A DNA stretch of 64,000 nucleotides, taken from the NCBI RefSeq assembly GCF_036971445.1, contig NC_091471.1:289168001-289232000 (forward strand), read 5' to 3'. How positions within the stretch are numbered: the first letter of the stretch is position 1; each line of letters opens with the position of its first letter. This stretch comes from Narcine bancroftii (Eukaryota). The notes under the pieces were generated by a model, which saw nothing but the letters and a program-made list of their open reading frames with translations, had not been told where the DNA came from and did no database searches. Of the stretch, positions 1 through 64,000 are shown piece after piece. A program made the translations under genes and the position numbers.

Positions 1-2940
1 GTCCATATCCTTCTGCAGACCCTGAAAACCATCTTCACTATCCATGTCCCCTTATTTTTATTTTGTCCACATATTTACTAACAATTTACCACTCCAAAAT
101 CCAAATCATTAATGTAAATGACAAACAACAAGGGAACAAAACCAATCCCTGAGGCACACTGCCCGTCACTGGACTCCATCCTGACAGACAGTTAACCACC
201 ATGACTGTCTGGCATATACCTTCTAGCCACCGTTGAACCCATCTGACTATCTCAACATTAATACCTTACTGAAATCCATAGAGGCAACATCGACTGCTCT
301 TCCCTTATCAACCTTCGAGTCAGCTCCTCAAAAAATTCAACAAGATTTGTCAAACATGACCTTGCCTGCACAATCCCATGTTGGGTGTCCCTGATCAGTC
401 CCTGTGCCTCAAGATACTTATGTATATAGTCTCTAAGAATACTTTCCACAAACCACCGACATCAAACTTACTGGCCTATAATTGCTGGGCCTATACCTGG
501 AGCCATTTTTAAACACATTTGCGACACACCAATCCTGTGGCACCATGCCATGTACCTCTCTAGTCATTGTTGAAAAATCACTGTCAGAGCCTCTGCTCTT
601 TCCTCCGACTTCCCTCAAGGTCCTGGGGAAAATCCTGTTGGGACCCAGAGTCTTATCCACCTTTATATGCCTCGAAAGTTCCATTACCCCCTCTTTTCTA
701 ATCCCTACATTTTCCATAATCACCCCTTTTGCTTCTCTTAACCTACACGATTCCATATCCTTTTCCCTAGTGAATACCGAAGAGAAGAACTGATTCAATA
801 TCTCCCCCATCTCATTCAGCTCCGCACACATTTGTCTGCTCTGATTCTCTAGGGACCAATATTATCTTTCACTCTCCTTTTGCTATTTTCATATTTGTAA
901 AAGCCCTTCAGATTTACTTTCACCCTGTTCGCTATAGCCACCTCGTTCCTTCTTTACGCTTTCCTAATTTTTTTTCTTCAGCTTCTTTTCACAATCCATG
1001 TATTTTCGAAGCATCTTGTCCATACCTTGTTCCTGTATTTAATGTAAGCCTTTTATTTCGGACCAATTTTCTAATCTCCCTTGAAAAACATGGCTCTCTC
1101 GAACTTTGCCCCTGCCTTTTATCCTGACAGGAACATAAAAATTTTGCACCCTCAAAACCTCAACTTTAAATGCCCTCCAATTCTCCTCTACCTCCTTCCT
1201 AAAACAAATCAGTCCAAACCACTCCTTGCAAATCCTTTCTCATTTCATCAAATCTGGCTTTCCCCCACTCAAAAACCTTAATCTTCAGACCAGACCTATC
1301 CCATTCCATAATTATATTGAAACTAATGGTACTATGATCACTGGATCCAAAGTGCTCCCCAACACACACCTCAGTCACCTGCCCTATCTCATTCCCCAAC
1401 AGTAGATCCAAAACTGCCCCTTCTCTAGTAGGTACCTCAACGTATTGCTGCCAAAAACTATCCTGCACACATTTTACAAATTCTAATCCATCCAGCACCT
1501 TCACAGAAAGTGTTGCCCAATTTATATCAGAAAAATTAAAATCCCCCACTAACACATTCCTGTGTTTATTACAAATCTCAGCTACTTCCTTACACATTTG
1601 AAGCTCAATTTCTTGCTCCTCACTAGGTGGTCTATTAAACACCCCTATAACTGTAACCTCTCCTTTTCAATTTTTTAATTCCACCACATTGCCCCCCTTG
1701 ACAAGCCCTCCACTCTATCTCACATCAGCACTGCTGTAATATTTTCCCTGACAAGCAATAGCACAACCCCCACCTGACCCTTCCAATTCTATCATACCTA
1801 AAGCAGTGAAATCCCAGAATATTTAGCTGCAAGTCATAACCCTCATGCAACCACATCTCACTAATCACCACCACGTCATACTACCAAGTGTCTATCCACA
1901 CCTTTAGCTCATTCACCTTACTTACAACACACCTAGCATTTAAGTAAATGCATTTCAATGATTTCCCACAACTTACCTTCCACTTGTTCCCATCTTTACG
2001 GACAACTCTATGCACCGATTCCTTCTCTTTCACCTGTCTTTTCACCCCACCCACCAAATTTATCGACAAGCCGCCTAAATTTGCAGACAAACCTTCTCTG
2101 TGCTGTTCACCTTTATATGGTCCCCTTCCCCCAACTATACTAGTTTAAAGCCCCCATTGTAGCTTAGTAAATGCTGCCACCAGAAACCTGATTCCTCTGG
2201 GATTTGGATGCCACCGATCTGTTCGGTACAGGTCCTACTTCCCTGAAAATAGGACCCAGTGATCCAAGAAATTGAATCCCTGCCCCTTACTCCAACCCTT
2301 CAGCCATGCATTCATCCTCCACCTGATACCATTCTTGCCCTCACTATCACGTGATACAGGCAGTAATCCAGAGCTTACCCCCTTTTCGGTCCTGTTTAGC
2401 TCCCTCCATAACTCCCTATATTCATTTTTTAGGACTACTCTTCCAACCTATGCTGTTGGTACCAACATGTACCATGACCTCTGGCTCATTACCATCCCCC
2501 CTTAGGATGAAATGGACATGAGAAGTTACATCCCAGACCCTGTCACCAGGGAAGCAAACTATCAGATCCACAGAATCCCCTATAACTATTTCCCTCCTCT
2601 TCCTTTCCCTACCCTTCTGGGCTACTGAGGCTGACCTTGTGCCAGAGGTACACCCACTGATGCCTTCCCATGGCTGACTGTCCCACCCAACAGTACTCAA
2701 GGAGGAGGGCTACAGGCACAGGGGCCCTTACTTGTACCTGTCTCTTCCCTTTCCCTCTCCTAACTGTAACCCATTGATCCTCCTGCCATGGCCCCGGTGA
2801 GACCACCTGGCTATTGGTCCTATCCATGACGGCCTCACTCTCCCTGACCAGACTGAGGTCATCAAGCTGTAGCTCCAGTTCCGTAACAAGTCCCCAAGAT
2901 GCTACAGCTCAGCACATCTCGTGCAGACGTGGATGTCCAG
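1..2940 (-). mobile_element. Degenerate CR1-clade LINE (ORF1 esterase region, AP endonuclease, N-terminal RT), runs off window start
   Basis: Broken ORFs carry CR1 motifs: IVIGDS..CFPG..VMVHVGTN (SGNH esterase ORF1), CIYLNAR, LVGDFNFSDINW, LDLLLGNE, GSSDH (endonuclease), NYRPVSLMSVV, QHG..RSCLTNLVEFFEE (RT). Confidence 0.9.
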
Positions 2941-4167
2941 AAGGCTAGAAGGTTATTTATAATATTTATCCATATATATACATATTATTTATATTTTAAT
3001 TCTACTTTCAATACCATAATGTGTAGATTGCCAATAAGAATGCCTAAAGTACAAATAGAACCAAGAGCAGCAAACTTGTGAGACTGAAGTCATTTAAAGG
3101 GCAAGGATGGCAAATTTTGCAGAGTGACTAAAAACCTTGAAGATATTCATTTGATCAGAAAGATGCTGAATACACATTATGAGTGAGAAAACATTTGATG
3201 GGTCTCAAAAGCAAGGACTCTGAACGCAGTTTTGGAGTAAATTATTTTATTTACAAAGGAGGGGAAAGCGACGAGGGGAAGAGGTAGAGGGAGAAGTGAG
3301 AGGAAAGCATGGGAGGGAGATAAATGGGCACAGAAGGGGCAAAGAGGGATTGTGGGCAATTGGGAGAAACTGGCAAAGGAACAATGGAATTGGAAATAGA
3401 ATGGAAAGGAGGGGGAAAGGAGAGCTTCTATTGGGAGTTGGGCATTCAGACGAAAGCCTCTGTTGGTACTTCCTTGCTTCCTGTTCTTCCCTGAGCAATT
3501 TATAGTTCTCTCTCCCTGTCCCTCCCACTCCATTATTTGAATTGAAATCTTTCCCTCCCACTCATCAGTATTTGATACGCCAGATTTCATTGTTCGGTGC
3601 CTCCACCCCAACCAATGAAGGACAAGTGAGGAATGGCAGTGATGGTGGTCTTTGAATCACGGATTGGGGCAATGATGAGGTCAAGTAGCAGTAGTGGTTG
3701 GGAAGATCCCCTACAAAGGGAACAAGGGGAAGGACCAGTCCAGGAAACAATTAAGTGAGTGGTGGAGGAGGAGAAGATGAGGGAGCCACCCAAGCTGCAA
3801 TGAAAAGAGTAGACCATGCACAGATGAAAATCTAAGCCACATGTAACAGGTCATCAGCACACACCCAAGGATGCAGCATCAAAATACCCTCCAAGTGCAG
3901 CTCCCAGCAACATGCTCACTCTACCCATTCCTTCCACCTCACTCTCCGACCTCTATCTGTCGACTCCAGCAAACACCAAAAGGCAGGTTGAGGAACAACA
4001 CCTCACCTCCTGACTGCACGTGCTCCATCCATCAGGACTTAAGCTGGAATTTAACAATGTAAGATAACTTTCTCTTCCAGTGTGTGTCCGAAATGGTCAG
4101 TTCTGATGAAACATCATTGGCCTGTAAACTCCAAATTTCTTCTCACCCCCAATACTGCCTGAATATT

Positions 4168-5420
4168 TAGACAATAGGTGCCGGAGAAGGGGATTCGGCC
4201 CTTCAAGTCAGCATTGCCATTCACTGTGAATATGACTGATCATCCACAATCAGGACCCCCATTCTCCCTTCTCCCCCATATCCATTGACTCCACTATCTT
4301 TAAGCGCTCTAACTGTTTCTGGAAAGCATCCAGAGCATTGGCCTCCACTACTTTCTGAGGCAGAGCATTCCATAGATCTACGACTCTTTTCCTCAACTCT
4401 GTTGTAAATAGCCTACCCCTTATTTTTAAACTGTGGCCTCTGGTTTTGGATTCTCCCAACAATGAGAACATATCCAATCGCTTAATAATCTTCTACGTTC
4501 CAATCAGATACCCTCTCATCCTTCTAACTTCCAGTGTATCTGAGCCCAGTCCTCCAATCTTTCAACATATGACAGTCTCACCATGCTGAGGATTAACCTT
4601 GTGAACCTACACTGCACTCCCTCAATAGCAAGAATGTCTTTCTTAAATTTGGATATCAAAACTGCACACAATACTTCTAGTGTAGTCTCATCAGGGCCCT
4701 ACACAACTGCAGAAGAACCTCTTTGCTCCTCTACTCAAGTCCGCCTGTTATGAACGCCAACATGCCATTAGCTTTCTTCATTGCCTGCTGTACCTGCCTG
4801 CTCACTTTCAGCGAATAATGAACAAGGACACCTCGATCTCTTTGTACTTCCTCTTTTCTGAAATTGACACCATTCAGATAGTAATCTGCCTTCCTGTTCT
4901 TGCCACCCAAGTGGATAACCTCACACTTATCTGCATTCAACTGCACCTGCCCACTCACCCAACATGTCCAAGTCACCCTGCATTCTCATTACATCCTCCT
5001 CACATTTCACACTGCCACCCAGCTTTGAGTCATCTGCAAATTTGTTAAAATGTTACTTTTAATCTCTTCATCAAAATCATTAATGTACATTGTAAATAGC
5101 TGCGTTATTAGCACCGAGCCTTGCGGTACCCTACCCATCACTGCCTGCCATTCTGAAAGGGACTCGTTAATCCCCTCTCTTTCTTTCCTGTCTGCCAATC
5201 AATCTTCTATCCATGTCAGTACCCTGCCCCCAATAAAATGTGCTCTAATTTTGTCCACTAATCTCCTATGTGGGGCCTTAACAAAGTCTTCTGAAAGTCC
5301 AGATACACTACACCCACTTGTCCATTTTCCCACAGTTACATCCTCCAAAAATTCCAGAAGGTTAGTCAAGTCCGATTTCCCCTTCCTAAATCCATACTGA
5401 CTCGGACCGATCCCGCTACT
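4168..5420 (-). mobile_element. CR1-clade LINE 3' part (RT C-terminus and tail), degenerate
   Basis: QYGFRKGKSDLTNLLEF, VPQGSVL, NADKCEVIHLG, KTRGHSLKI motifs in broken ORFs. Confidence 0.9.
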
Positions 5421-5640
5421 TCTATCCCAATGTGTCTGTTTCATCTTTTAGAATTGACTCCAGCATCTTCTCCATCACTTCCGCCAACTGTTGAGTTTGG
5501 TTCCTTTATTATTCTTCCCAAGCCCAAGTGTTGGCCCTTCTATTTTGATCGTGAAAATCTTCCCATCAACCCACCCCCTTGTCCCCGATCGCGCCAAGTG
5601 ACGAGAACCACACAAGGAAACCATCCCTGCACTGCGCCTC

Positions 5641-5646
5641 TTTATT
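5641..5646 (-). terminator. Probable ancestral poly(A) signal of IgL cluster 1
   Basis: AATAAA on the minus strand in the same context (ctgcactgcgcctc-tttatt-ggga) as the signal downstream of the cluster 3 C exon (35310-35315). Confidence 0.6.
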
Positions 5647-5715
5647 GGGAGTTTGTCGCCGTTAGGGTCGCTCAGTCTGAGACTGATGGTAAAATCATGC
5701 ATGAACTACTAAATT

Positions 5716-6110
5716 TAAATGAATAAATGTATTCCATTAGAAAAAATAACATATAGGTTAAGAAATAATATTGAAATATTCGAACAAGTATGGGAGCCTT
5801 ACATTAAATACAATAGCGAAAACCTACCGGGGACAAACATTACCTAAGTTGATGGAAGGAGAAGGAAAGAAAAGAATGGACTCAGTAGAATTTCTGGTGT
5901 ATTTTTGTTGAATGACAACATTGTCTGACTGGCTTAATGCAACCTAGATTGTATACCTAAAATGGATGAGGGGGGGGGGGGGGTGGGGGGTGGCTTGGGA
6001 GGAGGGAGGGGGGGGGGAGAGAAAAAGTCACTGTATATGTGTGAAAAAGAAATAGTGTATATCATGGCTAATGTGATTTATGGTGTGAAAAATAAAAAAT
6101 TAAAAAAAAA
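5716..6110 (+). mobile_element. 5'-truncated L1/Tx1-type LINE 3' fragment inserted in the 3' UTR of the cluster 1 C gene
   Basis: Matches the 3' end of the long L1 at ~29548-29932 (gaataaatgtattccattagaaaaaataac...), has a G-rich tract and an A-rich tail; absent at the paralogous position in cluster 3. Confidence 0.85.
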
Positions 6111-6375
6111 ATTATGTCAATTAGTGCCAGAAAACATCATTGGAACTGGAATGTCTCATTGAACCAAGTGGCTGGTCACTTTCATCCCGTGCAGCCCCTC
6201 GAGGGGAGCAACTTCGGGAACAAATACTCATCTCACACAGTGTAAACCACAGGAGGTGAAACAGAAGCAGAGAATACAGTGAAGAGCGAGCGCGCAGAGC
6301 GGGGAGCGGCTGAAAGATAAAAGGCAGTGATCTCCCGTTCATCAGGGAGCGAAGGCGCCCGAGGCCGCGCTCTGT

Positions 6376-6698
6376 TCAGCAGCTGGAATGTGCGACTGTA
6401 GCGGACGTTGCCGAGGCAGCTCCTTGTTGAACCGTGCAGGAGTACACCTTGCCTCTGCTCCAGTCTGTGCCGGGCACCTTCAGGTAGCTGCTGAGACTGA
6501 AGGTGTTGTCCTTGTTCCGCATCGCCGGGCTGGTTTCCACCCCCGTCCTCGCCGGACTCCAGTCCACGGTCCAGCTGACGGCGGGGAAGCCCAGCGACAG
6601 TTTACTGACCAGGCAAACCAAGGTGCCCGCTCCTTGAGCGGAGATCTCCTCGGAAGACGGCCCGAGCAGTTTCAATGAAGGTTCGGGGAGATTCTCAG
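6376..6698 (-). CDS. Ig light chain (sigma-type) constant exon, cluster 1; open reading frame
   Basis: Acceptor ttcccatttcAG, phase 1; (A)ENLPEPSLKLLGPSSEEISAQGAGTLVCLVSKL...VSWTVD...FSLSSYL...VYSCTVQ...SSC*; C1-set Cys/Trp/Cys plus the terminal interchain Cys. Differs from the cluster 3 C by V>L, G>W (VDW vs VDG) and Q>H. Confidence 0.93.
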
Positions 6699-7594
6699 CT
6701 GAAATGGGAACAAGAGAAACATTTCAGGTCACGGAAGAACTCGGCTAATTTTAGAATTTGGCACAAGCGCGAGGCAGATGGAGATGGATCCAAACACGTG
6801 TGAGATTTTGCACATTGAGAGATCAAATGTGTCCACTGAAGGACGGGTCACATCAGCATGGATCCAAGATGCTGCCTGAATTCGAGGTTTAATCTACGAG
6901 GGATGGGAGAGGTTTCTTTTCTCTTCTGCTTGAGAGATTGACGGGGTAATTTAGGAGTGGTACAGGTCGTTTGGAAGATGAGGTCTCATCCTCTGGATTA
7001 ATAAAAAAGTGAAAGGGAAGAGGACACGAGTTTAAAGTGAAGGGGGGATTTTGAAGGAGACGCGCTGGGCGAGTTGACTTTTATAGAGCAGTGCGTGTCT
7101 GGGATCGTGGAGAAGCAGCTATCAGACAAATGTTTAAGAGTGGGTTCAAGACACAAATTGAAAGGAAAGGAGGAACGGCTTCCATCATGTACATTCATTT
7201 GAAATCTCATCTCGTTCCGTGCAGACGTCGTGGGCCGAAAGGTCGAATTTAGTGCCACGCCGTTCTGTATTCGATGGAAAGATGAATCGTTAGCGTCTGA
7301 AACACAATATTGATGAGCCCATCTCAAGGACAACGCAAAAGGGCCCGATAAATATCACAATTTAACATTACGGGCTCATTTAAGGTGAATCAAAAATCAC
7401 ATTTGAATGAAAAATTGTCAATAAATGTGGGTGACAATTCCCCGAAAACCCTGGAGTAGAACTGGCGCTGGACACGGAATAGGATTCGTTTGTCAATCAA
7501 CATTTTCAGAAGGCAACAACCTGGAAATGATTCATTGTCAGGTGTCTGTAGTAGAGCCGTCGGTCACGGCAGGAGGATGTTGCCAGACACTGAC

Positions 7595-7631
7595 CTGGAA
7601 CGAGGAGCTTGGTCCCTGGGCCGAACACCCA
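7595..7631 (-). CDS. Unrearranged IgL J segment, cluster 1 (WVFGPGTKLLVP)
   Basis: FGxG motif; splice donor G/GTCAGT; immediately preceded by a heptamer. Confidence 0.9.
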
Positions 7632-7670
7632 CACGGTGCGAGGTTCCAGCCTTCAGTCCGTGCGGTTACG
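7632..7670 (+). promoter_or_regulatory. J-side recombination signal sequence (23-bp spacer position), degenerate nonamer
   Basis: Heptamer CACGGTG (6/7 to CACAGTG) abuts J; after 23 nt the sequence is GCGGTTACG (3/9 to ACAAAAACC). Confidence 0.65.
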
Positions 7671-7984
7671 CAGGGCCCTGAATCAGGCAGAAAGACGCGG
7701 TCAGACGCTCCAGGAGCAGCAGGAAACCAGACTACACACATCCCGCGTGTCCCAGCTGGGGTGGGGCAGGGAGGGGTGAACTCACAGCCCCTTCGCCTGC
7801 TTGGAATTAACCGGCAGCAAGAGCCGGCAATGAACGGCGGGGTTGGGAATTTTCCCAAATCTGAAATGATTGGAATTGGAAAATACTGCATAAAAGGTCA
7901 AACGGAAGTTAATTAACGAGAAGTGAAATATTAAAATGTTTTCTCCCGGGACAAAGATGTGAAGTGGATGGTGCTGCAGCTCCC

Positions 7985-8012
7985 AGTTTCTGTTTGACCG
8001 CCTCTGGCTGTG
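7985..8012 (-). promoter_or_regulatory. V-side 12-RSS
   Basis: Minus strand CACAGCC - AGAGGCGGTCAA (12 nt) - ACAGAAACT directly after the V coding end. Confidence 0.88.
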
Positions 8013-8223
8013 ACACCAAGTATTGCTCGATGAACCCACTTCCCGCAGTGATAGACGGCGGCGTCCTTCACCTCCACCTGGTTGATGAGCAACCGGTAAA
8101 CGGTGGCCGCGCTGTTGCCATTCGCCAACTGCATCGTCCCGATGTTACATTCCAGCGTGGCGCTGGATCCCGCATTCACGGACACGCGAGACAGAGGTTG
8201 AGACAGAATCTGCGAGTCTCCAG
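8013..8223 (-). pseudogene. Unrearranged IgL sigma V pseudo-segment, cluster 1
   Basis: Paralogous to V2/V3 but with a net 117-nt in-frame loss of CDR1-FR2-CDR2, a 3-nt net insertion in FR1, YYC>YHC, and a 1-nt deletion after CGKW. Confidence 0.9.
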
Positions 8224-8327
8224 CTGAAAAAGAGCAGCAATTCCACATTAATCAGTGACCCTTGACTGCGAGCCCGAGAGCCCACATCAGAAACCGCTGG
8301 CGGGGCAGAGTTGCCGCCTGTACTTAC

Positions 8328-8373
8328 AGCCCAGCCACAGCGCCAGAGACCAGAGAAAACACAGCGTCCGCAT
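8328..8373 (-). CDS. IgL leader exon, cluster 1 (MRTLCFLWSLALWLG)
   Basis: ATG, hydrophobic signal peptide, phase-1 donor T/GTAAGT, 104-nt intron to the V acceptor. Confidence 0.9.
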
Positions 8374-8452
8374 CGTTGCTGCCCGTCACCTTCCTGCCTC
8401 CCTTCACCGCTGTGTCTGGGACAGACTGTGGCGACGCTGCGGATGGAACCCA

Positions 8453-8493
8453 CTTATAGAGACATTGGCACCGGGAAGGAAATCCATGCAAAT
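8453..8493 (-). promoter_or_regulatory. Ig light-chain promoter, cluster 1 (octamer plus TATA-like)
   Basis: ATTTGCAT (light-chain orientation) at 8486-8493 and TATAAG at 8453-8458, upstream of the leader ATG. Confidence 0.85.
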
Positions 8494-9117
8494 CGGAGCA
8501 AGTCACACTGACCAACCAGAGGAAGGACCTGAAACCCTCCCATTCGCCGTCAGTTGCCGTCCGCTGGAGGCGGTGACACGGTCAACGTCCGACAGATGTG
8601 GGGAAACAAGGTTCATTGTCTGAAATTTCCCACTTTCTCCCTGCATTTCCCTGATTCCGCTGAATACCGCTCTCCATCCCTCACCCAGAGATGCCCCTCA
8701 CACCTCCAGTGATAATAAGGTGGGGCATTGCCGGCTTCCTATGTGAATAGTTCAGATACTTGGTGCAAACCCATACTGATACTGTGAGTGGAAGATTGTA
8801 ATTCAGTCTGAAGAGGGAGATGAAATATGATTTCAGTAAGAGTGACTTGTGGGGTTGTGGCAATCTCTCGGGTATTCATTAACCGTTTGGGGGTGAAACG
8901 TCCATCTTTACCCAGTCTGTGACCATGACCAATGACCCTTCCCACATGAATAATTCAAACATTGAGATCAAACACAATTATAAAGATTAAAGGAACAAGT
9001 TCCATTATTGTCACATCATACTACATTTAGAATGTAACACACATGAAATTCTTTAACTTTGTCTTCTGTCAAGAAGACAGAGAGTTGCTACTTTATCCAG
9101 CGCCCCTCATAAAAATG

Positions 9118-9190
9118 TGGCCCCAGCGAGGAACGAATTCACAACCCCTGATTTACAAGACCGTGCTCCAACCACGGAGCTGACAGAGCT
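9118..9190 (-). pseudogene. tRNA-Thr(TGT)-like pseudogene
   Basis: Minus strand AGCTCTGTCAGCTCCGTGGTTGGAGCACGGTCTTGTAAATCAGGGGTTGTGAATTCGTTCCTCGCTGGGGCCA resembles vertebrate tRNA-Thr-TGT (anticodon loop CTTGTAA); followed by a T5 run; stems disrupted. Confidence 0.75.
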
Positions 9191-9502
9191 TCTTTGAAGA
9201 GTTCAATTCAATCGAAATGTGAGGATGAAATCTGGTCTCATCGTGTGAATCGTGGAACTACGGGAAACATTGGAAGATGTTATTCTCCCATTGCATGGGG
9301 AAACCTCCCATCTTTACCCAGTGTTTCCATTCCCACCCCATGCCCTAACCTTCTGTACTAGGAGTGATTTACAATCACCAATAGAATGACCTCACCCATT
9401 TCCTTGCCAGTGACAGCCATATTCTCTGTTTGCCTAGCATAGCAGCATCTGGGGTAATGCTCTTGGAATATCAGTATCAACCACATAGGTAGAAAGGTAA
9501 CA

Positions 9503-9660
9503 AGGTGGTGCAGTGACACAAATGATAGACACTTGCTCACAGTTACAGTGACCCAGGATCAAACCTTAAAACACAGGGATGTTTGCACTGAGTTTACAAA
9601 TTCTCCCTGTGACTGTGTGCATTTCCTTCAGCTGTTCCAGTTTGCTCCCACATCCTAGGA
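9503..9660 (+). mobile_element. Degenerate tRNA-derived SINE (V-SINE/HE1-like); paralogous copies near 13655-13830 and 39634-39795
   Basis: A-box-like ggtggtgcagtg followed by the gagttt...ttctccctgtgactg..tttcc...ccagttt.ctcccacatcc core typical of fish/shark V-SINEs. Confidence 0.6.
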
Positions 9661-10289
9661 TTCACTGCTCCAAGTTATTCCCAGTCCAAGGATGATCAGT
9701 GGGATGTGCAGGAAGTTGAAGGAATGAGGTGAAAATGAAATGAGATTTAATGAGGGTTTGTGTAAGTATGTTCTTGATGAACCCAGTGGGCCAAAGGGCT
9801 TGTTTTTGAACTGCATATTTCCAAACTCCCAAAATTCATGAAGGTAGCGAGGAGGTTAAAATGGAAGATCAGTGATGGTACAGAAAACATAGAACATGGT
9901 GCAACACAGGAACGGGCCCTTCTGGACATGATACATGTAGCATACAGGATCCACAAATTAAACTCAAATTCTGCTGCATTACAAGATACATATCATGTTA
10001 TTCCCTACTTAATGTGTTTATCGTGAAATGCCTTGAACACTGCCATGGTAATCCCTGGATTACTTCCCTGCTTCACTTCAGAGGGTTTAGTTAAAGGGAA
10101 GATCATGCAAACTTATATTTGTTTGATGCAAGGGGTTAGATCAGTTGGGGATGAGTACCAGATCAGGGAGAGATGCAGTCAGCCCAGGCCAGTACCTCAA
10201 CAGAGCTTGGGCCAGAACCCTCACAGGAAATCTCACTGCTGCATGAGGAAAGGTTTCAGCCAGTTTGTTGAGGAATGAGAACAGGAAGG

Positions 10290-10342
10290 TCACACAGATG
10301 ACGGCCCGAGCAGTTTCACTGAAGGTTCGGGGAGATTCTCCG
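10290..10342 (-). CDS. Truncated IgL C exon, cluster 2: (A)ENLPEPSVKLLGPSSV*
   Basis: Intact acceptor identical to cluster 3; identity to C stops at ~10300, then unrelated sequence provides TCT GTG TGA in frame. Confidence 0.85.
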
Positions 10343-12410
10343 CTGAAATGGGAACAAGAGAAACATTTCAGGTCACGGAAGAACTCGGCTAATTTTAGAA
10401 TTTGGCACAAGCGCGAGTGAAAGGTTCCAGCTTCCTAGAGTGGGGCCCAGGGTCTCACCGATGGGCCGGGAAGGGTCCATGGACGAGTCCGTTTGCAAGT
10501 TATCATTGAACGTTTTGTTTTCTGATTCTTTTAGCGACTCCCTGGTTCACAAAACAACCCTCTGGGTCACTGCGCTGCCACCTCCCAGGGCCCATCCCGA
10601 CCTGTCTCACATAAACAGCAGGAGACTTCCTCAGGGTCGCTTCACGTGGCCTCAGCACCTCTGGTCAGTGACGGAAGAGAACCATTAACCAACTTCAGAG
10701 CATCAACCAGTGGTCGGAAGCGGCCCTTCGCTCGCCCCACCCTTCACTAGTGCCCCCACTGAGCCACCCAAGGTGAGAGCGCGAATCAACCCCTCTCCCC
10801 CTCCCTCCCCCCGACCTGCCCGGTGGGCGACGACGCCAGATGCGCGGTCCTGAGCTTCACGGTCGCCATGTGATCACGTCTCGGGATTCAAGTCGCACTC
10901 ACTGTGGGACCAGAGGATGCGGGATTCTCCCCACAGCCCGACCTACGGCCTCAAATGGTGCAGCGACGTGAATCGCTGAGTGGACGAAAGAAGGAGATCC
11001 CAATGGAATAGATGGCAGGAGAAGAGAAATACAGGGCAAGGAGAGACATTTTTATTGGGTGGGAACCTGCAGCAGACTCCCATCGTCACTGCGACGACTG
11101 GAGATTCGCTGCAAGTCTGAGGGAGGTTCCGCTGGAGGGACCCAGCGCAACAACTGAAAGCGCATCCTTCATCTGTGTTGCTGACCGTGGCCAGTCTTCA
11201 ATCGACATGGTCTTTCGGACACTTTAGAAAAGCGTCACCGCGTGCACACACTTGAACCGAACCAGCAGGAAAGCCGACAAACTAAGGGGAAAGAATCCAC
11301 GGGAACTCATTCAAACCTGCAGTGTGCCTCTCTATAACGATAGAGGGAGGATTGAGGATGATGGGTAGATTCCGAGTTGCTGAGAGTTCAACTCAATGAT
11401 GGAACAGGACGCACGAGTTACAGATGCGGGCGGAGAAATGGCAGATCCAGTTTAATCCAAACAGCTGGGAGATTTGGCACATTGGAGGGTCAAACGTATA
11501 CAGTCAATGACGGGGCTTTTAACCGCGAGGATGTCCAGAAGGATGTGAGGGTGCAATTCACAGTTGGCTGAAAGTGGCCCTGCAGGTGGATCGGGTGGCG
11601 GCGAGGACATGTGGCAGGCTGCCTTCATCGGTCGAGAGGTGTGGGGAAGTCATGTTTCCCGCTTTGGGGAGGACTGTGTGCAATTTTCCTCGCACAGGCA
11701 GGATGTGGGTGTGTTGGAAGAGGGGGCAGAAAATATTTCCCAAGATCCAGCCTGAATTAGAAATTCTGAGCGACGAGAGATGGGACAAAGTTGCCTTTCT
11801 TTTGCTCTCTTCTGCTTGCGAGATAAAACGGAGAGGTACAGGGAGGTTGGTTAATGGGATCTCTTTCCCTGGGTAAAATAAGAGGATATCTATTTAAAGT
11901 GAGGGGTGGCTATTTGAGGAGTTGTACTGGGCAAGTTTATATTTACAGGGTGGCAGGTGTCTGGAACGCGGGGCCCGGGATGGTGAGAAACAGATACATC
12001 GCGAATGCTAAAGGGGGCGGGGGGTTCAGAGAGACACAAAAGGCCAGGAATGGAGGGACGACACGGATCGAGTGCAGATTCTGTTTCATTTGGCGCCTGT
12101 TTTGGTGCCGCACTGTTCGACAATATGAATGACTTCTCAGGGATAGGACAAAAGGACCCCAGAAAGAGCATTAATTAGCAGAACGGGTCCATTTAAGGGT
12201 TATTAGAAAATCTCAACTGTCCACGAAAAGTTGTCATTAAATGTCGGTGACAATTCACCAAACCCCATGGAGTCGAACTGGCGCTGGACACGGAATAGGA
12301 TCCGTTTGTAAATCAACATTTTCAGGAGGTGACAACCTAGAACTGATTCATTGACCTGGGTCTGGAGTAGAGCCGTCGGTCATGGCAGGAGGATGTTGCC
12401 GGACACTTAC

Positions 12411-12767
12411 CTGTAACGAAGAGTTTGGTCCCTGGGCCGAACACAAAAGTATTGCTCGTCGAAAACCACTTCCCGCAGTAATAGACGGCGGCGTCATTCA
12501 CCTCCACCTGGTTGATGATCAACCGGTAAACGGTGCCCTCGCTGTTGCCATTCGCTGTGAAACGGTTGCTGTTGAATCCGGGTCCGTAGCTCGGGGTACC
12601 ATAGGAGTAATAGTGATAGAGGATCCACTGCAGATGTGTTCCCGGAGTCTGTTTGTAGAAGCTCAAATAATAGCTGTCCTTGGTCCCGATGTTACATTCC
12701 AGCGTGGCGCTGGATCCCGCATTCACGGACACGCTCGGAGGTTGATACAGAGTCTGCGAGTCTCCAG
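12411..12767 (-). CDS. Germline-joined IgL sigma VJ exon, cluster 2
   Basis: 357-nt phase1-phase1 exon: (S)GDSQTLYQPPSVSVNAGSSATLEC...FYKQ...YGPGFNSNRF...DAAVYYCGKWFSTSNTFVFGPGTKLFVT, donor G/GTAAGT; no RSS between V and J; long CDR2 typical of sigma. Confidence 0.93.
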
Positions 12768-12871
12768 CTGAAAAAGAGCAGCAATTCCACATTAATCAGT
12801 GACCCTTGACTGCGAGCCCGAGAGCCCACATCAGAAACCACTGGCGGGGCAGAGTTGCCGCCTGTACTTAC

Positions 12872-12917
12872 AGCCCAGCCACAGCGCCAGAGACCAGAGA
12901 AAACACAGCGTCCGCAT
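12872..12917 (-). CDS. IgL leader exon, cluster 2
   Basis: Same MRTLCFLWSLALWLG leader with a GT donor. Confidence 0.92.
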
Positions 12918-12996
12918 CGTTGCTGCCCGTCACCTTCCTGCCTCCCTTCACCGCTGTGTCTGGGACAGACTGTGGCGACGCTGCGGATGGAACCCA

Positions 12997-13037
12997 CTTA
13001 TAGAGACATTGGCACCGGGAAGGAAATCCATGCAAAT
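12997..13037 (-). promoter_or_regulatory. Ig light-chain promoter, cluster 2
   Basis: ATTTGCAT at 13030-13037 and TATAAG at 12997-13002. Confidence 0.85.
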
Positions 13038-14149
13038 CGGAGCAAGTCACACTGACCAACCAGAGGAAGGACCTGAAACCCTCCCATTCGCCGTCAGTTG
13101 CCGTCCGCTGGAGGCGGTGACACGGTCAACATCCGACAGATGTGGAGAAACAAGGGGCAGGTGGTTCATTGTCTGAAATTTCCCACTTTCTCCCTGCATT
13201 TCCCTGATTCCGCTGAATACCGCTCTCCATCCCTCACCCAGAGATGCCCCTCACACCTCCAGTGATAATAAGGTGGTGCATTGAAGGCTTCCCATTTGAA
13301 CAGTTCAGACTCTGGGCTCAAACATACCCTGATAATTGAAGGATTTCAATTTAGTCAAAATGTGAGGATGAAATCTGGTTTCACGTAGGGCCCAGGAAAC
13401 ACTGGAAGATTCATTCTCTCTGTTTGGAAGGACCTCTCCCATCCCTACCCAGTTTGTCTATATTTCCATTCTCACAACATGCCCTGAACTGTCTGCAACT
13501 ACCAATAGACCACCCTCACCCATCTCCTCCAGGAACCAAATGTCAGCCTTGCCAGTGACAACCACATTCCCAGGTTTCCTGGAATCGCAGCATCTGGGGC
13601 AATGCTCTTGGAATATCAGTATTAATGACCGAGGTAGAAAGGTGTTGAGCTCCTGGGTGGTGTAGTTTCAACAGCTGATGGAACTGCTGGCTCACGGTTA
13701 CTGTGACCAAGGATCAATTGTGACCCACGGTGCCGTGGGCGCGGACATTACACGTTTTCCCTATGACTGTGAATTTCCTTCAGCTGCTCCATTTTCCTCC
13801 TGTATTCCAAGACGTGGTTGGGTAGGTTAATTCACTGCTGTATATCATCCTTAGTCCAAGGATGATCAGTGGAATCTTCAGGGAGTTCAGGGAATGAAAT
13901 GGGATTTGAAGGTTTGAGTATGTTTTTGATGAACTCATGGGAAGTCTCACTGGGCCATGAGGAGAGGTTGTAGCCAGTTTGTAGGGGAATGAGCACTGGA
14001 AGGTTGCACTGAAAGGGGAGCAAATCCATTAGGAGAGATATGTAATTCCAGACAAGAAATATATTTTTTCAATTCTGACCAGAATGTGCAGGATACTGGA
14101 TTTGAAGTTCATGTGTATTAAAGGAAGAAGCCTATGAGAACATACTGTT

Positions 14150-15570
14150 GAACTGCAGATGCATTTAAATACATAGGTTAAAAAAAAAACTTTTTGGCAT
14201 TGCTGACCGTGTTAAATAAAGACAGGGAAGATTGGTGTACTTGTGGGAATAATGTGCCTTGTGATACCTGCTGTTAGTTGCTCAAGCCTCATGTGCATAA
14301 GCAAGGGTTATGGCCGTCTGGTGGATCATAAGCTTTATGCCAATTATTGATGCACTGCTCTTCCAATACCCTTTTCCTTTTCACTCAAAATGTGTGCTGT
14401 CTCATCAAAGGCAGTGGTAACTTTATCATTGGTAGCTGTGTTCACTGACAAGTTGTTGCACAGATGTAGAAAGAAGTCTTGTTTTGAGGATTGGAAGGTT
14501 GATGGAGGAAATTAATCTCATGGATATTGAGATACTTTCTTGAATGAAAGCATCAACAATGACATTCAGGCATCTGCCAACTGTGTAAATATGCAAAATC
14601 AGCAAAGGGATATTGAATACTGAGATTTGTTTGGATTTGTTCTGGACAGCTGTTGTCCTCCTAACAGATTTCTCTTAGCTGTCGGGATTATTTCCACACC
14701 TGTGAAGATTGCTGAAGATGAAATGCATCATTGCATTTACCAAGAAAGATTGGTAAAATTTGCAGTAAGAATGCAACTTTATTTGACATGGGTCTTCACA
14801 AAGAAAGATCTTGTTGTGGATGTTTTATGGAGCAAATGTAAAATGGTGAAGAATTACAATGGAAGCCATTTTTGTGAATGGTGTTCCATGGACCTTCCTG
14901 ATTGATGAGGTTAAAGGCTATGGTGAGGTTTATAAAGGCAATGTATATTGTATGGTGACTGGTGCTGATCTCTGAATTTTCCTTGGAGTTTTTGCACAGT
15001 GAAGATCTTGCCCTCTCTGTCCCTGGATGGACAACCATCACTGTGAGCAGCTCTGTGGTTACTGGAATAAAGTGGACCCTTATGATACCTGACCTGAGAC
15101 AGTAAGCTTGGATATCCCTCTATCACAATTAGGCATCTTTGGGACCATCTGTGTCTGTGACCATTTCAAGTTCAGATTAGCAAGAATATTGCACTGTGTC
15201 AGAATGTCCTCGGGCATTAAAAGAACCGAATCTGGCCCCTGCGCAACCCTATGCATCCTGTCTTCCTCTCTGCACTCTGTCTTGAAGATTGCTTTGGACC
15301 CAGATCATCAACCATTCTTTTTCTTCTGCTATGGCCTCTTGTCTTAGATTTCCCTGTTGTGAATGGTGGTGGACAATTAAACAGTTGACTGGAGGAAGTT
15401 CAAAACCCATCCTCTTGCTGTGCAGTGGTGTGGTTTTGTATGTGAGTGCTAAAGACAAGATTAAAACATTCACAACAATGTCCAGTCAGAAGTGACGAGT
15501 GGGTGATCAGTTTGATTTCTGCCCAAGGTCCCTTCCATCGCAGAAACTTGTCTTCAGTTAATTCAATTGA
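14150..15570 (-). mobile_element. Degenerate RTE-clade LINE fragment
   Basis: YIAFINLTIAFNLINQEG.WNTIHKNG resembles the RTE RT motif YMAFIDLTKAFD.V.REGLW. Confidence 0.7.
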
Positions 15571-17845
15571 CTCCAAAAAGCAACTAAAGCTACATTGTTG
15601 TTCATGATTGATTTAAATTTAATAGATGCATGGAGAATAATTCATCTAAGATAAATAAATTACTCTTTTTTCAAATAGGCATAATTCTTACTCTAGGACT
15701 AACTTCTTTAATATCTGTACAACCTCAAGGTAGAATTCAACAAGAAAAGTCAGAATTTTATCTGATCATTCTCATTTGTTGTTGACAATAACAATGTTGG
15801 ACAGAGAAGAATCAGATGATAGGCAGAGGTTCAATTCGATGCTATTAAAAAGAAAAGATTTTTGTGAATTAATTAAAGACTGATAATGATTTTTTTAAGA
15901 CCAATTCCAATTTGGTTACAAATAAATTAAATTTATGGGACACAATGAAAGCACATTTACGAGGTCAAAAAATGTTGTACTTCTAAAATTAAGAAGGATT
16001 ATATGTAAGAAGTAGAACAATTAGAGACAGAGATAACAAATTTAGAAAAGGACATAGCAACAAGTACATGAGGATAAACGAAGACAGCTTCAGTACAATA
16101 CTCTACAAAGATGTAGAACAGAAAAAGCAATAATGAGAACTAAACAGAAGTGTTATGAATTAGGTGAAATGGCACATAAGGTGCTGCTGGCATGGCAGTG
16201 AAAAACAGAACAAGTATCAAGAATGATTATGGAAAACTAAAATTATTCTAATTTAATTACTTATAAACCTCAAGAAATTAATGAAAATTTCAACAATGTT
16301 ACACAAATTATATCAATCAGAATCTTTAAATGATGAAAATAAAATTGCTAACTTTTTGTCACAAATAAACTTACTTAAATTAAATTTGGAAGAGCAGAGA
16401 GAATTGGCTTTTCCCTTCACCTTAGTGGAGGTTAGAGAAGCATTATGCTCATTACAAAATAATAAGTCACAAGGAGATGATAGTTTCCCACCTGAGTTTT
16501 ATAAAAGGTGTAAATATTTATTAATTCCTCCATTTATGGAAGTATTAGGGCAGGCGGTTGTAACACTTAATTTACCAGAATCTTTTAATATGGCAATAAT
16601 AACAGTAATACCAAAAATAAATAGCGACCCTTTAAACCCAGCATTGTATAGACTAATTTCATTGTTAAATGCAGATTATAAAATAGAAGCAAAATTATTA
16701 GCAAATAGGTTGGCAAAATATTTGCCAAAATTAATAAATATGGACCAGACTGGTTTTATTAAAAAGAGAAAATTAGCAGATAATGTGACTAGATTATTGA
16801 GTATAATATATTTGGTGCAAAAGAGAAGAGACTGAAGTGTAGCAGTAGCCTTAGATGCCGAAAAAGCATTTGACAGATTAGAATGGGATTTTTTTTAAAT
16901 TTAAGGTACTTGATAAATTTGGATTGGGACCAATATTTTCAAATTGGATTAAAGGTTTATATAATGGACCAAAAGCTAAAGTTGTAACAAATGTCCATGC
17001 CTTTTCATTTAATTAGATCTAGGAGACAAGGATATCTATTATCTCCAGATTTACTTATTTTAGCAGTAGAACCATTAGCAGAATTGATTCAGTCTGATTT
17101 TGAAATTTGAAGGTTTTAGAGTTGATAGGGAGGAATATAAGATTTTCTTTTGTAGATAATGTAATAATTTATTTGACAGAACCAAAAAATTCATTGCATA
17201 AATTATATTTAAGGCTAAAAGAATATGGAATAGCATCTGGATACAAAATAAATTGGGACAAAAGTGAGATTATGCCCCTTACAAGAGGTGATTATACTCA
17301 GTGTAAAGGAGATTCCCAATTTAAATGGTTGTTGAATGGAATAAAATATTTAGGGATACAAGCAGATAACAATTTAAATAATATATATAAGTTGAACTAT
17401 ACCCCTTTACTTTTGAAAATTGATGAAGATTTTATTTTAAAATGGATGGAGTTATCATTAACGTTATGGGGAAGAGTTAATCCTATAAAAATGAACATAT
17501 TTCCAAGAGCACAGTATCTTTTTCAAACATTGCCCATATCTCTTCTGCAAAATCTTTTCCAGGAATTAAATAAATATATAAGAACATTTCTTTGGAAGGG
17601 CAAAATATCAAGAGTTTCACTGGAAAAATTAACATGAAAATATGAACTAGGAGGTCTGCAACTTCCAAATTAAAAAAAAAATTATAAAGCTACACAAATG
17701 AGATTTCTCTTTTTATTTTGAAGAGGGAGAGAAACCAGCATGGATTAAAATAGATTTGGATAAGATAGGAGAAAAGATACCAGAAGATTTCATATATAAA
17801 TGGGAACTGAGATTAATATCTGCAGACAGGGATACACCACTGTTA

Positions 17846-18840
17846 TTTTTATAATATAGAAACATTTATTTTGAGAAATGCACAAAATCATGATCTCACA
17901 GAAAAGTATGAATTCACACACAAATATATACCAAAACAAATTATACACAAAGATTAAATATTTACATAATTTTCTAATAAGTTACATCTTCTACTACAAA
18001 AATTTCAAATATATCATGTAAAAATATCTTACACTTTAAGCATAAGTCTCATCGTTTAGGTCCATACAGAGTGATCACTGGGCAACTGAATGGAAAATTG
18101 TTCGTACATTGAGGATTTAGTTTTATTCTTTTGAAATGTAGTGACAGTTGGTCCAAACAGGAATTGAATATTTTAAATCCTAGACAAGACTAATTATTTT
18201 TATATGTACTTTATTTAAAATAAAACCACTTAAAAAACATATTACATGTGGCATTTTATTAAAAAAAGATAAAAAGAGAATAAAGAAATACTTCCTATTA
18301 ATCCTCCCAACCCCCTTCCCCCTACAAACAAAAAAAAAGAAAAAGAGGGACAAGAAAAATCACAGCAGGAGAACTTTACATTCCGATACTTTTAAAAATA
18401 TAAATGTTCATAGAGACCTATAAGAGAAAGGGAATGTTCAAGATTCATTTAAATTTTAATACCAACAGTTTGTAGATATGGGCTCCATAGTTCACAAATT
18501 GTATGATATTTATCTCTTAAATTATAAATAATTTTCTTAAGAGGAATCCAACTCCGAACTTCTGCATGCCATCTATCCATTCCCAGATTATCATCTGACT
18601 GCCAAGTTATAGCAATACATTTTCTAGCCATTGCCAAGGCGATTTGAACAAATTTTACTTGATACATATTCAGTTTGAATTTAGGTTTGACATTTCGCAG
18701 TAAAAATAACATTGGATCCTGTGGGAATCTTATTCCAATTATTAATTCTAATAAATTACCCATTTCAAGCCAAAAAGGGTTTAATTATGGACACTGCCAA
18801 GTTGAATGCAAAAATGTACCAACTTATTGTCTACAATCAC
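17846..18840 (-). mobile_element. Nested antisense L1 3' fragment
   Basis: ORF 18449-18763 (DPMLFLL...IALAMARKCIAITW...WSPY) is the L1 ORF2 C-terminus; T-rich tail on the left; host L1 reading resumes after 18840. Confidence 0.75.
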
Positions 18841-19029
18841 AGTTGAAGCATCTGATTAATATATAGAATAAAGTAAATAACAAAATTGGAATGAGGAATT
18901 TTGGGTTAACTAAAATCCCTTTTATTCAAAATAGACTCATACTATTTACTATGCATAATTGACTTTTTAATAGTTGGTTCTCTAAAGGAATTAGAAATAT
19001 AGCAGATTGTTATGAAAATTAAATAGATT

Positions 19030-19700
19030 AAAATCAGATTTATCAGACAAATGTTTTAGGATTGGAAGGTTGTTGGAGGAAATTTATCTCATAAATGTTG
19101 AGAGCAAAGTTCAACTTCTTGAATTAAAGCGTCAGCAATGACTTTCAGATATTGGCTGAGTGCTTGTAAATACCAGCAAAATCTGTGAAGGGATATTGAA
19201 TGGTGAAATTTGTCTGGAGAGCTGTTGTCCTCCTCACAGTTTTCCCTTAGCTGTCGGGATTATTTCCAGTCCTGTGAGAAGATTGTTGGAGATGAAATCC
19301 ATCATTGCTGCAAGAAAGATTGGTAAAATTTGCAGTAAGAATACAACTTTATTTGATGTGGGTCTTCACAAAGAAAGATCCTGTTCTGGATGTTTTATGG
19401 AGCAAATGTAAGATGGTGAAGAATTTCAATGGAAGCCATTTTTGTGAATGGTGTTCCATAGACCTTCCTGATTGATGAGGTTAAAGGCTATGGTGAGGTT
19501 TATAAAGGCCATGTATATTGTATGGTGACTGGTGCTGATCTCTGAATTTTCCTTGGAGTTGTTGCACAGTGAAGATTTTACCTTCTCTATCTCTGGATGG
19601 AAGAATGTCACTGTGAGCAGCTCTATGGTTACTGGAATAAAGTGGATATGGAGGACCCTTATGAGACTTCCCATGTGACAGTAAGCTTGGATACCTTTTT
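19030..19700 (-). mobile_element. RTE-clade fragment, related to 14470-15110
   Basis: Highly similar to the 14.5-15.1 kb RTE piece (YMAFINLTIAFNLINQEGLWNTIHKNG). Confidence 0.7.
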
Positions 19701-20789
19701 GCCCTCAAAATTGAGGCCATTTTAGATAGAATTAGGAACATTTCTAGAACAAGTTACAGCAGTTAAATTGCCACAAGATCCAATGCTTTTCTTATTGGGT
19801 AGTATTTTGGTGATAAAACCAAAATTGAAATTGAATTTTTTTCTTTAAAAAATTTGTCAAAATTGCATAAGCAGTTTCAAGAATGCATAGCAGTGACATG
19901 GAAATCAGATTCCCATTTAGGAATGGAAAGATGGGATGCCTCGAGAAAATTACATATAATTTAAGGAATAAATATGATACCTTTTTGAAAATTTAGTGTC
20001 CATACTTGCATACTGTAGGTATTCATTTATAAAGGGTTTACCTTAAACCTCATGAGATAAATAAATGATGAAATTGAGAAGGCAAAGTTGTGTGACTGGT
20101 GGTAACCAGGTTTGTTTTCCATCTTATTAACTTTTCTGTGTTATTTCATCTTTTTCTTTTTTTTTGTTTGCTTTTTATTTTTTGGGAATTATTATTGGGG
20201 GGGGAGTTAGTGGGATTCATTGGGTGTAATATGTAGCATGAATAATTGATTTGAAATGTATAATTGTTATTTTCTGTATTTGGATATTAATACATGTACA
20301 TAAATTTAAACAAAATATTCAAAAAATATACAATTGACTCTGCCTAATATCAAGGAATGACTGACCCAACTCTAACCCAGGTATTCTAGGACAGTACCAA
20401 CATGTCCACTGACAATCGAGGAAGCTGCAAAAGTAGGACAAATTCAATTCATCTCCTTGCCACCTGATCAGTCATCACTTAATCATAATCAAAAGGTGAA
20501 AGGTTTATTAACACTGATATCAAGTGACACTGATGTAGTAATAATCTGCACACTGATGCCCAGATTTTATATTCAATGGGATCCTACACACACACACATA
20601 TATATACATTATAAAATTATATAAGGTTTGGAATGAATAGATTGTCCGAATTTCTTTCCCTTGGTATGAATAACAAATCCATGAGAATATAGAATGAAAG
20701 TGAAAGAAAAATATTTTAAAAGGGTCTGAGTGAAACTTTCATGATGGCGGAATGAAGAAGAAAGAGGAAGAGAAGCGAGTAGGTGAGCA

Positions 20790-22120
20790 GAAACTGGAGA
20801 AGTTGAGGTTAATGACATCTGGCAGGAGAGGGCCAAGTTGCCATGCTCTTGGAAGAAGGAGGAATGTCGGATGATCTGGACAGAAAGACCTCATCTTGGC
20901 AACAGATACCACGATGGAGAAATTGAGAGAAAGGAATAAAATCTTTTCAGCGGTGTGAAGAAGAGGTAATTGTGGGAGTCAGTGGGTTTGTACAAAAATG
21001 TCTGATGAAAGCCTGTCTCCAAAGATGGAAACAGAGAGATCAAGAAAGGAAAGAGTTCTCCAGAGATGGACCAAGTGAATTTTAGGTTGTGGTGCAAATT
21101 GAATGATGTTGACGAGCTCATCATTGGAGTGCAGAGGTTTCAGACGAGGTGAAATTGGAATAAAAGAGGGAGTGATGATGTTGAGAGGGTTGATTTCTCT
21201 GTGGCAAATGAAAATAAAAATATCCAGAGCAGGCAGCTGGTCATGATGAGATGTCCAAAAGAAAGTACAAGACAACGCAGGAGAAGGGCCCTTGGTTAGG
21301 GTGTTGAGAGTGAAGGTCGTGAAAGTGGGCGTGAAAACGGAGGTGATGGAAGAAGGGTTCAGCATCGTGGCGTGGGTGGTCTCTACCGAGGTCAGAGCAT
21401 TCTGTCTCAGAGAAGGTAACGTCAGAGGCGATGGTAAAGACCAAACAGGGATCAGAGTGGGAGTCAATGTGATGGAGAGTGTTGGGGGGGGGGGGAAATG
21501 TGGAGGGTTAGGGAGATCAAAGGATGAAGATGGGAGGTGGGGGTGTCAGTGGAGGTAGGTAGAGGATAGGGAGTCACTAGGGAGAGTAGAGGAGATGAGA
21601 GAGTCTAAGGGATTGGAGTGGGGTGAAACTGGGAGCCCAGTGCAAGAGATAGGGTAGAGGGGCAGGGGGATATGGAAGAATAAGCGGTGGTGGCAGAGAG
21701 AATGATGAGCCTGTGGGATTAGCCTGGGAAGAGCAGGGGAATTCCTGACCGCAGTCAGTGTCTAGGTAATCAGCAGCTGCAGCCTGTGGGCGGCAGGGGC
21801 CAAAGTGAGAGTCGATGATGGTGGTGGCAGGAGCTAAAAGGAGATGAGGCCTGAGCCTTGCAAAGAATTTGTGGCTGAGACTTTGGCAGGTGGCTGGAAA
21901 CAAGATGAAGGTCGCAGAGGCTGCATTCTCCTGTGAGGCAAGCTACTGATCTTTGGATTACATCAGGTAAGTGTCGAACTGGCGGTTGAAGTGTGGACCT
22001 GGTTGAGGATGAAGTACAGGAGAGGTCTGTTGTAGGTCCTGGACAGCAAGCTCCAGAGATGTGGCAGTCAAAGTGAGAGCTGTCGCTGATATCTTCACAT
22101 CGAGGTGAGGGTGGTTCTTA
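20790..22120 (-). mobile_element. Degenerate Penelope-like retroelement
   Basis: HDAEPFFHHLRFHAHF, LDIFIFICHREIN, HNLKFTWSISG..FLDLSVSI.GDRL, YKPTDSHNYL motifs typical of vertebrate Penelope RT. Confidence 0.75.
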
Positions 22121-24522
22121 GAATATGTCAAGTGAAGTGAAGAGAGCAGCAGTCAGTGCAGTGTAGGTACCTCATATCCTTGCCGGTAAGCCTGAAACTG
22201 GAGCACAAGGCCACTAGGCTCAAAGTGGCAGTGGAGGCAATTAGAGAGAAAGGCAACATAGCTGTGGTTATGGGACTGGCTGAGCACATGGTTGGGCACT
22301 GCAGGGATAACAGATGGTAGAGCAGAGAGAGAGAGAGAGAATCCCACCAAACTCCCTTCGGAGAACAAAGGAGAACTTCTTCTGGGGAGGCATTCCTCAA
22401 AGAGATTTAACAGAAATGTGCAGTGGACAGAAGTAAAGACAAAAGTCTGCAGACACTATTGTGGAAGTAAAAACATAATGCTGGAGAAACTCAGTAGGTC
22501 AAAGAGTGTTCTTTAAATAGCAAAGCTAAAGACACATAATCAATGATTCAGGCTTGAGCCCTTCATCAAGATATGGACAAAATGTAGACAGGGGCCTGGA
22601 CAAAATGGTGGGACATGGGGTAAAGTCCCGCAAGCAGGAGGTAATAGTTGGATAAGGGAGGAAGGGCACATCAGCAAACTAGGGGAGGGAGTTGCTCTGA
22701 GAATGGAAAGGGGTTGGAGAGCTGGAGAAAGAAGACAGAGAGATGGTGAAGAGAGAGGAAGAATGAAGAGAAGGCCAGCAGAAAGTGGAGAAGTCGATGT
22801 TAATGCCATCTGGCTGGACAGGGCAAGATAGATAAATAACATGTAGCTCCTGCAATTTAGAGGATTGCAATCTATAGATCCCTATAAAAGGTAGAAAAGT
22901 TGGATGGGTGCTGAAGAAGTTGTATGGGAAGCTTTCCTTCATTACGCATGGCACAGCATAAAGATATCACATTACAACTTTGTCAAGTTTTGGTTTGGCC
23001 ACAGTATCATGTGCACTCATTGTTCCCACATCATTAAAGAATGTCATGGCTTTTGACAGAGTGAAGAGGAGATTCACCACGATGTTGCCTGGATTGGAAG
23101 ATTTCAAAAATAAGATGTTTGTCAGGCTGGGCCTGTTTCCCCTGGATGGACAAGAGAAACAAAAAGAAAAATCACCATTGTTTCAACTGGACCAAAAATA
23201 GAAATTCTACAGTAATGAGAGAAAGTCAAAGGGTGGGGGTGCTGAGGTGAATGACTCACCTCTCGATAATACAAAGCCTTTCCAACATTTCCTTGCATGA
23301 TGGAACACTCTCCTCATGTCTGCTTGAGTGCAGCTTGAACATAATTCTGCAACACCATCTAGGAAAAGGAGGCCAATTGATTGGCTCCTTATTCACAACC
23401 CTGTTCGTGCATTTCCTCCATCATCGGTGCACAGTGGCTGCAGAGAGTTCCATATACAAAATGGCTCTGAAGTTACTTTTCCAGGCCTCTCCAAAGGTCC
23501 ACCCAGTCCTGTCCTACCACAATGATACAACATGTATGTGAGCACCATAACCAGGAGGATGAATCTCAAGTCACACACTATCCTGATGTGAAAATTCTGG
23601 ATGGACCTTCTTTGTCATTGAGCCTAAATCCAGGATCTCTAGAGCACTGTGAGAATTGAGGTAACTTGTTGGTGTTAAAGGACAGGAGAAACTGTCAATG
23701 TTCTTCCCAGAAAGGAGGAGTTTGCACAGAGATCTTATTGTTCGATTTAAAATAATAGAGTCCAGATAGAGTACGAAGGGAGTTTTATTAGAGGAGATTC
23801 AAGAACCAGGGGACATGGTTTCCCTTCATACTGCCTTGGTGAGGGAGAGAGGCGAGGAGAGGGATCACTGCTACAGGAGGGCAAGAGGTCACCGTTGTGG
23901 GGGGGGGAAATAGAGGTCACTGCCGCGGGGGGGGGGGGGCGAGAGAGTGGGGGGCTGTGAACTGCAGTTCCTGCGAACACCACTCCAGTTCGCATGACTG
24001 GTCACTGTTTACATCAACGGGATGTTGCTGGGGAAGTCATATGATGGAGTAGTGGCCGGACGGTGAACTCCAGCCCTCTCCAGAAAAGTTGAAAGAAATA
24101 AAGGAAAGCACAAAGGCACAAAAATAAAAATTAAAGTAAAGTGAATATAAAGGTGGAAAGAAGATGGCGACGAAAAAAGAAAAGTCGAAACCAACGGTAA
24201 GAAGAGAGGAAGAGAAGACAACGGAAGAAGAAGGAGAAGGCCTTACCTGTTCGAAGAGGCCCGCAGTGGAGAGAGAAGCCCGCTCCCTCAGGTCGGTAGA
24301 AAGTGGACTACAAAAATGGCTCCCTGAGCCGAGTAAAAGTGCCCAACCTCGCACATGCGCGATGCGCATGCAAAAAAACACGCCGACGGGAGGGGGGACC
24401 AGCTGGGGAGTCGATCTCCACAGCCGGCAATGACAGCTACAGAACAGCAGCAGCAAGAGGAGAACATAGAAGACAACGAAAACAAGAAAGAAGAGAAGAA
24501 AAAGAAAACAAAGAAACAACAG

Positions 24523-25396
24523 ATGGCCAACCCAGAGGAAGAAGAAGAGGAAGAGGAAGAGTACAGTGAAATGGAAGAAGGGAAAGGCAAGACAATGGAT
24601 ATATTTTCTCTTATTAAAGAATACATGGATTCATTTAAAGAATGGCAAGCACAAGAATTTAGTGATTTAAGAAGAAGAATAAACAGTACAGAAGAGAAAG
24701 TGAATAAAATAGATATGACCATATCAGAAATAGGAAAAAGAATGGACAAGGTGGAAGAACGAGAAGCAGCAGTAGAAATGGAGGTAGAGGACTTAAAAAA
24801 GAAATTAGAAGAATCTAATAAAAAAAGTTAAAGAGACACAAGAACTGTTAGCTCAGAAAATAGATATAATGGAAAATTATAACAGAAGAAATAATATAAA
24901 GAGAGTGGGCCTTAAGGAAGATGAAGAAGGCAAGAATATGAGAGAGTTTATAAAAGACTGGATCCCTAGGATCTTAGGATGTCCAGAACTACAGCAAGAA
25001 ATGGAAATAGAAAGGGCACATAGAGCATTAGCCTTTAAACCACAACCACAACAAAAGCCAAGATCCATTTTAGTAAAATTCCTAAGATATACTACAAGAG
25101 AAAAGGTACTGGAGAAAACAATGGAGAAAGTAAGAGAGGACAACGAGCCACTGGAGTACAAAGGGCAAAAATTTTTTATTTATCCAGATATAAGTTTTGA
25201 ACTCCTGAAGAAGAGAAAGGAGTTCAATACAGCAAAGGCGATTTTATGGAAGAAAGGGTATAAATTTATACTAAAGCATCCAGCGGTATTGAAAATATTT
25301 ATTCCAGGGCAGCAAAACAGACTATTCTCGGATCCAGAGGAAGCACGAAAATTTGCAGAACAATTACAAAATAGACTGAGAGATGAAGACGTGTAA
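24523..25396 (+). pseudogene. L1 ORF1p, one frameshift in an A run near 24820-24827
   Basis: ORF pieces 24355-24831 and 24869-25396 join into a typical L1 ORF1 (Transposase_22-like). Confidence 0.85.
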
Positions 25397-25899
25397 CGAG
25401 AGTACAAAAGACTGCGAACTAAAAAGACGTGTGTATAGAACTATATACATATATAATACATATATTACATAAGTGTATGTGCATTTAAAAGAAAATATAT
25501 AGTGTATAGAGAAGAATTAATGAGGTAAAAAAAGGTGAAGAGAGGAGTAAAGAGGGAATTTAGAGAGTGACCTTTGTTGTATATAAAAATTGAAATCTTT
25601 TCTGGGGGGGGGGGCTGGGTAGGGAGAAATTACGGTCACTGCAAAATCAGTTGACGCTTGCGAGTGAATTCGCAAATCCAAATGGAGAGGGGAGATGTGG
25701 TTGCCCGACAAGGGATAATGGGCAACTCAGGAAGGGGAGGGGACAATGGGGTTAAAGAAATATTAGGTAGGAGAATAAGGGGAATGTTTGATGTGTTAAA
25801 AATGTTGTCTTATAAACTGTTCAAAAAAAGAAAGCAGAAATGGATGAGAAGGAAAGGTGATGATGAGGAAACGGAAGGGAAAGATAAACAAAGTATAAA

Positions 25900-28800
25900 A
25901 TGGCTACATTAAACTATATGACTTTAAATATTAACGGAATACGTAACCAAATCAAAAGGAAGAAACTGCTAAATTTACTGAAAAAAGAAAAAATTGATAT
26001 TGCATTTGTGCAAGAAACACACTTAACTGAAGTGGAGCACAAGAAATTAAAGAGAGATTGGATAGGACATGTAACAGCAGCGTCATATAACTCAAAAGCT
26101 AGAGGAGGAGTGGCTATACTAATCAGTAAAAATGTACCAATTAAAATAGAAGAGGAAATAATAGATTCAGCAGGAAGATATGTAATGATAAAATGTCAGA
26201 TATATTCGGAGTTTTGGAATTTACTTAATATATATTCGCCTAATGAAGAAGATCAAAAATTTATGCAGGATATTTTTCTGAAGATAGCAGATACGCAAGG
26301 GAATATATTAATAGGAGGGGATTTCAATCTCAATTTGGATTCAAACATAGATAAAACCGGGAAAAAATTAACAGAAAGAATAAAGTAACCAAATTTATAA
26401 TTAAATCGATGCAAGAAATGCAACTTTTGGATATATGGAGGAAACAACACCCAAAGGAAAAGGAATATTCATATTATTCGGATAGACATAAAACATATTC
26501 AAGAATAGATTTATTCCTGTTATCAGCTTGTATCCAAGATAGAGTTAGGAAAACAGAATATAAAGTTAGAATATTATCGGACCATTCACCCTTGATATTG
26601 ACAATAGAGTTAGAATGTATAGATGGAGATTAAACCCCATGCTACTTAAAAGACAGGATTTTAGAGAATTCATAGAAAGACAAATTAAAATGTATTTTGA
26701 AATAAATACGGAATCAGTGAAGGATAAATTTATATTATGGGATGCAATGAAAGCGTTCATCAGAGGGCAAATAATAAGTTACGTAACTAAGATGAAGAAG
26801 GATTACAATCAGGAAACAGAACAGTTGGAAAAGGAAATAGCAGATATAGAGAAAGAATTAGCAAGGAAGGAAGACACTACTAAAAGAAGGGAATTGGTAG
26901 ATAAAAAAATAAAATATGAAACATTTCAAACATATAAGGTGGAGAAAAATATAATGAAGACAAAGCAGAAATATTACGAACTAGGAGAAAAAACGCACAA
27001 AATTCTAGCGTGGCAGCTTAAGACAGAACAAACTAAAAGAATGGTATTGGCATCAAGGAAAAAAGACAAACAAATCACATATAATCCAATGGAAATTAAT
27101 GAAAATTTCAGAGAATTCTACGAACAATTATACCAAACTGAAAACGAAGGGAAAGAAGGCAAAATAGATGAATTCTTAACTAAAATTGAACTACCGAAAT
27201 TACAAACAGAGGAACAAAATAAATTAATAGAACTATTTGAAATAGTAGAAATACAAGAGACAATAAAAAATCTGCCGAATAATAAAACACCAGGAGAGGA
27301 TGGTCTCCCAATAGAATTCTATAAAACATTTAAAGATTTATTAATTCCTCCCCTCCTGGAAGTAATCAACCAGATTGATAAAACACAAAGCTTACCAGAT
27401 TCATGCAAAACAGCAATAATTACAGTAATACCAAAGGCAGGGAAAGATCCACTTGCACCAGCATCATATCGACCAATATCTCTACTTAACACAGATTACA
27501 AGATAATAGCTAAATTATTAGCAAACAGATTAGCTGATTATGTACCAAAAATAGTAAGTCTAGACCAAACTGGATTCATAAAAAAAAGACAAACAACAGA
27601 TAATATTTGTAAGTTTATTAACTTAATTCATGCAGTAGAAGGAAATAAAACTCCAACAGTAGCGGTTGCTTTAGACGCAGAGAAGGCCTTCGACAGAGTA
27701 GAATGGAATTATTTATTCAAGGTACTACAAAAATTTAGTTTACCAGAGAAATATATTAATTGGATTAAAGCATTATATAAGGGGCCATTGGCAAGAGTGA
27801 CAGTAAATGGATATGTATCAAAACATTTTAACTTAAGTAGATCAACAAGACAGGGATGCCCACTATCACCTTTATTGTTCGCGTTAGCCATAGAACCACT
27901 TGCAGAACTGATAAGAACAGAAAATAAAATAAAAGGGATAAAAATAAAAGGCAAGGAATACAAAATCAGTTTATTTGGAGATGATGTTATAGTATACCTA
28001 ACGGAACCAGAAACATCAATAAAAGAATTACATAAGAAATTGAAGGAGTATGGAGAAGTGTCAGGATACAAGATTAATGCAAATAAAAGTGAAGCAATGC
28101 CAATGAATAATGCGGATTTCTCAGAATTCAAGAAAGAATCACCGTTTAGATGGCAAATGCAAACAATACGATACCTAGGTATACAAATAAATAAAAACCT
28201 CAGCCATCTATATAAACTTAATTATTATCCACTAATGAAAAAAAATACAGGAAGATTTAGAGCATTGGAAAGACTTACCATTAACACTAAAGGAAGGATA
28301 AACTGTATTAAAATGAACATTTTCCCAAGGATACAATACCTATTTCAGGCACTGCCAATACAACTGACAGAAAAATTCTTTAAGGAGTTAAAGAAAATAA
28401 TAAGGAATTTTTTGTGGAAAGGGGGGAAACCGAGGATAGCACTAGATAAATTAACAGAATGGTATAGACAAGGAGGCTTACAACTGCTAAATTTTAAAAA
28501 TTATTATAGAGCCGCACAATTAAGATATCTATCAGATTTTTACCAAACAAAAGAAAAGCCAGATTGGACTAGATTAGAGCTAGACAAAATAGGGGAGAAG
28601 ATACCTGAACATATATTATATAAATGGGATGAAAAATTGGTAAAACATAGGAATTCTCCAGTATTGCACCATTTGCTTAATATTTGGAAGAAGATTCATG
28701 TAGAAAGAAATAAAACAAACTACCAATGATCAAAACTAATACTGACGCAAAATCAGCTAATCCCTTTTATGGTAGATAACCTGTCTTTTAGAGAATGGGA

Positions 28801-29710
28801 GAAAAAAGGGATTAAAAGAATAGAAAATTGTTTTCGGGGAATAAATTATTATCCTTTGAACAAATGAAGGATAAATATAATATAACTCAAGATACAGTGC
28901 TGGCATATTACCAATTGAAATCCTATTTAAAGGATAAATTGGGAAGTAGTCTGAAGTAGTCAAGCAATTTTGAATATCTGATTACAGACACAATGATAAT
29001 TAAAAAATTTATAACAAACATGTATATCAAATTACAAGAAAAGGAGAATGAGGAAATAAATGATAAAACTATACAAAAGTGGGAACAAGATCTAAACATA
29101 AAGATAAAAAAGGAAACATGGGAGAGGTTATGTTTAGGAACTATGAGAAATACAATAAATACGAGATTACGTATGATACAATATAATTGGATACATAGGT
29201 TATATATCACTCCTCAAAAGTTAAATAAATGGGATCCAACAGTATCTGACAGATGTTTTCATTGTAAAAAAGAAATAGGAACAACAATTCATGCAATCTC
29301 GACTTGTAAAAAGGTGAAAAAATTTTGGGAAGATCTAAACCAGATATTAAATAAAATTTCAGAAAGCAATATACCAAAAAACCCAGAGATCTTCCTCCTA
29401 AGTAACATAAAAAATAAAGAATTTGGACTTGATTTGGAGGGTGTACAAAAAAGATTTGTTAAGATAGCCCTAGCTGTAGCAAAAAAATGCATTATGTCAA
29501 ACTGGAAATTAGAAGATAATTTGAAAATACAGGCAATGGTATATAGAAATGAATAAATGTATTCCATTAGAAAAAAATAACATATAGTTTAAGAAATAAT
29601 ATAACATTATTTGAACAAATATGGGAGCCGTACATGGAATATAATAGAGAAAACCTACCGGGACATCTATCACCTAAAATGACAAAAGGAAAAGAGAATG
29701 GAAAGAATTG
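25900..29710 (+). pseudogene. L1 ORF2p (endonuclease-RT), several frameshifts and stops
   Basis: Consecutive ORF pieces 25900-26388, 26409-26633, 26615-28729, 28993-29556. Confidence 0.9.
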
Positions 29711-29934
29711 ACTCAGTGGAAGTTTTTGTTCGTTAATGTTGAGTGACAACATTGTTTGATGGGTTTGATGTATCTTGGACTCAGAGTTTTGAATGGATGG
29801 AGGGGGAGGTGGGGGGGGGAGGGGAGGAGGGAGGGGGGAGAAAACGACACTGTATATATTTGAAAGGAGAAATGTGTATATCTTGAATAATGTGATCTAT
29901 AGTGTGAAAAATAAAAAATTTAAAAAATAAAAGA

Positions 29935-30168
29935 GGAGTGTGGGGGTGGGATTCTGTCGGGGAGTGTGGGCGTGGGATACTGTCGGGGACTGTGGGGGTG
30001 GAATACTGTCGGGGGTGTGGGGATGTGATACTGTCGGGGAGTGTGGGCGTGGGATACTGTTGGGGAGTGTGGAGATGTGATATTGTCGGGGAGTGTGGGG
30101 GTGGGATACTGTCGAAGAGTGTTGGGGTGGGATACTGTCGGGGAGTGTGGGGGTGGGATACTGTCGGA
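29935..30168 (+). repeat. G-rich minisatellite, ~26-bp unit (gtcggggagtgtgggggtgggatact), ~9 copies
   Basis: Direct inspection. Confidence 0.9.
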
Positions 30169-30428
30169 ATCAGTCACACAAAGATTTATGCTGGGATTTA
30201 TCTGTCACTCACGGGGTCTTTTTTTGTGCAGGGGTGATCTGATGTCTTATTGTCTCCAGAACTGCCAGTAGATGGTGCTAGGATTTTGTGTTTGCATAAT
30301 AATCATACACTGTTCAGTCATGTGTGTTCAGATTTGACCTGTTATAAAATTATCACACATTAGTCACGTGTGTTGGAAGATTGTTTAGGGGTATCTGGGG
30401 AACACGGGGGCCCAGGTGGATGGGGGTG

Positions 30429-30612
30429 TGTGATAGTACAGATTCTATCACCAATGTGTATATGTATAGATTGTACTGTAGGATGATTGTGATTGGCTGC
30501 CACGCCTACTGGCAGGTCTTAAAGGGTTGCTCCTAGCCAGACCAGGTCATTCTGGACTGGTCGACCTACATGTGATACGTTCCAGTCTTCTAGTTAATAA
30601 AAGCCTTGGTTT
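30429..30612 (+). mobile_element. LTR-like segment ending at its poly(A) site (part of the L1 3' transduction)
   Basis: Starts TG, has gattggc (CCAAT reverse) and a cttaaa TATA-like box, AATAAA at 30596-30601, then a poly(A) tail at 30613. Confidence 0.5.
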
Positions 30613-30626
30613 AAAAAAAAACAAAA

Positions 30627-30640
30627 AACGGGATGTTGCT
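30627..30640 (+). repeat. Right target-site duplication (AACGGGATGTTGCT; left copy 24016-24029)
   Basis: Exact 14-bp direct repeat flanking L1 plus transduced DNA plus poly(A). Confidence 0.85.
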
Positions 30641-31315
30641 CGGGATGGGGCATGTGACTCACGGGGTGGATAACATCTGACAGGAGGTAAGGAAACTGAT
30701 TGGGTGATTGATGGTGGGTGGTGACTCAAGGTGGGTAAACTAATAGGGGTAGCGACTGACATTCGATGGGAGGGGTGGGTGGGATGCATCACTTATCGTG
30801 TCTTCATGGAGGTTTCCAGCACCTTTGCCCCAATAATCACACCTGGGTCCCAGGAGGGCTACCCAGGTGCTGCAGTTTAAATGAGCCTATCGTCTTTACA
30901 CTCTCTTTTATGTAGTGGGAAAAAAGCTTGGAAAGGTGCAGGGGAAGGCGAAGGGGAGTGGGGCAAGTCAGAGATGCAGGAGAGTGACAGGTGTGGCAAG
31001 AGAGAGAAGAGATGAGAGCAGAAAGGGATGAGAGTGGGCAACGGGAGGGACAGGGAATGAGAGGGGTGGGGAACGAGGGTGGCGGGAAATGAGGGGGGTT
31101 GGGAAAGAGAAAAAAGCAAGGAGGTAAAATGGGAGGCAATAAGGGAAGACAGATGGATACGTGGGGAACAGGGAGGGACTGATATTCGTGTGGAGAAAGT
31201 GAGAAGAAAGAAGTTCGTTGAGAAAGTTAATAATGGAATTGGGAATCGTGTATGAAGGAGATGGCAGAAGAGTTTCTATTGGGTGTGAGTCCTGGAGCCA
31301 TGGAGATTGAGTCTC

Positions 31316-33960
31316 TGGCACAGAGACTGGACACTTGTCTCAGAAGGGAAGGGAGGAAAAGAGCAGGGCTATAGTAGTTGGGGACTCGCTGGTTAGGAGA
31401 GCAGATAGGAGGTTTGCTGGATGATATCGGGGATTCCAATTGGCATGTTGCCTCCCAGAAGCCAGGGTCAGGGATGTCTCTGATCGAGTCTACAACATTC
31501 TGAAAGGGGAGGGTGAGCACCCTGAAGTCATGGTCCACGTGGGGACCAATGATATAGTTGGAAGTGGGGATGAGGTCCTGAAAATGGTTTACATAGAGTT
31601 AGGGAAGAAGTTGAAAAGAGATCCTCAAGGGTGGTAATCTCGGGATTGCTGTCTGTGCCACATGCTAGTGAGGGTAGAAATATGAAGTTGTGGAGGGTGA
31701 ATGTGTGGCTGAGGAGCTGGGGCAGGGGTTTAGATTTCTGGATTATTTGGATCTCTTCTGGGGCAAAAGAAAAGGAAAAGGATGTACTTGTACTGGAGGG
31801 GGACCAATATCCTGGTGAGCAGGTTCACCAGAGCTGTTGGTGAGGGTTTAAAATAGTTTGGCGGTGGGGTGGGGGGGAGGGTATGGGAGGGGGGGCTGTG
31901 GGAATCAGAATGAGAGTACAGAGAACAGATGGAAGAACACCTAGATTGGAAGGAATGGAGGGAACAGATGAAAATATAAATAAAGAAGGGAGTAAGGTAA
32001 ATATAAGTGGTAACAAAAGGAATATATGTGGAGGACAGTTTCTCAAGTGCATAAATTTTAATGCAAGGATTATTGTAAATAAGGAGGATGAGCTTAAGGC
32101 ATGGATGGCCACATGGAAAAAATACAATATTGTGGCCATCAGTGAAACTTGGTTGCAGGAAGAGCATGTTTGGCTGTTAAATATTCCAGATTCTGTTGTT
32201 TTGGGCGTGAAAGTGCGGGGAGGGGGGGATAAAATGTGGAGGAGTTGCATTGCTTATTAGAGAACATTACAGCAGTGCTGTGACAGGATGATTTGGTGGG
32301 ATCATCTGGTGGGGCTATTTGGGTGGAATTGAGGAATGGCAGAGGCATGAATACATTAATGGGAGTGTATTATATACACCGAATGGGCTGAGGGAATTAG
32401 AGGAGCAAATTTGTAAGGAGATTGCATATATGTGTAATGAACACATAGTTGTGGGAGATTTCAGCTTTCCGAACATTAACTGGGATGCCCAAACAGTAAG
32501 ATGGCTGAATGGGGTAGAGTTTGTTAAATGTGTTCAGGACAGTTTTCTGAATCAATATATAGCAGAGGCGTCTCGAGAAAGGGCAGTATTGGATCTCCTA
32601 TGAGGGAATGAGGTAGGTCAACAAAGGATCCAAAAGAAAACCTGGTAATTATAGATAATTATAGGCCTGTATGGCTGATGTCAAGAGTTGGGTAAATTAA
32701 TGGAAGATATTCTTAAGAGATGGTATATACAACTATTTGGAAAGACAGGGATTGATTCAGATTAGTCAGCATGGTTTTGTACGTGGTAGATCATGCCTAA
32801 CAAATCTTACAGAGTTTTTTTATGGAGGTTACTAAAAAGGTTGATGAGGGGAAGGTGGAGGATGTTGTCTATTTGGGCTTTAGTAAGCTTTTGTTAAGGT
32901 TCTCCATAAGAGTTTAGTAAAGAAAGTGTAAGCATTAGGTATTAATGATGAAATAGTGAAATGGTTAACAGTGGTTTGGGGAGATGCCAGAGAATAGCAG
33001 TGGAAAATTGTTTGTTGAATTGGAGGCTGGTATTGAGCGGAGAGCCTCAGGGATCATTACTGGATCCACTGCTGTTTGTTATATATATGTTAATGATCTA
33101 GATGATAGGGTGAAAAATTGGATTAGTAAATTAGCAGATGATACTAAGGTTGGTGGTGATGTGGACAGTGAGGAAGATTATGAAAGCTGGGTGATATAGG
33201 ACAGTTAGAAGAGTGGGCTGGAAGATGGCAGATGGAGTTTAATACTGATAAATGTGAGATGCTACATTTTGGTAGGACTAATCAAAATAGGATATTCATG
33301 TTAAATGGTAGACAATTGAGGAATGTAGTGGTACAAAGGGATTTAGGAGTCATGGTACATCATTCTCTGAAAGTTGAATCACACGTGGATAGGGTGGTGA
33401 AGAAAGCATTTAGTATGTTGGCTTTCACAAGTCAGAGTATAAAAGACTGCAATTGGAATGTTATGTTGAAATTGTATAAGGCATTGCTGAGGCCAAATTT
33501 GGATTGCTGTATGCAGTTTTGGTCGCCGAATTACAGAAAAGATATGAACAGTAAGGAGTGCAGAGGTGATTGACAAGAATGTTCCAGAACTTTCAGGGTT
33601 TGAGTTACAGGGAATGTTGAACAGGCTGGGAGTTTATTCTCTGGAGAGTAGAAGGTTGAGGGGGGATTTGAGAGAGGTATTCCAAATTATAAGGGGGATA
33701 GATAGAATCAATGTCAATTGGGTTTTGCCACTGAGAGTTGGGGAGAGGGCATGGACTGAGAGTAAAAGGGGAAAAGTTTAATGGAAATCTAAGGGGGAAT
33801 TTCTTCACCCAAAGGGTGGTGCATCATCGATAGAACTTCCGGCAGTGATGGTAGAAGCAAGATCGATGTTAATATTCAAGGGAGAGGAGTGGAGGATTAT
33901 GGACCAAATGCAGGTCAGTGGGACTAGGTGGGAGATGATGTTCAGCATGGACTAGTATGG
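31316..33960 (+). mobile_element. Degenerate CR1-clade LINE with internal deletion
   Basis: Esterase (VVGDSLVR, VMVHVGTNDI), endonuclease (CINFNAR, ISETWL, VGDFSFPNINW), abrupt jump at ~32620 to RT (NYRPV, ADDTKV, FNTDKCEMLHFG, QFWSPNYRKD). Confidence 0.9.
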
Positions 33961-35309
33961 CCAAACTAGCTGTAAATAATTATATGTGAGGTGATCAGAC
34001 AAAAACCCTACTATTGTGTTATGGGTTATATTATATATAAATATACTTTTAAAAGAGATAGATTGTGGGAGTTTAGTGTAGGTCACCACAAACAGAATAA
34101 CAATACACCTCTTATGTAAAATGCAAGAGTTTTGCTGAAGCCAGAATTCACGCACCAGTGGCTTTGCAAAAGACAAAGGGACTGTTTTGGAAGGTATTTT
34201 AAAAAGCAGGTGCAAATAAACAGCCCCTGATCAAAGTGCTGATAATGATCTTTTTTGCAGGGTTGGCCCTGCAAAAGTTTCAGGTTTTAACAAGCAGAAA
34301 GAGAGAGAACTAACTTCTGGAGTGACTTTTGGAAGGTGGCTGGGAAAACCCCATTTTGAAAATGGGTTGTGAGTTCGGAGTTCCTTGTTGTCCTTACAAG
34401 AGGAAATGGGTGGCCAGGGTGTTTCTCCTGAAAGAAGGGAAACAAGAGGAACTCTGTGGTGACCTGGAAGAAGAGGTTATCATTTGTAAAACCCTAATTG
34501 GGCAAGTTTCTTCGGCAAGGCACTGATATGGCTGATCAGAGGGAATCAGTTTGTGTGTGTCCAATGAGCAACAAATTTCTCTGAAACCAACAAGAGCCTT
34601 CCTGAGCAGTATCAAATTCCTTTAGGCACAGGAGCTTGGTGAAAATTCAGTTCTCTGCACAGTATAAGAATTGCCTGACACCAGTGAACAGTGGAGGAGT
34701 GAGTAGTGAGATTGGAGTGTGATTCAAAGAACTTTCCTAAACATTAAATACACATGTGCGAATTAGAAGGGAGTTAAGTGAGGTTAAGTTAAAATTTGAT
34801 CCTGTTTTTATGTTTCAAGAAAATGAAAAGTAACTTTTGTTTAAGTAACCGTTTTCTTGGTGAATTTTCATTGCTGCTGGGTCAGTTTGTGTCAGAATTG
34901 GTCGGTTCTGGTGAAACGTTCTTGGCCCACAATGTTAAACCTCTTTTCCCTCTCACCCCGGATGCTGCCTGACCACCTGAATATTTCCAGCAACTGTTGT
35001 ATTTATTATTCCTCACCAGCCCCAAGTGTTTGGATGGAATTTCATCGTCATTGCGATCCTACCAACCCACATCCTTGTCCCCGATGGATTCCAGTCTCTC
35101 ACAACCGAACTGGCGCACGTTCCTTCCTGATTTTCGATGCCCGAGACTGCTGGAAAAGAGCAATCTCCTCTCACTTCACGGAACCAGGACTCCAACCCGA
35201 GCAGGGAGACGAGTCTCCTCTCACGTCCCACCCGGTCACCGCACGGAAGAGCCAAGAGTGCACAAGGTAACGAGAGCCACACACGGAAACCATTCCTGCA
35301 CTGCGCCTC

Positions 35310-35315
35310 TTTATT
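35310..35315 (-). terminator. Probable poly(A) signal of IgL cluster 3
   Basis: First AATAAA on the minus strand, ~330 nt after the C stop codon. Confidence 0.65.
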
Positions 35316-35647
35316 GGGACCGTTACAGTCTCTCGGTCTGTCGCTAATAACCAATTATAAAATCATTCATTTATGATGTTAAATTCTCCCATGGTGCAAG
35401 AGGAAACCGTTCACCAACTGGAATGTCTCATTGAACCAAGTGGCTGGTCACTTTCATCCCGTGCAGCCCCTCGAGGGGAGCAACTTCGGGAACAAATACT
35501 CATCTCACACAGTGTAAACCACAGGAGGTGAAACAGAAGCAGAGAATACAGTGAAGAGCGAGCGCGCAGAGCGGGGAGCGGCTGAAAGATACAAGGCAGT
35601 GATCTCCCGTTCATCAGGGAGCGAAGGCGCCCGAGGCCGCGCTCTGT

Positions 35648-35970
35648 TCAGCAGCTGGATTGTGCGACTGTAGCGGACGTTGCCGAGGCAGCTCCTTGTT
35701 GAACCGTGCAGGAGTACACCTTGCCTCTGCTCCAGTCTGTGCCGGGCACCTTCAGGTAGCTGCTGAGACTGAAGGTGTTGTCCTTGTTCCGCATCGCCGG
35801 GCTGGTTTCCACCCCCGTCCTCGCCGGACTCCCGTCCACGGTCCAGCTGACGGCGGGGAAGCCCAGCGACAGTTTACTGACCAGGCAAACCAAGGTGCCC
35901 GCTCCTTGAGCGGAGATCTCCTCGGAAGACGGCCCGAGCAGTTTCACTGAAGGTTCGGGGAGATTCTCCG
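35648..35970 (-). CDS. IgL sigma constant exon, cluster 3 (intact)
   Basis: Acceptor AG; (A)ENLPEPSVKLLGPSSEE...TLVCLV...VSWTVDGS...YSCTV...SSC*. Confidence 0.95.
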
Positions 35971-38014
35971 CTGAAATGGGAACAAGAGAAACATTTCAGG
36001 TCACGGAAGAACTCGGCTAATTTTAGAATTTGGCACAAGCGCGAGTGAAAGGTTCCAGCTTCCTAGAGTGGGGCCCAGGGTCTCACCGATGGGCCGGGAA
36101 GGGTCCATGGACGAGTCCGTTTGCAAGTTATCATTGAACGTTTTGTTTTCTGATTCTTTTAGTGACTCCCTGGTTCACAAAACAACCCTCTGGGTCACTG
36201 CGCTGCCACCTCCCAGGGCCCATCCCGACCTGTCTCACATAAACAGCAGGAGACTTCCTCAGGGTCGCTTCACGTGGCCTCAGCACCTCTGGTCAGTGAC
36301 GGAAGGGAACCATTATCCAACTTCAGAGCATCAACCAGTGGTCGGAAGCGGCCCTTCGCTCGCCCCACCCTTCACTAGTGCCCCCACTGAGCCACCCAAG
36401 GTGAGAGCGCGAATCAACCCCTCTCCCCCTCCCTCCCCCCGACCTGCCCGGTGGGCGACGACGCCAGATGCGCGGTCCTGAGCTTCACGGTCGCCATGTG
36501 ATCACGTCTCGGGATTCAAGTCGCACTCACTGTGGGACCAGAGGATGCGGGATTCTCCCCACAGCCCGACCTACGGCCTCAAATGGTGCAGCGACGTGAA
36601 TCGCTGAGTGGACGAAAGAAGGAGATCCCAATGGAATAGATGGCAGGAGGAGAGACATTTTTATTGGGTGGGAACCTGCAGCAGACTCCCATCGTCACTG
36701 CGACGACTGGAGATTCGCTGCAAGTCTGAGGGAGGTTCCGCTGGAGGGACCCAGCGCAACAACTGAAAGCGCATCCTTCATCTGTGTTGCTGACCGTGGC
36801 CAGTCTTCAATCGACATGGTCTTTCGGACACTTTAGAAAAGCGTCACCGCGTGCACACACTTGAACCGAACCAGCAGGAAAGCCGACAAACTAAGGGGAA
36901 AGAATCCACGGGAACTCATTCAAACCTGCAGTGTGCCTCTCTATAACGATAGAGGGAGGATTGAGGATGATGGGTAGATTCCGAGTTGCTGAGAGTTCAA
37001 CTCAATGATGGAACAGGACGCACGAGTTACAGATGCGGGCGGAGAAATGGCAGATCCAGTTTAATCCAAACAGCTGGGAGATTTGGCACATTGGAGGATC
37101 AAACGTATACAGTCAATGACGGGGCTTTTAACCGCGAGGATGTCCAGAAGGATGTGAGGGTGCAATTCACAGTTGGCTGAAAGTGGCCCTGCAGGTGGAT
37201 CGGGTGGCGGCGAGGACATGTGGCAGGCTGCCTTCATCGGTCGAGAGGTGTGGGGAAGTCATGTTTCCCGCTTTGGGGAGGACTGTGTGCAATTTTCCTC
37301 GCACAGGCAGGATGTGGGTGTGTTGGAAGAGGGGGCAGAAAATATTTCCCAAGATCCAGCCTGAATTAGAAATTCTGAGCGACGAGAGATGGGAAAAAGT
37401 TGCCTTTCTTTTGCTCTCATCTGCTTGCGAGATAAAACGGAGAGGTACAGGGAGGTTGGTTAATGGGATCTCTTTCCCTGGGTAAAATAAGAGGACATCT
37501 ATTTAAAGTGAGGGGTGGCTATTTGAGGAGTTGTACTGGGCAAGTTTATATTTACAGGGTGGCAGGTGTCTGGAACGCGGGGCCCGGGATGGTGAGAAAC
37601 AGATACCACGCGAATGTTTAAGGGGGGGTTCAGAGAGACACAAAAGGTCAGGAATGGAGGGACGACACGGATCGAGTGCAGATTCTGTTTCATTTGGCGC
37701 CTGTTTTGGTGCCGCACTGTTCGACAATATGAATGACTTCTCAGGGATAGGACAAAAGGACCCCAGAAAGAGCATTAATTAGCAGAACGGGTCTATTTAA
37801 GGGTTATTAGAAAATCTCAACTGTCCAAGAAAAGTTGTCATTAAATGTCGGTGACAATTCACCAAACCCCATGGAGTCGAACTGGCGCTGGACACGGAAT
37901 AGGATCCGTTTGTAAATCAACATTTTCAGGAGGTGACAACCTAGAACTGATTCATTGACCTGGGTCTGGAGTAGAGCCGTCGGTCATGGCAGGAGGATGT
38001 TGCCGGACACTTAC

Positions 38015-38371
38015 CTGTAACGAAGAGTTTGGTCCCTGGGCCGAACACAAAAGTATTGCTCGTCGAAAACCACTTCCCGCAGTAATAGACGGCGGCGTCA
38101 TTCACCTCCACCTGGTTGATGATCAACCGGTAAACGGTGGCCGCGCTGTTGCGATTCGCTGTGAAACGGTTGCTGTTGAATCCGGGTCCGTAACCCGGGG
38201 AATTATAGGAGTGATGGTGATAGAGGACCAACTGCGGATGTGTTCCCGGAGTCTGTTTGTAGAAGATAACAGCATAGCCGTCCTTCGTCCCGATGTTACA
38301 TTCCAGCGTGGCGCTGGATCCCGCATTCACGGACACGCTCGGAGGTTGAGACAGAGTCTGCGAGTCTCCAG
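38015..38371 (-). CDS. Germline-joined IgL sigma VJ exon, cluster 3
   Basis: QTLSQPPSVSVNAGSSATLECNIGTKDGYAVIFYKQ...YHHHSYNSPGYGPGF...YYCGKWFSTSNTFVFGPGTKLFVT; canonical splice sites; no RSS. Confidence 0.95.
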
Positions 38372-38475
38372 CTGAAAAAGAGCAGCAATTCCACATTAAT
38401 CAGTGATTCTTTACTGCGAGCCCGAGAGCCCACATCAGAAACCGCTGGCGGGGCAGAGTTGCCGCCTGTACTTAC

Positions 38476-38521
38476 AGCCCAGCCACAGCGCCAGAGACCA
38501 GAGAAAACACAGCGTCCGCAT
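38476..38521 (-). CDS. IgL leader exon, cluster 3
   Basis: MRTLCFLWSLALWLG with a GT donor. Confidence 0.93.
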
Positions 38522-38600
38522 CGTTGCTGCCCGTCACCTTCCTGCCTCCCTTCACCGCTGTGTCTGGGACAGACTGTGGCGACGCTGCGGATGGAACCCA

Positions 38601-38641
38601 CTTATAGAGACATTGGCACCGGGAAGGAAATCCATGCAAAT
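38601..38641 (-). promoter_or_regulatory. Ig light-chain promoter, cluster 3
   Basis: ATTTGCAT at 38634-38641 and TATAAG at 38601-38606. Confidence 0.85.
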
Positions 38642-39252
38642 CGGAGCAAGTCACACTGACCAACCAGAGGAAGGACCTGAAACCCTCCCATTCGCCGTCA
38701 GTTGCCGTCCGCTGGAGGCGGTGACACGGTCAACATCCGACAGATGTGGGGAAACAAGGTTCATTGTCTGAAATTTCCCACTTTCTCCCTGCATTTCCCT
38801 GATTCCGCTGAATACCGCTCTCCATCCCTCACCCAGAGATGCCCCTCACACCTCCAGTGATAATAAGGTGGGGCATTGCCGGCTTCCTATGTGAATAGTT
38901 CAGATACTTGGTGCAAACCCATACTGATACTGTGAGTGGAAGATTGTAATTCAGTCTGAAGAGGGAGATGAAATATAATTTCATTAAGAGTGACTTGTGG
39001 GGTTGTGGCAATCTCTGGGATATTCATTAACCGTTTGGGGGTGAAACATCCCGTCTTTACGCAGTCTGTGACCATGACCAATGACCCTTCCCACATGAAT
39101 AATTCAGACATTGGGCTCAAACACAATTGTAAAGATTAAAAGAACAAGTTCCATTATTGTCACATCATACTACATTTAGAATGTAACACACATGAAATTC
39201 TTTAACTTTGTCTACTGTAAGGAAGATGGAGAGTTGCTACATCACAAAAATG

Positions 39253-39325
39253 AGGCCCCAACGAGGAACAAATTCACAACCCCTGATTTACAAGACTGTG
39301 CTCCAACCACGGAGCTGGCAGAGCT
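39253..39325 (-). pseudogene. tRNA-Thr(TGT)-like pseudogene, paralog of 9118-9190
   Basis: Same degenerate tRNA at the equivalent position upstream of cluster 3. Confidence 0.7.
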
Positions 39326-40569
39326 TCTTTGAGGAGTTCAATTCAAACGAAATGTGAGGATGACATCTGGTCTCATTGTGTGAATCGTGGAACTACAGGA
39401 AACATTGGAAAATGTTATTCTCCCATTGCATGGGGAAACCTCCCATCTTTACCCAATGTTTCCATTCCCACCCCATGCCCTGACCTTCTATACGAGGAGT
39501 GATTTACAACCACCAATAGAATGACCTCATCCATTTCCTTGCCAATGACAGGGGGGTTGCCTGGAATAGCAGCGTCTGGGGTAATGCTCTTGGAATATCA
39601 GTATCATCCACATAGGTAGAAAGGTAACCACCTAGGTGGTGCAGTGACACAGCTGATGGAGACACTAGCTCACCGTTACAGTGACCCAGGATCAAACCTT
39701 AAAATACAGTGATGTTTGCACTGAGTTTACAAATTCTCCCTGTGACTGTGTGCATTTCCTTCAGCTGCTCCAGTTTGCTCCCACATCCCAGGATTCACTG
39801 CTCCAAGTTATTCCCAGTCCAAGGATGATCAGTGGGATGTGCAGGAAGTTGAAGGAATGAGGTGAAAATGAAATGAGATTTATTGAGGGTTTGTATATGT
39901 TCTTGATGAACCCAATGGGCCAAAGGGCTTGTTTCTGAACTGCATATTTCCAAACTGCCAGAATTCATGAAGGTAGTGAGGAGATTAAAATGGAAGATCA
40001 GTGATGGTATAGAAAACATAGAACATGGTGCAACACAGGAATGGGCCCTTCTGGTCATGATACATGTGGCATACAGGATCCACAAATTAAACTCAAATTC
40101 TGCTGCATTACAAGATACATAACATGTTATTCCCTACTTATTAATGTGTTTATTGTGAAATGCCTTGAACACTGCCATGGTCATCCCTGCATTACTTCCC
40201 TGCTTCACTCCAGAGGGTTTGGAGAAAGGGAAGATCATGGAAACTTATATTTGTTTGATGCATGAGCAAAGGAGGTAGATCAGTTGGGGTTGGGGACCAG
40301 ATCAGGGAGAGATGCAGTCAGACCAGGCCAGCACCTCAACAGAGCTTGGGCCAGAATCCTCACAGGAAGTCTCACTGCTGCATGATGAGAGGCTTCAGCC
40401 AGTTTGTTGAGAAATGATAACAGGAAGGTCACACAGCAAATGAGCAAATGTGGTAGAAGAGCTATGTGGTTCCAGAACAAGAAATATATCTTTCTATCAA
40501 GAGCACATTAAGCATGAAACTAGTTTTGAAATGCATGTGTATAAACAGAGAAGAAAATAAGAACATTGT

Positions 40570-42505
40570 CACTGAACTGCAGGTGTAATGAGTACTTTTT
40601 TTTAATATGATCTATTTTGACCTTTGGGACTCCATTCAATAAAGACTGGGAAGACGGGTGTATTTTGTGGAAATGATGATGGTATTTGTGCTGTCCCCAG
40701 TGATACCTGGTGTTAGTTGGTCAGGTCTCATGTGCAGATAGTAAGCAAGGAACATTGGTGTCTGATGGGCCATGAGCTTCATGCCATAGTTGATGCCTTG
40801 CTCTTCCAATACTCTTTCAAACAAAATTTATGCTGGCACATCAAAGGCAGTGGTAACTTTATCATTGGTTCGTGCGTTCTCTGACACATTGTTGCACAAA
40901 TGTAGAAAGAGGTCTTGTTTTGAGGATTGGAAGGTGGATAGAGGATTATTATCTCATGTATGTTGACTACAAGGTTCAAATTCCTGAATGAAAGCATCAG
41001 TAATGACGTTCAGGCATCCACTGAGTAGTTGTAAATACCAGCAAAGTCTGCAAAGGGAGATTGAATACAGAGATTTGTTTGAATTTGTTTTGGAGAGCTG
41101 TGGTCGTCGTAATAGATTTCTCTGAGCTGTCACGATTATTTGAAGGGAATTATAGAAAGGGATAAAGATGATAGGTACTGAAGTTGGAAGATCGATTCCA
41201 TTGATAGAAGACAGGACTATTGGCTGTGAAAGAGTGACATCGAGAACAATTCAACCAGTGAGAGTCATTCAAAACTGATGGGGTGAGGCTCAGGGACAAT
41301 GTGCTCCTGCAAATGTGAAAGTTACCTTGCCATTCGTTAGAGAAGCATATATAAAGGAAGCTTGTATGTAACTGAAATTGGAGCCTCACTTGATGAGTGC
41401 TAACAGTGCACCACACAGACGGAATGTAAAGTAGAAATTAAGCGGGCAAAGAAATGCACTGAAACAGAATCAGGTCAGATTCAGAATTTATTGTCATGAT
41501 CATGTCACAAAATTTGTTGTTTTGCAGTACCATTACAGGTGCAAAATTGCTATAAATTAACATTTTAAAACATTAGTGCAAAAAGTAGAGAAAAGAGAGG
41601 TTCATTCTGTATTTTAATTTCCATGAAGGTTGTTGGACATTAAATGCATCATTTCTGCAAGAAAGATTGGTAAAATTTGGGGCAAGAATTCAACTTTTTA
41701 TTTCATGTGGATTTTTACAAAGAAAGATCCTGTTGTGGATATTTTGTGGAGCAAATGTAAGATGGTGAAGAATTTCGATGCAAGCCATTTTTGTGGATGG
41801 TGTTCCATAGCCCCTCCTTATTGATGAGGTCAAAAGGTTTGGTGAGGTTGAGAAAGGCCATATATGGTGACTGGTGCTGCTTTCTAAATTTTCCTTGGAG
41901 TTGTTGCACAGAAGATCATGTCTTCTTTGCCTCTGGATGGACAGCTATCACTGTGATTTGGTGAGCAGCTCTATGGTCACAAGATAAGGTGGTTGAGGAG
42001 GACCCTTATGAGACTTCCCCTATAACAGTAAATTAGGATACTCCTCTATCACAATTGGGTGTCTATGCGTCCATCAGTGTCAGTGGCCATCTTCAAGTCC
42101 AGATATTCAAAATTATAGCACAGTGGGTGAGGATGTCCTGAGGCATTAAATAACAGAATCGGTCCCCTGCCCAATCCTTCCTCTCCTATCCGCCTTAGAT
42201 TGCCTATATCTTCTCTGTACTCTGTCTTGAGGATTGCTTCTGACCATTGACCGTTAATTTTCTCCCGCTATGGCCTTTTGTTTTAGATGTATCTCTTTTG
42301 AATGGTGGTGGACAATTAAACAGTTGACTGAAGAAGGAGGTTCAAAACACATCCCCTTGCTGCAAAATGGTGGGGTTTTGTATGTAAGTGCTAAAGACAA
42401 GGTTGAAACATTCACAGCAATGTCCAATCAGAAGTGACGAGTGGGTGATCAGTTCATTCCACCCAAGGTCTCTTCCATCGCAGAACCTGGTCTTCAGTCA
42501 ATTCA
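40570..42505 (-). mobile_element. Degenerate RTE-clade fragment, paralog of 14150-15570, with an internal insertion (~41140-41610)
   Basis: YMAFLNLTKPFDLINKEGLWNTIHKNG; colinear with the 14-15.5 kb block. Confidence 0.7.
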
Positions 42506-42515
42506 AACGATAGGG

Positions 42516-44399
42516 CAGGGGTGTCAAACTCAAATTCACGGAGGGCCAAAATTAAAAACTTGGACTAAGTCAAGGGCCGAACAAAATATTTATTGAAAAT
42601 TTTCATCAACATCTGCATGTTTTCTCTTCTTTCAACATATGTAATGTTAAATTTTTTCTTATTAAAATAAATGTTTAATTATAGTTTTGGATAAACTCTT
42701 TCCAGAAGCATTAACAAATGAGAAATAAAATATTCAATAAATAACATTGCTCTCTAGAGGATTTGTCAAATGTTGCTAGTGTGCTGTTGAATAGTAAAAT
42801 CTGAGGGCTATTGAGAATGTGGGAGAATAACATGATTCCTGAAACAATCAAATGGGTGACTGATTGTGGGCATGAACTCTAGCAGGGTTATTTGCCATGC
42901 ACTTTTTCCATTGGTACAGATATCCTTTGATTTACACACTTTTCAAGTTTTATGCCTAATGAGCTTGTATCCAGGTGCAGGACCATTTTTAGCCAGGAAT
43001 ATATTTATCACTGTGACATGAAACAATTGGAAGATCGTTTTATCCTGAGATTAAAGTTCATAATACTTACTCAGGCCTGTGTGCGGGAGGGCGGGGTTTG
43101 CGGGCGATCGGGTTGGACAACGACAGTGCGGGGGCATTGGCTCTCGCTGCAGGGCGGCATCTCGGCGGATCAGCGGCCCCGTCACCGTGAGTCGCAGGTC
43201 GGCCTGCGGCAGGAAGGGGGAGTGGGCAACGGTCCTGGCGAGGTCAGGCCCCCCCTGAGTTTCTGCCGGACACCCCTTGACCTGCTGAGTTTCTCCCCAA
43301 CCCACCTTGAACTGTTGAGTTTCTGCCGGACCCCCCTTGACCTGCTGAGTTTCTCCTGGACCCCCCTTGACCTGCTGAGTTTCTCCCGAACCTCCCTTGA
43401 CCTGCTGAGATTCTCCTGGACCACCTCCCCTTGACCTGCTGAGTTTCTCCCGGACCCCCTCCCTTGATCTTTTGAGTTTCTCCCGGACCCCTCCCCCTTG
43501 ACCTGCTGAGTTTCTCTCAGACCCCCCTTTGACCTGCTGAGTTTCTCCCGGATCCCCCTTTGACCTGCTGAGTTTCTCCCTTCTGGTGTTTTTATGAGAA
43601 CCACAGACTTTCGCTCGTACATTGATGAGGGGGATCAAGGGCCAAACATTGTCAGGTACCTCTCTGCTGGATAAAGGATACGGTTTAACCCGCTGAGTTT
43701 CTCCAGTGTTGGGTTTTCACGAGGTAGAGTCAAAGGGCCGAAGGGCCTGTTTCTGATCTGTAATGTTCTACGGACCCTGCTCTTCTTTCCGTACCGGTGT
43801 CCCAGGACCTTTCCAGGGCAGTCTCCGGGCTCAGGACCGCGCTGGGATCCCGGTCAGTGGTGGAGGAGCAGGTGAGCGCGGCTAATCCCAATCCAGCCCA
43901 TGCCACTCCCGAGATTGGCGGGGGGGTTCCACCCTACCTGCCCGACCAGCCTCGCTCTCCACGTGTACTCCGGGCACCCGCCGCTAGTCTGGAGGGAAGG
44001 CACAGGGCGGCCGGCGGCCGGCGCCCCCATCGCCTGGCGGAGTGCCCCAAGCTTCCCTCCAGCGTCCCGACTCCATCTTCAGCTCGAAGAAACGCTGTGC
44101 CACTGGGGTTCTGGGTACTGGGAAGCGGCCTTGGCTTCCCCTGACACCAGCCAAGCCGTGCTGTGGGGGGGGGGGTGGGTGGGCGGGGGTCACGACAGCA
44201 TGTTTATAAAACCACCCACCACTACTTTTCAAGGACCAGGATTTTTCTCTCTCTCTCTCACCCTGGGACACAGCGGTTACTGTGCATGCGCTATAGTGGC
44301 GCGGCGGCCAGTGGGCCACCTCTAATACATTTTTGATATGATCTTGCGGGCCAAATATAATTATATCGCGGGCCCGCGGGCCAGAGTTTGACATGTGTG
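42516..44399. mobile_element. Probable non-autonomous hAT (Charlie-like) element
   Basis: Imperfect terminal inverted repeats caggggtgtcaaactc / gagtttgacatgtgtg with the subterminal ggcccgcgggcc motif; no clean 8-bp TSD seen. Confidence 0.6.
43255..43580. repeat. Minisatellite, ~30-bp unit (ttgacctgctgagtttctcccggacccccc), ~10 copies
   Basis: Direct inspection. Confidence 0.9.
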
Positions 44400-47300
44400 C
44401 CCTGTAGCTCCTTCAGATCATTACTGCACCCAAACTGGTAGGTCTTGAACTGGAGCTGGAAGACATGAGGTACAAGATGGAGGCAGAGGCAAGTAGAGTG
44501 GAGGGAAACATGGCTGTGGAAGTGACTCTGGCCATAGAGCTTGAGAACAGCAGGGATTAAGATGGGGAGCAGTGAGAAAAAATCCCACAGACCTCCCTTC
44601 AGAGAGTAAATGAATACTTCTTCAGAGCTGGCATCTCTGAAAGAGATTTCACAGAATTTTGCAGCGGACTGAAGCAAAATCTGCAGACACCATGGTTGAA
44701 GTAAAAGCACAATGCTGGAGAAACGCAGCAAGTCAAACAGTGTCCTTTATTCAGCAAAGATAAAGGTACATAATCAATGTTCTGAGCTTGAGCCCTTTTG
44801 AAAATGTGGGCAAAATGTTGTCAGGTGCCCAAACAAAAGTGCTAGGTTGTGGGCCAGAAAATGAGCACACTCTATGGCAAGGGTGTTACAGATGAATGGA
44901 GGGAGGCCACACCAGCAAACAAAGGGAGGGGTGAATGGGTCTGTAAATGGAGAGAGAAGGGGATAGAGAGCTGGATGAAAGAAGACAGTCATGGAAATGA
45001 GTGAGGAAGAGCAGGGAGTAGGCTAGCAGAAACCAGAGAATTTGACGTTAATGCCATCTGGCTGGAGAGGGCCGAGACAGGAGTTGGGTGTTGCTCCTCC
45101 AATTTACAGGAGACCAATCTAATGATGCCAACAAATGGTAGCAAAGTCGGATGTTTGGAGAATAAGTCATTTGGAACACCCTCCTTTATTACACATGGCA
45201 CAGAGTAAAGATATCACACCACAACTTTGTCATTCTTTGGTCTGGCCATGTCTGGAGGATCATGTCCACTGTTAGATGGGGCCCTATTCATTGCTTTTGA
45301 GAGATTCACCAGATGTTGCCTGGATTGGAAGATTTCAAAAATAAAAAGTTGTTAGACAGGTTGGGGCTGTTTACCTGGAGTAGAGGAAGCTGATGATCGA
45401 TAAGATAAATTTTGAAAATAATGAAGAATATAGCTCTTATATATGGTGGGGGGGGGGGGGAGGGGAAGGCTGAAACAAGAAGGTAGGGCTGGAAGATGAG
45501 AGGTGAGATGAGAGGTTTAGAGGTGACGATAAGTGGTCTAAATGAATGAGTGGAATCTGGAAGGTACTGCCTGAGGAGATGTGGAGTGAAGTAATTTCAC
45601 AACATTTCAGAAGCAAATGGAGAAGATGAATTTTTCACAAGGCTAAATGTGGGAAATGGGACTAACCTTGATTAGTGCTGTGGTCAGTATGAACTGAGTG
45701 GGCTGAAAAACAGGTTATTGGGCTCTCAGACCCAGATTTCAATGACTGATTACAGTTTTGGTTCAAAACCAAAGATTTGAATTCTAACGATGGGATGAGA
45801 GTGGCAGCAAGTGGAACACCAAGGAGTCCTGGCAAAAACTAGAGTGAACTAGTTGCAAGCGAGAACATACCAATGGGTTGAATCATCCCTCACTTGAAGA
45901 ATGTTGTGGTTGTTGCAGGTCCCAGAACACAACTACAAATGTTCCTTTTGGCAGAGCCCTCACACCAAGTGCTAGGGAGTCCTAATCAGCTTGACTCACA
46001 GTCACCAGGAGTGGGTGTTGCCATCAGAGCCATCCATTAACTAAAGGATTCATGAGATTGCCTTGTGACTTTTGCGTAAATTGTCTATGTCTTGAGAATC
46101 GAAGTAAAGAGCCTAGTGTTTTGGCAAACCTCTATGTCTGTCATTTCATTACTCTGGGTAACCAAGAGTGAGAGTTCGGTTCCTCATTTAACATTACTGG
46201 CCATGGTTACAACACCAAGCATCTTCACCTCATTCATCAAGACCCTTTTTTCCATCAGAAGATCAGAAGTGGAGTTGTTCATTGATCATAACCCTTGATC
46301 AAAACCCATACGACATAACAACATCCACATAGGCTAATAAATGACAGATTAAAGACACGCCAGACAAGGATGAAGACCAGTGAACGTGTGACAAGGCACC
46401 GACCTTTTTCATTCACTCCCATCACATCATTTAGCCACCCTCTGCCAATCTTCTGGAAATCATCAATGACCATAAATTTAACTGGACCAGAAGTAAGAAT
46501 GCTGCAGTAAAGAAAGAAAATCAAAGGCTGTCGGTGTTGAGGGGAATGACTCACCTCCTGATAACACAAAGCCTTTCCCGCATTTCCATGCACGATGTCA
46601 AGTACATGATGGAATACTCTCATCTTGTCTGTATGAGAACACCCGAACAACAGTGGGCAATATCATCCAGGCACAGGCACCTTATCCACCACCCTGAATG
46701 TGCAATTTCTTCACCACCAGGGTACAGTGACTGCAGAGAGTTACAATTAGAAAATAAGTCTGTTGTTACTTTTCCAGACTTCTTCAAGGTCACACACTAT
46801 CCTGATATAAAAATATCTGGATGGACCTTCATTGTCCTTGAGACTAAAGCCAGGATCTCTATTACTTATAGCAGTCTGAGAGATGCAACAGGGAAATTAA
46901 TATCTGGAAATTGAATTTACTTGTTGGTGTTAATGGACAGGAGATACTGCCATTGTTCTTCTCAGAAAGGAGGACTTTGCAAGAAGTTGTAATAGTTGGA
47001 TTTAAAATAATAGAGTGACCAGATAGAGTACGAAGAGAGCAATAGTTTCATTGGAGGAGGTTCAAGAACAAGGGGACATGGAACAAAAGAGAATGGGCAA
47101 AGTAACATGAAGGAAACCCTCCTTACACAGTGAGTGGTGATGGATGGGAATGCACTGTAATAATGCAGGGAGATTCATGACTGTGGGAAAGAGGAGAGGG
47201 GACTGATACTGAGGTGCTCTTAATTGCTGATGACCTGGTGAGGGACATTAGGCTGGTACAGAAGCAATGGACAGAATGGCCTCTGTCAGTGAGCTAACCA

Positions 47301-47752
47301 TTCTGTTACCCTTTAATGTGGAAATGTGATGCTGAGACAGTAACTCCATTGCTGGCAACACTCTTTCAGTGAAAAATCTTCAGTATTTTAGATCATTGGT
47401 AAAGTTAATATTTGTGTATATTTTTCAATTTACAGCATTGATTCTGCTCTGTCCAGTCACTAAGTTAAAATGTCAGGACCCAATTCCAATAATCAACCGT
47501 TATATTGGAGTCAGATCCAATCATCTTCCCCTGTGAATCTCTCATCTGTAGAGAATCTAAACCAAATGACTTTGATGCACAAGTTAAGTCGCTTCATCAA
47601 CTGTTGTTCACATAAGAAATTGATTAAAACATTTTCCTTTCACCAAAATCCTCACTGCAGAATTTTAAGATGTAGAGAATGCAAAATGGAAGTGAATCCT
47701 TCAGTTTATGCAATGTTACTGAGTGTTTAGTCCCAGTGTTTTTAACTGGAAT

Positions 47753-48540
47753 CAACCTGTTACCCTCTGTGAAGACAACACTGTAGATTGTGCTGAGGTC
47801 CCAATGCCATCTGACTATAAGATTCCACCTGGTTCTCAATGTACATCAGAATGTGAATGACCAGTCCTCTGTTAGTCTCTAACATTTATCTGGAGAGTTA
47901 AATTTCAAATAAAACGAGGACTTTGGAAGCCAACTTCACTCAATTGAAAACAGAATGTGGATGGCTAGGGGCAAGTCTGCAGAGAGTTGTTGCTGCTTCA
48001 CTCAGTTTACAAAACTTCTGATCAGCTTCATCAAGCTGGACTAAATTGGAAATGGAGGGGGATTCTGTCCTGATCCAGTGAGAAGAAACTCCATGATATA
48101 GTGGACATTATTGAGCTGTGGGACAAGGAACCATTTTAAATTGTAATTCTAAATATGTTCAACTTATCTTCTGCCTACGTGTGAAAATAGCAAACATCTG
48201 CGGTGCCAGCAGGAAACAAGCTGCTATTTTAAGGAGAGGGACTGTCCTGAACTCAGAAAAGACGCTCAGATCTGCTTTTAATACCACATTATCCAAATAT
48301 CAGAGGTTCTGTTGTTACTAAGATGTGTGTCTTGTTTCTATCAGTCACTTGACTGTTTAAAGACTCTTGGAAAAGGACATGGATATCAGCAAAATGGAGT
48401 GTTATGCATGTAAGGTGGAGAAATATTAGATAGTTGTGATTTATATAGGTCACCAAAACACTATGGGTTGAAGGGTCTGTGCTGTACAACATTGTTCTAT
48501 GTAAAGGGACATCATCTTCAGGGCTCCCTGAAGTTTAAAG
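47753..48540 (+). repeat. Left arm of an inverted duplication (right arm 62828-63745)
   Basis: Long near-identical reverse-complement match with one internal indel/replacement. Confidence 0.9.
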
Positions 48541-50329
48541 GACAACAATTGTTTCAGAAGTTTAACCATGGTGGAAGAACATCTCCCAACTGATTTATTC
48601 ACTGAGTTCTGCAGGAGGGAATGTCCATCAGCCACCCCCACCATGATATAAATGGGACACATTGAGATCACCTTCATTATATTGGCAAAACTTGGTTTGC
48701 TTTCTACTAAAATGAAGGAGATGCGTAATTGGACATCAATTCAGTGTCTGGTCATCATATAATTGAGTTCTGATTCTTTGGATTGGTCTTAAATACTACT
48801 ATTTGATCCGTGTTGTGACCAAGGTTTGGATAAGGTCGGTAGCAGGTAATTTCCAGGGAAATACAACCTGGACATTAGTTATTTAGGACATGTGACTTTA
48901 CTGATGATTAAATGGGAATGAACTGGAATTAATATTTCCATATTTTTTGTGAATAGGACATACCTGAGCAATGATTCTATAATGTCAGCCAAATGCCAGA
49001 GTTAAAGCTGAATTGGAACAGCATGCTGGGGTCCCAACTAGTTCTAGAGTGCAACTAGGTTCATGCCTTGTCCACGTTTCTATATCTTTATATTGATGTT
49101 CTTGCAGAAATACAAGTAAGGCATTAATTATTGCAATATTGTTCCATTAGTCCCCTTTGATACATTTGTAGAGTCCCTTCCATCTTTGATGGTTGAAAGT
49201 TGACTGATTGGCCCGTTATTCATTGCATTGAATTTCTCCTATATTTGTTGAACAGAATGAACCCAAGCAACTTCCACATTATTAGGTGGACTGAGTTGGA
49301 ATGGATTGATTCAAGGCCTAGCTGGTTCTGTGCTACAGCTGGGATGTGATCTGGTCCCAGAGACTCTGCTGTACCCAGTAATCTCAGCTGTTTCTTGAAG
49401 TCATGTGGGGTGCACTAAATTGCCTAAAAGACTCGCTCCTATGACAGGGAAGATCTCGGGGATGGAGTGGGGGGGGGGTGAATTGTCTCGATAATCAGGG
49501 CAGACTGCAGAATCAGCTTTGTGATTGCATCACTGCACAGAAAGTTTCAAATGAAAGTTAATCTGCAATACTAAATACATGGTGGAACATTGTGGGAAGC
49601 AAGGTCGGAGAATATTGGGGCTCTAGTAAAGATTTGTGTACCTTTGCTAGCCAAGGGTGAAGTATTGGAAGATTTGAGCATGGTTTATATTGTGCCTCCA
49701 TTCACAAAGAGCTGCAAGGAAAACCCACGGAGCTTCAGACCAGGAAGCTTCGCATCAGCAGTGGAAAAGTGTACTGGAGCGGACTCAGAGTCAGAACATC
49801 CTTGAATTTGGAAAGGCAAGGATATGTGAGAGTCATGTCTTTGCGCATGGATAGTTGCATCTCACTAATTTGAATGGGTTCCTTGACGAGGTTGCCAAGA
49901 GGATCAATGAGGACTGGGCAGCATTCATTTTGTACAAGGATGTTAGCAATGCCTTTGACAAGGTCCTGCATGTGAGGCAGATGATAGCAATGGAGGGTTG
50001 TTTTTAAGATTGGAGGCCTGTGACCAGTTGTGTCACACTGTGATTGGTGCTAATGTCCAAAGTTTTAAGTATAGTTGGCAATGAAAAAATGTCTAATTCC
50101 TCTCTAAGTACGCCAATGATCCAAATCCACAACCCTTTTGGGTCTCCAGGAACTTTCCAGATATAATGAGCTGGTATATTACAACAAAGCAATCTTTGTG
50201 ACTGGCGACCTATTTCCCAAGATCAAGGAACATGATGTTCGGCCTATCAAGTTTTCTCCGCAAATGCCCCTGAGCTCAACTGTTCTCACATCTAGTTCCG
50301 AGTTCCAGCCTTTTCCCCATTTCGCTTGA

Positions 50330-64000: not shown

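What the first reader, a model, noticed from the sequence alone, without database searches (positions are those of the whole stretch)
10290..12917. Predicted secreted V-only (constant-less) invariant light chain, VpreB-like in architecture
Seen: intact octamer/TATA promoter, leader, pre-joined VJ, canonical donor and acceptor, then a mini-exon (A)ENLPEPSVKLLGPSSV-stop created by a breakpoint at ~10298-10300. The stop is in the last exon, so NMD is not expected, and an ATTAAA lies at 9746-9751 on the minus strand. The product is a signal peptide, one complete V domain and a 17-aa tail, with no interchain Cys. Established: mammalian VpreB is a non-rearranging V-only chain of the surrogate light chain. 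Inference: an independently arisen surrogate-like or soluble single-domain Ig molecule; alternatively just a young pseudogene.
Basis: partly seen in the sequence, partly recalled or inferred. Interest (0 to 1): 0.8.

Follow-up and report, generated by a model that had tools for sequence, protein, structure and literature searches.

The report
Truncated ray antibody light-chain gene copy
One copy of a sigma antibody light-chain gene in the lesser electric ray lost almost all of its constant-region exon at a DNA rearrangement junction; the predicted "variable-domain-only" protein is a correct reading of the letters, but RNA data do not support it, so it is most likely a broken gene copy.

Summary
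On the minus strand there is an octamer and TATA-like promoter, a 46-nt leader, a germline-joined VJ exon (12767-12411), a GT donor, an AG acceptor at 10343, and 15 constant-region codons that run into a stop (10292-10290).

The cause is a rearrangement junction at 10296/10297. It fuses the start of the C exon of cluster B to the 5' flank of the next cluster, A (6376-8493). A has an unjoined, internally deleted V but an intact C exon. A third cluster, C (35648-38521), is complete.

The genome is Narcine bancroftii and the isotype is sigma. RefSeq has no V-only product here. Its model XP_069784647.1 joins B's leader and VJ to A's C exon.

In two RNA runs with very high light-chain expression:
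- no contig lies on 9420-10219, where the V-only mRNA's 3' UTR would be;
- contigs reaching the junction continue as an intact C exon;
- no B-to-A splice was reported.

A DNA contig from another haplotype crosses the junction, so it is not an assembler join.

VpreB's defining features are absent: the J strand is present and the tail is just the start of CL.

Verdict: a C-less relic (about 0.55). Rivals are a composite B-VJ/A-C gene (about 0.28) and a functional V-only chain (about 0.07). The scan had already noted the composite reading on this stretch.

The parts
12997..13037 (-). Promoter of cluster B: octamer ATTTGCAT (13037-13030) and TATA-like TCTATAAG (13004-12997)
   Evidence: Pattern positions. 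The same two motifs lie upstream of clusters A (8493-8486, 8460-8453) and C (38641-38634, 38608-38601).
12872..12917 (-). Leader exon of B (46 nt: 15 codons plus 1 nt)
   Evidence: It matches residues 1-15 of RefSeq XP_069784647.1 exactly.
12411..12767 (-). Germline-joined VJ exon of B (sigma V domain, no RSS)
   Evidence: Open frame. Pfam V-set E 2.7e-18. Exact substring of P0002. P0002 is 65% identical to nurse shark sigma L chain.
10343..12410 (-). J-C intron of B (2068 nt), GT..AG
   Evidence: It differs from cluster C's intron by 14 substitutions and 2 indels. B-like intron contigs occur in the RNA runs at depth 24-33.
10297..10342 (-). Stub of the C exon: the first 46 nt of a sigma C exon
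   Evidence: Alignment with the C exons of A and C. tblastn shows 15/15 residues identical to cluster C.
10290..10296 (-). Flank-derived letters that add V and the TGA stop; the junction lies at 10296/10297
   Evidence: These letters align with the 5' flank of cluster C, with the match ending at 40436.
8836..10296 (-). 5' flank of cluster A, placed directly behind the stub; includes ATTAAA at 9751-9746
   Evidence: 8134-10297 matches 38285-40436 at 93.5%. Both RNA runs have zero depth over 9420-10219, while DNA run X1 has depth 12-21 there.
6376..8493 (-). Cluster A. Promoter; leader 8373-8328; unjoined pseudo-V 8223-8013 with an internal deletion of about 128 nt; heptamer 8012-8006; J 7631-7595; intact C exon 6698-6376
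   Evidence: C1-set E 5.8e-17. The C exon is an exact substring of P0002. Unspliced RNA contigs cover 6744-8045.
35648..38641 (-). Cluster C, the complete sister gene: leader 38521-38476, joined VJ 38371-38015, C exon 35970-35648
   Evidence: Its V and C exons are exact substrings of XP_069784648.1 (P0066).

Best explanation
Cluster B is a germline-joined sigma light-chain gene of Narcine bancroftii that lost all but the first 15 codons of its constant exon, its 3' UTR and its poly(A) site. The loss happened at a structural rearrangement that fused the exon stub to the 5' flank of the neighbouring cluster A. That rearrangement was either a 3.7-kb tandem duplication with one breakpoint in the C exon, or a deletion between two adjacent clusters.

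As it stands, B is a C-less relic. Its promoter, leader, VJ exon and splice sites are intact because they were homogenised very recently with cluster C. A message spliced to the stub has no nearby poly(A) signal and does not accumulate. The 17-residue tail and stop are accidental letters of the flank.

Shown: the anatomy, the junction, its presence in reads, and the absence of RNA contigs behind the stub. Inferred: that no stable V-only protein is made.
For: 1; homology to the C exons of A and C stops at 10297, and homology to the 5' flank of cluster C starts there. Clusters A and C keep a full 106-residue C1-set exon ending in Cys.
2., DNA: X1 contig 9982-10326 crosses the junction without mismatch.
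3., RNA: runs X5 and X6 have depth 1e4-1e5 on light-chain exons, 20-250 on introns and 0 on 9420-10219. X5 contigs that reach 10297 continue with the intact C-exon letters.
4; there is no AATAAA or ATTAAA for 540 nt after the stop.
5; no annotated V-only protein exists among proteins of 65-206 aa.
6; the B and C introns differ at only 14 of 2068 sites, so an intact V does not require long-term selection on B.
Against: - The V exon is fully open. It differs from cluster C's V at 21 of 357 sites, mostly replacements (pN 0.068, pS 0.031), against 0.7% in the intron. This is not what plain neutral decay of a dead copy gives, although patchwise gene conversion also explains it.
- B-like intron contigs are transcribed in X5 and X6.
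- RefSeq treats the VJ as part of a coding gene.
- Logan contigs drop rare variants, and the tool warns that a hole proves nothing.
- The tissues, the developmental stages and the junction genotype of the RNA animals are unknown.
Confidence: 0.55

Rival explanations
1. Composite gene. B's VJ exon skips the stub, which lacks both a downstream donor and a poly(A) site and so is poorly defined as an exon. It then splices across 5.7 kb, over A's dead V and J, to A's intact C exon at 6698. The result is a normal 241-residue sigma light chain. Two defective neighbours would then complement each other, with two V regions sharing one C.
For: - RefSeq XP_069784647.1 (P0002) is exactly leader + V of B + C exon of A.
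- A's own V is destroyed by an internal deletion, but its C exon and an AATAAA at 5646-5641 persist.
- B's V is intact and carries mostly replacement differences.
Against: - One search reported no joint 12411->6698 in either RNA run.
- The stretch 9420-10219, which would lie within that 5.7-kb intron, has depth 0 although other introns show 20-250.
- A's C-exon letter at 6675 is absent from X5 (0 of 2279) and about 1% in X6 (183 of 15491).
- The stub acceptor is identical to the functional one and comes first.
Confidence: 0.28
2. Functional V-only chain. The VJ exon splices to the stub, the message ends near the ATTAAA at 9751-9746, and a secreted sigma V domain with a 17-residue tail acts as a soluble single-domain Ig or a surrogate partner of heavy chains.
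For: - The promoter, leader, open V domain, canonical splice sites and a stop in what would be the last exon are all present.
- The 12411->10342 joint is abundant in RNA. It cannot be assigned to B, because cluster C and other paralogs are identical around it.
- No surrogate light chain is known in fishes (PMC5192425, PMC9614664), so the niche is open.
Against: - No RNA contig lies on the predicted 3' UTR, and junction-reaching contigs continue as intact C.
- The V keeps its J strand and the tail is the start of CL, unlike VpreB (PMC9614664).
- There is no C domain and no Cys to bind a heavy chain.
- The truncation is explained by a structural junction.
- No such protein is annotated.
Confidence: 0.07
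3. The junction is an assembly error or a rare private allele, and the normal haplotype has a complete cluster B.
For: - B-like intron contigs are transcribed in X5 and X6, but nothing follows them behind the stub. This would fit animals whose B has a whole C exon.
- Organism B (X7) shows no contig on 9820-10219.
Against: - X1's contig 9982-10326 crosses the junction with no mismatch, and X1 is not the window's haplotype: it has 13 or more fixed differences and a 9-nt insertion.
- X7 has low depth, so its gap is uninformative.
Confidence: 0.07

Closest known systems
Germline-joined Ig light-chain clusters of cartilaginous fishes (sigma isotype; Lee et al. 2000, PMC2193156; Anderson et al. 1995, PMC2192082; review PMC5192425)
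   Same: - Leader, a V fused to J in the germline without RSS, a J-C intron of about 2 kb, and an octamer promoter.
- 65% identity to nurse shark sigma L chain over 241 residues without gaps, measured through the RefSeq composite.
- Sister clusters in the window have the full V-J-C layout.
   Different: The C exon stops after 15 codons and there is no native 3' UTR or poly(A) site. The next cluster's flank follows directly.
RefSeq XP_069784647.1, 'immunoglobulin lambda-1 light chain-like' of Narcine bancroftii
   Same: It uses exactly this leader and VJ exon.
   Different: It ignores the stub and takes the C exon of cluster A, 5.7 kb downstream. That splice was not seen in the RNA contigs laid here.
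Mammalian VpreB (surrogate light chain; PMC9614664)
   Same: A non-rearranging gene that would give a V-type domain without a C domain.
   Different: - VpreB lacks the J-encoded strand, which lambda5 supplies. It carries a charged unique C-terminal region, and it is a eutherian innovation.
- Here the J strand is present, the tail is CL strand A, and no lambda5-like partner is evident.
- The nearest relatives are ordinary sigma light chains.
Nurse shark germline-joined chains used early in life (IgM1gj and its sigma-2 partner, as reviewed in PMC5192425)
   Same: An invariant germline-joined V region that needs no recombination.
   Different: Those chains keep constant domains and are documented as proteins. 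This one has no C domain and no transcript evidence.

Membership tests
Cartilaginous-fish Ig sigma light-chain cluster gene | Signal peptide plus a V-set domain most similar to sigma light chains | tested here: met
   Pfam V-set E 2.7e-18. The hits named sigma by their sources are P0036 and P0041. P0002, which contains this V exactly, is 65% identical to P0041.
Cartilaginous-fish Ig sigma light-chain cluster gene | V and J in one cluster, either joined in the germline or flanked by RSS | tested here: met
   B's V runs into FGPGTKLFVT without a heptamer. Cluster A shows the unjoined state with a heptamer at 8012-8006 and J at 7631-7595.
Cartilaginous-fish Ig sigma light-chain cluster gene | One complete C1-set constant exon ending in the interchain Cys | tested here: not met
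   Only 15 of 106 C residues are present in B. A and C have the full exon (C1-set E 5.8e-17 and 1.1e-18).
Cartilaginous-fish Ig sigma light-chain cluster gene | Own 3' UTR with a poly(A) signal | tested here: not met
   Cluster C has AATAAA 333 nt after its stop. B has only an ATTAAA 540 nt downstream, in A's flank, and there is no RNA contig on it.
VpreB / surrogate light chain | V domain that lacks the J-encoded G strand, which lambda5 supplies | tested here: not met
   The J motif FGPGTKLFVT is encoded in the VJ exon. The feature is as described in PMC9614664.
VpreB / surrogate light chain | Unique, charged C-terminal region unrelated to Ig domains | tested here: not met
   15 of the 17 tail residues (after the junctional Ala) are identical to the start of the sigma C exon. 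The last residue and the stop come from flank letters.
VpreB / surrogate light chain | Non-rearranging gene without RSS | tested here: met
   There is no RSS, but this holds for every germline-joined light-chain gene in this locus.
VpreB / surrogate light chain | Expressed in B-cell precursors and paired with a lambda5-like chain and a heavy chain | not testable with these tools
   The tissues of runs X5 and X6 are not given, and no V-only transcript was seen in them.

The most novel reading that the evidence does not exclude
A germline-encoded, constant-less sigma V domain is made at a stage or in a tissue not sampled here, for example in the embryo or neonate. It would serve as a soluble single-domain binder or as a stand-in partner for nascent heavy chains, in a lineage with no known surrogate light chain.
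Probability: 0.05. Interest if true: 0.75.

Novelty: new member of a known kind. Interest (0 to 1): 0.25.

Why it matters
As read here, this is an ordinary casualty of the duplications, deletions and gene conversions that churn multi-cluster light-chain loci. The locus is already annotated in RefSeq under a different gene model.

Two things remain of modest interest:
- Whether B's VJ really splices over a dead V-J to the neighbour's C exon. If it does, two V regions share one C, a small step from cluster to translocon organisation.
- Whether cartilaginous fishes have any surrogate partner for heavy chains. This locus offers no positive evidence for one.

Tried and rejected
The RefSeq locus, the evidence behind the model, and the A-like paralog that encodes P0001 could not be inspected.
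- The word search with the V exon alone gave one hit, because full-length light chains fall outside its length window. Searching with that hit, P0001, recovered the family.
The leader, VJ exon, stub and C exons were handled separately by reference, and compared with RefSeq proteins only as separate substrings.
- A RAG-mediated origin of the junction was considered, because the flank side reads CACACAG. It was rejected: the break lies on the wrong side of that heptamer-like word, and no nonamer sits at 12 or 23 nt.
- The 12411->10342 splice joints could not be assigned to B. Cluster C and other paralogs are identical over the J end and the first 46 nt of the C exon.
- Diagnostic V letters in the RNA contigs are mosaic, B-type at some sites and C-type at others. 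Expression of B's V exon could therefore not be shown or excluded.
- Tandem duplication and inter-cluster deletion could not be told apart. Both predict that A's flank homology ends at 10297 while the flanks of B and C run on. The identities are mosaic: X_A-X_C 93.5%, X_B-X_C about 70%, intron B-C 99.3%, intron A-C 80%.
- A search of the scan's notes by words returned nothing.
- No structure was predicted, because a V domain's fold would not decide the question.

Full report
**What is in the sequence.** On the minus strand the stretch holds a light-chain gene, called cluster B here, with these parts:
- Octamer ATTTGCAT (13037-13030) and TATA-like TCTATAAG (13004-12997).
- ATG at 12917 and a 46-nt leader exon ending at 12872, with a GT donor.
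- A VJ exon at 12767-12411, open for 118 codons.
- Donor G|GTAAGT at 12410, a 2068-nt intron, and acceptor TTTCAG| at 10343.
- An exon of 15 constant-type codons followed by V and TGA at 10292-10290.

The V exon is a V-set domain (Pfam E 2.7e-18). It ends in a J motif with no recombination signal, so V and J are joined in the germline.

**Why the constant exon stops.** A self-comparison of the window shows two sister clusters.
- Cluster C (35648-38641) is complete.
- Cluster A (6376-8493) lies directly downstream of B in the direction of transcription.

Both sisters have a 106-residue C1-set exon ending in Cys. B matches them only down to 10297.

From 10296 downward, B's sequence is the 5' flank of cluster A, which is 93.5% identical to the 5' flank of C up to 40436. 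B's own 5' flank and C's 5' flank run on past the equivalent points (14012 and 40436). The junction therefore joins the start of a C exon to the upstream flank of the next cluster.

Two histories predict exactly this pattern:
- a tandem duplication of a 3.7-kb unit with one breakpoint in the C exon;
- a deletion between two neighbouring complete clusters.

The mosaic identities indicate later gene conversion and do not let me choose between them. Those identities are: A flank to C flank 93.5%, B flank to C flank about 70%, B intron to C intron 99.3%, and A intron to C intron 80%. The V and the stop of the mini-exon are simply flank letters.

**Is the junction real?** DNA run X1 has a contig at 9982-10326 with no mismatch. 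It reaches 29 letters past the junction, about as far as a contig can be expected to run into a three-copy repeat, and two letters short of the tool's 31-letter rule. X1 differs from the window at 13 or more sites at full depth and has a 9-nt insertion at 8609. It is therefore another haplotype or individual. An assembler join is unlikely. Organism B (X7) gives no information at the junction.

**Whose genome, and which isotype?** A word search with the V exon found one protein of Narcine bancroftii. Searching with that protein recovered the family. Three matches fix the genome:
- RefSeq XP_069784648.1 equals cluster C exon for exon.
- XP_069784647.1 equals the leader and V of B followed by the C exon of A, exactly, including A's private residues.
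- XP_069784646.1 is a third joined gene with the same CDR3-J, presumably the cluster just outside the window.

The window is therefore N. bancroftii. The proteins are 65% identical, without gaps, to a nurse shark chain that its source names sigma. RefSeq has no V-only model. None exists among proteins of 65-206 residues in the 5.8-billion set.

**Cluster A.** Its leader and promoter are intact. Its V lacks about 128 nt (CDR1 to FR3) and is not joined: a heptamer lies at 8012-8006 and J at 7631-7595. Its C exon is intact. An AATAAA persists at 5646-5641, behind an insertion of about 0.5 kb in the 3' UTR. B and A thus carry complementary defects, as another note of this scan pointed out (s1-878119).

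**RNA evidence.** Runs X5 and X6 are RNA. They show GT..AG joints, with summed contig depth of 1e4-1e5 on light-chain exons, 20-250 on introns and 0 on intergenic DNA.

- The splice 12411->10342 is abundant (4 and 15 contigs). It cannot be assigned to B, because C and other paralogs are identical over the J end and the first 46 nt of the C exon.
- Contigs that reach 10297 in X5 continue with the letters of an intact C exon.
- No contig of either run lies on 9420-10219, although DNA run X1 covers it at depth 12-21. That stretch would be the 3' UTR of the V-only message up to the ATTAAA, or part of the 5.7-kb intron of the composite.
- No joint 12411->6698 was reported.
- A's private letter at 6675 is absent in X5 and about 1% in X6.
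- Contigs of a B-like intron are present at depth 24-33. They carry both B-type indels, 11 of 14 B-type letters and some private letters. A B-like gene is therefore transcribed, but nothing follows it behind the stub. Either those animals' copy has a whole C exon or the contigs come from a paralog.
- Cluster A is transcribed from its own promoter as unspliced RNA (contigs at 6744-8045, depth 105-250), with a cryptic splice 8071->7677.

All runs are contigs, which show presence and not absence, and the tool says a hole proves nothing. I therefore read this as no support for the V-only message, not as proof that it is absent.

**Selection.** B and C differ at 14 of 2068 intron sites but at 21 of 357 V-exon sites, 18.5 of them replacements (pN 0.068, pS 0.031). 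The differences cluster in CDR1, FR2, CDR2 and FR3. Both variants at several of these sites also occur in sigma chains of other species. X1 carries C-type letters in CDR2 together with B-type letters in FR3. Patchwise gene conversion among family members explains this at least as well as selection on B. Because of the recent homogenisation, an intact V in B needs no long-term constraint.

**Comparison with VpreB.** According to PMC9614664, VpreB lacks the J-encoded strand, which lambda5 supplies, and carries a charged unique tail. The surrogate genes arose in eutherians, and fishes have none (also PMC5192425). B keeps its J strand, its tail is the start of CL, and no lambda5-like partner is evident. 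It shares only the absence of rearrangement, which is common to all joined genes of this locus. It is a sigma light-chain gene that fails the constant-exon and poly(A) criteria.

**Verdict.** The structure is real and explained.
- Most likely (0.55), B is a C-less relic that makes no stable V-only protein.
- The composite gene of RefSeq is a serious rival (0.28), but the contigs did not show it.
- A functional V-only chain is possible but unsupported (0.07).
- A private or erroneous junction is about as unlikely (0.07).

The spliced product was not joined for any search.

Noticed in passing
window 35416-40436 compared with 6144-13383: Cluster C is a mosaic. Its 3' part and C exon are 99.2% like A, and its 5' flank is 93.5% like A. 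Its promoter-to-stub core is 96-99% like B, and B's own flanks are only about 70-78% like C's. This looks as if the germline-joined VJ plus intron was copied by gene conversion into an A-type (unjoined) unit. All three joined genes (XP_069784646/647/648) share one CDR3-J.
   Followed up: partly
window 12411-12767 compared with 38015-38371: The V exons of B and C differ eight times more than their introns (5.9% against 0.7%), mostly by replacements in CDR1, FR2, CDR2 and FR3. DNA run X1 carries a third combination: C-type CDR2 with B-type FR3.
   Followed up: partly
window 6744-8071: The unjoined, internally deleted cluster A is transcribed in both RNA runs as unspliced RNA through V end, RSS, J and the J-C intron (depth 105-250). 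It also shows a cryptic GT..AG splice 8071->7677 from FR3 to just upstream of J. RefSeq protein P0001 shows that a second A-like cluster with the same V deletion exists elsewhere on the chromosome.
   Followed up: partly
window 5680-6143: An insertion of about 0.5 kb interrupts A's 3' UTR between the stop and the conserved AATAAA (5646-5641). Part of it (5717-6111) is 78% like 29547-29930, inside the stretch another note calls an L1/Tx1 element.
   Followed up: no
window 8820-9219: A short stretch in A's 5' flank has DNA contig depth around 1000 in X1 and RNA depth up to 1900 in X6. It is a high-copy, transcribed repeat.
   Followed up: no
window 10903-10342: One X6 RNA contig (1567 nt, depth 33) retains the B-like intron from the VJ donor down to 10903. 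It then splices with GT..AG ends to the C-exon acceptor at 10342. This is a non-productive isoform that uses a cryptic donor.
   Followed up: no

Follow-up and report, generated by a model that had tools for sequence, protein, structure and literature searches.

On balance, we read V2 and V3, two germline-joined light chain genes of the electric ray Narcine bancroftii, as old duplicates that have been homogenised by gene conversion, with selection likely keeping their CDR1-CDR2 region different. Their distal flanks are about 20% diverged whereas the genes are 97% identical, and an old duplication followed by conversion is therefore the likely history. The contrast between a variable exon and a near-identical intron, for which an initial annotation had offered diversifying selection, localized conversion or germline hypermutation, is mostly the product of conversion between old paralogs. 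That the divergence peak has persisted is most likely due to diversifying selection on the CDRs.

A germline-joined sigma light chain locus

The window, meaning the whole 64,000-nt stretch of DNA that was analysed, corresponds to C8:289168001-289232000 of N. bancroftii. The translations of V2 and V3 agree letter for letter with NCBI models of this species, and the chain is an Ig sigma light chain. It is 67-69% identical over 241 residues to the named sigma records P0062/P0066 (nurse shark, horn shark), named sigma chains are the top similarity in both V and C, and other light-chain-like V genes of the same genome reach at most 43% identity. Identity to the sawfish chain XP_051894291, which carries the label IgLS in a part of PMC12227049, is 75%. 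CDR1 and CDR2 align with those of the named sigma chains without gaps, and CDR2 is longer than in solved lambda-type chains; a long CDR2 with a short CDR1 marks sigma, and a passage of PMC5985310, where isotype names and CDR lengths are given, puts that CDR2 at 9-10 residues. A homolog search restricted to V-domain lengths gave no match at E<=1e-25. The conserved FR2 tryptophan is a phenylalanine in V0, V2 and V3 (window 12660, 38264), likewise in four sawfish paralogs, gar and coelacanth.

In V2 and V3 the V and J segments are fused in frame in genomic DNA without an RSS between them, which makes them germline-joined, while the split paralogs retain an RSS with a 12-bp spacer. The initial annotation spoke of two joined genes; both are indeed joined, but a third, V0, lies 19 kb outside the window (C8:289149061-289149417). 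The assembly thus has six copies: V0, V2 and V3 are joined, and three are split, with CDR1 and CDR2 deleted. They sit in an inverted duplication of about 150 kb (C8:289099000-289245000) with blocks that are 89-98% identical: V0 and V3, each with a split pseudo-cluster, mirror each other on the arms, and V2 and the third split pseudo-cluster occupy the single-copy middle. The features of the window are as follows, all on the minus strand.

12411..12767, V2 germline-joined VJ exon: open frame, both cysteines, no RSS; the same as the V portion of NCBI model P0001
12872..12917, V2 leader exon: identical across all six locus units
12661..12693, V2 CDR1, codons 25-35: four residue changes and one silent change against V3
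12622..12633, V2 FR2 changes L45, W47 and I48, from the V2-V3 alignment
12580..12615, V2 CDR2, codons 51-62: five residue changes against V3
12535..12549, V2 FR3 loop, codons 73-77: three residue changes against V3
10343..12410, V2 J-C intron: V0 unit closer than V3 unit
10297..10342, truncated 46-nt C exon belonging to the V2 unit: a stop ends the frame after 17 residues; fused to upstream sequence of V3 type
10297..13277, tract of the V2 unit homogenised by conversion: from -360 to +2620 relative to the ATG, with about 99% identity to V0/V3 except in the V core
13340..15566, distal 5' flank of V2 outside the converted tract: aligns collinearly with the V3/V0 flank, with 17-21% mismatch; low-copy where tested (13400-14470)
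38015..38371, V3 germline-joined VJ exon: five private changes, all in CDR1/2
38476..38521, V3 leader exon
35648..35970, C exon of the V3 unit, intact
39332..42506, V3 distal 5' flank: homologous to 13340-15566
7594..8373, split (unjoined) pseudo-cluster: leader; V without CDR1 and CDR2; 12-bp RSS at 8012-7985; J without recognisable nonamer
6376..6698, C1, open C exon of the pseudo-cluster: spliced to V2 in NCBI model P0001

Outside the window, 90-107 kb upstream, lie sigma C exons that are older and broken, together with a remnant of a promoter flank, but no V (C8:289060908-289066503, 289076022-289076860). Further joined light-chain-like VJ exons of other isotypes occur at C12:447000-1391000 (four copies, about 43% identity) and at C9:203.5-204.6 Mb.

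The locus resembles the elasmobranch Ig sigma (type IV) light chain in sequence identity, long CDR2 and organisation in V-J-C clusters. It differs in that the three intact V genes that the assembly yielded are all joined in the germline and have the same CDR3, and in that its split clusters are pseudogenes. Section 5.1 of PMC5192425 lists joined genes for lambda, sigma-2 and kappa and does not list sigma, and a passage of PMC4279169 says that in the non-lambda isotypes split genes occur alongside joined ones. Lee et al. 2000 (PMC2193156) propose that the joining is done by RAG in germ cells. Neither joined sigma genes nor this locus turned up in our literature search, though they may be described in supplements or in the primary papers on sigma (Criscitiello and Flajnik 2007; Iacoangeli 2017). 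With all intact V genes found in the assembly joined, a single junction, and three split copies that lack CDR1 and CDR2, the sigma isotype may have no junctional diversity in N. bancroftii.

How V2 and V3 differ

The V2 exon (12767-12411) and the V3 exon (38371-38015) differ at 21 of 357 nt, which affects 17 codons and 16 residues; a single codon change is purely synonymous (ACC/ACG at codon 28). Leader, CDR3 and J are identical, and over about 2.07 kb the J-C introns show 14 substitutions (0.7%) and two indels. These counts agree with those made initially. Exon and intron differ strongly in the density of V2-V3 differences (p=8e-10), and 14 of the 21 exon differences fall within the 69 nt of CDR1+2 (p=1e-6). 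The clustering of replacements that had been claimed for CDR1, CDR2 and the FR3 loop is real, but seven of the 16 residue changes lie outside CDR1/2: under Kabat-like CDR/FR boundaries chosen in this analysis, nine belong to CDR1/2, three to FR2 (L/P45, W/L47, I/V48), three to the FR3 loop and one to FR1. Across V0, V2 and V3 the exon has 25 variable sites, 16 of them private to V2, five to V3 and four to V0. Two adjacent pairs of substitutions separate V2 from V3; such pairs occur in the introns as well and are uninformative.

Do these differences carry an excess of replacements? About three quarters of random changes are replacements, and codon-path counting makes 2-3 of the 21 V2-V3 changes silent. 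The resulting pN of 0.070 and pS of 0.029 (ratio 2.4) correspond to a binomial P of 0.08-0.20 without transition bias and 0.04-0.14 with it. A dN/dS comparison, proposed initially as a check, gave an omega of 2.3-3.0 for the pair in a codon model (p 0.22, 0.095), which is not significantly above 1. Maximum likelihood on all three genes yielded 3.0-3.9 (p 0.086 and 0.028), a value that leans toward new adaptive change and against our reading. For CDR1+2 alone omega was 1.7-2.5 (p 0.46, 0.20), and outside CDR1/2 all eight changes among the three genes are replacements, with no silent change (p 0.048, 0.032). There is thus a lean toward a replacement excess, but a weak one, and it is weakest in the CDRs. 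Tanaka and Nei reportedly described positive selection on the CDRs of germline V genes in 1989; the concentration of replacement differences between paralogs in the CDRs is the same here, with the difference that CDR dN/dS is not significant and three genes are compared.

Probable old paralogs homogenised by gene conversion

Upstream of about -420 the V2 flank is collinear with those of V0 and V3, and over four blocks out to -2650 V2 and V3 are mismatched at 388 of 2062 aligned columns (17-21%; JC 0.19-0.24), compared with 54 of 2028 columns for V0 and V3 over three of the four blocks. The shark rate in the abstract of PMC10587355, 7e-10, is per generation and so yields no age for the duplication. 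At -360 the identity between V2 and V0/V3 rises abruptly, from roughly 80% to roughly 99%, and stays there to +2620, with the exception of the V core. The boundary is sharp: 26 V2-private sites fall in the first 100-nt bin and 0-3 in each later bin, except for 12 in the CDR bin. From the diverged flank and this jump it follows that V2 is likely an old paralog homogenised by conversion. Genome searches with one stretch of the V2 distal flank found matches in only three other places, all in the sigma locus; with a second stretch, long matches were again in the sigma locus and those elsewhere were short and weak.

Conversion is pervasive across the units of the locus. Along the V2 unit the closest relative changes: V2-private to V3-private sites stand at 26:6 up to codon 77 and at 5:11 beyond (p=0.001, breakpoint chosen post hoc). 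The split clusters are mosaics relative to V3, at about 97% from promoter to FR1, 99% in C and 64-80% in J and intron, and share a 9-bp promoter insertion and intron letters with V2. The 0.7% intron difference is therefore no measure of the age of V2, and with flanks and CDR3-J homogenised, the exon/intron contrast overstates the replacement rate. The initial annotation had conceded that recent conversion of the flanks alone might explain the contrast. This largely applies, but the concentration of differences in CDR1/2 remains.

Within the core, the level of CDR replacement between V2 and V3 (about 12/51 sites, 22%) does not exceed the divergence of the flanks (p=0.37). Had conversion left the core untouched throughout, about 6.9 silent differences would be expected, and 2-3 are observed (P 0.03-0.08). 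There are too few, so either some conversion inside the core, as by short tracts between the codons that were retained, or some new replacement is required. V3 and V2 have a two-base Y55 codon in common, where V0 has W55 as in gar, coelacanth and teleost sigma, which suggests a possible V2-V3 micro-conversion at codon 55. A hidden donor for the V2 CDRs, for which a genome search had been advised, was not found: DNA and protein searches of the assembly recovered only the three joined and three CDR-deleted split copies and C remnants (at -101 kb and -107 kb), and no copy holds the V2 CDRs.

Likely selection on the binding loops

A possible sequence of events begins with repeated conversion, which would have copied promoter, leader, frameworks, CDR3-J and intron between units. 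Tracts overwriting the binding loops would have been disfavoured, leaving a divergence peak as in the red/green opsins. After the truncation of its C exon V2 probably drifted too, which would account for its odd framework residues.

The younger V0-V3 pair offers a cleaner test. Eight of its nine exon differences lie in CDR1+2, and 8/69 nt there compares with 2.7% in the flanks (p=0.0007), a rate 4-5 times faster, while the exon outside CDR1+2 is more alike than the flank (1/288, p=0.011). The same CDR bias against unconverted flanks thus gives independent support for selection. The initial suggestion of diversifying selection has support from the CDR1/2 clustering and from V0-V3 CDRs that exceed their flanks 4-5x (p<0.001), and not from the pair dN/dS, which is not significant.

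Divergence peaks that survive conversion are treated as a signature of selection in a passage of PMC3924837, with the opsins as example. Exon 5 of the human red/green opsins, as presented there, shares with V2 and V3 the old neighbouring genes, homogenised introns and a narrow peak where function lies. In the ray that peak covers the CDR1-CDR2 region of an antibody, one partner has a broken C exon, and the genes compared are paralogs. The replacement pattern itself is already known: in joined type I (sigma-2) light chains of the skate Raja erinacea, differences lie preferentially in CDRs and replacements exceed neutral changes (Anderson et al. 1995, PMC2192082, abstract). Both systems combine joined genes with CDR-biased, replacement-rich differences; the skate isotype is another one, with at least 89 clusters compared with three joined genes here, and its abstract is silent on conversion. 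That abstract also describes the skate genes as expressed and "potentially somatically mutated"; joined light chains can mutate somatically, and the initial description of V2 and V3 as fixed receptors is doubtful.

Neutral decay or a recent burst as rival readings, and the family background

A neutral history is unlikely in our assessment. It holds that conversion homogenised the flanks, that the diverged V core blocked the tracts mechanically, and that V2, once its C exon had been cut, decayed as a pseudogene, with no need for diversifying selection on V2. The C stub of 17 residues fits such decay, as do the non-significant CDR1+2 omega and a CDR replacement level equal to flank divergence. 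So do the residues Y7, L34, L45, T57 and E76 of V2, which occur in 0/69 shark and ray homologs. L45 replaces a near-invariant proline (48/49 batoid and 20/20 shark homologs) that aligns with the proline of human lambda FR2; position 45 belongs to the VH/VL interface. The suggestion that V2 itself was under selection is weakened by these five residues, which decay fits equally, and a neutral heterology barrier may mimic selection on V2. Yet V2 retains its open frame, both cysteines, splice sites and promoter, its silent differences are few for an old island, and the 4-5 fold excess of the V0-V3 CDRs over their flanks is left unexplained. Moreover, model P0001 joins V2 not to its own truncated C but to the open C1 of the neighbouring pseudo-cluster, which could serve it. 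Part of the change in V2 may nevertheless be decay, with its truncated C exon, lost FR2 proline and no AID signature.

The diversifying selection of the initial annotation would correspond to a recent burst, which we think quite unlikely: one long recent copy would have put a V0-type joined gene over the old gene of V2, and strong positive selection would then quickly have fixed about 15 replacements. V2-private sites number 16 in the exon and 4 in the intron (p=1e-10), silent changes are few, and the eight changes outside CDR1/2 are all replacements (p 0.03-0.05), as such a burst would predict. Against it, the switch of closest relative along the unit and the insertion and intron letters common with split clusters need several exchanges, and the C exon of V2 is broken. 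At residues 33, 47, 48 and 77 V2 carries the family-majority residue, so some differences may have arisen on the V0/V3 side.

How unusual are V2 and V3 for their family? Among 20 of 27 non-overlapping homolog pairs with C differing by at most 6% (19 elasmobranch and one teleost, from gene models, with 10 flawed or redundant records left out), differences amount to 143/455 in CDR1+2 (31%), 137/1417 in FR (9.7%), 53/160 in CDR3 and 56/2096 in C (2.7%). With 9/23 in CDR1+2 (39%) and 7/71 in FR (9.9%), V2 and V3 are at the family norm, and only their identical CDR3 stands out. V0 matches sawfish P0004 at 12/16 variable sites, and CDR1/FR2 of V2 resembles that of some sawfish paralogs. Trans-species CDR types were considered and dropped: the best match of V2 agrees at 8/16 variable sites, and a protein tree of the core alone, built from 68 sequences over 35 columns after 12 flawed or redundant records had been removed and with no close relative included, kept V2 with V0/V3. 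FR2-CDR2 of V0, whose letters dominate the contigs described below, is nearly identical to that of gar, coelacanth and teleost sigma, which suggests deep conservation rather than diversification.

Possible germline hypermutation

AID-type hypermutation in the germline as the source of the V2/V3 differences is very improbable. RGYW/WRCY are the hotspot motifs of AID, and the hint comes from V3: its private G/C changes (codons 35, 56 and 59; window 38195-38270) lie 3/3 on the mutable base, compared with 7/38 such bases in the CDRs (p=0.004; 0.014 with a wider motif), a post hoc result among about six tests with n=3. The five V3-private changes in 69 nt are also more than the flanks would predict (P 0.003, or 0.04 with V3 credited with the entire flank divergence), and transitions outnumber transversions 7:2 between V0 and V3. 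V2, with 16/25 variable sites, tells otherwise: only 1/12 of its private G/C changes lies in a hotspot (p=0.72), its changes are mostly transversions, and no V2-private change occurs in the 500 nt that follow FR3, a stretch within the expected range of untargeted hypermutation. Hotspots also coincide with contact residues, so selection can mimic the signal. Of the hypermutation proposed initially, the hint in V3 is what is left. A bolder scenario is a long shot: the whole sigma isotype would depend on one germline-made VJ joint spread by conversion between 20%-diverged clusters, with heritable AID hits in V3 CDR hotspots partly replacing the lost junctional diversity.

Transcript contigs and use of the C exons

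Contigs of four runs from one study (X1-X4), which we guess to be RNA although none is recorded as such, contain spliced leader-V and J-C joints and have exon-restricted depth. Unspliced intron contigs carry private letters of the V0 unit where covered (4/4 in X2 and X3, three in X1, two in X4), and a sterile transcript contig carries 6/6 letters of the split copy at -67 kb. Among 32 of about 5550 contig pieces listed there is no V2-specific piece, no cover at 9408-10295 and no listed J-to-C1 joint, and such contigs can neither show absence nor rank genes. An assembly artefact that made V2 or V3 a false duplicate or an erroneous consensus is hardly credible: the contigs do carry V0-unit letters at diagnostic sites, with none specific to V2 or V3 identified, but the flanks differ from unit to unit (by 2-3% and by about 20%), the differences are clustered, in frame and free of stops, and there is no N in 184 kb.

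Transcripts of the split pseudo-cluster (window 7676-8071; X1, X4) show cryptic GT-AG splicing across the RSS interval. C1 (6376-6698) is open with Gly to Trp, Val to Leu and Gln to His changes, and its poly(A) signal lies near 5650, past a 3' UTR insertion. One low-depth contig (6.3) of X4 has six extra changes in 280 nt beside J (window 12129-12409), as somatic hypermutation of a joined gene would give, and is a candidate for it. Somatic hypermutation from contig counts was dropped, with thousands of variant contigs also over the C exon, possibly high-depth errors.

Implications

The locus adds a clear anatomy, in which an old flank gives way at a sharp boundary to converted sequence and divergence peaks over the binding loops. 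For elasmobranch Ig clusters, then, introns that are nearly identical are no basis for dating or calibration. The electric ray may be a case in which every intact sigma gene is germline-joined with a single CDR3. If the hotspot signal of V3 were also seen in other alleles, it would point to an action of AID on antibody genes in the germ line.
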